From positions 4,409,404-4,473,403 of the forward strand of contig CAJFCJ010000007.1 of assembly GCA_904063045.1 (NCBI GenBank): DNA of 64,000 nucleotides. Reading direction: 5' to 3'. Below, one piece after another: positions 1-64,000 of the stretch (the stretch's first letter is position 1; every line of letters begins with the position of its first letter). The notes beneath the pieces are model-generated. The model saw nothing but the letters and a program-made list of their open reading frames with translations. It made no database searches and was not told where the DNA came from. Source of the DNA: Dimorphilus gyrociliatus (lineage: Eukaryota; Animalia; Annelida). The position numbers and the translations under genes were made by a program.

Positions 1-47
1 AAAAAAGGCTACAGTTCGAGAGATCAAACGTTTTTTCAGCAGTGTTT

Positions 48-1745
48 TTAATCAGTTTTTAACCGCCTACTGAAATCTTCTTGCTGTTTCTGCATCATTT
101 GTGGTTTTGGTTTCGCTCTTTTTAATCCTCCATCCCTAAAAAAACAAAATTCAAGCAATTTGATTTATGAAAATTCCTTTAAATACCCACCAATTGAGAT
201 CAACTAGACCCCCTCTTTCAGCTATATACGATTTAACTCTATTAGCAAATTGAACTGATGATTCACCTTCCTATTTATAGAGAAGAAATAATAATAAATT
301 ATATTGACAAATGAGAATAATAATATGTAATATTTATCTATATAATATTTATACAAACCCTTTGAGTTTGAGGAGGAAGGTACCAAACATCAACAACTAT
401 AGCCCAGCTTGATAAAATATTGATAAGATGCTTAGCAAAATTTTCTTGACTGCTGTTCCAAAATGGATCCGCAAATCTTGAATCATACTACATAAAAAAA
501 TCACGTTATTAATATAGTTCCAATATAGCTTTACAAGAAACTGTACTTTAATTGCTACAGGATATATAGTACTGCCAACTTCGAAACTTCCTTTCTTAAA
601 CATCATAATAGATGTATTGTTAATGCAGGTCCCTAAGGATAGGATAATTATTATTTAGAAACATGATGAGCAAACAGTTAATTAATAACTAATTACCCTC
701 TGGAAAGATTAATATCGGTAATTTATTAATATCCGATACGTGCTCCTTTAATCTTCTTGCAACAGCTTCTCGATCTTTAACTTCAGATCTTTGGAACCAA
801 ATATGCGATTCAGCTCTTGAAAATCCTTTTTGTATAGCACCAAATAGACCACCTTGTTGTTGTCCAACCTAAAGTATTATTGATAAAAAGATAATCATTA
901 AAAAAATAAAGATATTTTGCAACATAAGTGCTACAGAATGGATGCGATTTCAAAATATTTGTTGTTGTTTTTCTAGGCCTAACATACTTATTAAAATAAA
1001 AATACGAATATAATTTTTGTTTGTAAATCATGTTGAAATCAAAGGAACTACTTGTGTTTTTTTGTTATATATATAATAGGTCTAATAACTAGGCTAATTA
1101 ACCATTAAAATCTAAGTACAAGTACAATAAATATTGATTTGTTTAGTCCATATTTCTAAGAATAAATAATTTAAAAATAGAATAAAACATACTATATTTA
1201 TATAAAATTTATATGAAGATATATAAATATATATATATATATATGTATATTAGTATATATTAAATATAAAATGATGTGCATACCATTGCGTACATATTAT
1301 CACAGCCCAAGATAATAATATCAATTGGTGAGGTGTGATTAGCAACGCATATTCCGCCGCCTTTAGCTTTATTCTCTCTATTATATAACATAAAAGATGT
1401 TAAATATGTGAATAAGTATAAAATAATTATTTAATAAATAAAATAAGGTCAGTAGAAGAGAAAAGGTTTTAAGTAAATAACTTATAAATGAGCAATAAAT
1501 AATCAACTAACTTGTCATGGAAACGAATAACAGCTGAAAAAGCCCGGCTTCCCAATCGCATACAGGTAACATGTAATCTGTAAGTCAGCCATCTCTTAAC
1601 AACACCTGAAATAATAACATTTAGTGATTTACAGTATATGAATTGAAACTGAATGGTTTGAATAATAGAACTAAACAACTAGAATACATAATAAATATTA
1701 TCTTTCAAGAAATATTAATATATTCATACTATATACATATAAATG

Positions 1746-1792
<47 letters not shown>

Positions 1793-3554
1793 ACAGTATA
1801 TAAAGCATAATAATTACTCATTTAATAATAGATATCTTTTTTATCACAGTTGATCAGTCTTAGCATTTAAACTAAGTTCTAATTTCTAGTACTAATTTCA
1901 ACACACAAAATGCATATATAAGCAAATACTATAAAAATCTATATACAGTACATAAATTAATAATTATGTATCAATACATCATTAAACCGCAAGATGGATT
2001 GTTTAATAACCATAAGTATATGATAATTAAGTTACAACTAATTAGAATATTTAAATTATCTTCACAAACCTGCTTTTAAATATCCAAGAATAGTATTCCC
2101 AGTGATTAATGATATTATAGCAAAAGCTATTAAAATTAATCGAAAAGGAAATAGAATAAAATATCTTAAAAAGAAGCCAATAAACCAAAGTGTTGTCAGC
2201 CTATAACTGTATTAAAATGTAAGAGATTATTAAATATGGACACGTATTTCTTTTTTTATATTAAAATATAAAAATATTGATTAAATTATGTGATATAATA
2301 CCTTATAAATTGGTGATAAGTATTGGTTCTTGTCAGTAAATTCCAGGAGGCAAGTTCAGCAGCAGAAAAACGTTGAGTGACTTCATCTTCAATAATTGAC
2401 TATTCAAAATATAATGGAATGTATAAAAAATTGATTAAAAAGAGAAGAACAAAAGAAAAGAAAAAGATTCTACCTCAATGCCACATTTAAAAAAATCCAA
2501 CGCATCGTGTAATTGAAATTCACTAGTTTGGGTTATTGACTCCAAACGTTCCAACTTTTTCCTAACTATTGTTCCTTTTGAATTCAACTCGATTTCTCTT
2601 TCGATTACGTGAACTGTTAAATTTATTTGTTAGTTCTTTATATTCAAATACAACTTAAAAACTGAATGCAGTAATGTTATCATTAGCTTAAGTCTTACCT
2701 CCATTAGCCACAGGTTCTGGTTCAACTTCATTGGATTCTCTTCTCTCCTCTTTTTCCCTAATCTTCTCCCTTCCCCACTAATAAAATAGAAGGAAACATT
2801 CAATAAAATCATTTGCTAAATTTTGTTATCATTTTACACAAATACCTAAAGATATTGGTAATCAACATAAGACATAATTTAATTTGTCATGTTCACGTGG
2901 CTGTCACGTGATATCACTTAACTATTTAATTATGGACTAAGTTAATTTATCAAGAAACTTTAACGAAAAACAAGAAAATACTCAAAAAATAAGTGTTTAA
3001 TTGAGCCTTTCTTGATTTTTTTGCTGTAATGTCCATTAAGTAATTTTATAAGTATTTCTGAAAGAGAATTATCTGGTAAGAAACTAGTATATCGAGATAA
3101 AAGTCAAATGACTGGTATTTTTTACTATACCACTACTATAAATACATCTATATATCTCCATATTAGATTATATTTATATGTATATCTGGCTGTGTGTCTC
3201 CTTATATTTACAATGAATATATACATATATATATAATTACTTAAAAAATTAATTTCAACAGAAACGATTGTTGATATATTAAAAAATTTTATAATAGTTG
3301 AAGGCTAGTCCTAGATATAGGTCAGACACGTGTGAACCACCAATTTGTTAATATAATAGCTTTAAAAGAAAACTTACTTCGAAGACTATTAAAAGGACTT
3401 TAACATAAAGTTGGCGAATACCGACTGAGCAACCACATCCAGCCAAAATTATTACAACGGATAGTAAAATTAGTAGTGGATAAAAAGCGAATTCCAAAAT
3501 TGACCATATCGCTTCGGCTGTCATCTCGAGAAAGATATCCATTAATCTAGCCAT
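48..3554 (-). CDS. GPAT4: Glycerol-3-phosphate acyltransferase 3/4 (AGPAT6/9 family), multi-exon
   Basis: Hand-spliced exons give MARLMDIF...GIRQLYVKVLLIVFE, SIIEDEVTQRFSAAELASWNLLTRTN, GGICVANHTSPIDII (HxxxxD motif), LPILIFPEGTCINNTSIMMFKKGSFE, QFANRVKSYIAERGGLVDLNWDGGLKR, then stop at 48-50. These match recalled GPAT3/GPAT4 motifs; GPAT3 versus GPAT4 cannot be resolved. Confidence 0.93.
2894..2910. promoter_or_regulatory. Carbohydrate response element (ChoRE)-type motif CACGTG-N5-CACGTG in GPAT intron 1
   Basis: Sequence CACGTG gctgt CACGTG: two perfect E-boxes exactly 5 bp apart, the ChREBP/Mondo-Mlx consensus, within a lipogenic gene. Confidence 0.55.
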
Positions 3555-4145
3555 TTCAAAGGTCGATTTTTGGCCTTATCAAATAGGTAAAAGTTCGAAG
3601 AAATATTTGGAATTACAGTTATAACAAAATATATTTATCACAGCTAATCAAGATAGAGATAAGTCGATTTTTAACCTTCATAGCAGATCCACACAAATAA
3701 TGGTTGATAGTATTTCGCGATGTTATGATGAAAATTTGCTATTATTACGTAACACTTGCGTAAAATATATATTTCTTATAAAATTATTAATAGAGAATTA
3801 AAATTACAATTTAGCGAATATCAAAAATTTTATACGAAAATAACGGCAGTATTGTCGAATCGCGCCAAAATACCAATATTCTAAGTTGATAGGCCTATAC
3901 AGTACTGTACTGTTATAGTAATTAGAATTACTTAGAAGGCCACATATATTTTATTATTTAAATTAGTAGAAAATAGATTTAAAATTTTTACGTTTTAATA
4001 ATTTATTAATAATAAAATATGAAACATTTTAAACAAGTTATTTTATAACTTATATCTTCTTGTATATGAAGATTCAACAAAAGAAATTGAAATTAATTAG
4101 TTTTTTTTTGGCTTTCAGAAAAATGGAAAAATACTACGAAAATAT

Positions 4146-5052
4146 TTATGAAGAACACGAATTCGAATCATCGCTAAACCTAGACTTCTTAGTACAATGT
4201 TCTTCAGCAATTTCTTCTCCAAAGTCCCTTTTTCGTCTTTCTCTAATTATTTCCGCCATTCTCATTGTATTACTATTTCTACTTCTATGATTAGCGAACC
4301 ATTTTTTAACTTGTTCTTCGGTACAACTAGCTAATTTTGCTAATTCTTGAACGGTTTCTCGGTTTGGATAAGGAAAATCTGAATGGGAATCGTACCAACT
4401 TTTAAATATTGCAGACCTCCTCCTTTGTGCTGTATTTTCTTGGAACTTTCTATAGCCGTCTAAACTTTGAGCGGTTACTGGATTAGGATGTTCAACAGTT
4501 GTGGTTGGAGTAGATAATTTTGTTTCACCAGTAAAACATAAAGTTTTCGTTAAGCTATCGAACGATATTTGAGGTAGAATTATTTTTCCAGAATTTTCTC
4601 TCAAATGAACAAGAACAGGTAGTAATTTATCAACTAATTGTCTCTTTTGAACGTTAAAGAAACTATCTATAGATTCAAGCATCCAAGTATCATTTACACC
4701 TAAATTCCTTTTAGTTCGACGTCGTTGATCCTCCAAAAGATTAAGACGATAAAGAATAGCGTCACGAAGCGGAAGTACTGTCGATTCCGGATAAATTTTA
4801 AGTAAATTCGATATTTCATCCAAAAGAGGTCGATCCATTTGATCGTTATGAGCCATATTTGCCGAAACGCTGGAGGCATTGTTTTGAATAAAAATTGGCG
4901 TGTTGAAATATGGGAAAAAGTTCGGTTGCATATAAGAATAGTTAGGCAAGTGCGAGATATTTTCTTCCTGAAGTAAAAAAAACCAATAATATAATTAATA
5001 AAACGAACAGTAATGAGATTTAAATCATAGAGATATCAATACTCACCGTCAT
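4146..5052 (-). CDS. Divergent TALE-class homeobox protein, SPILE-like (spiralian TALE expansion)
   Basis: Homeodomain ...IFKSWYDSHSDFPYPNRETVQELAKLASCTEEQVKKWFANHRSRNSNT with the TALE PYP loop and WFAN. Likely micro-exon ATG ACG at 5047-5052, GT..AG intron 4968-5046, and an in-frame second exon 4146-4967. Confidence 0.88.
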
Positions 5053-6766
5053 TATTCTTGATAAATTTCGACTCTGTATATATATACAGTATATATATAT
5101 ATATATATATATATTTAAATCAATGCGGAAGAGTTAGAGGTTGAGTTGAGAAAAAGAGAGAGGAGTATAATATATAGTATATATTCTCCTTTAATTAATC
5201 AAGCAAATTAATCAAGTTGCAACACACAGAGAAAAAGACTTGAAGAGACTTGCGAGAAATAGAGTAGTAGTGAGAAAATTAGAACAAAAGTTGAAGTTAT
5301 TCTTCCGTTATAATCAAAGTATTTATTTCTTTCTTAAACCTTTCTGTACCGTTAAACGAATCGAACTGGTGATTTTTAAGCGGAAATCTCGCTATAAAAA
5401 CGCTCAGTGTCACCTATTGACTCTGTTTCAGCGCTGGAGTTGTCAAACGTACTTTCTAATTTAATGTTTGCGGTGAATTCTACCTTTTGAAATCTACCGA
5501 CCGAACACTATTTTACCTACTAAATAGGCCTAAAAGTCGCTTTAACGTCGTACTCATTATAAAAGAGTAAGAAAACAAAAGAAAAAAATGTGTAACGTAC
5601 ATTTCTCTTTTGTTCTCTCTTTCTAGAAAAGAGTGATGTTTTCTTTTATAATAGAAACAATAGAAAGAGGTTTAGAAGGAGAGATAGAGAGAGAAATAAA
5701 GGAAAAATAAATGAAAAATATGACACATTAATTGGTTAGGATTATATTTTCTTATTCAGTATATGCATTTAATGATTAATTATATAATAGTATTAAGATA
5801 TTCAACGCAACCCGCAGCAATCCTATCCTAACCGTCCAACAAGTCAAGGCAACATGTAGAACTCACTATATTTTCACTTACCGTTAATCGAAAGATTCTT
5901 GACATATTTTACAGTCCTAAACAACCGAAAGAAGATATATAATGTTTTGGAAAAGCGACCTTCTTAAAGCCCTTGTGTAAATAAAATACAGTTATTTGTA
6001 CTATATATAAATATGTTTTATATATTTATATATTCAAATGGAAAAGGTTCTTTAAAAAAGTATAAAGAGAAAAGTCGACATGTTAAAAGGTGTTATATTA
6101 ATTATTCTGTGAATTAATTTTTTATATTTACTACTCAACTTATTAAGGAAACCTTGTTAAATCACATCATCAACTTGTAATCAGTTTGTCAAGGTTGAAA
6201 TGAAGCCATTTGATTTTGATTTAGTCGTAATAAAGTACAAACTTTGCCTCTCTCTCTCTCTCTCTCTCTCTTTTTTGCCCTTTTGTTTTAATTCGTTTAC
6301 ATTTATTTACTTATTTACCAATCCCTTCTTGTTTCTTTTATAGATTTGTTCCTTTGTACAATTAGGCTTAAATTTTTTCGCACATTATGGAATATATCTG
6401 TATATAATTATTTATTTAAGCAAATCCGGCTTTGTTCTTCAACGGAAAAAACATTCTCTTTGTCAATTAATTCATAACCACAAATAGAACAAAACAAAAT
6501 CTCAATTAAGTATTTGGCACATCAATTTTCATGGACGGCTTTAATCTTTTCAAGATATAAATATATATACAGTATAGACTGCATAAATTTATGGATATGT
6601 ATCAATGTATATATTGAAAATGGACGTCATAGGCAGGAAGTAAAATTATATAGAGGTGATTTGCGATTGCTACATATATAGTTGGATTACTGAAAATACA
6701 GTGTTCTTTTTTTTCGAACGAAACAGAATACTTTAATACAAAAAACAAAAAAAATATAATTTAAAA

Positions 6767-9700
6767 TCAATCGTCTAGTTGAGTGAGGAGAGCTACTCCT
6801 CTCAATATCCAGTGTTGTTCCTCCTTTTTCGACGGAAGATTTATGCTCATTACAAAGTTTGTTGAGTGCCCCGTAGACGAGAGAGCACCAGCTCTTGCCG
6901 ACGTCCTATAAAGTGGACAATCATACAGATGCTCTACACTTGGTACTGATTTTCTTTTAGCACTTGCTAGTCTTTTTGGTGGTATTTTTTCAGTTGAATT
7001 TTCAATTTTTTGATGATTTAATTGCTATATGAAAACAGAGTATTAATGACATTAATTAAATAAACCACTAAGTAATGTTTTTAATTTACTTGGGCTGAAA
7101 CTGGTTTAAAGTGGATCTCAGGTAGCCTGGATATTCTTTGGCCTACTACAACCTCGTCTAGACAGTGGTTGTCCAAGTTCCACCTTGCACCGTCTATAAA
7201 TAAACCAAAGACGACAACTCCATCTTCTGGTGGTGCTAAACCTTCAAAAGCATCTTTTATGATATCTGCTTTATGGGTTGAATTCAGTTCATCTTCGTCT
7301 AGAATATTTCTCGAAACTTCAAATTGGAAAGTTAAAGAATCGACTGATTGACCTATTTTTCTGGCTTGATTCTGGAGGACTGCAGTTAAGAATCCTTGGG
7401 GAAAAAAGAATGCTGATAGCCAAAATGATCTCGGTTGGGTATCGAAAACATTCAATTTCTTTAGTTCTACAGGTTCTTGTAATTTACCACCTTTACTGTG
7501 TAGTGATGGAACTTTAAGAACCTTTTCCACTTCGTTAACAACGGTTTCGACCCATTTCTGTATAAAATTTACCCTTTCGCGCAAATCGATGACCCACGAA
7601 GATAATTTCTTACATGACTCGTAAGATATTTGACGCCATTTCGTAGGTACATTTTGATTAAGTAACGCCGAATAGGCGTCCTCAAGAACCTCACTCATTA
7701 CAACTTCTCCTTTTACGGCTTTTTTAAGGGATTTAAGAGATTTATGAATGATTGATAAAAGACGATTAAATCTTTCCATTTCTTGTCGGAGAACAGTGAA
7801 AAGGGCAGAATTTGTTAGCTTTGAAATTTGAGCTATTTGTTGAGGGTACATAGTTTCCAGTGTCGCTATATCTGTAATAAATTAACACTTTCAGCCAGGT
7901 TACATACTTAAATTCTTATTGTAAATAGACATTTCTACGATCAAATCTAAGAATTATTCATATTTTTTTAGTAATTCTAAGAAAAAAATAGACAAGAAAT
8001 AAATAAAAAAAAATAGCTAGGGATCTTTTCTTTCAATAATCAATAAATCAATAATCATCTTTGAACGACAAACCTTCAAAAGTCAAAGCAGCCGGGTCAA
8101 AAGCCCGCCTTATCTTATCTATAATAATAAACAAAACCAAACAAATTCCACACGAATCGTCTAATTTTTGTACCTATAGTTTGATATAGATTGTACGATT
8201 GTTTCCTATGTATTTTAAAGTACAACTTTAAAAGTCGACTTCTGTAGTCTGTGTACTCTATTATAAAATAATTGATGGGTAGATTATAAGGGAAATAGGG
8301 AAGAAGGTAATTTTATAAGAAGTATGACTAATGACCATTAAAAAAATAGGGTAAAAAATAGGAGGTTACAAAAATACCTTTTTTAAATTTACATACCTTT
8401 GTCCCGTTTAGTTTGAACTTCTTTCTTACTTCGGCCTGTTAAGTAGGTTCCATTCGCAATCTATTGTAAATTAGATTAATACTCTATTTGTCTTCTGGAA
8501 AAACAGTATAAACTAACTTGTAAGATTTCTGATAGGGTAAGTAATTTATTGTCGCCGCCGCCTTTTTCGTCAACTTTCGGTGGAAGTTTCTTTAATATAT
8601 CATCCGACATTGCTAAAATGAACTCATCTCCACTAGAGCTTTTTGCAAAACCTCCAACACCTTGTTTAGGTTGCATTAATACTATTGTTTCTAATATATT
8701 TTTTGTTTGAGTTTCCAAATAAGCTACTTGGGCTTCTGTATGCATTCCAACTAAATCGGGACTATCTGAAGCTGGAAGATTCTCTACATAGGCTTTAACA
8801 TCTGCAAATGTAAAATCAGCTGGAGGTGGACGATAAATTCCATCCGATGAAAGTGTATGTCCAGGTTCAAGTACGTTTTCGCTATAAAATTTATCAACGA
8901 GATGGGATAAACACCTACGATCCCAGTCGTCTGTTACCTAAAAAATAAACAAATATTTATAGTTACTCTGTAAATATTGAACAATATTGAAAAGAATATA
9001 TTAAAAAGAATAATTACCCTTCCACCAAAAGTTACTTGACCTGTTAAAAAGCGTAAAGCTTTCCATGGAATTTCATTAATACTGTCAATCAATAACTGAT
9101 GAAGTTGTAATACAGACACTTCTAAATCTGAATCGTTAAATTCATATGGAATATTCCACCCTAGTGTACCGTATTTTCGACGTTCGTGTAAAGCGGCGTT
9201 AAATAAACATAGCGAGAATAGAAGAGTTCTCCAAGATTTTCCATTATCGTCACCTAAAGCCTCTTCGTATTGTTTTTCACTAATTGTTCCCCCTCCAAGT
9301 ACTCTTTGAATATGTGCTCTAACTCCAACAGCAGCTTCAACCGTAATCTATATTGGTTATTTATAAAAATATATGCCTTATCAAAATATAAAGAAGCATA
9401 AAGGATATGCTACAAAAAGAAATGGGATATTTTACTATATACTGTATAGATATATACTGTATATACAAGAAACTTAACTATCCATTTATATTGAAAACCA
9501 GAGGTCATGTATTATAAGACTATAAAATACGAATAAAACAAGTTGCTCTTAAAGTCTGCGGTAGGTCTAAAATAATTTTTAAACTTTTAAAGGAGGACTA
9601 TTTTTTGCTCTATATTTTCGAGCACCGGAAGTCATTCTTGTAATATATATATTGATAAAAAAAACATAAAATTTGGAAGAAGTAAGCCTTCTATTCGATT

Positions 9701-12700
9701 TTGGCATATGTCCGTTTTTTTTTGTTTAAAATAATCCGTATAAAAATATATAAAGTAGAAATTGATAGTTTTGACAATATATATATAACTATTCTTTCCT
9801 TCTCTTTCTTTCTCTCTCTCTCTGTCTTCTTTTTATTCTTTGCTATTTCAACTTTTTTCTTCTTCACTTGCTTCATTAACACAAAATGGACACGGAGTTA
9901 TACCCTTACTTATATGCATGGGACTTCTTAGTACCAAGTCTTGAGCACATTCATTACAGATATAGTGTTTAAGGCATTTGACAACGCGTTCTTTTAAGCT
10001 TTGCATTGTTTCTCCACAAATAGAGCATTCGTTCTCACTGATATTATCCATATTTTGTTACTTTTTGCTTCTTTCGATGATACAAAGAAGAAGAGGGGAT
10101 AAAGTTTGTTTTTATTTTTTAAGACGATTGATGATAGTGATGATGGTGATGATGACGGTAGAGACGGTTATTTCAATAAAAAATTCTTAAAAGATAATTG
10201 TCAGCCTTCAGATAGAAGAATATAGTAGTCAAATTATTGTCGAATGATATTAGAGATCACACTCTCGGGGAATGGGGCGTCCCTAATCCGATTGAAATCA
10301 GCGCGGGGAAAACAAGTAAGCAACTAAAGCTCAAGCAATTACAAGCTACGAACTAATCGATAAACTCCTAATCGCCTATTGATTCATTATCGATCCCACA
10401 GTTACTTTTTTTTCTAGTATAACAATAAAAAACTAATACGTTATCGTCTCTATCAACCGCTGTGATATCGTTGCGTTAGTCAAGAGCGATAAAGCTGATA
10501 AACTTAAATAGAGTAATTGAAAAGACTTCCTTACTTTTAAACCAGTCTGAAGAATTGATATCGGGAAGCTTGGGTCTGGCTTACTACTCAACCACAGTCT
10601 AAAATTAGGATCCATTTCCGCTCCAGATCTATTGAATCTGTAAAAAGATAAATGAAAATAGATATGAATAGTAGTATTCTCTTTTTTTTCATTAATAGAG
10701 AGCTAATCCTTTCTGAAGTTATACTGAATATATATTAGATTATATAATCCCATTAATCCCTTAGATATTGATAAAAAGAGGTCGAAAAGATTCTATGAGT
10801 ACAATTAAATTGCTGATCCCTTATCTAAACTAAAGAGAGATATAAACGTTCACCAAAATTCTTTTTATCCACAATGTAACAAAATTGTTATTGCTATGAA
10901 ATTACTAACCCGTCAACTATAGTTTGTAATTTAGGCATCCAACTTGCGGCTAAATGGCAATTTTGTAAGAATACCCAACGTCCTTTCAGTATTTGAGCTT
11001 TATGCATTAACTCTTCAGCTTTTGGACCCTGTCCTCGACCCAATGATATCATGTCTACGTGTAATGTGGAACCTCTTGTTTCTTTAGCGAATCTTAAAAG
11101 TTGGGTGGCCGGATCAGATCCAGGAGATAGTATAAATATTAAGGGAGTTTTAGCGTCACTTTCCCGGAACATACTATTTAGATCGACAGCTCCAGTGGCT
11201 AAGAATTTATTACCCATTTGTTGGGCCACAAACGTTCTCACTGAAAAGGTGAAGGCCGCTGGGCGTAAAATTCGAATGAGAATTAGTCTTTCAAAACGTG
11301 ATAATTTTTCCCAATGAAATATAACGGTTGTATCGAGTTTCTCGACAGGTAATTTCCTGGTATCGAATGGTTGCGAAAGATATTCGTAGGGTTCGTCAGC
11401 TTGGAAGAAATCATCCCATTGTTCGTAACATGTTAAAAATGATCTTAGAAGGAAGGCGTAAGACTCCAGAGTAGCCTCCAAATACTGGCAGTCTAGCCAT
11501 TTCTCCGAGCTAATACTGTGATGTCTGGCAGGCTGTTTACCAGTATTTGCTACTTCTAATCTTTGCATGGGAGTTAGGCCTACAAGGAGGATAGAAATAG
11601 GGCTTTAATAGGGCGAACAAGTTAATAAAATAATTTTTAATTTTTTCTTACCGTCGTGTGTTGCTTTCGTTTCTTCTGTCATTAATTTAGCCAAGATAGA
11701 AACTCTCATTAATATATTCCAATGTTCATCCGTGATACTTCCCATGTTTAATAATTTTGAATATTTTTGCCTCTCTTCTTTTTCCTCTTGTAATCTCTTT
11801 ATAAATCGATCGTTCGATCTCATAATTGATGCGCAAAGGGTAAAACTAAATGTCAATTGATGCTGAGCGAATAAACCAACGCAAACGATTCTGTAAACAT
11901 TCCATGTGAGCCTTTCGATCATAGAATTCATATGGTTTATTAAATTGACAGGTTGATCTTCCGTGCTCCTTGCTGATAGTGGTCGAACTCTACCAGGCTC
12001 TATTTGAGATCTTTTCTGCTTTGGATCGACGACAATGGGCTTCGTAGTAATAGAAGTTGAAAATATTCTCTGAAACCAATCTAGAGAAAATTGGTACATA
12101 ATATCTACATTACTAAGGGAGGCTAGAACGAAATAGAGAACTGCTCCTCTGGTTGCAACCTGAAAGAAAAGAGTAAGAAATTTTCAATGCAACATAACTA
12201 ATAGAGAAGAAAGAGGACATTTTATTGATTATAAAACTTAATTGGATGAATTTGCTTACTGGAAGATATTCGTGCCTAGCAATATTAAGATTCTTGGCCG
12301 TTTCTTCAGAACGAACAAGTCTTTCGCTTACTTCTTTCGACATGACTTTACTCTTTTGAAGTGTTTCAATCAGATCTTCATCGTCCAAAATATGTCCCTC
12401 TGATTTTTGCAATAAACTTAGGGTTTTATCTTCTAAATTACGTAACGTTTGTAAATCTGAAGCAATACTCTCAAGTAATTGTCTTCTTTCCATTTCTAAA
12501 TTTGGTTTTTCCTGAAATTATATATGTATGTATTGTATATATTAATATATATATATATATATGAATAGTAATGTAGAAGACGCCGTCTGTCGGAAAGCAA
12601 CCTCACCTGTTTGACAACGTTCGACAAAAGCTGCTCTTGCAAACCATCAAAAGTAACGGTAAAGTCGATTATCGTTACGTTATTACTAACTGCTGGTAAG

Positions 12701-15114
12701 AAGTGAGGATTTCCGAGAGAAGTAGTTAAATATAATCTATCAATATGTATAAAATGTAAAAATCCGTATTATCATTAATAATTATATTAATAAATTAATT
12801 AATATTTCTAAATTAATCATATAGTGTTTTTTACCTAAAATTATCGTTATACTCTATTTCAGTATCGCCAACTCTAATAACGGTATTTCCACCTCTCATG
12901 TAAGTGTTTCTTGATAAAATAGGTCCTAAAGACGGATCTAGGACTTCTCCTACTTCTTGTAAAAGAACCCATTCTCCAGTTCTCAGTGCTCTTTCAATAG
13001 TTCTCATGTAATTTGAATCGGCAGCCTGTAGAACTTTTAGTTCAGAGCCCTTTCTTCTACTAAGCCATCTAATTAACAAAAGGACAAGAACTTGTTAATA
13101 ATAAAGCTGTAAATTAGTTAAATAATAAGGTTTAAAGAGATTTACTTGAAAGCTTGCCCTTGCGGATCAATTAACAGAGACCATTTTCTGCTATGTTGCA
13201 TTATGATAGCGTTTTCAGTTGAATGACTATCTAATGGTACTCCTTCATTTTGCCATAATAATATCTGATTTTCAGTAACCATATTCTTAATCAAAGAATA
13301 ATTCTTTGAAATAGGTATTTTAAATTGTCTACACAATTCCATCCAAGTTTCTATTAATTTCGCTCTAAACATTGTATCGAATGCTCCTAAATAGGCTATA
13401 GAACTTGCCGAAACTAACGTATCACCTACGAGACTCTCTAAACGTTTCTCTAAGCTTGCAACAGATTCTAACCATCTTTCTTTCTCATTTGAAAGTGCAG
13501 TTATTAGAACTGATGCTCTTTTTAAACGAAGACCAGTTAGAACCTTTCGTTGCTTTAATTCTTCCCTTTGATTAACCGAATCTTCGTACTTGAAAAATAA
13601 AAAAAGAAAATGTCAAATATACAATATAACTCTATGAAAGCAACAATGACAAAAAAGAAAACTCTTCTTTGTACTTCCGGTTAAGATAAAGAGAACATTT
13701 CTTAACAATTAATTTGCAAAAGCAATACAAAATTATCATTACTTGCTTGTTCAGCATTTGTAGATGTTGTGTAATCTTCGCTAAGCTAGCTTGTTTCTGG
13801 GCTAAGTTTTTTCTGGCTAATTCAAGAGCTTCTCGGGCTTCGTCGCATTTCTTTTGCTTCGGTTTCGCCATCTATCGTTGTTGAAGAGTAAATAAATTTA
13901 TTTTCTCATTTTAATTAATTAATAGAATAGGAAGAAACCGTTTAGGTTCCAGATTAGAAAAAGGGATAAAGTATAGAGAGGAAGCATAGGTGAAAACTCA
14001 CTTTATGAACTTCATAATATCTCTGTAAGGCTAGTACCCACATACATAGAGATTTACAAGCTTTCGACACTAATCCAACCTTTTCTGGTGTAAAATTGGG
14101 ATGACCAGTGAACCTCTTTAATCTTTGGAAAATCTAATTGGAGTTAAAAAAAAAATTAAATATCGTAGAGTAACTCCATCTACCGGGTAGTATATGAAAC
14201 ATCCTATTAATTGATAATATTTTGTTCTATTGACTAATTGATAAATTATGATAATAAACTAATTATCAAGTTAAACGTTAGATTGAAACGCTCATTGCCT
14301 GCGGTAGGTTTGTGGTACATAAATTATATAAATAATATAAAGAGAATATCTTAAAACCGGCTTACAGATTCTCCAATTGAATCTCGATCGAAATTTAACA
14401 ATCTATTTAGGAAATTCGATTCTCCAATTATCTTCTTTGAAGTTCCCCAATCAGTTTTCTCCCCTAACAGAACACCGACAGCCGACATAACGATCATAAC
14501 CAATTCCGGAGGATTTGTATAAACTCTAAAAGAAAACAAGAGAAAAAAGACAGTTTTAATAAAGATATAATAATATCTCTAATTAGGTAATTAATTGTGC
14601 ATTGTATATTTAAATATACTATATATAGAATTAAGATATATTGAAAAAAAACTCGTCTAGTAGTTTCTAAATTATTGATTTTCTAATTTATATAATTTCA
14701 TACAAGTCTCTATAACTTAGTCCTATGTAAAGTTATAGATTGCGTAATAGATTTACTTTTTACGTCATATTAGCTTTGATGAATAACTATTAACTGAAGT
14801 TTAAAAGGGGCTAATAATTGATATTTGATTTAGCCTATAAGAACGTTTAAGAGAAAGATAGAGAGAGAGAGAAAGAGAAAGAGTTCGATAAAGTATGACT
14901 TCATTCTCTCTTTTATTATTGTATTATTGATTAACGATTACAGGAGGAAAATTTCTATTTTTACTTTACTCTTTAGATGAATGAATGTATGAAGTTGTGA
15001 ATGAGGCCTATATCTAAATAAATCATGTCCTTAAACTTTAAATGCACAACAAAAGTTGCTATTATTATTAACAATCATTCATTATACACATGTATTACAT
15101 ATATACTGATTCGT

Positions 15115-15178
<64 letters not shown>

Positions 15179-18100
15179 ACTACCTTAGATCATATTAACA
15201 ATAGGTTATTTGTTCTAAAAAATTTAATAAAGGAATCGCAACGTTAGGTAAACATGGAGTATAAACAATCTATTTATATATTTATGTGGAATGTATACAA
15301 CATATAAATTGACAGCTGCGGTAGTCTTTATATATATATATATATTTATCGGAACAATACTATAGAATATAAGAAAAAAATTGGCCAATAAGCATACAAC
15401 ATACACTCATTTTAGTGTCTTTCCCTGTGCGAGTGCGCACGCTTACTGCTTACGCAACTTATGACTAATCTTTGTAAAATTGATTAATATAGGGCAATAG
15501 AGAGTGTAAGAGAGAGAGATCGGAGAGAAGAGGAAGAGATAGGGAAACGGATAAAGTAGGAGGAAAAATATCTAGAACTTTAACTATAACATACTATTTA
15601 CATGAGTATTTGTTTCTGATTCAGTTTTATGGCGGACTTAGAGATTGAACTAAGAGCTGTTGCTCGATCTTTAACACCTTTACAGGGATTCAAACTATGC
15701 TGTGATTTGGATGATAAAACTAATAAACTATTGGATATTGAAGTTGATGAAAAATTGAGAAAAGCTAAAACTCTCGTCGAAGCGTACAATAACATTCCAT
15801 CAACGTCGAAAGCAGATAGAGGATATTATTTATTACTTAAAAAATGCCGTGTATATCTACACCTAAGTCGTCGACAACTTTTAGTGCCTGAAATTGCTCG
15901 TTATTTAACAATTGGACAATGTCTCTCGGTAGCCATTGATTTGGGAATGAATAGAGATAGAGTAGAGAAATTATTATTCGGATGGTCCTCATTAGCAACT
16001 CAAAAAACATTAAATAGATGGTGGACTGATAACGTTCATATATCCGAGGAGACTAGAAGATCGAGATTATACGCGGCAGTTATGAAAGTTTGCCTAAAGA
16101 AATAGCCATTTTTCATATATTATATTGAAAAGAGACAGAATGCAAGACAAATAAAAATTAGGTATTGTTTTCTTTTGCTGTGTAACAAATATATTTATAT
16201 ATATAAATCAAATTTTCATGATTTTTGTATATTTCTCCTTTGTCTAAGTATTAGATCAATTATTTATCTTGTTATGGTACTGTCCATATTTTTGTACCAT
16301 ACCGTCTAAAACCAAATATTAGCGCCTAGCTACTATATACACATATATTGATAAAAAACACCACTATACGTTTATACTGTATATAGTATATATATATATA
16401 TATATATACTGTATATACATAATAATATATTGAAGTAAAGCATATGTAAGTGATACAATCGTATTTGAAAGATGATAAAGCTATATGTATTTTTCTATTG
16501 ATATAAAGGACAAGGAGCGGCGTAAGGACTAGTGATGTTTATTAATAAGTGTGGTTATAATTTTATAATGTTATTTATATAAATTGAATAGTTTAACTGC
16601 CTTGTTATGTGTTTTTTTTATTGAATTTTTATTATTGATAGATAGAGAATTTTTAAAATATGAGATTATACTAATTCATACAACCGCTAAATACTGAGAA
16701 TTAAACAATTATCTACTAACGCCATCTAGCATTATAGCACTTAATTTTTCACCTTATCCATATATTGATGGTTATATTTGTCATTGAAAAAAAAACTGGC
16801 TTAGTCTTCCTCTTATTAATACAGGATTACAGACAGTATAGTGATAGACTTGATCCAATGTTACATTTTTGATTGATTACAATTATTATAGTAATAAACA
16901 GATGATGTATAAAGTATTAACTATAAAACTTAATAGCTATTTGAAATATCTATATATCTATATATTCAGGATATAGTTTTTATTTATTTAACATTTATGG
17001 ATGTAGGTTGCTAGTTAAACAAACTAAACTATACCAACTTAAATAAATACTACTTTTTAAATTAACTCTGTTATAATAACCTATATATTTTAAATAATAT
17101 GATATTTACTTACCTAACTTCCGATATATCATTTTTATCCAAAGCGTTTAGAGCTTGTAAAGCAGATTCCAAAAGAGGAAGAACACTTGCCAGATCATTA
17201 TGACATTCCTGTAAATTAGAGAGAATATAAGCTATAATGTTAATCTATTTTCACTAATCATGCTTACATCAGCGTATTGTTGAACAACATTTGTCTCTTT
17301 TTGCATTACAGCTTCCTCAGCTTCAACAATTTCTCTTACTTGATCAACGGCTAGTTGATCCTTTTGTAATTGTTCTAAAAGAATTTCTGTATCTTTCGCT
17401 TTCTGATCAATTTTTGGGCCTAGTAGTACTAATTCTTCTTGCATTGTTCCAACTAGTTCATTAGCCTCTGATAATTTACTTAAACCGTTTAACAATCTAT
17501 CTCTGTCTCCACATAAACTTTTCTTCTGATCGTAAAGCATCTTTTCGTAAAGACGTATAAGTTCCATATAAGATGAAGGTGTTACATAAAGTTTCCTTCT
17601 TCTTTCTTCGAAGAAGTTAAATGTCTCGTGTTGAACTGATTTATGAATTTCCACGCAAACTTGACCAATAGCATATTTCAATTCCTAAATTAGACATTTT
17701 AACATTTATTATTATTATTATTATTATTTTATCAATTATCTCGCTCCTTACATTCTTATCTATTTCGGGATTGGCAATCAAATCAGCATTTTCAACATAT
17801 GCATGCGCGACGTCTAACATTGCCGATGTATTCCACTCATCGAACCAGTCAATAGTGCAACAAGCTATTAATGATGGATTCATTCTTGTTCTTTGACGAA
17901 ATTTTGATCCAGCTGGTGACATTGCCAATACAACGTGCATATTTCTTCTAAATCTCTATAAAAAGTTTATTTAAAAGATTTAATTCTGTTTGCTTTTAAA
18001 AAGAATAATAAGTTTATCACCTTGATAAAAAATGCTGATAAAGCAACTCTAGTGTCGGTAATATTTGCTTCTGAAGCTGGTGTTTTTAAATCCATAAGAA

Positions 18101-21100
18101 TACCATCCATTTCTTCATTGTCGAATAGATCAGGTACTTCTCCACTATTTAATATACAATTTATATCTTCTAAGAATGATTCATGAACAATATCAGAGTC
18201 TGTTAATAGGAATACGGTATTTTCTCCGTGAACTCCTGCCAATTTATAAACTTTCTTTAAATCTTCTCTAAAATCAGATAACGCGTAATTTCTAGTTAAA
18301 TTCAATGTAAATAATTCAGCGTTAGCTACGAATGATGCTAATTTAATTGTTGTAGATTTTCCAGTACCATCCAATCCAACTAGAAGCATATGACCACCCG
18401 GTGATCTAAAAACTCTAGCAGCTCTTAAAATATGTTCAGTAGCCTCTTTAAAGAAGACTATTTGCTGGGCATTAGTTGTTCCAATACTCTGCCTGATGTA
18501 AAGTTCCTCCAGAGTTAATCTTAATTTGCTTTTATCAACAACAGATTTATAACTTCTAACTGTTGTCGAATCTTTAACGGAATCGGCAAAATCAGTAAAA
18601 AGTATTGGGTCGTTCTGTAGTTTGACTGCTTCCCATTTTACTTTAAAGAAATCGTGTAAATTATCGGCCAACATTTTGAAGAATAAAGCTCTATCATCTA
18701 AATCAATAAGGCGATCGTGAAATACTCTCGTTGCTTCGTGAGCGAATAGAAGAGCGCATTGTTCAAGGTTCACAACTGATACTTGGTCGGCGTTCATCAG
18801 ACCCTTTATTACAGATGCTAAATCTCTTATATTAAACGTATAATGACTTTTGCTCGGTGTTGGTCTCATACTAAAGCTGGTTCTATAATAAATTCCAATA
18901 GCTGCTGACACAAGCGGAAATAGGCATTCTTTCACTTCTGATAGGAAATCGTTCTCGTTAAAGAACTTCCCTAGTTGAACTTGAAAGATATGTTGTAATG
19001 ACCTTGTAGATGGCGTTGGTAAGGCTAGTATTCTAAAAATAAAATACATATTTGGTACTTTTATTTCAGTGGTGTTTTTTTTAATTACAACTTACGAAAA
19101 ATTCTTTAAAAGTCTATGAGATAGTGAATTTCTCCCTCCACCAGGTGGAGCGCACGCTGCGATAACTGTTACATCTGTTATATCTCTCCAAGATAATTTT
19201 TTTGTATCGTAGAAACCATTCAAGTCAATAAATTGTCTGAGAAGTTCTAAGGGAGGTTGTGAGCCATACTCTTCCATTGCAGGCATGTTTAGGTCGTCGA
19301 TGAAAACTAGTACTTTACGACCTTTAGGAGCACCTAGCATATCTTTACCCTTTTTAATTAGTTTCTGAATAATAGCCTGTTGCGTTCTATCTGCTGTCGT
19401 TTGAGCACTTAGTTGAAGAAATGACGTTACTAATCCAGGAACATTTTGCGATTTTGGACGAGATCCCAGCATTACATCCAGAGCGCTATCATCTATGAAA
19501 TGTAAATGTAATGAAAAAAATTTTAACAGTTATAAAGCTGTTAAATAACACAGCAAACCTTCGTCAGTCATTTTCGTTAGCAGGCTTATATTGTCTAGCA
19601 AAGCCTGATTCCTTTCGGTAAAGTTAAATACATTTCCAAGTAAAGATCCACTTCTAAAGGTTGTACCATTATCTTTAGAAAGTTGATTAAGAGCATAGTG
19701 GACTAAAGCCGTTTTTCCTACTCCTGAATCGCCAGTTATAAGAACAGGATTTTTTCCCAGGACTAATAAAGCCGATAGGAAAGAATATCTTACACTATCA
19801 ACTGTAGGAACTATTTCTCCACCATCGTCAGAAAAGGATATCCCTCTCTCAATTAGCTGATTTGTTGCTGGAACTAGATTATCCCATGGTATAAAATTAC
19901 CTGAATCCAAATCTATAAAAAAGCTATATATTGTCTTTACAGAAGCTGGAAGCCGAACACCCAAAGGAGGTTCTACTTCGAATAATTCTCTAACAAAAGT
20001 ATCAAAGTCTGATGCAACGTCGACATCATCTTTTTCTCTGATTCTCATCCCTAAATCATCGTCCAAATCGTCTTGTCTTTTCAAATTTCCACCAAACGAC
20101 CAAGTAAAAGCGAAAACAAACAGTTTTCCAAGAATAACTGTTAAATTTCCAGGATTTCGATTCAGATAAAATTCTTTTTGCCTTAAATTAAAAAGAAAAT
20201 ACATAAATGATCAATATAAATCATATTTAAAGCCAGATAGTTACTGTGCTTTATCAGCCTCCTCTTGACGTCTCAAATCCCTTTTTGATAGTGTTCTCCT
20301 AGGTTTTGGAGGTTCATATGATTTTATATCTGTACTTGTCGATTCATCATCATCTGCTGAACCGAAACCTCCGTGTGTTTTCATAAATTCAAAGAAGGAA
20401 GTCAGTATGTGGCAAAGACAACATACAGCCGACATGTCTGGAGCTGGAATACTTTGGAATTTTCTAAATTTTCTTAAAAAGTTCAATCCTTTCTCTATAG
20501 CATGATTGAAAAGAGCCAACAAATGTTTCTTTCCAGCTTCTGGTAATTCTTTGGGTAATTGTGATAACCATGTATTAACGTAAGGCTTCCAGCCAAGATC
20601 GACAGGGTCCTAAAGAAAACAAAGATTTTTTCGTTAAAAGTGGTTAAACGAGCTGTAAGGGTTGTTTACCATATAAACCATAGCACAACGACTTATTGTT
20701 GCAGGGCTAGCTTGGGATAGGTAATCCACTTCAAACATAATTCTCATTCCATTTGGTAGACCAATTCTTTCTCCATTAGCCAAACATAGAACTTTAGAGT
20801 CATCTAGAACTGTATTTAAATTCTCAACCCACATAGTGTCAACTGGTCCATCCAATATAATCCACTTCCAATCAGTTGGCATTGCATCGGGATTACCTTC
20901 GAGAAGGGCCATTTGATGGACAAGTGCTTGTCCAGCCGAAATACTTGTCATCTCACTGCCTCTCCGAGATACGCTTCCTCTGGCTCCCTGATTCATGATG
21001 GACGAGCGACGCCTTGTAGGATCGATAGGAGTATAATTATCTTCCAAATCGCCGAGCTGAAAAAATTAATTACTTCAGAGAAGACTATATAAAGTAAGAA

Positions 21101-24100
21101 GTAGACATATACATCGTCGGATTCAGTTTTTGTACTCTGAGCTTTCTGATCTTCCACATTTATTGAATCTCTAGCAAATTTTCGAGTTGCCGATGCAATA
21201 AGACCGTCTGTCCATTCAAAAGTATTCGGATCAGTTTCTCCATATAACTCTCCTAATTTGACGCATTTAGGATTAATTGTAAAAACTTCCACATGGCCTT
21301 TTTTCGCTCTATTATGCTGAAGGAGATCAAATAATTACTTGAATAAAAGAAACTTTATTCCTAAGATCTACATACAAAGAAAACGCTATGTCGTCTATTG
21401 CTAGAACCTGTACTGGCTATACTTTTAATATCTTCATCCTCATTTTCGGAAAGAGTTGGAAGCAGAACTAAGGCTCTTTGGAGTAACGATCTTACTGTTG
21501 TTTTACCTCCACCAGTTGGACCAACCAACATAATACCATGCCGAACCATAATTTGTGAATATAGTTGTTTAACTTTTTCTATTTGCGATGGCCACAGTTG
21601 TAAATTTTGTTCTCTAACAGCCATTGATATAGCCTTTTCAATTGTTCCTAAATCTTGCGTAGGAACTGTAATACCTGGGAATAAATCAGCCATAATTGAT
21701 TCAAATAAAGGTACGTCTTCAGCTAAGAATTTAGGCATATTTGCATCTCTTAACGAATGTATTAAAATATGAGCTTCTTCCTCTTCATTGAGAACTTTCT
21801 TCTTTCCCCTGAAAGTAGAGATAAGTATAGTAAAAGTGATTAATACATAGTTTAATGCTTATATAAAAAAAGAGATAAAAATCTAACTTAGATTGAGCCT
21901 GTCTTTTCTTAATACCAGCATAAACAAGAACAGATTTTATAGCTCTCATTCCAAAATCATAGTGATCTTGTTGGGAAAGTTGCTTAGAAGCTAATTGGTA
22001 AAGGTTAACGATTTTAGTAGAAAGACTCTTGGCTGCCGTAAATCCTTCGGAAAAGAGCATAATTTCGGCGATAAGAGCATAATCTGGTACCATCATGGCT
22101 ACAGGTCTAAAAAGAGCTTTTAAATTATCTGGAAGTTCCACTCTTCCAGCGTATGTGGGATTCATAGTAATAAAAATACCACAAGTAGGATTTAATTTGA
22201 TTTCCCTGCCCTCGAACATAAACCTTGGTGTTTGCATATCTTTTGCAACTTTTATTGTATGTATTTGTTGAGCAACGACCGATAAAACTTCAATATCAAT
22301 TCTATTGAATTCATCAAAACAGCACCAACTCCCTGACTGTGACAGACCAGAAAAAAATTTTCCCAGCATCTTATAATCAAGACCTTCAGAACAATTAAAG
22401 ACGACGCATTGTTTGCCCATAGATTTGGCTAAATCCTTAACTGTTTCAGTTTTACCAGTTCCTGCAGGCCCAGCAGGTGAACCTCCTAAATTAAGGGATA
22501 GAGCTCCAGTTAAAGTCAAATAGCATCTGTCAGTTAAAGGTGTGATGACCAAACGAGGCGAGCATCCCAAATATTCATAGCCATAGCTAAAAATAGCATT
22601 TGATTGTCTTACATTACAATTATTCTTTGTTTCATCCCATTCGTATCTTAATTGCCTAATGAAGTCAATGAAAAAATTAGAATTTTAATTAATGAATAGG
22701 TTTAGTATTACCTTGCCCATTCAAAATCTTCTCTTGAGCAAACGTTTAAAGCAATCAAATCGTTTATAATATCTCTATTGTGAACATCTAATGTTAATAA
22801 AGCGTTCACGGATAATCTCCTGAATACTATTAGATTTTGCGAAACCAAATTAGCCAAAATATTTAAATATTCCACCATCTTTTCTTTTAATTTAATTAGT
22901 TCACTCTTTGCATCGGCTGCTCCATTTAAACAATGTATAACATCTTTATTAAACATTATTTGAGCCTATTAAATAGAAACGAAAATTAAAGATGTAACGT
23001 ATTGTATAGTTCATATATAGATATAGATATTTAAATTGTTGATGATTACGAACCACTGTCAACACAACTTGACCTGGATGCTTAAGAACCCATTCTTCGT
23101 GAGAAATACCAACCCAATCCTGTAGGCCAGCTTTTAAATGTCTTTTAACAGTATCAAACATTCCATTTTCAACACTTCCCAGCCATTGTTCAACAGGACC
23201 TCTTGCTCTTAGATTTCTAGGGGGAAATTTGTATATGAATTTTCAGAATTATGAATATTCATAGAATAAAATAAAATACTTGGGCATTTCGATAGTTTCT
23301 CCTTCTGCCGATGTCATTGTTTTTACAGTGGCAGGTTGCCTAGGTGCAGTTCTTATCTCTAATTCTTTTATATTACCGAAACATTTACCAAGATGAGGTT
23401 GAACTGCATCGGGATTCTTTGATTGGGCGAGAATATCGAGTAACTCGTCATTACTAAGAAAGTAGAATCTTGGAAAGACCAATCTCTTCGTTTCAAGATA
23501 GTCCTCCAAACACTTTTGAACTTTTTCCAAATTCGTATTGGCTGCTTGTAAAGCTTCAAGAACGCCGGGAGCAGTTGCTGATTTCAAAGCATTTGGTGAG
23601 TCTTCCGTCTTTCTCATAATATCTTTCCAACTCTTATCAACTTGTGCAAACAACTTGAATTCATTTGGTAATTGTCTTTGTATATCGGGTGTTGTGAAAA
23701 TCTGTTCAAGATATAACCAATTTCTTTGACAAGTCATCCACTCGTCCAAAGTTCTTGCGAATAGATTTAGACGCCTCTCCCAATCTTCTACTTGATTTTT
23801 TATTGGTCCAACATATCTAGATCCTCGAATAGTTCCAATTGTTATCTATTTATTTAGTAGAGACAATAATTATATCTGTGAATTTGTTAATTTCCTATAT
23901 TCTATTTTGATGATACCTGACTCTCTTCCAATTGAGCTTGAATATCCTCTGCTCCGGCAATAATAACAACGCTACCGCTGACGTGAGGAAGGAGACGGAA
24001 CATAGTAGATTGCCAGAGATCAACAACTTTTTGGAGCATTCTTTCAAGAGTTGCTTCGTTACTAGCAGTAGTTGAAATATCTTGAATTTTTTCCTTAAAT

Positions 24101-27100
24101 TTGGTGATTTTCATCTCAATAAGATGACCAAGAGTAAACTCCTTATCTTGCCAAATGTTTTTACCGATGAGTTGTTCAATTTGATTCCAATGCCGTTCTC
24201 TTAAGGATGGATTCCTTAAACTTACAATAATAGGCATTATTAATTTGAAGTTCATTACTTTCTTTTTCAATTTTGGTACTAAATCATTAGAAGGCAATCC
24301 TTTTTCAAGCATATAAACTGTTTGAGTGAATCTATTAACATTCTTTTGCAAATGTTCTACAACAAGTGTATCGAATGTTGAAACAGTCCACTCCGCTTCT
24401 AATTTATCCCACTCCCATAAAGATTCCCAGAGTAATTTCCTCAGCATTAGATCTCTTTCGATATCGGACAAATCCGTTTGTAGATCTTGAGTAGAACTTT
24501 CTTCTTTTTTTTCTATAAGAGCAAATTCATCTTTCTTAGAAGGTTGTAAAGAGCTTCCAAATCTATAAGAAAGATAGAAAAAATATAGGATATTTATAGA
24601 TATACTTTGACAATTGATAGTTGTCATTTTACCTTTCTTGATAATTTGCATAATTTCTAGTCTTAACTTGTAAATTGGTGACTTCTTCACTCATTAATTT
24701 AATCTTTTCTAAGGCAACTTTTCCATGGGTATCCTCCGCTAATAAATAAGGATCTTGAACTCTTATCTTCATATCAATAATCTTATTTCTTATTCCAGAT
24801 ATTAAAGTGTCTAGTTCACTACTGAACTTTCTTATATTATCCTCTTTCTTTGCTTCGGCCCACAATAGAGTTGTTTTAAGATGTTGGAAAGATGGTCCTA
24901 ATATTTGATAAAGAGCAAATTCCTCTGCATCTACTTCAACATCAAAATCTTTGGCAATAGCGTACAATTTGGTAACAATATGATATTCCCTCTCAAGATT
25001 ATTCATTTCTGCACTCATCTTTGCAGTGAAAGAGAGATATTCAACAAATTCTTCCACATTCAACGGGGTTCTATCAAGAGTTTTCAAAGCCCTTTTAATA
25101 ATTTTTAAAAGCTCTTCATTTCTCTTACAAGCTATGCCAGGTAATCGACAAATGACATCATGGATAACTGTTCTTGGAAAAGGAAGACAATTCTGGCAAA
25201 AGTTTTCACTTTCAACTTGAATAAAACCTATACGTCGTTCTCTTTCCATGGCAAGCATTTCTCTCTCTTGATCAGTATGTATCGACAGGACGTTATTAAA
25301 GTCATCTGTTGTCCATTCTCTTTTATCCATTGACTCTCCAACTTTAACGTGTCTTGCTTGTTCTACCATATCGGTGAATGTATCAAATTGTACAGAATAA
25401 TCTATCACAGTATTCAAATTAGACTCAACACATTCAATTACACCAGTTATTGTAGCTTGAAAGTCTAGGTCAAGTCCAAAGACAAGATCTGTATTAGGCC
25501 AAGGAGGTTCAATCACTCCTTCTTCCTCTTCGCGCTTCTTTTCTTCTTCGTATTGGGAAGTTAAATCGTATTTCGGTGGCATGTAAAAAGCTTTCAGACG
25601 AGGATTTTTTAACAGAGAGACAACTTGGCCGACAGTATTTTCAAATCCAGCAAGGACATTAGAAATACCTTCTTTAATTTCATCTTCACTAGGTGAAAGT
25701 GTTACGTGAGCGATTTGCTCTGCATTTTCCGATTCTTCTTCAGTGCGGCTACTCTCAGGATAAGCATAATTTTCATTTCCAAAACCCTCATCTTCTTCAT
25801 CTTCCTCATTCTCATATTTTTTCTCATCCTTCTCCGAATCGGATTCGTCGCTTACGGAATCAACAAATTTGACACTTTTCGCTTCAGTTTTGTTAGTTAT
25901 TTTTGATACTTTTGATAATTTTCTCTTTTTAACTTCTACCGGAACTGTCAAGACTAACTGAACACTAATTATAGGTTTATTTTCCTCAACAACCCTCTTT
26001 TCATCATTAAGTTCCTTAATAACCTGAAATTAAATTAAGATAATAAAATATTGAATAAAAAACATGGAAATAAATAAATTAATAAATTAATAAAATAGTA
26101 AAATAATCTATTTCTTTACTTGGTCAATAAAATTCAAGCTTTCAACGTTTTCGCTACGTTCCGTTTCCGATCGAGGAGAAGGTAAAGGCGATATCGTATT
26201 TTGATAACGACTTAGACGGCTAGTCATTGATGGAAGAGGAGTTGCCGGTGTTGTTCTTTTAAGTGAAGGTGATCTAGTAGAAAGTTATTGAACAATGAAA
26301 TAAAAAGAAATGACTGTGACAAAAAATTGTTCTTAAACGAAATTTAAGTGAATAAATTTGTTTTTTTAAAAAGAAAAAGAGCAATATCAAGTTGAATAAC
26401 TTACTCTTGATCAGCAGCGGATAGGAAGGATCTAATTGTATCCCTTTCTTCTCTATCAGAGTATCCAGTGACATTTTGAATAGATATCTACAATTGATAA
26501 ACGATATATTAGTATATTTAATATACAATTAAATATCTTTCGAGTATGCAAGCAAATAAATCTATATTTAATAATATAAAGAGGATAGATGAAAATATTG
26601 GAAAACTCTGATAATCTTGAAAACTTGACTCTAATAAATTTATATTTATGCTTGAGAGATTGCTTGTAATAGTTTTTGTGCTATTTATAATAAACAAAGA
26701 ACTACGGCATTTATACTTTACTTTTGGTATTATGAAGTGAAGCTGAAAATATGTATTTATTAAGTTTTCATAATTAATTTCAATCATTAAACACTGCCAT
26801 CTGGTTTGTACTTTTTCAAGTATTTTATTATTAATTCCAACTAATTAAATAATAAATATTGTACTGATAATACAGTAGACAGATGGCGCAACTTTAATTA
26901 TTTAATTATTTCAAGAAGTTAGAATTTTAATACTTACTCCATCATTTTGCTCTTGTAGAGATTTTTCCGTTTGTTCATTTCCGGTTTTGAAGGATTCTAA
27001 GAAAAAGTCTGACATTTCAGCACCAGCTGTAACAACTAATCTCCTAAGTAATTCCAATACTTGATAGTCAATAGCACGGAGGAAGAATGATAATCTATGA

Positions 27101-29552
27101 AGTATTTTCCTCCACTCAACGATTAAAGCGTAAGGAGGTTTCTTCTTCTTTCTTTTTCCATTCGGTTTCTTTTTAGGTTTCTTATTAAAGCCATACTTTT
27201 TCTCTAGTTTAGCTTTATAGATATCTTTTTTCTTGTCCTCGTCATCATCGTCGATGTTGTCGTCGTCGTCATCGTTGTCTACGTCAGCTTCTTCTTCCGA
27301 GGAATTTTCATCACTTCGTATACCTTGCGTAATTCCTTCTTTTTCAGCCACGACCTATAAACATAAAAATATAGTTAGTTTACATAACATTTTAATTTAA
27401 AAAGAAAATATCTAACAGCGCAGGCTTCATAAACTAATTCGGCTACTGAATCTTCTATCTGCTTTAGTTGTTTTAAGGCGATTTCACCTTGAACTTTCTG
27501 ATCTGATACAAAATCAGCAAGAGTTATGCACTCTTTCCGTCTTAAGTTTAAGAGTACAATTGCATTTTCACCAGACCCATATCCTGTCAGCGAACCTGAA
27601 GCTCTCTCGCATAAACTTCTCACGTGTAAAAGACAACCTTGAAGAACTTCATTTGCGCAGAATAGTATTTTGTGCAATACAAGTTTACTACTTCCATGAG
27701 TAGCCCTTTTAACGTTGCTCTTCCATACTTGAAAAGCTTTCCATTTCCTTTGTAATTAAATAACTTTATTAAACTTTTCGATTTGAGATAAAAATACTTT
27801 TACCTGAATTTTACAAAAACTTGAATATTATAGATAAAATGAAAAAGTCTTCTTTCCAATAGCCATAATAAGGCTGGAGTTCTTTCAGAATCGTTACCCG
27901 GTCTAACAAGAGTTATATTGGATGCTGAGCCCGTCCAATAATATTTTGAAGATCTATGTCAATATATGAATATTAAATTATTCCAGACTCTCTCTATATA
28001 TAAGAAGTATATCTCATATATACCTGGCTAAATGTGGAGATACAACTTCTAAATCATAAGGAAAGTAGCGTCCTCTGGGATCATACCTATTTTTTTCCAA
28101 AGCGTAAACAAACGCTCCATCATCATCTTTCGTATCGAGAACTTCCTGTAACACCAATTAATTATTTTCAACTCTACTCAATTAGGAAATTAAAATCATC
28201 TAGAAATGGGATACCCCAAACTTAATAAAAGAGTGTTTATTTATAGGTATTACCTCAATTTTAAGTTTGCTGTCAAATTTCTTACTAGGTTTTTCTGCTG
28301 TTGGATCGTGTGCATCATTCTAAACAACGTAAAAAAAAAGAAAAAAAAGGGAAAAACAAAAAAGGTGTGCAAATGTAACAATAAAAAATAATAAAATAAA
28401 TAATAGAATCACGTGTCACGTGACACGTGATTAGAGGGAAGGAAAATAGTTTAAGATAATATATAAAACAAAAAAAAAACCTCTTCTTCACTATCCGAAT
28501 TAATGAAAACTTTATCAGTTAACTTTTCAAATTTCTTTCTGTAGCCAGGACCGTGTCTTGGTAAATCCGATCTCCAATTTAATCTCTTCCTCATGTTTAA
28601 AATGGCTTTATAAAATTCTTTTTCACTTGGTTCCTTGTCATCATATATATTTGATTTAAGATGTGTTAAAATCTTTGTTGGATCGGGAATTGCTGATGAT
28701 CTCCTTCTTGTTAATGCAATATCATCGGATAATGAACTTAAACTATCCGATTCTAACTCTTGAAGTTGAAAATGAACTTTTTTGATATTTAATCCATCAG
28801 TTTCATCTTCCTCGTTCTTAACACCATTTTCCTCTTTTATTATGTAAAGGTAAAATTCCTTTTTATACTAAACTACTTAAAAAATAATAATATACCTTTA
28901 TCATTCATTTTCTCTGGCGAAATTGAAGGAGTTTTAGTTGGAGAATCGACTTTTCGAAGTTGCTTCCGAAACCTGGTATTGAGTTAAAGATATTTCAATG
29001 CAAATATATTTTTTTCATTTATTAAAAAATTACATTTCTATAGATAAAAATTCGTCGTCTTCAAGATGTTTTTCGCTCTCTTGGCGTCTAACTTTATGTA
29101 ATCGTCCTGCAGTTGCTCCATCAGGTTTAGCGGAGCCAGGAGGATGAGGTAAAGTCTATAAAATTTAATTTTATTCTTTCATACTGTGTTTATTTTTCTA
29201 AAATTCAACAATTAAACAGTAAATGTAAACTTACGAGAACTTGATTGTTCTTTTCTCTCTGTTTAACAACTGCTAGAGCACGACATTGGGATGAAGTACT
29301 ATATAATCTTGATTTAAGGCTTGCAGCTTTAAATTTTGGCTTTTTTGCTATCGGTGCATCCTCTGGATTAAATTCCTTAGTCGATGCTGTTGGCTGTGTA
29401 AAAGGAGTATTTTGAGGAACAAAGGTTGTTTCAGCTTTTTCATTCTTATCTTCAAGTATTTCTCCTAGGTCAGTATCTTGTTTTAAAAATTTGAGCTCTT
29501 TCGAACTACTTTCTCGAGAATTATCAATTAGATGTTGATATTTCGCGCTCAT
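6767..29552 (-). CDS. DNAH14: Axonemal inner-arm dynein heavy chain, DNAH14-like (DNAH6/14 group), many exons
   Basis: P-loops GPAGTGKT (AAA1), GPTGGGKT (AAA2), GDSGVGKT (AAA3), GLDGTGKS (AAA4), plus linker, stalk/MTBD, AAA5, AAA6 and C-terminal [23 protein letters not shown]...[14 protein letters not shown]. Residues [31 protein letters not shown] and N-terminal [10 protein letters not shown]...PYDLEVVS resemble my recollection of DNAH14 more than DNAH6. Start taken at MSAKYQ (29552), less certain. Confidence 0.9.
9438..9463. mobile_element. Two adjacent putative Tc1/mariner excision footprints (TA-CTG-TA in TA context); representative of 11 sites in the window
   Basis: tatactgtata-gata-tatactgtata; TAC(A/T)GTA is the established footprint of Sleeping Beauty-type Tc1/mariner excision. 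No intact element was seen. Confidence 0.4.
9848..10051 (-). CDS. Nested 67-aa RING-HC (C3HC4) micro-protein in a dynein intron, same strand as host
   Basis: C-x2-C-x13-C-x2-H-x2-C-x2-C-x18-C-x2-C spacing, in-frame TAA 9 nt upstream of the ATG, AATAAA shortly after the stop, GC-rich patch about 200-260 bp upstream. Lies in intron 9348-10534. Confidence 0.62.
   Translation of the reverse strand: MDNISENECSICGETMQSLKERVVKCLKHYICNECAQDLVLRSPMHISKGITPCPFCVNEASEEEKS
15119..15170. repeat. (TA)n microsatellite; similar tracts at ~1745-1790, ~5090-5115, ~31065-31090, ~55433-55460, ~60560-60585, ~62950-62985
   Basis: Directly visible dinucleotide runs. Confidence 0.95.
15629..16105 (+). CDS. Nested antisense gene, 158-aa tandem death-domain-like protein in a dynein intron
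   Basis: Open 477-bp ORF inside an otherwise very AT-rich 2.6 kb intron (14526-17113). Internal repeat [17 protein letters not shown] / [17 protein letters not shown]; second half fits the death-domain pattern (IA..L.....LA..LG.....V......L..W....L..A). Acceptor-like TTCAG just before the ATG and AATAAA near 16150. Confidence 0.68.
   Translation: MADLEIELRAVARSLTPLQGFKLCCDLDDKTNKLLDIEVDEKLRKAKTLVEAYNNIPSTSKADRGYYLLLKKCRVYLHLSRRQLLVPEIARYLTIGQCLSVAIDLGMNRDRVEKLLFGWSSLATQKTLNRWWTDNVHISEETRRSRLYAAVMKVCLKK
28407..28432. promoter_or_regulatory. Perfect 26-bp palindrome containing three CACGTG E-boxes (central GTCACGTGAC)
   Basis: AATCACGTGTCACGTGACACGTGATT is its own reverse complement; located in an early dynein intron. 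Confidence 0.5.
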
Positions 29553-30058
29553 CTTGAAATTCGAATAAAACAATCTGAGTGATAGTTGGCACAGATTTGT
29601 TGATTGGCACTTTTTTAGTTACTTGTTAATTTTTAGAGCATAACAAAAAAATTCTTTAATTTTATCAAAACTTTCAATACAAATATGAGTTATTTATATT
29701 CCTGTACTGTTTTATAATAATTCAAGAATAATTCAAAAGGAACGGAATGTTTTGACCCGCCATACTTGCCGACGGATTATTGTGAAAAAATTACAAAAAA
29801 AAAGAGAAAACAAATTAAAAAAATAATAAAATTAAATAGAATCTTACTAAAATGCCCTTAGCAACATATATTATTTTAAAAAATACGAAAATCTGGAGTG
29901 GCATTGTGTATCTATTCCGCTTCGATAGAGAGCAGTACATTTTCGCTGTTTACCACTCTCCGAAATTTTAGTACCTTACGAGAAGGGTTCTGCCAAAGAG
30001 GCAAAAACCGGTTGTTTTTAGCGACATCTATAGGATTTTTAATGGGAAAATTTTGAGC
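29553..30058. promoter_or_regulatory. Head-to-head (bidirectional) promoter region between dynein HC and GALNT2
   Basis: Divergent start codons about 500 bp apart; CCAAT-like ATTGGC near 29603 and RFX-like half site CCCTTAGCAAC at 29855-29865. Confidence 0.5.
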
Positions 30059-31060
30059 ATGAAACTTAAGAGAAATATACGGTTTTTACTATTTCTAACA
30101 TTCTTATGGCTTATTGGGTTACTCTACTATATCTGGTCTCTTCCTGCAGAGGTAAATTTGTTAATACTTACTGATAATAATAGTTTATAAAGCGAATTAC
30201 GAACTGACGAACGCAATATTTTTTGCCTTCAGAAAAACAGCGTGTAAAACCTTAATAAACGTTAATAATAAATTTAAAATACTGCATAACTATCCACTAT
30301 AAAATGCTGGAGAATGAAAGAATGCTTTTAATCAATGTCAAGTAACTATTAAAGATAATTAGTTCCTATTACTTTAATTCTAGTATTGTCCCTTTATATG
30401 ATTGCTATATTAACTTGCTATTTCGCTGTAAATTTTTTATTAGTTATATCAGAATGGTAATCTTTAATGCAAAATGAACCTTGAATAGTCATGTAGGCTA
30501 AAAAATTATTGTTTTATACATAGTAAGCTGATTAAAATTGCTTTAGTCTATTTGATAATGTATTGGAAGATTAATCAATTTTAGCAACCGTTTCTTTAAA
30601 TTATTACAACAGAAAAAGTTACATAAAGGATTATTGTTAAAAAAAGAAGGGGTCGAAGATCATACAAATCAACAAGAACGCTATCAACAACAACATCGCA
30701 CTGCAGGCAGTCTCTACTTCGATGAAAAAAAATATATAGATAAGACTCGTATAAAACCAGGTGAAGATGCTTATGCAAGGAATAAATTTAATCAAGCAGC
30801 TAGTGATGATATTCCAAGTGGTAGAGACATTCCAGATGCTAGAAATTATGAGTAAGTTATTGATCAAATCGTATACTAAATATTAACTTTATTTATTCAA
30901 AGAATATTAAAAATTAATTAAAATCTAAAGATAAATTGAGTAAAAAAAATTGGGGGAGGGAAACAGCGAGCAAACAGATAGGAAGATGGCTTGTTAGTTA
31001 AAAGTGATGGATAGGGGCCGGCAATATTAATACAAATATTTTAATCATCATAGATAGCTT

Positions 31061-31091
<31 letters not shown>

Positions 31092-32799
31092 CTGTATATA
31101 TAAATTTATATACATTGTATATTTATAACTAATTAGGATCAACATATTAGCCGATAAATGCTCCCTAATTTTGCAGGTGTCATAAAGTTAATTATCCCAA
31201 TGATTTACCGAAAACTTCCGTTATCATAACATTCTATAACGAAGCAAGATCAACATTACTTAGGACTGTTGTTAGTGTTATAAATAGAACACCAGAAGAG
31301 ATTTTAGAAGAGATTATACTTGTTGACGATCATAGCGACGATCCAACGGATGGTTTGGAATTAGAAAAAATAAATAAAGTAAAAGTTATTCGTAATGAGA
31401 AAAGACAGGGTCTAATAAGATCGAGAATAGTTGGGGCCGACAAGGCTGTTGCCCCTGTGCTAACTTTTTTAGATAGTCACTGCGAATGCGGTTATCTGTG
31501 GCTGGAACCATTATTATTAAGAATAAAAGAAAATTATAGAGCGGTTGTTTCGCCTATAATTGATATACTAAGCATGGAGAATTTCCAATATTCAGCTGCC
31601 TCTGATATGCTAAAAGGTGGATTTGATTGGAATTTAATTTTTAAATGGGTTTATATGACAGATAAAGAGCGTTTAGAACACGCCAAATCGCCAATTGCAC
31701 CTATAAGAACTCCAATGATTGCTGGAGGCTTATTCTCTATTAGTAAACAGTATTTTATTGAAATAGGAAAATATGATTCTAAGATGGACGTTTGGGGAGG
31801 AGAAAATTTAGGTAATAAACTTGAAAAAGATTATCATCGTTCTATTTTAGATAGTTTTTGTTTTTGTTGATTATAAACTATTTATAATTTATATAGAATA
31901 ATATTTTTCCATAATATTCCGAGACAAATCCCTTTGGTATATAGATTTGCATTGCAGAAATATCGTTCCGTGTCTGGCAATGTCACGGCTCCTTAGAAAT
32001 TATTCCGTGCAGTAGGGTTGGCCATGTGTTTAGGAAGCAGCATCCTTACACTTTCCCTGGAGGAAGTGGTAATGTGTTTGCTCGTAACACAAGGCGAGCA
32101 GCCGAAGTTTGGATGGGCGATTATAAGCGTTTCTATTTTGACGCTGTCCCTTCAGCAAAATTTGTTGATTTTGGAGATGTTGGGGATAGATTAGCTTTAA
32201 AGAATAATCTCAAGTGCAAATCGTTCAAGTGGTACTTGGAAAATGTATACCCAGAATTGGAGTAATTATAAATAGATTTATCCTCTAAGATCAGTTGTCC
32301 TTAATTAATGCATAATTTACTTCGATAGAGTACCGGATAAATCGGAAGATCACTATGGTGCATTTAGACAGAATTTAAATTGCTTAGACACATTATCACG
32401 CGAACAGGGGGAATCAGTTGGGATATTCGGATGTCATAACTCAGGAGGTAATCAAAATTGGGCACTAACAAAAGACAATCAAATCAAACATTCTGAATTT
32501 TGCTTGACAATTGAAAGAGAGACATCAGGATCGATTCTCAAATTATACGAATGTAGTAAAGTTGATTCGAGACAGGTAAAAAAATATGAAATGTTTTTTT
32601 ATTAATATCTCTTTTATATTGATTTAAATTAATAACTTTACAGAAATTTATTGAATACGGTGATCGAATGTTCAAGCATATTTCAAGCAACTTGTGCATA
32701 GATAGCTCATTTTACAAAACCGATAAAGGGGTTGGACTAGAAATATGTGATACTAATAAAATATCACAAAAATGGAGGCATGTACCAAATGTAAATTAA
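30059..32799 (+). CDS. GALNT2: Polypeptide N-acetylgalactosaminyltransferase 2-like (GT27 with ricin lectin domain)
   Basis: N-terminal TM anchor [68 protein letters not shown] (DxH), [38 protein letters not shown], ricin QxW repeats, stop at 32797-32799. Confidence 0.93.
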
Positions 32800-33121
32800 A
32801 GAATAGGATTGTTTTTAACTGTTTTTAGACTATGTTTTTAATTACAAAACATTTATATTATGAACTTTTTGAGCTTTTCCTTTTCTGGTGCTATGTTTCA
32901 TTTTATTTATCGCTAGGCTACTTCTGAAATTTTTTATCTATTTTAAACAGATATACAATACGTCTATCTATATAGAGTTTTTTATTGTTCAAACAAAAAA
33001 AGAGACAAAAAAAAAGATTAAATGATGAGCGTTTCACTAGAATTAAATATATTAATGATTTATTGATTTGTTTTTATCTTCTTTTTTAAATGAAGAAACT
33101 ATAGGAATTATATGCATTGTT

Positions 33122-35707
33122 TTAATAGATATCTGAAATATCGTATTTATTCTGCAATGCCCAATCTTTTAATAATTTTACAATTGTTTCAGCTTGACTA
33201 TTAGTTGAATTTTTCAATATTCTTATGATATCTTTCAACCTTGTTCTGTTTTTAAATATTCATAAAGATTATACATAAAATTATTGAGTAATTTGTAATC
33301 ATTACTTTTTCTCCATACCATATGTTATAAAACGAAAAACACCCATACAGGCTCCTCGTTTACCTTCCCAATATTCAGGACTAGGATCTAGTCTGTCAAG
33401 TATATCAAATGCCTTAGCAGAATAATAAAATTGATCTGTCTTATAACAATCGTTCGCTATCAATCTCAAAAGATTGAATGACTGAACACCAGTTTCAGCT
33501 TTTAAATACAGTTCCCAGGCTAAATAAGCCTTTCCATTCATTATATAAGATCTAGCCAAACAGGACAAATAGGTATATTCCGACCTAAAGTAATAATTTG
33601 TAATAAGAAGAAATACTTCTTCAGCCTTAGCAAACTCTCCAACAGCTGTCAAAGCTTGCGCAAAATTATAGTTAAATGTGTCATCATTATGGAAATAGTT
33701 CTATCAAAATAGAAAAGAGCATTACAATAATAAAACTTTCATGCTGGTTTTAAATTATTACTTTTATCGAATCTAAATAAATTAGGACATCGTTAAAATT
33801 CTCCAATAAGAAGTAATAAGACGCCATACACTGCCTTCCACGTATTGAGTCTAATTAATTTAAATGTTATGTAAATAGAATAATTATACAATTAAGATAA
33901 AAGATGACAACGTACCACGTTCACCTTTAGAATCTCCAACGGATTTAAAGCATTCTTTCGCAAATTCTATATATGATGACTAAAATATGAAAGGCTCTTT
34001 AGATTAATATACGTGTACATATATTGTTAATTACACAATACATTAGAAAGATTTCTTAGTAAGTATTGATTTCAAAAAGAAAGAGTTAGTGAGTGAGTGA
34101 GTGAGTGAGTGAGTGAGTGAGTGAGCGAGCGAAAGAGGAAAAGGAGATTTTAATAATTCTCAAAACACGCTTGATGATAAAACATAAAAGGAAGAGAAAC
34201 ACATATATAATATTGAAGTGATTGTCATCTAAGCGACGAATTACAAATGGGAATTACTTCTAACGTCATCATCTATTATTGAGAGAGTTACGCTGCCGAT
34301 AAAGACTCTCTACTGAAGATCAGAACTGCTGTGAATTTGTATACTCTTTAGACAACTTACGTGCATATCTCCCCTGCTCTATAGTCTGCGTTTATATATT
34401 CTAAACACAAATATACAATTGTTACGTAATTTAATGCAAAAATTATACAAACCGATCTTTCTTCCTGTCCTAAACAAGCGCAAACTGTTCCCTTTAAAAT
34501 ATACTCTTGAATTGTAGAAGGGTTAAATTCTTTTATCAATTTAAAAGCTGCTTGAAGGTCATTCTTTTGTAAATAATAAATAACCAAATTTAATCTAGCT
34601 TCTGGTATAATATTAACAAGTGGTGGAAGAAATCGAAGTATGTCTTGACCCGAGTTGAAAACAACTAAATTATGATTTAGAACATCTAAAAAGTAACTGT
34701 AAGATGACTCAGAATATTTTTCTTTATAAAATTCTAATTCAGTATGAGCACTTTCAACGTGAAATAGTCGAAAGTTGTTACAAGCTTTCAAGTTAATTGC
34801 AACGACACTGTCTGGATAACTTCGAAGATATATATTTAATATTTCCTGTTTACAAAAAGATACGGATAAGCATATATAAAGAAATCTTTTATTTAAGCCT
34901 TTACTTGCGAAATATCATAGTAATCCATCTTGTAATAGCATAATGCTATATAAACGTGTACAGCTAAGTAGTCCCTAAGGAAAACAGAGAAAAAGAATAG
35001 ATTAAAAATTAAGGGTCAATATTGTATAGTATAAAGTAGCGTTAACTAATATATAAAGTATATACACTAAACATCTTTTACATTTATCCAATATAAAGCT
35101 AAAAAGGAAATGTTACTTATGCTCAAATAAAACTCTCTTGTAAATATCAATAGCTTCTTCGTAATGCGAACGTAAATAATGCATTGAAGCCAACGATAAT
35201 TGATCTTCTGTGATATCCTGTAATCTTTGATGATAGACTATTATCTTTTCTTCATCGTCGAACTTTTGCGAAAGGTGAAAGAGCAAACGATTTTTTAAAG
35301 GTGTTTTCGGCCCTTTCTCAATAAATTCCCTCGACTCTTCGTACATTCCCAACATAAAATATGTACATGCCAACCAGATATAGATTTCTGGGTTAGGTCC
35401 ATCATCTTTAAGCGCCTTATGATAAAAGTTCACAGCCTTTTTAAAATCACTCAAATGGAATGCACAATATGCTATCCAAATGCTACGGTCATACAGACTT
35501 ATTTCTGCCGTATTATGCACCTCTAAAAGAGTTATGGCGCCCATAAAATCTCTTTTCTGTATGAATTCTGAGAATGTAGGAAGTTCCTTTCCTTTATCTT
35601 TTCTTTTACATTCTTGAAAGTTTCTTTCAATGGACGGTTTCTTTCTGGAAAGTAACTTTAGATAAGAGCGAATTAGTAACGATCTTTTAAGTATTTAAAC
35701 TAACCAT
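33122..35707 (-). CDS. IFT56: Intraflagellar transport protein 56 (TTC26), TPR protein
   Basis: ATG-only first exon, then LLSRKKP...[97 protein letters not shown], ending [17 protein letters not shown]. Confidence 0.93.
34090..34125. repeat. (TGAG)n microsatellite in IFT56 intron
   Basis: About 9 units; essentially absent at the homologous pseudogene position (~43380). Confidence 0.9.
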
Positions 35708-36259
35708 TTTGTAGACATTTAATACTAAAAAGTATTAAAACTAACGATAAAAAGTAATTATCAATATCGTTCTTAATAACAATAATCAGCGATCGTCTGC
35801 AAAGTGAAATAATTGTTTTCGTATTTTGAAAAGTTAACTTTTTCAAAAGGAAATATCTAAATGATGTGAAAAGATCAATAATTAGACCCATTCTACTTTA
35901 CTTATATAGATTATTTACTTAAATAGTAAATATTCTATTTTTGTATCAAAACATTATTATCTAATTAATATAATATATTAAAGCATATGTACTAAACCGG
36001 ATGCACTTTTCGCTGATTCATGAAAGAGAAAACTGCACATTTACTTACATATTCAATTGATTAAATAGAATTTATTACAAAATTATCATTTAAATTATAC
36101 TTTACGTATTAGCTAGCAGCATATATATATATATTTAGTACATACACTGCAGATTAATAGAAAAGTACTTAATGCGCAAATGAAGGTATCTTGCATTGAT
36201 AGCTGAAACAAATACAAAGTCAAATAAACAGAACAAAAACAAACAAAAGTTGTTTTGTA

Positions 36260-39200
36260 TCAAAATTTGCTTCTCTTTAAGATCGAAAGTACTAGTAAAG
36301 CAACACAAGCTGAACCTATCCTTAAAGGGCATATAAAAGCAGCTATAATTCCGTATGCTTTTCCAAATCCGGTCCACGCTAAATATATCTGCCACCATAC
36401 AATCAGCAAAATGAATACATAACTTTTCCATTTTACTTGTTTCTTTAATGTAAAGACCGCCCATAGTGTTAATGGGGTATTAAACGTCCATAATTGAAAC
36501 AAACCAAAGAATGGTAAGGTTGGAAGCGATATGACACCATGAGAATAAGTAAACGCGCCGTAAAAGCAAACGACACCCCAATGATTTTCAATCAGTTGAC
36601 CAACAAACCAAGGTCCTAAATATATATATAAGGACCAACCAATTAGAACATAGCACAATGTAGCATCAGCTGATAGAATGGACAGTCTCCTAATCCAACT
36701 ATGATCAAAATGAAGCATAATGTTACGTTTTATCGTTTGATGACGCAACATCAGCAGGGGAACAATGAGAAATAACTCAGTAAAAAAGAACAACCATCTA
36801 GCGACTAGTCTATGATCAGCCATAAGGATAAACCTGGCTCTGAAGGGAAAAGGTAATCTCGAATTGTCCAATGAGAAAGGCTGTTCGTGTTTAGAGATAC
36901 GACCTCCACACTGTTTGAAGACAAAAAAAAAATTATATTATGTTTTAATAAAAAAAATTGAATATATAATTTTCTACCTTAACATTTACGCTTATTTTAT
37001 GTATACCAGTTTTGAATTGTTTAGGATCCCAAGGTATTGTATACAATGGACTTGTATTGGTTTTTTTAGCATTGCCTAATTTAAAGCCATCGACAGATAC
37101 AACAACTTGATCGACAGGTACAGGAGAAAATATTAATATTCTGTAAAAAAAAAGAACAAAAGAGAAAGGAATAACAAATTCGTTGGCAGACTGGATAAGA
37201 AAATCGCAATTTAATTTAAATTGATATAAAACCTTATGTGAGTAGAATGTAAAATCTTCTCCGTTGGTTCATACTTCGGTGAATTAAATTGACTATGTTT
37301 CGGATTCGTAATTAATACTAGTGGGAACTCATCGAATAAAGTTTTATCAACAAATGAAAAGAGGCCATTATCAACAGCGAAAATTCGATATGCTCTATTA
37401 TCTTTCCAATCTGCTAATTCTAATTCCATATTACCGTCTATATGACTAGTATACATTTGCGGTAAAAAACCAAGTAGGTTATGCAGATGACCGCATAAAT
37501 AAAAGCCAGCTTTCCTAAGGGATAAAATATTTAATGTAATGAACCACTATATATATATATATATATATAATGTATATATAAAGTATGTATAAAACTAACG
37601 AAATTAGAGATTTCATTTCATGTTTCTTACCAACAACCGTTGATGAAGGAAAATGTCCAAAAAACACAATTGCATCTTTTCTCTTTTCAGCCTCTTTTAT
37701 AAATTTGTCAACTAATTTATAATTTTTCTCATCTAATTGACCAAAGAAGTTAAAAGGTCTCTTCAACCCAATAGTCAGGGCAACATCCAAAGCAATAAGG
37801 GTAACGTTTCCTTGCCTATGGTAGTAGGATTGTAATTTATTCCCTCTAAGTGAATAATTCTTATAATAATTCGTAGAGCTCTTATCTCCACCAACGTTAA
37901 ACGTGTCTAAAGGGAAACATAAAAATAAGAAACGGTTGTAATATTTTCAATAAACATAATCTGTAAAAGATATTTATTTAACTGAATCTTACTTCAGTTA
38001 ACATTAGACATCACTAGGAAAATAAGAACGGCTGTTTACAGTTCATTACTCATTCTGCATCTATCATCCTATTCTAGTTTTTATGTTTTCTACAATAAAT
38101 AATGTTTGTATTGTTATTTCATAAGCTATAAAAAATACATATAAAATATATGTAGTATTGGATAATCAGGATTATATTAATTAGTTATATTAGATTACCG
38201 ACGAATTTTCACTACAAAACATATATTTTATAACAATAGGTTAAGTTTAATTTGTCGAAAGTTAATAATAATTAATAGTATTATAGGCTTAAGGTATTTA
38301 TAGTATCATATATAAAATAGCTTTGTTCTAACTTTTAAAATTATTTTTTAATCAACAAATTGTGTGTATCTGTTAAAAAAAAAGAGAAAAAAACATGAAC
38401 ATCTGTTCTACACTAACATTTTAAAAACATGGAGACATTGACCAAAAATCATTTTAAAGAATTCCGATACAACTTTGACGTATAAAAATAATACTTGAAT
38501 TACATCAGGTGATAAAAAAATCGGATGATCCCTACTCTTTGCTTCCTTCCTTATCAATTCTAGTATATGTAATTCAATCTCTATCTCTATAGCTCTAGAT
38601 ATTTTTAAAGAGTTTCCTCTTTTCACTACTTTCTATATAAATTTGTGTTACTGTTGACCTTTGCTATTTATTTTTTATTATTATAGGTATAAATAAAAAA
38701 CAATGTATTATGTGTAAAATAATTAAGTCTTCAAATACAGGGTACTGTTTGTTTTCGTAATATATACTGTATACATTCATAACAATAGAAAAATAATAAT
38801 AATTAAAAGCTGTTTAATTGTTCAATTTACATGAATTTATCAAATTTAATAGAAAACTAACCATGATTGCCTCGAATATCCAACGTTGTTGTTTTTTTAG
38901 AACAGTAATTTTTAACAATTTTTGTATAGGTCTGCCACTCATCGAGATATTGTTCGGATCCCATATGATCGTCGTGTTTTGCATCAGTTAAATCTCCTAG
39001 AAAATAGTAATTTTCATTTAATATCTATGCTTATAAATCTTAAATTAAATTGTATTTTGTTAAAAAAGAACCTGTAATAATCAGAGTTTGAGGTTGTATA
39101 AAGTCCAAATACTTTGTGCAAAACATTTGCAAGTCGTTTATTCTTTTTTTATCATAAAATCGGCTTATATGTATGTCCGAGAGCTAGAATTAAAGAATAT

Positions 39201-39718
39201 CTATTTAATTAATTAGAAGCTTTAGATTTTTGCGTGAATTTACTATTCTTTTTCAATTATTCGAACGGATACAACAAGCACAATATACATTTTTATGATC
39301 TTTATATAGACACATGTACGAGCTATAAATACTGTAATAACACTTATATATAGGTTTTAAGAGGCAATTTTGAGATACATCATCAGAACATGTAGTGTAT
39401 ATTATAATCAAGAAATATTTAATATTATTTCAGTTTGTCATTGAAAAATAAAAATAGCCTTTAACTAACTTGAACAAACCATTGCAAGCCCTCGGTCGAA
39501 CTATCAAGTAACGGTGGTTTATTTCCATGAAATTTAGCTTGGTGAATCCTTTCACTTGCATCATTCAAGTGCTCCAGAGTATTTGAAGCTAAGTAAATAA
39601 ATAAACTTAACAAAACTGTGAAAATTGCAAAGCTGATACAATTTTTCATTGTTAAGAAAGCAGGTATTTTTTTAGAATCCGAGTTTTTCACATAAGCCAT
39701 ACTAATGGAATAAACCAT
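36260..39718 (-). CDS. TMEM62: TMEM62 (calcineurin-like metallophosphoesterase domain plus C-terminal TM helices)
   Basis: LSDIHISRF, GDLTDAK...EWQTY...LDIRGNHD, GLKRPFNFFG, FFGHFP, YLCGHLH, ELELADWKDNRAYRIFAVDNGLFSF, and a hydrophobic C-terminal exon 36260-36871. Start codon may be 39718 or a downstream ATG. Confidence 0.88.
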
Positions 39719-40019
39719 CTATCTCCATGGTCCGCCTCTCTTGTATCAATTTGTAATTATGTTGTAATATAAGTTTTCGTCAAAACTTATTATTTGGCAA
39801 TAAGATTTCGTCGTCTGCTGTTAGAGGCTGGTTACCAGTCCAATAAACATTTTACGAAAATAAATTTTTTCTATATCAAATTTATTAATTAATAAATTTT
39901 GAGTAATTTGCTTAAATTTAATAAAAAAAGGATTTTAGTAATATTACGAAAAAAATTTAATAAATCAGACAATCATTAGTTTTAAAGCGGGACAGTTTCA
40001 TTTTCAACTGTGGTAAATC
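39719..40019. promoter_or_regulatory. Bidirectional promoter between TMEM62 and CARM1 copy 1
   Basis: About 300 bp between divergent ATGs; a recognisable duplicate is retained upstream of CARM1 copy 2. Confidence 0.55.
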
Positions 40020-42819
40020 ATGGCACATGAAAACAAGAAGATCTACGAAGGCGTTCTCTTCTCCACTTTAGAAGAAAAAGATTCAATATCTCCATCTTCG
40101 CCTGTGACTGTTAATATACACTTGCAGGAGAGTTCGACTGGTTTTAAAGTGCTTGCTAAAAATGGTTAATTTATTACAAATTTATCAAAAAAAAAAAACG
40201 TGACCAATTTTTTTAAAACTGTTAATTAATTTTCTTTTTCTTAGAAGGTGCTTATGTAATAAGAGCTTTATCACATATTATACAATTAGCGACTTATTAA
40301 ATAGTAAATTTAAGAAAAGAAAATGCAGCGAATGGTAATTGACTCATATTTAGCACAAACCACGTGCGATTTGAAAAATGTTAACTACTGGTCGTTGTAC
40401 CGGTGTATGCTACGTTATTAATTGAATTAAGATATAATTACATTAAAACTAATATAACGAACGTTTTTAACGTATGGAAGAATATATTGATAATTTTCAA
40501 AAAATTGTCTAAGTTCTCCAGTTAAATGGAGCATAAAAAACACTCCCAAACCACGGTGATTCTTCCTAGCTTGCAATGATAGATTGCCCTAACTTTATCA
40601 AAAAGTTAAAATGTTGAACCTTATTTGCTATAAAAGAGATATAAGATTCAAATCATTGGCAGACTATAAAAAATGTGTATTTTTTGTAAAGGGAATGAAT
40701 CAGACTACAAATGTCTTATAATCTTTAATAGATGTTTTGAAAATAATTTCAGGCACTGGAGAGCCAGCAGAAATTGGGTTTGTCGACAAAACCACAGAAA
40801 TATGCAAAGTTGGCAAAAATACGGCTGTTGTAACGTTCGAAGAGAAAAGTATAAGCCTGAAGTTTCAAGCTGAAAATGGTTAGTATTGATAAACTTTAAG
40901 AGAATCTATCAACAGGCTCTGAAAGTAGTGCTCACTGTAATAAATAGGTGTCAAAATCTCCGTAGCTGTTAGTTTAGTAAAGAGCCACCAGGCGGAAACG
41001 TTAAATTTTAAAGGCTAAAATTTATCAGGCATATCAAGACAAGCATACCCACTTTACTTGCTATTCAAATTCAGTTTAGAAGCCTAATGCCAGACTTGGC
41101 AAGATATTATTCTATGAAATGTTAATTAGTTGTTTAAGCTACTTATTAGTAACACAACCGTGAGTCAATCATGTATTTTTAGCTGAGTGAGTGTGGAAGT
41201 CACAATGAATATTTTTAACAGTAATTATTTCTTTATTTTATAATAAAAGTAACTTTCTTGACATTTTTTTTTATAAATTATGTAGCGAATAATTTAATTG
41301 CTCATCGATTAAATTTGAAACGGGTTAGGTGAATAAAAAATAGCTAATTGATTCGGACATTCTAAAGTTAGAATGTCATTCCTTGTGAAATTGTCTACGA
41401 TTTTAATTTAATGTATGATACATGTATTATATTGGTTACACTTTTAATATCTCAACAGATTTTATATCGTTTTATGACAATGCGAAACGAGCTATTTCTC
41501 AGAAAACTAATTCGGTGTTCAAACTTCGAACTGAAGAAACTTCTGCGAAGCAATATTTTCAGTTTTACGGATACTTAGAGCGACAACAAAATATGTTGCA
41601 AGATTTTATACGAACAAGTACCTATCAAAAGGCAATGCTAAATAGTAATGAAGATTTTATGGGAAAGGTTGTTTTGGATGTAGGAGCAGGATCTGGAATT
41701 TTATCATTTTTTGCAGTACAAGCTGGTGCTAGGAAAGTTTATGCCGTCGAGGCATCGTCTATGGCCCAACATTGTAGAGAATTGGTTAAAAATAATAACC
41801 AGAGCGATAAAATAACTGTTCTCTCTGGAAAGATAGAAGAAATAGAATTACCAGAAAGTGTTGATATTATTATCTCGGAGCCTATGGGCTACATGTTGTT
41901 TAACGAACGTATGTTGGAATCTTTCTTGCACGCGAAGAAATGGTTAAAGAGCGGAGGACGAATGTTTCCAACAATAGCAAATTTGCACATAGTACCCTTT
42001 ATGGATGATGCTCTCTACTCTGAGCAATTCAGAAGGGCTAACTTTTGGTGTCAGACAAGCTTTCACGGAGTGAATCTGTCGAGTTTGCAGCAAGCAGCAT
42101 TGTCAGAATATTTTTGTCAACCCGTAGTTGACACATTCGATCCGAGAATTTGCTTAGGTAAACCCTTCAAACACATTCTTAATTTTGAGAAGGCAGAAGA
42201 AGAGGATTTACATCATATTGATGTTCCTGTTTCTTTTACGATAAACCAATCTGGAACATGTCATGGTTTAGCCTTTTGGTTCGATGTGGCCTTTTCTGGA
42301 AGTAAGGCAGAGCAAGAAGGTCCTGTTTGGCTATCGACTGCTCCATCGGAACCACTAACACATTGGTATCAGGTCAGATGCTTGATTCCTCAACCAATAT
42401 TGCTGAAAAGTGGAGACTCAATGACAGGAAGAGTTATTTTATCAGCTAATAAGAGACAAAGCTATGACGTTGATTTGGAGTTAGTGGCTCCAAATGGTGC
42501 AATGGTGGTTACCAACAAGCTGGACTTAAAGAACCCATATTTTAGGCACACTATACAAGGTGTTGCCCTGCCAGCTCATACAAGCAAAATAAGTCCTACT
42601 GATCAATACTTTTCAAACCAAAGTTCTTCTGCAGAACAAAATGTTTTATGCGACAATGTTCCAGGACAACCACCTAAGGGAACTGATGTTTTGGAAATGA
42701 CGAGCTCGGTTCCTATGAATCCTGCATATAACCCTGCAGCGGCGGCGATGAGTAGTGTTCACCAACCTCAGCCTATAAACTCTCTGTTTAACTTCCCAGT
42801 ATTCCGTGCTAGGATCTAG
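40020..42819 (+). CDS. CARM1: CARM1/PRMT4 paralogue 1, 3 exons, chimeric truncated C-terminus
   Basis: Exon 1 [11 protein letters not shown] (40020), exon 2 near 40753-40878, exon 3 41459-42819. Motifs [53 protein letters not shown]. The last ~11 codons align to antisense IFT56. Confidence 0.9.
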
Positions 42820-44037
42820 TCTGTTAAGTATGTCAAATGCCTTAGCAGAATAGTAATGTTGATCTGTCTTTTATCATTCATTTGATCTCAATTTAAAGAG
42901 ATGAAAGACTAAAGAGCAGTTTCAACTTTCAAATACAGTTTGTAGTCTAGATTTGCGTTTCTATTTATTATTTAATATGTAGCCAAACAGGACAAATAGG
43001 TATATTCCGATCTGCGTTAGTAATTTGTTATTAGAAGAAATACTTCTTCAGCCTTAGCAAACTCTTCAAAAGTTATAAAAGTCATTGTTAATATTATCCG
43101 ATAAGAAGTAATAAGACACCATATACTGCCTTCCACGTATTGAGTCTAATTAATTTAAATGCCATATAAATAGAATAATTATACAATTAATAATAAAAGA
43201 TGACAACGTACCACGTTCACCTTTAGAATCTCCAACGGATTTAAAGCATTCGTTCGCAAATTCTATGTATGATGACTAAAATATGAAAGGCTCTTTAGAT
43301 TAATATACATGTACATATATTGTTAATTACACAATACATTAGAAAGATTTCTTATTAAGTATTGATTTCAAAAAGAAAGAGTGAGCGAGCGAAAGAGGAA
43401 AAGGAGATTTTAATAATTCTCAAAACACGCTTGATGATAAAACATAAAAGGAAGAGAAACACATATATAATATTGAAGTGATTGTCATCTAAGCGATGAA
43501 TTAGAAATGTAAATTATTTCTAACGGTATTATCTATTATGAAGATAGCTACGCTGCCTATAAAAACGCTACTGAAGATTATAACTGTTGTGGATTTGTAT
43601 ATTGCTTAGACAATTTACGTGTATATCTCTCCTGCTCTAAAGTCTGTAAATGTATATTCTAACTACAAATAATCAATTGCTACAATTATTAAAAGTTCAT
43701 AACCTTCTTACAATCGCTCAAATGCTCAATAAGCTATCCAAATTCTACGGTCATACAGACTTATTTTGGCTATAATATGCTCTTCTAAAACAGTTATGGC
43801 ACCCATAAAAATCTCTTTTCTGTATGAATTTTGATAATGTAGGAAGTTCCTATCATTTATCTTGTCTTTTACATTCTTGAAAGTAACTTTACATAAGAGT
43901 GAATTAGCTATGATCTTTTAAGTATTTAAATTAACCATTTCGTAGATGTGTTATACTAAAAAATATTAAAACTAAGGAAAAAAAGTAATTATCAATATTT
44001 TTCTTAATAACAATAATAAGTAACCATCTGCAAAGTT
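42786..44037 (-). pseudogene. IFT56: IFT56 pseudogene remnant
   Basis: Fragments homologous to IFT56 exons and introns (e.g. agccaaacaggacaaataggtatattccga; cgtaccacgttcacctttagaatctccaacgg; gttatggcacccataaaa), with large internal deletions, frameshifts and no final exon. Confidence 0.88.
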
Positions 44038-44065
44038 AAATTTTAAAGTTATCTAAGTAAATAAA

Positions 44066-44140
44066 AAAGCTTAACAAACTGTGAAAAGTGCAAAGATGAT
44101 ACAGTTTTTCATATAAGCCATACTATTAGAATAATTCCGC
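44066..44140 (-). pseudogene. TMEM62: TMEM62 exon 1 remnant
   Basis: ttaacaaactgtgaaaagtgcaaagatgatacagtttttcatataagccatact matches 39608-39705 with a 42-bp deletion; the rest of the gene is absent. Confidence 0.75.
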
Positions 44141-44426
44141 TATTTACATTCCCCGTTTCTTTTTTTTCCATTTGTATTTATGTTGTAATATAAGTTTCGT
44201 CAAAACTTATTATATGATTTTGTCGTCTGCTGTTAGAGGCTTGTTACCAGTCTATTAAACTTTTTACGAAGATAACTCTTCTCTATATCCAATTTATTAT
44301 TTTTTTTGGTGCATTGATTAAATAAGAATAAAAAACGTATGGATTTCAGTGAGGAAAAATGTATAAATTAAATCAGACAAATACCAGTTTTTAAGCGGGA
44401 CAGTCTCATTTTCAAGTGCGATAAAA

Positions 44427-47400
44427 ATGGCGACTAAAGACAAGAAGCTCTATGAAGGCGTTTTGTTGACCAGTTTAGAAGAAAGAGAATCAGTATCTGC
44501 ATCCTTGCCTGTCGCAGTTAATATACTGTTACAGGAAAGTTCGACTGGCTTTAGAGTGTTTGCTAAAAATGGTTAGTTTATTAGAAATTTATCAAAAAAT
44601 AAAAACGTTTTTGGTGAAAGTAAACGCATGACCGGTTTTTTTAAAACTATTCATAAATTTTCTTTTCCTAGAATATGATTGAGTAATGATATCTTTACTA
44701 TCTTTTTTTATAATAAGAGACTTATTAAATGGAAAATTTAAAAAAAAAATAGACTCGTCCTAAAAGAAAATGAAGCGAATGATAATTGACTCTTGGTTTA
44801 AGCACAACACACATAGTGTTTGAATAAACGTTGACTGCTGGTCGTTGTACCGACGTATTCAGCGTTTTTAATTCGATTCAGATGCAATCACACTCAATCT
44901 GACATGTCAAACATTTTTAGCGAATGGAAGAATATATTGAAAATTTCTGAAAGTTCTTTAATTCGAAATTCTGTGTATTTTAATAATACAGAGCTGAGCT
45001 TTGGAAATACAGAGTCCCAGAGATATTAATTAATTGAGTTCTTGAGCAAAATTGAGCATACAAAAAAAACTCAGTTCTTCAAATATAAATTAGTGGTAGA
45101 TATAATATTTATTATACTTGTGATTAATTGAATTAACAATCAGATTCATAAAATATTCTTAAAATATCAAGTTATTGAAGCCACGATAATTCTCTTCCAA
45201 ACGTGAAATAATAGATTGCTCTAACTTTATCATCAGGTCCAAATGTTGAACCTTATTTGCTATAAAAGAGATATAAAGACTCAAATCATTTACAGAGACT
45301 AATAAAAATGTGTTTTTTTGTAAAGGGAATGAATCAATCAACAAATGTCTAATTTTTTAATAGATCCTTCGAAAATTATTTCAGGTACTGGAGATCCAGC
45401 AGAAATTGGGTTTATCGACAAAACCACAGAAATATGCAAAATTGGCAAAAATTCGGCAGTTGTAAGTTTTGAAGAGAAAGGCATAAGCCTGAAGTTTCAA
45501 GCTGAAAATGGTTAGTATTGATAAACTTTAAGAGAATCTATCAACAGGCTCTGAAAGTAGTGCACTTTGTAATAAAGAGGTATCAAAATCTCCGTAGCTG
45601 TTAGTTTAGTAAAGAGCCACCAGGCGGAAACGTTAAATTTTAAAGGCTAAAATTTATCAGGCATATCAAGACAAGCATACCCACTTTACTTGCTATTCAA
45701 ATTCAGTTTAGAAGCCTAATGCCAGACTTGGCAAGATATTATTCTATGAAATGTTAGTTAGTTATTTGAGCTACTTATTAGTAAAACAACCGTGAGTCAA
45801 TCATGTATTTTTAGCTGAGTGAGTGTGGAAGTCACAATGAATATTTTTAACAGTAATTATTTCTTTATTTTATAATAAAAGTAACTTTCTTAACATTTTT
45901 TTTTTATAAATTATGTAGCGAATAATTTAATTGCTCATCGATTAAATTTGAAACGGGTTAGGTGAATAAAAAATAGCTAATTGATTCGGACATTCTAAAG
46001 TTAGAATGTCATTCCTTGTGAAATTGTCTACGATTTTAATTTAATGTATGATACATGTATTATATTGGTTACACTTTTAATATCTCAACAGATTTAATAT
46101 CGTTTTATGACAATGTGAAACGAGCTATTTCTCAGAAAACTAATTCGGTGTTCAAACTTCGAACTGAAGAAACTTCTGCGAGCCAATATTTTCAGTTTTA
46201 CGGATACTTAGCACAACAACAAAATATGATGCAAGATTTTATACGAACAAGTACCTATCAAAAGGCAATGCTAAATAGTAATGAAGATTTTATGGGAAAG
46301 GTTGTTTTGGATGTAGGAGCAGGATCTGGAATTTTATCATTTTTTGCAGTACAAGCTGGTGCTAGGAAAGTTTATGCCGTCGAGGCATCGTCTATGGCCC
46401 AACATTGTAGAGAATTGGTTAAAAATAATAACCAGAGCGATAAAATAACTGTTCTCTCTGGAAAGATAGAAGAAATAGAATTACCAGAAAGTGTTGATAT
46501 TATTATCTCGGAGCCTATGGGCTACATGTTGTTTAACGAACGTATGTTGGAAACATTCTTGCACGCGAAGAAATGGTTAAAGAGCGGAGGACGAATGTTT
46601 CCATCGGAAGCACATTTGCACATAGCGCCTTTTATGGATGATGCTCTCTACTCTGAGCAATTTAGCAAGGCTAACTTTTGGTGTCAGACAAGCTTTCACG
46701 GAGTAAATCTGTCGAGTTTGCAGCAAGCAGCATTGTCAGAATATTTTTGTCAACCCATAGTTGACACATTCGATCCGAGAATTTGCCTAGCTAAGTCCTT
46801 CAAACACACTGTTAATTTTGGGAATACAGAAGAAGAGGATTTACATCATATTGATATTCCTGTTTCTTTTACGATAAACCAATCTGGAACATGTCATGGT
46901 TTAGCCTTTTGGTTCGATGTGGCCTTTTCTGGAAGTAAGGCAGAGCAAGAAGGTCCTGTTTGGCTATCGACTGCTCCATCGGAACCACTAACACATTGGT
47001 ATCAGGTCAGATGCTTGATTCCTCAACCAATATTTCTGAAAAGTGGAGATTCATTGGCAGGAAGAGTTATTTTATCAGCTAATAAGAGACAAAGCTATGA
47101 CGTTGATTTGGAGTTAATGGCTCCAAATGGTGCAATGGTGGCTAGCAACACTCTGGACTTGAAGAACCCATATTTTAGGTACACTGGCCAAGCTGTTGCC
47201 GCTCCACCTCATACAACCAATACAAGTCCTACCGAACAATACTGGACAACCCAGAATTCTTCTGCAGAACAGCAGATTTTATGTAACCTTATCCCAGCAC
47301 CACCACCGGATGGAAATGCTGTTTCGGAAATAACGAGTTCTGTTCCTATCAATCCTGGATCTATACCAGCGGCGGCGATAAGCATTGGTCGCCAACCCCT

Positions 47401-47509
47401 GCCTCAACCTATGAACTCACCAGCGTTTACAGTTTCGAACCAGTTTATGATAGCAGATTATGTTCTTCCTCAAAAGTCCTGTCACAATTCGTTTGTGAAG
47501 CATCTGTAA
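44427..47509 (+). CDS. CARM1: CARM1/PRMT4 paralogue 2, 3 exons, ancestral-type C-terminus
   Basis: Exon 1 [11 protein letters not shown] (44427), exon 2 near 45385-45510, exon 3 46092-47509. Canonical [18 protein letters not shown], and C-terminal FTVSNQFMI resembling the recalled CARM1 tail YAVNSQFTM. Confidence 0.93.
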
Positions 47510-48068
47510 TAAGCACGTCTCAGTTGTTGTTTTCTGTTTTCTTTTAAAATATGACTCGATTAGGTTTGGAGCGCTTCATATTGAAGATTTTTTTTTTTTG
47601 ATACTCCACGTATACTGTTCTCGAAAGTTCATCTTTAAGAAGATATCAGTCGTGTGTGTATGAGGCAGTGCAGTTCTGTAAGTTGCATTTTGAAAAGTAA
47701 TAAAAAGATTTGTGAGGGTTATTTTATATAAAGCATTATTTGTAAATATAACCAAAGAAACCTAAGTAAGTTTATATATCCGTTAATCGATTATCCATAT
47801 CACCTCTAAAAGCCAAGATATAAAATGAGTTCTTTTGTATTAAAATACATTTACAAATTTGCAACGCAGTTTAAATACGTCGGACATTTATTTGTTTGGT
47901 CTTTCAATTAGTAGCAATCGTTATGAATTTCAACAAGCATAATTAAAAGAATCGTTCATATGAGAGAAACTAAAGAATTAGTTAGTTCAAAACTGAAAAA
48001 AGAACGTTTAAGGCATTTTAAAGTTAACATAATCAATTTGTACTATACAGTATACAAGTAATTATTAA

Positions 48069-49314
48069 TTAATAACTATTAAGGCCAACAATTTCACTGC
48101 TTATGTTCCACAATTCATTGCAAACTCTATCATTTTGGCAATACTTTGCAGCTTTTCTTGGCTTGCATTCCCTAAATGGATAGAAAAGAAATATATAATT
48201 TTTTATTATAAAAAGTATATAATGCTTATACTTACATGAAATAAGATCCTGATTCTGACTCTATACCGGATTGAACACAGCAGTAGATCGGAGTCTGAGC
48301 ACCCTGAGTAGCAGTTTTAACGTAACTAATACGATCCGGATTTAATAAACATTTTGTGAAGAATAAAAAACAACAATCATCACCGCAGGATATGGTACTG
48401 GTTAAATTAGTTTTTACTATGCCCGGATGACATGAATACGATGTAACTCCAGATTCTGTGGAATTAGAAGATTGTTTTTGAACGGATTAAATATTAACTG
48501 TTAATTATCTTAATCTTAGTCTACCTGAAAATCTTCTGTGTAATTCTCTTGTGAACATAACATTCGCAGCTTTACTTCTACTATACAAGAAGTAAGTGCT
48601 GGGTCTACAACATCCTCTTTTAACGTGGAAGTCGTTAAACATCATATCAGTTCCTGAATAATGAGCTGTTGAAGATACGTTCACAATACGACTTGGGGCA
48701 CACTTTATTAGCAATTCCATTAATAGATTGGTTAAGAGGAAATGACCTAAGTGATTGGTCGCCATTATAGTTTCAAAGCCGTCTTGAGTGCTTTTCGATG
48801 TTGGTTTCATCATACCAGCATTATTTAACAAAATATCTAATCTTTCTTCCTCTAAAATTTATCAAAGAGTGATCTATTAATCGCTTAATATTATTATTAC
48901 TTAATTAAGTTACCTTGTTTGTATTCATCAGCAAACTTTCTTACACTTTTCATTGATGATAAATCAAGTTGCATCGTTTTTATCTTGCCATATATTCCCG
49001 TATCTTGTTCAATAGCAGTCTTTGCATCATTGCCCCGTTCTAAATTTCTGCAAGCTAAAATTACTTTTGCTCCTCTCCTAACAAAATCGCGAACACTTTC
49101 TTTTCCAATACCTGAATTTCCCCCAGTTACAATTGTGACTTTACCTTCTAAGGAAGTTGTAGATTGACAAACTGCATGTTCTATTATTCTATATAACACA
49201 AAATTATACTTATAGTAATGTTTCTATAAAAATATAAAGGATTACCCACTTCTGATCGTCGAATCCTGCGTCCCTAAGCTCTTTATTCGTTAACGAATGC
49301 CACATAGAAGACAT
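48069..49314 (-). CDS. Short-chain dehydrogenase/reductase, RDH11-14-like (paralogue A)
   Basis: TGGNSGIG, ACRN, LDLSS, DILLNNAG, NHLGHFLLT, VNVSS, YSRSK, HPG, GAQT. Exon 1 MSSMWHSLTNKELRD; stop at 48069-48071. Confidence 0.9.
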
Positions 49315-52300
49315 CTTGATGCGGTAGTTTAAATTTCAAAAATCACTAAAAATTTATCAATTTCCCAGGTAAGCTGCGAGATATGTTGCTGTAGATGAAA
49401 CAAATATCTTATCGATTCCAGTTAACCCTTAAGTCCCACAATCAAGGTCAAGGTTGCATAACATGGTGTTTTTTGGCGGGATATTATAAAATGATACGGA
49501 ATTTAGTCTTTAACTACATATCAATATCAAAATAACTACACATGATTTCGTTGATGCACTTATTCATCAGCTTATAGCGATAATACAACGAAAAAGAACA
49601 GAGTATTAATAATAGAGAGCAGGTTTATAAATAGAGGTCTACAAATACACTCACATTTACCCTTGTATACCACGAGGGGTAGATGTGCAGAAAGGATACG
49701 TTAATGAAACAGTTTCGTAGGCAATAATTACAGATTAAGGAAATATTTTATTATAAATTGTATTAATCATAATCTCTACCATACGCGTAAAATTGTAAGA
49801 AGGCACTATTCTCTCTCTTCTGCTGACGTACAGTAGTCATTAAAAGCTAGTTAGGATCTTTAAATAAAACAGCAAAAGAAGAATATTTTGCCTAATTCAT
49901 TATTTATATATATTTTCTATAGTCTAGATAATATCTTGTATTGTCTATTGTATAGAATAAAATAATGGAATTTATGGTAAAACTACCTGTACGTGACAGT
50001 ATATACTTGTCACCGAACAAAATCAATAGCTTTTCACTCTACGCCTCTGTTTTTCACTCTCTTTATAGCTCTTTCTTTCTCTCTCTCCCTCTCTCTCTCT
50101 TGTCTGCAGATATATATATATATATAGTATTTATATCTTCGTAAAGCTCTGCTTTTGAGAATATCCACTAAATTATTATCACTACTTCAATGTGTCCTTG
50201 TAAACTGCATACTTTTACTTTATTCAATTTTGCTTATATCTGATAAGCATGATACGTTTTTATTTTATTATCAAAAAATACTTACGAGGCGATAATTAAT
50301 TCCAATCCTCAATAAAACTTTATATCTTCTTTTGTTACAATGAATACATTACGTCTAAACACATGTATACAGGCGCCACCTATTATTTTCTTAATACTAT
50401 TTATTTAATTATGCAGTAATCGATTTTTAAGATATTTTTTTATGAATATATTATAATCGTAGATTATCCAATATTTTATATAAAAACAACACAGAATTTG
50501 CTTTTTTTTTCTCAACTTTGTCCCCATTTTTTTGCTCTCATCATTTTATTTTTGGATTGTATTAAGTATAAACAATATGAATGCTTGGCTAATTATTTAA
50601 TTAAAATCCTATACATAACAATATATCATTCAGGTGAAATGATTTGTTTTTTTTCAATTTACATACAAAACTTTTCTTGTAAACGGTCTTTTATCGTTAA
50701 GCATTATTTCAAAACCGAAAGTAGGATTTTTCTTGCATAAATGAATATATTACTTGTTGTTTAAGTAACTAGTAAATTCATTATTATTTTATATAATACA
50801 AAAATATTAATAGAATTTGATTTATAACCGTTAATTATTGATTAATAAATCTATATATAAGATAACTATAGTTTTATAAATTCGCTACGTAGCCAAACGA
50901 GAGATTATGATTATTATGGAGAAATCTGTGTAAAAGATGAAATGATTAATGATAATTGTAAATAAACGGTATATCTTTAAATTAAAGATCATTCAGAATA
51001 TAAGGAATATTAATAGACTAGAATTATTCTCTATGAAGTAAATATAATAGCAAATACATTGGATTTTTTCATTATTCAATAATACAATTTATCAATTAAA
51101 TCTAGATAAAATTTACAGAGAATCGTAGATGTCAATCAATCATCCCATGTAATTGTTATTAGTATATCTCTTAATTGAATGTACCTAATAGAAATTGCGC
51201 CGCATTCATTTTGTTAATGTTTCTTTTTAACCATCTATTTAGTTTAATACCCATTAGTTATACATAAATAATAATAAATAAAATCTACTAACAATTCTCT
51301 TTATCACGTTATACAACAAAGACAAAGCCACTAATAGAAATAGCTATATGAATGAGAGGGAGATAACCATAGTTGGGTTATAGATTTTACGACCTTTAAC
51401 AACACTCTTTTTCAAAACGGCGGTCATTACATACAGAAATATATAAAATATTATAATTAATTAGGTTAAAGTAGAAATTATACAACCTCAGTCTTGATAC
51501 CGTACTGATCTACTTAGTAAATAGGTTCAAAAATATCTTTCTCTGTTTTAACTACAGTAAAATGATAGTAGTTAATTTTCTTCTTCATTATTGGTAACAT
51601 TTTCGTAATCTACTATAAGAATACTATATATTTATCTATAATATTAAAATATTAATATTTATCGAATAAAACATATATTTAAAGAATGTTGAATATTAAT
51701 ATAGAACGTTTTCTAGGTATTAACCAATATTTAAATATATTCTAACCGTATTAGTAGTACTACTAGCTAGAGTTCCTCTAACAAGACACAAAACGAGGAC
51801 ATAAAGGTCACTAACTATTTATTATATATAAAGTGTGAGAGAGGTAGAGTTCAGAAACAGAACTTATACTATGGAAAATGATGCACTTTATAATTTTTTG
51901 CATTAATATTCAATTAAATAAACTAAAGTTAAGAATTTTAGTAATGGATAAAGGGTATTAAATTAGATATCTGGGTTATCAACACCATTTGCAACATATA
52001 GTTGTTATATAATCTTTTTTAATGATCATAAAATAAATGGCAAGGAAAGGCGACTATCGATGTGATGATGCTCTTTTTTGGAAATTTCATGAAAGGTAAT
52101 ATTATGGAAAAAGTATGTATATTTTCTATTTGAAAGATTTTATATAAAGCTCTATATAGCTTTTTTTTTATAAGTAACTCAAGTAAAAGCTTTTTTCAAT
52201 CAGTTTCTAATTAAAACAGCAGCTGATTATATATAAGCATCAAATCTTCTTTTATATTATAATATAGGACGAAAAATGACGGTCTATTCGACTATTTCAG

Positions 52301-52960
52301 GAACTATTTCAACAGTGTGCCGAAACATTTAGATGAATTGAAAGATTGATCATTAGAATAATTTATCCAAATATTCCATTGTTTTCTCAAAGGTTTTATC
52401 AAAAGAATGCAAAGAGAACAAGATGGATAGTGAAGAATTAAGAAGGCGTTTGTGCATCTTGTTGTGATGCTTTGAAAAAAGCCTATCATATCTCCAGGTA
52501 TCTTGTAAAAATTAATGTTTTATTTTTAATTTATTCTAGGAAATATATATAGGTATATATTTATTGCAATACGCCTATAGATAAAGAGTTACTCTATTTG
52601 ACGTGAATGGACAACCCCGTTGTCCTACTTTCAGAACTTAGATTTAAAAAAATTCTCTCCGTAGCTCTTTAACGAAAACAAACGTATCGAAAGCGTTAAA
52701 TGCTAAATAAATGGATATTTCTTTATAAATTCCAGTATTTTATTAGATTACATGTTTTATTATTAATAAATTATAAGATAATTTAAATTATCTTCTAGCT
52801 TTCTTATTTGTAGAACACCCATCAAACAAACTAGTATTGTAGAGTTCTAGCCTCCAGCTTTATTACAACTTCCGAAAGCGTGACATTTGGGTCAATCTCT
52901 ACTATATATCCTCCTGCAGGGAGCAGTCATTCTTAGATATCCTACCTGTTTACCCAAAAC

Positions 52961-54196
52961 ATGATTCGCGCTATATGGTTGGCATTAATAAACAAAGAAG
53001 TTAGAGATGCAAGTAACGAAGAAATGGCGTAAGATAATTATTATTATTGTAACACATACGGCTATTCATTCTTCATTTTCTAGGATAACCGACCATGCAA
53101 TGTGTCAATCGACGCGTTCGCTAGAAGGTAAAACTGTTATTGTTACTGGTGGCAATTCTGGAGTTGGTAAAGGATGTTGCACAGATTTTATAAGAAGAGG
53201 AGCCAGGGTTATACTTGCGTGTAGAAACCGTGAAAGAGGCAATGATGCTAAATCGGATATTGAGCGGGATACAGGAATTCATGGAAATTTAATAGTTATG
53301 ATACTCGATTTATCAAGTATGAAAAGCGTACGAGAATTTGCAGAAGAATTTAAAGAAAGTATGTAATTTTATACTATAATTCTTCAATAATTTTTAACAA
53401 ATATCATTCGTATTTTGTTTCTTTAAAGAGGAAAGTAGACTGGATATTCTTTTGAACAATGCTGGTGTACCGCGAGCGTCGGAGAGATATTCAGTTGATG
53501 GATTCGAAGGAATTATGGCTACAAATCATATTGGTCATTTCCTATTAACGTATCTATTAATAGATATGCTTAAGAGCTCTGCACCCAGTCGAGTTGTTAA
53601 CGTCTCTTCATCAGGCCACTTTGCATGCAATGACATGATGTTTGAAAATTTTCATGATAGAGGATGTTGCAGTTCTAACGGATTTGTTTTATACAGTAGA
53701 AGTAAAGCTGCAAATGTACTATTTACAAACGAATTGGCTAAAAGATTTTCAAGTGAGTATTATATTAAATATAATGGAATGACTATAACCATTACATTTT
53801 ATTTTTCTTAAACATAGAGCATGGAGTGACAGCCTACTCAGCTCATCCTGGGTTTGTCATGTCTAACTTTACAAGTGGCTATTCTGGATGTAAAGATTGT
53901 ACAACTATACTACTTACCAAATGTATTGGAGGAGCCGATAAATCATATACAAAGACAGTGGAGCAAGGAGCCCAAACACCTATTCATTGTTGTGTAGCAG
54001 AGGGCATAGAGAATGAATCAGGATCTTATTATCAGTAAGCTTTTATAGATAATACAAGTAAATATAAACTAATGTTTCTTATCTAATTATTTGTAGCGAA
54101 TGTAAAGTGCATGTAAAATCAAAATTTTGCACTGACGAAAAGAATTCTCTACGCCTTTGGGATTTAACAAATGAACTCGTTGGAGCCCAATGGTGA
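52961..54196 (+). CDS. Short-chain dehydrogenase/reductase, RDH11-14-like (paralogue B)
   Basis: Exon 1 MIRAIWLALINKEVRD, homologous to paralogue A exon 1; TGGNSGVG, NNAG, NHIGHFLLT, YSRSK, HPG, GAQT; matching exon boundaries; stop at 54194-54196. Confidence 0.9.
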
Positions 54197-54930
54197 TGAA
54201 TATATCAACGATAAACATTTATACTCGAATATATTGACTTTATTACTTGTTAATCTTTCTTGTATAATGCATTAATTCCTAGAACTATGATAAAGGCTAC
54301 TATTGATTGTCTTAACGTCGAGATTAATACTTTTTCATTATTTTAAAAAGAGTGAACAAGAACATTTATAAATGAATAAATTATGATAATTATTACAAAA
54401 TTGGCAGCATTAATACTATTATTTATAGTATGTTATTCAGTATGAGAGAAAGATAAAGATTATTGGATAAATTGAAAATGACATGAAAGCTTAAACTTTA
54501 AACTGTTAGGGGAGAAGAGAGAGAATTATTTATTAAATTAGAAGTTGTCCAATACGTAGATTATTATGACAAGCGTTACGAACAGTCTATTATACAATAA
54601 TTAACGTATTTATTAGACATAAATACTGGTAAAAGCAATATTGATGAAGTAGTTGAAATTATTTTTAAACAAATGAATAAAACCTATTAATTTCTTTTAG
54701 AATAAAAAGATATTTCGAGCTGTATTTAAAGATAGATTTGCATCAGTGTTTTAAGCAAAATTTGCACAGACATACATTGATACATCGAAGGCAAACGTTT
54801 ATGGCTGTAAAAGATTAGATGTACGAACAATTTGTTATATTAATATACAGCAGAATTTTTTAATGTATATACTTGTACATATTTGTTTATAGAATATATA
54901 TAAATATATAAATTCATAAATATATACCTA

Positions 54931-54963
<33 letters not shown>

Positions 54964-55427
54964 TGTATATATATATAAATTATATATATAAATATACATA
55001 TATACATATTTCCTTTATTTTTCATTACAATAAAAAATAGTTGAAAAATGAAATTTTTACTTTCAATTATCATCCTCCTCATCATTACCATTATCATCGT
55101 CATCGTCATCATTATAATTATACAATCATCATAATTATTGTTATGATTCTATTTTTTTTGATTAGTTTTGATAACTTTTTTTCATTTTATATCTCTTTTT
55201 TTTCTGGGGCATGGAATATCACGAAATTTCTATTTAATGTTAATACAATTGATGTTGTTTTTTTTTTCTTTTCATTTTTTGTAAATATTACAAAATACAG
55301 TACGGAAACTTTTAGTATGATAAATTCTCTCCAGTTAAAATAATTAAAATTTTTTAAAAGAATAAATCCCATTAATTAGGCCTATTCTGAAAAATGAATT
55401 CTTTTCGAACATTTGCTTACATATATA

Positions 55428-55462
<35 letters not shown>

Positions 55463-55793
55463 TATATATATATTCCTTCTTTTTTTAATTGTTATTATTG
55501 TTATGATTTTTTTCTTCATTATACATACAGTTTATAGGTAAAAACATTTGTTTTTTTGGGAGATAAAGGTTAAAAAGAAAAAAAAAACTATAAAGAGGCG
55601 TTTGCACTTTCCAACCATTTTTATTTTTAAAATGACTGCGTATCGTCGTTCTACACGAAAGCGAATATAGCAAAAAAGAAATTGACAAATTATGGAGAAA
55701 GTGGCGCGCTATCCATAGTTTTTGAACACCGTACGAATGGAAACTTATTAACTAAAATATGAAATATAAAAGAATTACGAAAGCTTTTTTTTT

Positions 55794-58254
55794 TCATTCA
55801 TGTACCGACTGGCTAAGTAAATGAGATACGGAAGCAGTGCTTAAAACTTTTTGGTAGCTTTTCTTGAAGACTGTATGAACTCTTTGAAAGACTTGGGTGT
55901 CAAAACAACTTCTAGCCGTATTTGTCCCATCAAAAGGTTCTATGTAAATTGAAATAAAGATTAAATAAAATTATGAATTGCGTATCAATTCCCAAAAGAG
56001 AATCAGTATCTTAAATAGTAAAAAAGCGATACAGGAGATATATAAATATATATAAGATGTATATACCTTCAATGCATAAGCATTTCCATTGGGAGTGATT
56101 TTCAGGATTTTCTCTAATTACTGTTGATTTAAGCAATTTTGTCCCTGTTCTGATAGATATAACGTACTTGTCAAAGCTAAAACACAAAAGCAAAATGTTA
56201 GAACATTGTGAATAGCTGAACAGAATCAATCATACTCGAATTCTTCACTAAAATATTTAAGAAATCCGATAAATATTTTTCCAACTGTCTGTGAGTTGTT
56301 AGAAGGAGGATATTCCATTCTTTCATTTAACGTTAAACTCCTAATATCGGTTTGAGAAGAAAATTTATTCTATAAATAAAAAAAATAATGTGATTAGAAG
56401 ATTATAAACAATGTTTTTTTCGCTTAAGACAACTTACGGGAAATAATCTTTGCAGATTTGGAATAACTGGAGGATTACAACCGCATTGTAAATAATGTAG
56501 GACCATTAGCACTATACTATAGCTCGAAATTGTTCCCTGACTTGCATCATTAATATTTTGAAATTTAGCCCAACTCTTAACGAAGATAACTAGAGGTTTG
56601 ATACGCCAGTCAACTAGAGAAAGAAATAATAAATTATTATAGTAATTCAATTTAATTAAATATATATAAATACTTTTCGAATATGCATTTAACAAGTGGG
56701 TATTTCGTATTCCGACATGATTATTAATATTTAAATCGCATTCAATGTGCCTATAACAAAGTAAAATAAACTTGATATATAAATACATATATGTATAATA
56801 ATTATATTATTAAGCATAATTTGCTTACTTCAAATTGTCAGTGAATTTCAGAATAGGCACTTTGGCAGGAATTAGCAAAATATTAGATATAAAATCTATT
56901 GGGAGATTTAAGAAATATAATAATAAAATTTATATAGATAGATAAAGTTGTATGTTTATTTTTTACCAAGCTTTCTTAAAGACCGCTGAACTATTCGTAA
57001 AATATCAAAGGCTTCTTGACGCTGATCAATCTATAATTAAAAATATTTTGTATTAGATTATACACTTATTTTATCTGTAATTTAATCTTACCGGTAAATG
57101 TGTAAGCATCAAACATAGATCCATATCGCTCTTATTTGTACCGAAACCATTCATTGATGAGCCAACAACATACAAACCAGCATAAGGAAATACTGCTTTG
57201 AGAACTGCATTTAGAGCCTCTCTCAACTGCATTTTACCACTATACATCTCAGGGGGTTGTTGCATTTTGTTGTAATGCTCGATCAAGAAAGTGTTTATCT
57301 ATAAGAAAATAATTTATTATCTTTTCAAAAGTTGATGATTTTTCAATACGTATGGAAAAGAAAAAAAATGGAAGGAATTTCAATTTAATGTTGAAAATAT
57401 CTAATGAGTACGGTTAGCGTTAAAGTTACCTAAAATACAAAATGGACGATGATTTTTTTTAATCCATAAAAAAAGTGTTTAGTCATTTAGGAAAATGCAT
57501 TAATTTCTTACAGAAATATATTAATAAATAAACTAAGAGGGAAAGTATTGTATAAAGAGAAAGACTTAAAAGGAAATGTAAGAGATAGATAGATATAGAT
57601 AGAGAAAATGCGACATGTATATATTTCTACGCGGCTAAAGAAAGGGTGAAAATTGAAAAATGTATGTTATTAAGGTATAATTTTTACCTTCTGGTTGTCG
57701 ATACGCTTCGAATTATGGGAAATAAAAGAAACGCCGCTCTTAGGATTCGGTCTATAACGTTTTCCCTCAGATGACGAGTCGTTATAAGATGGATTATTCC
57801 GTTGACGAGCGGGTTCAGAATAATGTCGTCTGAAAAATATGACAAGTAAAATTTAACACAGTTTTATTCAAAAGGAAAGGATGCTTTTATATTTATTAAT
57901 AGAATAAAAGATTAATTGCAATACTTACTTAACTCCTCGAGCAGCCATACTTAAGATAAGACCGTTCTGTAACCCAACTGGAGTTCCACAAAGACGACTC
58001 TCCTGTAAAATATTATCGATATCATCTTCCGAGCTATTAAGGGCTTCGAAAAGCCTCTTCTGTTCGGCAGGAATGCTGAGCACTTGCTCTTTCAATTCGC
58101 TCGCCGAAAGATTAGGCGGGTGATATAAATCTGAGGAAAAGTCCGCTTGCTGAACGTATTGAACAGTTAGTTGCTGCTGCGGAGGAGGGGGTGGCGAAAC
58201 TAGTACGATTTGTGGCACAACGGGAACAGTCTGAACGACTGGAGAATAAAACAT
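55794..58254 (-). CDS. TENT2: Cytoplasmic poly(A) polymerase GLD-2 (TENT2/PAPD4)
   Basis: VVGSSMNGFGTNKSDMDLCL (GS..DxD), AKVPILKF, ECDLNINNHVGIRNTHLL, LVIFVKSWAK..NINDASQGTISSYS..LMVLHYLQ, CIEEPFDGTNTAR. Low-complexity P/Q-rich N-terminus. Confidence 0.9.
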
Positions 58255-59685
58255 TGTTCATTGAACATAGTTTATTTCAAGACGACGATAAAAAACTGCT
58301 CATTTTCCGAAAGTATTTCCACTGACGAATGCGACTGACTTATTTTATATTAAAAAATCTTGGGGGCGGAGAGAAAGGGTTTACTTTATATAAAGAGTAC
58401 TTGCTTATAAACAACTCAATACGGTTATTTACCGAGCTGACAACTTTATTAACCACTAGGTCTAAATAATCTACCAATAATTTACCTTTAATAAATTAAG
58501 ATGACCTATTTTTTCCAAATTTCTAATAATTAACCAACAAAATTAACAGCTAAAATATCAAGTTTTGTCCATGTTTTCTGTCCGCGTGTGGGCGATAATT
58601 CAAGAACAAGAACATTTATATTGTTTACGTATTTTTCCTTTGAAAAATTATTATACAAATTTTAATATCGAAATAAAAATGATTTGAACAAATATAGCAC
58701 ATGAACATATATTTAAAAGATGTTTTAAGAAATATTTTTCTAAAATCATATCCTATAGGTGTCTCTCGCATCGATTTAAGATAAAATTTCGCAATACATT
58801 AAAGAAACAATCTAATATGAGCAGAGAGAATCTCTTTTCTTTTAAATTATTGCGATATAACCATAATAGTATATACAAATCTATTTAGGCGGAAAGAAAT
58901 AGCAAAGAGTTGAATATAAAAGCTAATTAACCATTAAAATATAAACAAATAAGGATTGAAAGTATCTTGTTTTGTTCTGGTTAATATTTTATTATACACA
59001 GAGGAAAAACACTAATAAAAGCATGAAAATATTTGAAAAACAAAAATTGTAAATGTAGAGATACTTTAGGTTTGAAACCATTAAAAACTAATTGAATAGA
59101 AAACTACAATATAAATGCATGCATAGATAAGAAAGAGACTGAATTATAGCTAATTGCAATTGAAATTGTCTATGCAATAACAATTGCCTTTAAACGGATA
59201 TAACAATCACATGACCTTTAAAATTGTCAGTGTCAGTGGCATAGTTAATTACTAAATTAAAAAAAAAAGACAAAGTTGAGCATGTTATTTTAGAACGAAA
59301 ATATGTAACAATAAAGTTGTTTAAACGATATCAGACACCATTAAAAACAGTAAAAATGCAACAAGATCGAAATAATTCGTATATGTAACAGCAGGGTTAA
59401 TATTTTTTGTTGTTGTTTTTCAATAGATTTAGAATAGATATACAACATTCTTTTTTGTCAATATATTCTATATATAGCTCTCTCTCTCTCTCTCTCTCTC
59501 TATTTTGCCTTTCTAAGTTTTTATGTTGAAATATTACGAAAATAATGTTTAAAAAAAAGTCGATATAAACACGATTATTATAATTATTATGGCTATTTGA
59601 ATAAATTAAATTATAAATGGAAAAAAAAAACAACAGAAAAAAATAGACCCAAAAAATTATGGTCGAATAATAGAATAGAATTTTT

Positions 59686-60560
59686 TTAATAAAATGATTG
59701 TTTTGAAAGTTCATAAGCTCGAATTTCTGCGAAATTTGAATTTCCAATGCTTAAAAATAAAACATTTCTTGCATCGTTCAAGCACATTCCTCTTATTTCT
59801 ATATTATCTTCTTTTAAATCGATTACTTGTTCTTTATGATGATCGGATGTCGAAATACGAAACACCATACCGTATCTATCTCCATAAATGATATTCTTTT
59901 TCTGATCAACAGCTATAAATTGTGTATTGAATGGTATATCGTTTATCTCTGATTTATAAAACCCATCGGCGTCTAAACATATAATTTTTGAACGAATAAG
60001 AACGTATACATTGCGATTTAGATCGACTGAGATGTCTCTTATGTCAGACAAAGGAGTAGATCGTCTAAAAAAGCTTTTAGTTCGAAAACTTTTAATAACT
60101 CTTTGAGGTTTAAGCGTTCTTGTAGAGAAATAATGTAACGATTCAAGAGACGCTCCAATAGTACCAAATCTAGCATTTTTAATATTTCTTAAAACTCTTT
60201 TTGTAATTGACGATTCGAATTGAACGCCGTCAGTTGAATAGAGATGTAATGAGCTACTTGTTAATATAGCAATTTGTTCACCATCCCAACAGATATCTTT
60301 GGCTCCTATACATCTAAACATTGATTGAAATGTTCCAGAAGAAGAGAATATTTGTATAGTCATTAGTTGACTATCAAGACAAGCAACAGATCCAGTTAAA
60401 TTGTTGACACTTAATTTCGAAATACTTTTAAAGCAGTTAGCTTGAATAGAATTTTGAGAGAATCTTCCAAATCTTAAAATTTCGATACCAGGACGATTCT
60501 TTAAGCTCGGATATAAAGAACTCTCGGGCGCTATAACAATTAGAAGAGAAATATACAGTG

Positions 60561-60601
<41 letters not shown>

Positions 60602-61392
60602 ATAATGCGTATTTAAAGAATTCTATGGAATATATGAGATAAAAAGAGAATTTAGCAAGAAAGAAGAGTATCTTATTATTTATATCAAGATGAGGAGACT
60701 GATCTTTGTTTATATCTCTGCTCTTTCTATGATGGACGTTACATAGTTATAATAAAATTTTTAATGAACTTACCTGTTCTGCTACGGCTTCTGCTTCTTG
60801 GAATTCTCATCGACATATTTCTAGTAAGGCGTCCCGGAATAGGAACATCAATTATTTCCCTTCTTACAGGTGGTAATGATGTTCTAGATCTTGTTCTTCC
60901 AGTATATTCGGGATTATAAGGAGGTGGACGTTCTTGATTTTGAAGAGCAAGAATTGATTCGTTAGATTCTTTTCTGCATAGGCCACAAACTTGATTGGGA
61001 AGACTCTGATATTCTGGAAATCTTGAATAGCACACTTGACATATTGAATGATTACAGATATGACGCAATATATCTTTTGGATTATGGCAAATAGAACAAT
61101 AATCCTTAGAATTTGGTATATCAACTATAATTCCAGATCTTGAATTTCGTATTAGTTTTTGTAAATTCAAAGCAGTCTTATCGGTTGTAATAAATGAATA
61201 TTTTGTAAAAAATCCACAGCAATCGCAGATTAATCCAGTAGAATTTCCTAATAGTTCATTTTCCCTAACACAAAACAAACATATCGAATGCTGACACGAT
61301 AATAGTTGAGGTTTTCTCGTATGCTTATCATAGAGATTCCGACAATTTTGACAAAAAATAAGATATTTTATTATTGGGTGGTCGACATCCAT
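59686..61392 (-). CDS. Tandem double RING-HC, R/S-rich linker and NHL-like beta-propeller; putative E3 ligase, 2 coding exons
   Basis: Two C3HC4 motifs sharing C.HSIC..C-x14-C..C. Phase-1 intron 60531-60773 joins ...RSRT to APESSLYPSLK in frame. C-terminal repeats such as DISVDLNRNVYVL and FIAVDQKKNIIYGD are NHL-like. Confidence 0.75.
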
Positions 61393-62941
61393 CTTGATTT
61401 ATCGTCTCTGCTAGAAATCGAAATAGATACTTTAAAAGGCTATCTCGTTAGATTAACTCTCTTCGAAGACTTAACTAAACACTAATCAGACAAAAGAGTT
61501 TGAGCACTAAAATAAAACTATTTCAAACAATTTTAGACCTATCACAAACGTAGATGACTCATTTTTTAAAAATTAAACAAAGAGTACAACTAATCGCCTT
61601 AGTTAAAAGTGTATAAAATCAACTTACCTCCGACATTAATTGTTCGGCATTCGTTTGACCTTTCATACTAAATTATTATTAGCATTTTAAAGATCTTTTC
61701 GCTTGTTAGATATAAATAACCGTCTAACCGACGCCAATACCTGTGGAAAATACCCCTGGAGAATCCATATAGTCACATGACAAAACAAATTCGATGATTG
61801 GTCAATAAATTTGAATTTATTTGAATTATATTAATTGCAAAAACCGTTACAGTGTTTATATGTTTGTAATAAAAATTGGTATGTTAATAATGAATAAAAA
61901 TCAATAAATTTTTAGAATATTTTCAATAATGTTTTTAAAAAGGAAAAAAAACTGTTGAATTATCATGAAAAATGATAAAAATAAATATAATCATTTATTT
62001 GCTATGATTAACATTTATTACCAATTTTTTAAATATTTTGGCTTATTTTGCATTGTATTTTATTGTTTTCTTTAAAGAAATGAATATAATTTAAAAATAA
62101 TTTAATATAACGCAAATATAAAAATCATTTACAACAAACTTCTTCCTTCTTAATTTGTATGATTTTCATAAAAACTTTAATATATCACAAATAAAACTGA
62201 TAGCCATAGATATATAATGAACAAATATGTATGTATACAATAAATACATTGTATATACAAGCTTATTTATAAAAAGTTGACAGTTTTATTACAAGAGATA
62301 CTATTTCAGCTTTATTATTATATCTTATTATGGTTTTTTTTTTTAATAAAAAAAACTTACAGAAGGGAAAACAAAGTTTTTTTCCTAGTTCCTTCATCCT
62401 GTTACTGAAAAATTTATTCATTTTATAAGCTTTTTTCTTTAGGAAGTGTCATTCTAACTATCATATTATTAAGCCTATATTACTCAATACTATGTTGCTT
62501 ATGTGGCTTATTCTAATTTAAAGTTGTTCATATTCTTTTCAAACCTACTGCATATGTATTATATTTCAATTGAAAAAAAAAACAATAGATGGCGCTGTTA
62601 GTATAACAATAATAATTAACAATAAGCGAACCTTATGCTATATAGTTTTTACTGAATATGTAACTACTTCCTTCTCTCTCCTATCTGAACCAATTAGTGG
62701 TAAAAGTTGTAAAAGTAATTGAGTTTAGAAAGTAAAATACTTTAATTAAAAATTTTTCCTATCAGCCATCGTCACTTGGGAGGATGAGAGGAGGGGGTGG
62801 AGGTTGTAGGGTAGGAGTCAAACGGTGCTAGGGAAAGGAAAGTAGCGAATACGTGTGTAATATATTTTGAAAAAGTACGGCAATGTTTCTACGTGATGTA
62901 AAATTCTTTATACATAATTATATTTAATGTAATTGGTTTTG

Positions 62942-62992
<51 letters not shown>

Positions 62993-64000
62993 TTATATAA
63001 TAGTCGATAAACGTGCTAATATAAGTTTATGCTACTAAATGAAAACTTCTGCGTCGTGTAAAGATTTTGTCGTGAACAAGAAAATATTTATTCATTCTTT
63101 GTAAAGGAACAACAACGCTATAACTAAATCACTTACTAAGGAATGATATTTAAATAAAATAGATAAGTTTCATTGTGAGTTATATAAACTATTGATAGTG
63201 GATTATATAGATATAGTTTATATCTACTTGTATATAGTATACAATTTATATATATATCGTATATATCGATCTATACCAATGTTCCCTTTTTTTGGAAGTG
63301 AAAAACAGCATCTCCACCCCCTTAGATTTACGCCCCCGCGCAGTTTTCTATAAAGTATCCTTACCTCTTCCCTGATTTCTTACAGTGACAGGAAAAGAAT
63401 CGAAATAATCTAGAACAGTTTTCCCTTAAACATTAATTATTAATGGCAATTAAATGATTAAAGAAAGAGGAATATTATCTTATTCAAATTAGGTTTTGTG
63501 TAGTGACGTAGAAAAGAGAATTTATTTGAGCAGGCAATTTTTAAATCTGCCTCAAAATGCTTTGATGGATTACTGTAATTATATTCTTGCTAAACAGTAA
63601 TTTTCCCGCCTTATTGTATTTGGGAAAAGTTTCATTATTCTAAATGTTTCTTTAAAGTCGTTACTGGAGTAAAAATGAGAAACTTGCATAGAGATGGAGA
63701 AACATTGAGATAGAGAAAAGGAAAGAGACAGATAAGAGAAATAGATGGGTAAATAGCGAGAGACAATGGGGGAGAGTAAAAATAAAGAAGAAAAGAATTG
63801 AAGAGTAATATGTGTTTGAGTAAGAAATTTTGAATAAGATAAGCTTGGGATTGAGATTATCTTTATTAAAGTGCATAGAAGATTATCTTTAATGAAAAAA
63901 AAAGCACATGAATATTTTCGTATAAAATTGCCATGCAAAAGAAAAAAGACCCTTTTTAAAATTTTTTCTTGGAAAATGATCGGTTTACTAAGGAATACGA

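Follow-up and report, generated by a model that had tools for sequence, protein, structure and literature searches.

Patchy gene conversion and one-sided divergence in a tandem pair of CARM1 genes of Dimorphilus gyrociliatus

Two intact CARM1/PRMT4 genes of three exons each lie in tandem in the analysed window, a stretch of 64,000 nucleotides from contig CAJFCJ010000007.1 of D. gyrociliatus. Copy 1 spans 40020-42819 and copy 2 spans 44427-47509, both on the forward strand, with reading frames of 543 and 562 aa that are open throughout. Exon 1 of copy 1 (40020..40164) is modelled from its open reading frame, with the start codon at 40020, and from spliced contigs in the RNA runs X1, X2 and X6, all of which show the joint 40164/40753 (GT..AG); the 5' end of the copy 1 transcript contigs is at 40006. 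Exon 2 (40753..40878), with RNA contig joints on both sides, probably encodes the second half of an N-terminal EVH1/PH-like domain. Exon 3 (41459..42819; phmmer against rat CARM1 3b3j, E=1.7e-150) encodes the catalytic core, a CARM1-type C-terminal extension with the change Y477H, and a novel C-terminus with its stop codon, and the 3' UTR extends to about 42949. For copy 2, exon 1 (44427..44571; 80.7% identity with exon 1 of copy 1) is an open reading frame model, as is exon 2 (45385..45510), for which contigs in X2 and X3 also carry seven copy-2 letters (copy 1 positions 40809-40848). Exon 3 (46092..47509; phmmer against CARM1, E=1.4e-160) has a conservative catalytic core and keeps the C-terminal VSNQFMI-DYV motif, and the public D. 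gyrociliatus protein DgyrCDS6770 is 100% identical to it. The exons of the N-terminal domain are missing from both public gene models. A sequence-only reading had placed the pair at 41459-47509, a span that omits exons 1 and 2 of copy 1 (40020-40164 and 40753-40878).

Searches were run exon by exon, and joined coding sequences were used locally for codon counting. By far the best PDB match of both copies is CARM1 (E values of 1e-150 and 1e-160, against only 1e-56 for PRMT6); against rat CARM1 the bit scores are 538 for copy 2 and 505 for copy 1, with PRMT6 as the next family at about 194 bits in the copy 2 search. In a tree the two copies are sisters with 100% support, nested among annelid CARM1s, and share a long stem branch (0.92). 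The word-index protein search for outgroups returned no protein with an identity between 84% and 61%, the nearest species being at about 61%. The domain order is that of mammalian CARM1 and Drosophila CARMER/Art4, with a putatively EVH1/PH-like N-terminus, a Rossmann SAM fold, a double-E loop, a beta-barrel with THW loop, and a C-terminal KNP-F-R-Y-TG extension; the difference is that D. gyrociliatus has two tandem copies. The two copies share identical versions of SAM-binding motif I (VLDVGxGxG), of the double-E loop (E258/E267) and of the THW loop, all within identical tracts; the catalytic Glu pair and THW are intact in both, as had been noticed from the sequence. The exon 2 peptide of copy 2, as a single-exon query, aligns with residues 54-85 of Owenia CARM1 (E=5e-6); exon 1 alone gave no Pfam match for either copy and no alignment with the Owenia CARM1 N-terminus. 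S158, D292 and S464, otherwise invariant or nearly so, are replaced in both copies.

The history of the pair can be read from an IFT56-like gene next to it. The original segment of this gene (33358..35810, minus strand, with TPR open reading frames) has its left edge at 33358, where the tandem duplication also has its left breakpoint. A degenerate partial IFT56-like copy (42786..44041, minus strand) matches 33358-35810 by blastn in three blocks of 79-86% identity and retains only open reading frames of at most 41 aa. This fragment is the duplication junction, and it gives copy 1 its last ~11 codons and stop. The arrangement suggests a tandem duplication, in the Dimorphilus lineage, of about 9.4 kb of DNA (33358-42785), with the right breakpoint inside the last CARM1 exon. 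The upstream copy 1 would thus have kept the original promoter side and come to end in IFT56-like antisense sequence, while copy 2 would have retained the original 3' end, and most of the non-CARM1 content of the second unit would later have been lost. A motif check shows that copy 1 lacks the conserved C-terminal motif, which was lost at the duplication breakpoint. The co-duplicated IFT56-like DNA shows the older divergence and provides an internal baseline.

Measured against this baseline, the two CARM1 genes are a mosaic. Differences of about 14-22% separate the two units in the upstream DNA, in exon 1 and intron 1, in the 3' tail and in the IFT56-like fragment that was duplicated along with them, whereas a central 1.66-kb block of intron 2 and most of exon 3 (copy 1 40851..42508, copy 2 45483-47141) differs by 3.0%, against 19-22% in its flanks and a baseline of about 20%. 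The contrast noticed from the letters alone, of a diverged exon 1 and intron 1 next to a nearly identical intron 2, is borne out: the divergence is 19.3% in exon 1 and 20.0% in intron 1, which also has 12 indel events, while in intron 2 only 10 of 580 aligned sites and one 1-nt indel differ (98.3% identity, compared with 80% for intron 1). The identity of about 320 bp that had been seen over the SAM-binding core is an exact run of 323 nt (41597..41919 = 46230-46552), which spans the double-E loop as well as the Rossmann/SAM-binding core. Another stretch without a mismatch, of 178 nt (42224..42401 = 46857-47034), includes the THW loop. Uniform divergence is contradicted by the sliding identity profile and by permutation, in which the longest identical run and the variance/mean ratio (50-nt bins) both have P<5e-5 for the whole unit; for intron 2 and the exon 3 core taken by themselves the values are P=0.00075 and P<5e-5. 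Silent sites follow the same pattern. By segment, dS is 0.38 (exon 1), 0.19 (exon 2), 0.037 (aa 92-137), 0 (aa 138-244), 0.148 (aa 245-346), 0 (aa 347-404), 0.043 (aa 405-440) and 0.30 (tail); values inside the tract are 0-0.15 and those outside 0.30-0.38.

Purifying selection was rejected as the cause of the identical tracts, since it does not act on intron 2 or on silent sites. Unequal crossing-over was likewise rejected, as it has no means of homogenising a block inside an array of two copies. A conserved RNA as the cause of the intron 2 identity was tested with Rfam, which gave no match at E<=0.1 over 39500-47700.

The tracts recur in RNA that was assembled independently of the genome. The evidence consists of assembled transcript contigs (X1, X2, X3 and X6) from three independent studies; X3 is from a 2017 study, and X6 represents a diverged strain in a 2024 coral metatranscriptome. 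A spliced copy 1 contig across exons 1, 2 and 3 has no differences from the assembly, nor do contigs over 41458-42483 and 42454-42949, and the copy 1-specific 3' end is present in X1, X2 and X3. X3 has the island in two versions; one shows 0 other letters and one shows 11, all of them exactly the copy-2 letters. The intron 2 contig of X3 bears copy-2 letters as well. In X6 all three islands occur in both versions, while a single contig covers the 323-nt run, across which contigs give no phasing; in all such contigs single-base bubbles may have been popped. The boundaries of the tracts are identical in all RNA runs. Two island versions beside single contigs on the perfect runs, in both the 2017 run and the coral metatranscriptome, the letter-for-letter match of X3 and its intron 2 contig, and the shared boundaries all speak against the idea that assembly or polishing produced the tracts or collapsed two more divergent copies. 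Short-read polishing is able to homogenise near-identical repeats, and one run possibly stems from the source sample, but we consider such an artefact very improbable. The diverged strain also has a T>G change at 42103, where both reference copies have T; the two island versions carry the G alike (depth 25.7 of 25.7). This is the sole robust strain-specific site shared by the paralogues; 41647 and 42312 are consistent with it, each on single contigs.

Interlocus gene conversion between the copies, as proposed from the sequence, is thus well supported by the 3% versus about 20% difference that extends to intron and silent sites, by the 79-86% identity of the co-duplicated baseline, by the independent contigs, and by the strain change in both paralogues. 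The suggestion that the converted block corresponds to the cofactor core does not hold, however: it extends from intron 2 through the Rossmann fold and the beta-barrel to the THW loop. A tandem duplication, followed by patchy, repeated conversion and fast divergence of copy 1, is in our judgement a likely explanation of the locus as a whole. Neutral sites of the pair differ by about 20%, and non-reciprocal recombination repeatedly overwrote the central 1.66-kb block in patches of differing ages, with perfect runs now adjoining older islands.

These islands were the core of the sequence-only reading, in which the differences cluster as amino-acid changes and conversion homogenises the cofactor core, while selection removes those conversions that would erase the pocket residues of a copy 1 with new substrate specificity. 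Every amino-acid pair listed there is present. A micro-island (41549..41596) has six differences in 48 nt, all of them replacements (copy 1 letter first: K121S, E131A, R132Q at mouse Q159, and L137M at mouse M164), with both versions in X6. The main island (41920..42223), with both versions in X3 and X6, has 25 differences in 304 nt, and aa 245-346 account for 17 replacement and 8 silent changes; the totals for the core are 28 replacement and 10 silent changes. But the 10 silent changes fall in the same islands as the replacements (dS is 0.148 for aa 245-346 and 0 where the runs are identical), and the intron 2 differences are clustered too (variance/mean 2.69, P=0.0015). This speaks for a patchwork of conversion ages rather than for amino-acid islands as such.

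Selection as the agent that preserves the islands is not borne out by the rates, as silent changes occur in proportion and omega in the islands (0.49) matches that of the unconverted exons 1-2 (0.45), with 0.73 for the core. No test gave an omega significantly >1, and even the six out of six replacements of the micro-island, which at first sight favour selection, have P ~0.2 under neutrality and are not significant. By these measures the islands resemble remnants that conversion reached long ago or not at all, more than they resemble selected residues, and the short, patchy nature of conversion tracts is the most likely reason for their persistence. It is possible that selection acts against conversion of the islands. 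Divergence is higher in the exon 3 core than in intron 2 (3.6% versus 1.7%, Fisher P=0.03), a reversal of the usual pattern that leaves some room for selection for exon divergence, and the diverged strain keeps the islands in both paralogue versions. Copy 1, which is expressed with its reading frame maintained, replaces the groove-adjacent residues Q159R and Y477H, invariant in 25 outgroups, as well as G479I and M164L (PMC9469100, PMC5107250). Against this stand the silent and intron clustering and the position of most copy-1-derived changes outside the pocket, and on balance we find the selected-pocket reading doubtful.

Divergence of the proteins is strongly one-sided. Copy 1 has 15 derived changes and copy 2 has two, Tajima's relative-rate test gives P<0.05 with 23 of 25 outgroups, and the branch lengths are 0.26 and 0.00. 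Copy 2 stays near the animal consensus, with nearly all replacements on copy 1 and some of these at the peptide groove: copy 2 retains Q159, M164, K310, Y477, G479 and the C-terminal MI-DYV motif, as in CARM1/PRMT4, whereas copy 1 has Q159R, M164L, A296V, K310R, Y477H and G479I and is without the motif. Q159R, K310R and Y477H hit residues that are invariant in 25 outgroup animal CARM1s. We drew the set of groove residues from PMC9469100, PMC9293414 and PMC5107250; PMC9469100 documents Y477, F475 and P473 as part of the peptide site, and docking puts Q159 and N162 at the arginine pocket (PMC5107250). At P473/F475/Y477 of the C-terminal extension copy 2 has P, F and Y, while copy 1 keeps P and F and has H at 477 and I at 479. 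The claim that copy 1 changes lie near the substrate pocket therefore stands for Y477H, in the P473/F475/Y477 wall, and for Q159R and M164L, in the N-terminal helix, but the majority of the 15 copy-1-derived changes are in the beta-barrel and dimerisation arm (off-pocket: A296V, K310R, A351G, S353P, T357I, V358L, I373V and L435M). The largest differences between the paralogues are in the N-terminal EVH1-like domain (76% identity) and the C-terminal tail, neither of which was what the sequence-only reading concentrated on.

Fast change in copy 1 could also mean decay, that is, a redundant duplicate whose core is repaired by conversion from copy 2 and whose replacements are neutral drift. The core omega of 0.73, which is compatible with simple relaxed constraint on copy 1, would be about 1.3 on the copy 1 branch if silent changes are split equally; substitutions at invariant residues, the missing C-terminal motif and an excess of replacement over silent copy 1 changes between strains (12 versus 5, among those listed) point the same way. 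The indels tell a different story. Unconverted non-coding DNA has 18 events in 968 nt, a rate that predicts about 10 for the unconverted coding sequence (556 nt). Only two are seen there, of 3 and 6 nt, with no frameshift or stop; the deletion in copy 1 of the diverged strain (X6) is in frame. All catalytic motifs are intact, and copy 1 is transcribed and spliced as modelled in three studies, at a contig depth comparable to or above that of copy 2, although contigs are an unreliable measure of expression levels. Copy 1 is thus expressed, and the objection that it might be a silent copy fails. We regard decay as quite unlikely; transcription and splicing hold for both genes, and each keeps its reading frame open.

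Judging from its sequence, copy 1 is probably active as a methyltransferase, with the constraint on it relaxed or shifted. If the two enzymes differ in function, the difference most likely concerns substrate recognition, through the EVH1-like N-terminus and the Y477H/Q159R groove, together with the lost C-terminal motif; a difference in catalysis appears unlikely. CARM1 asymmetrically dimethylates arginines in H3 (R17/R26), PABP1 and similar substrates. In mammalian CARM1 the EVH1 domain is required for substrate recognition (PMC5458078). A stronger version would have copy 1 neofunctionalised, with the altered groove (Y477H, Q159R, G479I), N-terminus and lost motif directing it to distinct substrates, and with selection against conversion keeping the specificity patches apart while the catalytic machinery is shared. 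We think this unlikely.

A survey of PRMTs in D. gyrociliatus states in its main text that prmt1/8 and prmt6 are the sole PRMT expansions and that prmt4 is unexpanded (PMC12153100). The CARM1 pair adds an expansion, and the published inventory needs to be corrected for an extra prmt4 gene. The public models of both genes should gain the exons of the N-terminal domain. Beyond annotation, the pair is a natural experiment, with identical catalytic machinery and with differences in the N-terminal recognition domain, two to three groove residues and the C-terminal tail. Swapping parts between the two enzymes could reveal which of them set the substrate choice of CARM1.

Partial interlocus gene conversion is known from other tandem paralogues, such as the primate red/green opsins, globin pairs and RHD/RHCE. 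As in these, the D. gyrociliatus pair is an older duplication with near-identical, sharply bounded tracts in which introns and silent sites are included; the tracts form a patchwork of ages, and the ends outside them are diverged. There is no difference in kind; one of the two D. gyrociliatus partners changes far more rapidly. Conversion between duplicates is a well-known and fairly ordinary phenomenon; what is new is to find it in the CARM1 family of D. gyrociliatus. The prmt6-a to -d and prmt1/8 expansions arose in the same species, enzyme family and compact genome, and some of their copies have altered key residues, but the prmt6 copies are likely dead (PMC12153100), whereas both CARM1 copies retain all catalytic residues. 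The expectation that CARM1 is usually single-copy is roughly true, with Helobdella as an exception in our search results: it has two CARM1 proteins (P0094 and P0098), from an independent duplication. Arabidopsis PRMT4a and PRMT4b are another independent CARM1 duplication, with a structure for PRMT4.2 (3r0q).

The window is AT-rich animal DNA with two CARM1/PRMT4 genes arranged head-to-tail on the + strand: copy 1, with exons at 40020-40164, 40753-40878 and 41459-42819 (open reading frame, 543 aa), and copy 2, with exons at 44427-44571, 45385-45510 and 46092-47509 (open reading frame, 562 aa). In protein searches, for which each exon was queried separately, the top solved-structure match was rat CARM1 (E=1.7e-150 for copy 1, 1.4e-160 for copy 2), with the remaining PRMTs at only ~1e-56. 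SAM motif I, the double-E loop and the THW loop were all found and do not differ between the copies. The exon 3 translation of copy 2 is 100% identical to the public D. gyrociliatus protein DgyrCDS6770 (P0001). Both public models are 5'-truncated: P0001 starts with a tiny 'MNIFN' exon within intron 2 (noted at 45836-45852, and 41204-41220), and P0002, the copy 1 model, begins at an internal Met of the QQNML motif. The three-exon model with its N-terminal domain has the support of RNA contigs. In one sequencing run (X2), a minor joint of low depth (20) also omits 69 nt (GT..AG) where intron 2 begins (40877-40947), perhaps through alternative splicing or as an intermediate.

The two copies differ by 20.8% upstream, 19.3% in exon 1, 20.0% in intron 1 (with 12 indel events besides) and 21.9% in the 3' tail, compared with only 3.0% in 40851-42508. 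This block contains two identical runs, 41597-41919 (323 nt) and 42224-42401 (178 nt). In permutation tests the heterogeneity is significant over the whole unit (P<5e-5) and, inside the block, both as longest run (P=0.00075) and as over-dispersion (P<5e-5). The data show gene conversion between the copies, as the sequence-only reading had claimed, and every amino-acid pair that it listed is present. It had also proposed that selection preserves the divergent pocket residues, and this part is not supported. Silent divergence follows the same mosaic, with dS falling from 0.38 (exon 1) and 0.19 (exon 2) to 0.037 (aa 92-137) and 0 (aa 138-244), then 0.148 (aa 245-346), 0 (aa 347-404), 0.043 (aa 405-440) and 0.30 in the tail. 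The ten substitutions of intron 2 lie in three tight clusters (var/mean 2.69, P=0.0015), and omega in the main island of differences (41920-42223) is 0.49, indistinguishable from that of the unconverted exons 1-2 (0.45). Conversion events of differing age have thus left a patchwork across both coding and non-coding DNA, and not amino-acid islands as such. No Rfam family accounts for the identity of intron 2. One oddity is that divergence in the exon 3 core (3.6%) is roughly double that in intron 2 (1.7%; Fisher P=0.03).

Ten of 13 sequencing runs contain at least part of the stretch, and contigs of four (X1, X2, X3 and X6), which show presence and not expression level, were aligned to 39500-43500. 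X1 and X2 come from one 2020 study and carry the label 'DNA?'; they are RNA, since their contigs are spliced. A 1310-nt contig spans exon 1, exon 2 and exon 3 to 42483 with 0 differences and splice joints exactly at 40164|40753 and 40878|41459 (GT..AG), and the copy-1-specific 3' end (42454-42949) was likewise found with 0 differences. In X1, all contigs are of copy-1 type (4/4, all >=99% alike), and X2, X3 and X6 contain both paralogues; expression may differ by stage, although contigs cannot prove absence. X3, from a 2017 study with another species label, has both versions of 42094-42253 at similar depths, with 0 and 11 other letters, the 11 being exactly the copy-2 letters.

X6 is a coral metatranscriptome (2024) in which transcripts from a Dimorphilus-like worm match the locus (40019-42862) at ~97-99% identity and include both CARM1 paralogues. 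This worm is a diverged relative: within 42454-42862 it has ten substitutions and a 6-nt deletion that keeps the frame. Its lineage could act as a close outgroup. The spliced exon 1-2 junction of copy 1 was detected, as were two versions of all three islands and single contigs across the identical runs. Together with the island versions in X3, this rules out assembly collapse, and spliced copy 1 contigs from three independent studies rule out a silent copy 1; both genes are expressed. At 42103, X6 has G, not T, in both island versions, and such a strain-specific change in both paralogues is a signature of concerted evolution. Two more paralogue-shared changes (41647 and 42312) are each on single contigs and possibly bubble-popped.

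The genes are separated by 1.25 kb (42786-44041), a degenerate copy of 33358-35810 with internal deletions (79-86% identity, three blocks), which sets the tandem unit at ~33358-42785. The source contains the 3' part of a minus-strand TPR gene whose sequence is consistent with IFT56. Later, the second unit lost its counterparts of 34425-35423 and 35810-39590; of the TMEM62-like neighbour, only ~50 nt of exon 1 are left, near 44050-44110. The right breakpoint falls within the last CARM1 exon, and copy 1 ends in ~11 codons and a stop that come from the IFT56-like fragment read in antisense. As a result, copy 1 lacks the VSNQFMIGDYV-type C-terminal motif that copy 2 and most protostome CARM1s retain.

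Divergence of the pair is asymmetric. Of the core sites that could be polarised against 25 protostome and hemichordate CARM1s, 15 are derived in copy 1 and 2 in copy 2. Copy 1 has changed three residues that are invariant in 25/25 outgroups (Q159R, K310R, Y477H; mouse numbering) and the near-invariant M164L, A296V, A351G, I373V, L435M, G479I and P486A. The counts in Tajima relative-rate tests, 13-21 vs 1-7, are significant for 23/25 outgroups. In the tree the copies are sisters with 100% support, on branches of 0.26 (copy 1) and 0.00 (copy 2) above a long common stem (0.92), and pairwise core omega is 0.73. At S158, D292 and S464 (41578-41580, 41980-41982, 42508-42510 and their copy 2 partners), positions that vary little or not at all among 25 other animals, both copies are off consensus and also unlike each other (E/A, N/H, V/A).

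The idea that copy 1 has altered its substrate pocket is plausible for two residues, most other changes lying in the beta-barrel and dimerisation arm. Y477 belongs, with F475, P473, Y262 and F153, to the site for peptide positions -1 to -4 (PMC9469100; F475, P473 and Y262 also in PMC9293414), and docking places Q159 and N162 at the arginine pocket (PMC5107250), so that Y477H and Q159R are plausible specificity changes. If targets differ, the EVH1-like N-terminus and the C-terminal tail are no less likely than the pocket to be responsible. Human CARM1 needs its EVH1-like domain to recognise substrates (PMC5458078); between the two copies this domain, which the conversion block does not reach, is only 76% identical, and the tails share 56%, that of copy 1 being truncated.

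Copy 1 is probably not a decaying duplicate, even though the listed between-strain changes in it (12 replacement, 5 silent) show constraint on its N-terminus and tail to be weak. Unconverted non-coding DNA has 18 indel events in 968 nt, whereas unconverted coding DNA has two in 556 nt, of 3 and 6 nt; the X6 deletion in copy 1 keeps the frame, and expression of copy 1 recurs across the three independent studies.

The main text of a D. gyrociliatus PRMT survey states expansions for prmt1/8 and prmt6 only (PMC12153100), so the prmt4 tandem pair seems to be unreported. The leech Helobdella robusta, as Dimorphilus, has a second CARM1 protein (P0094 and P0098, whose relation a quick tree leaves open), and CARM1 duplication is therefore not unique to Dimorphilus among annelids.
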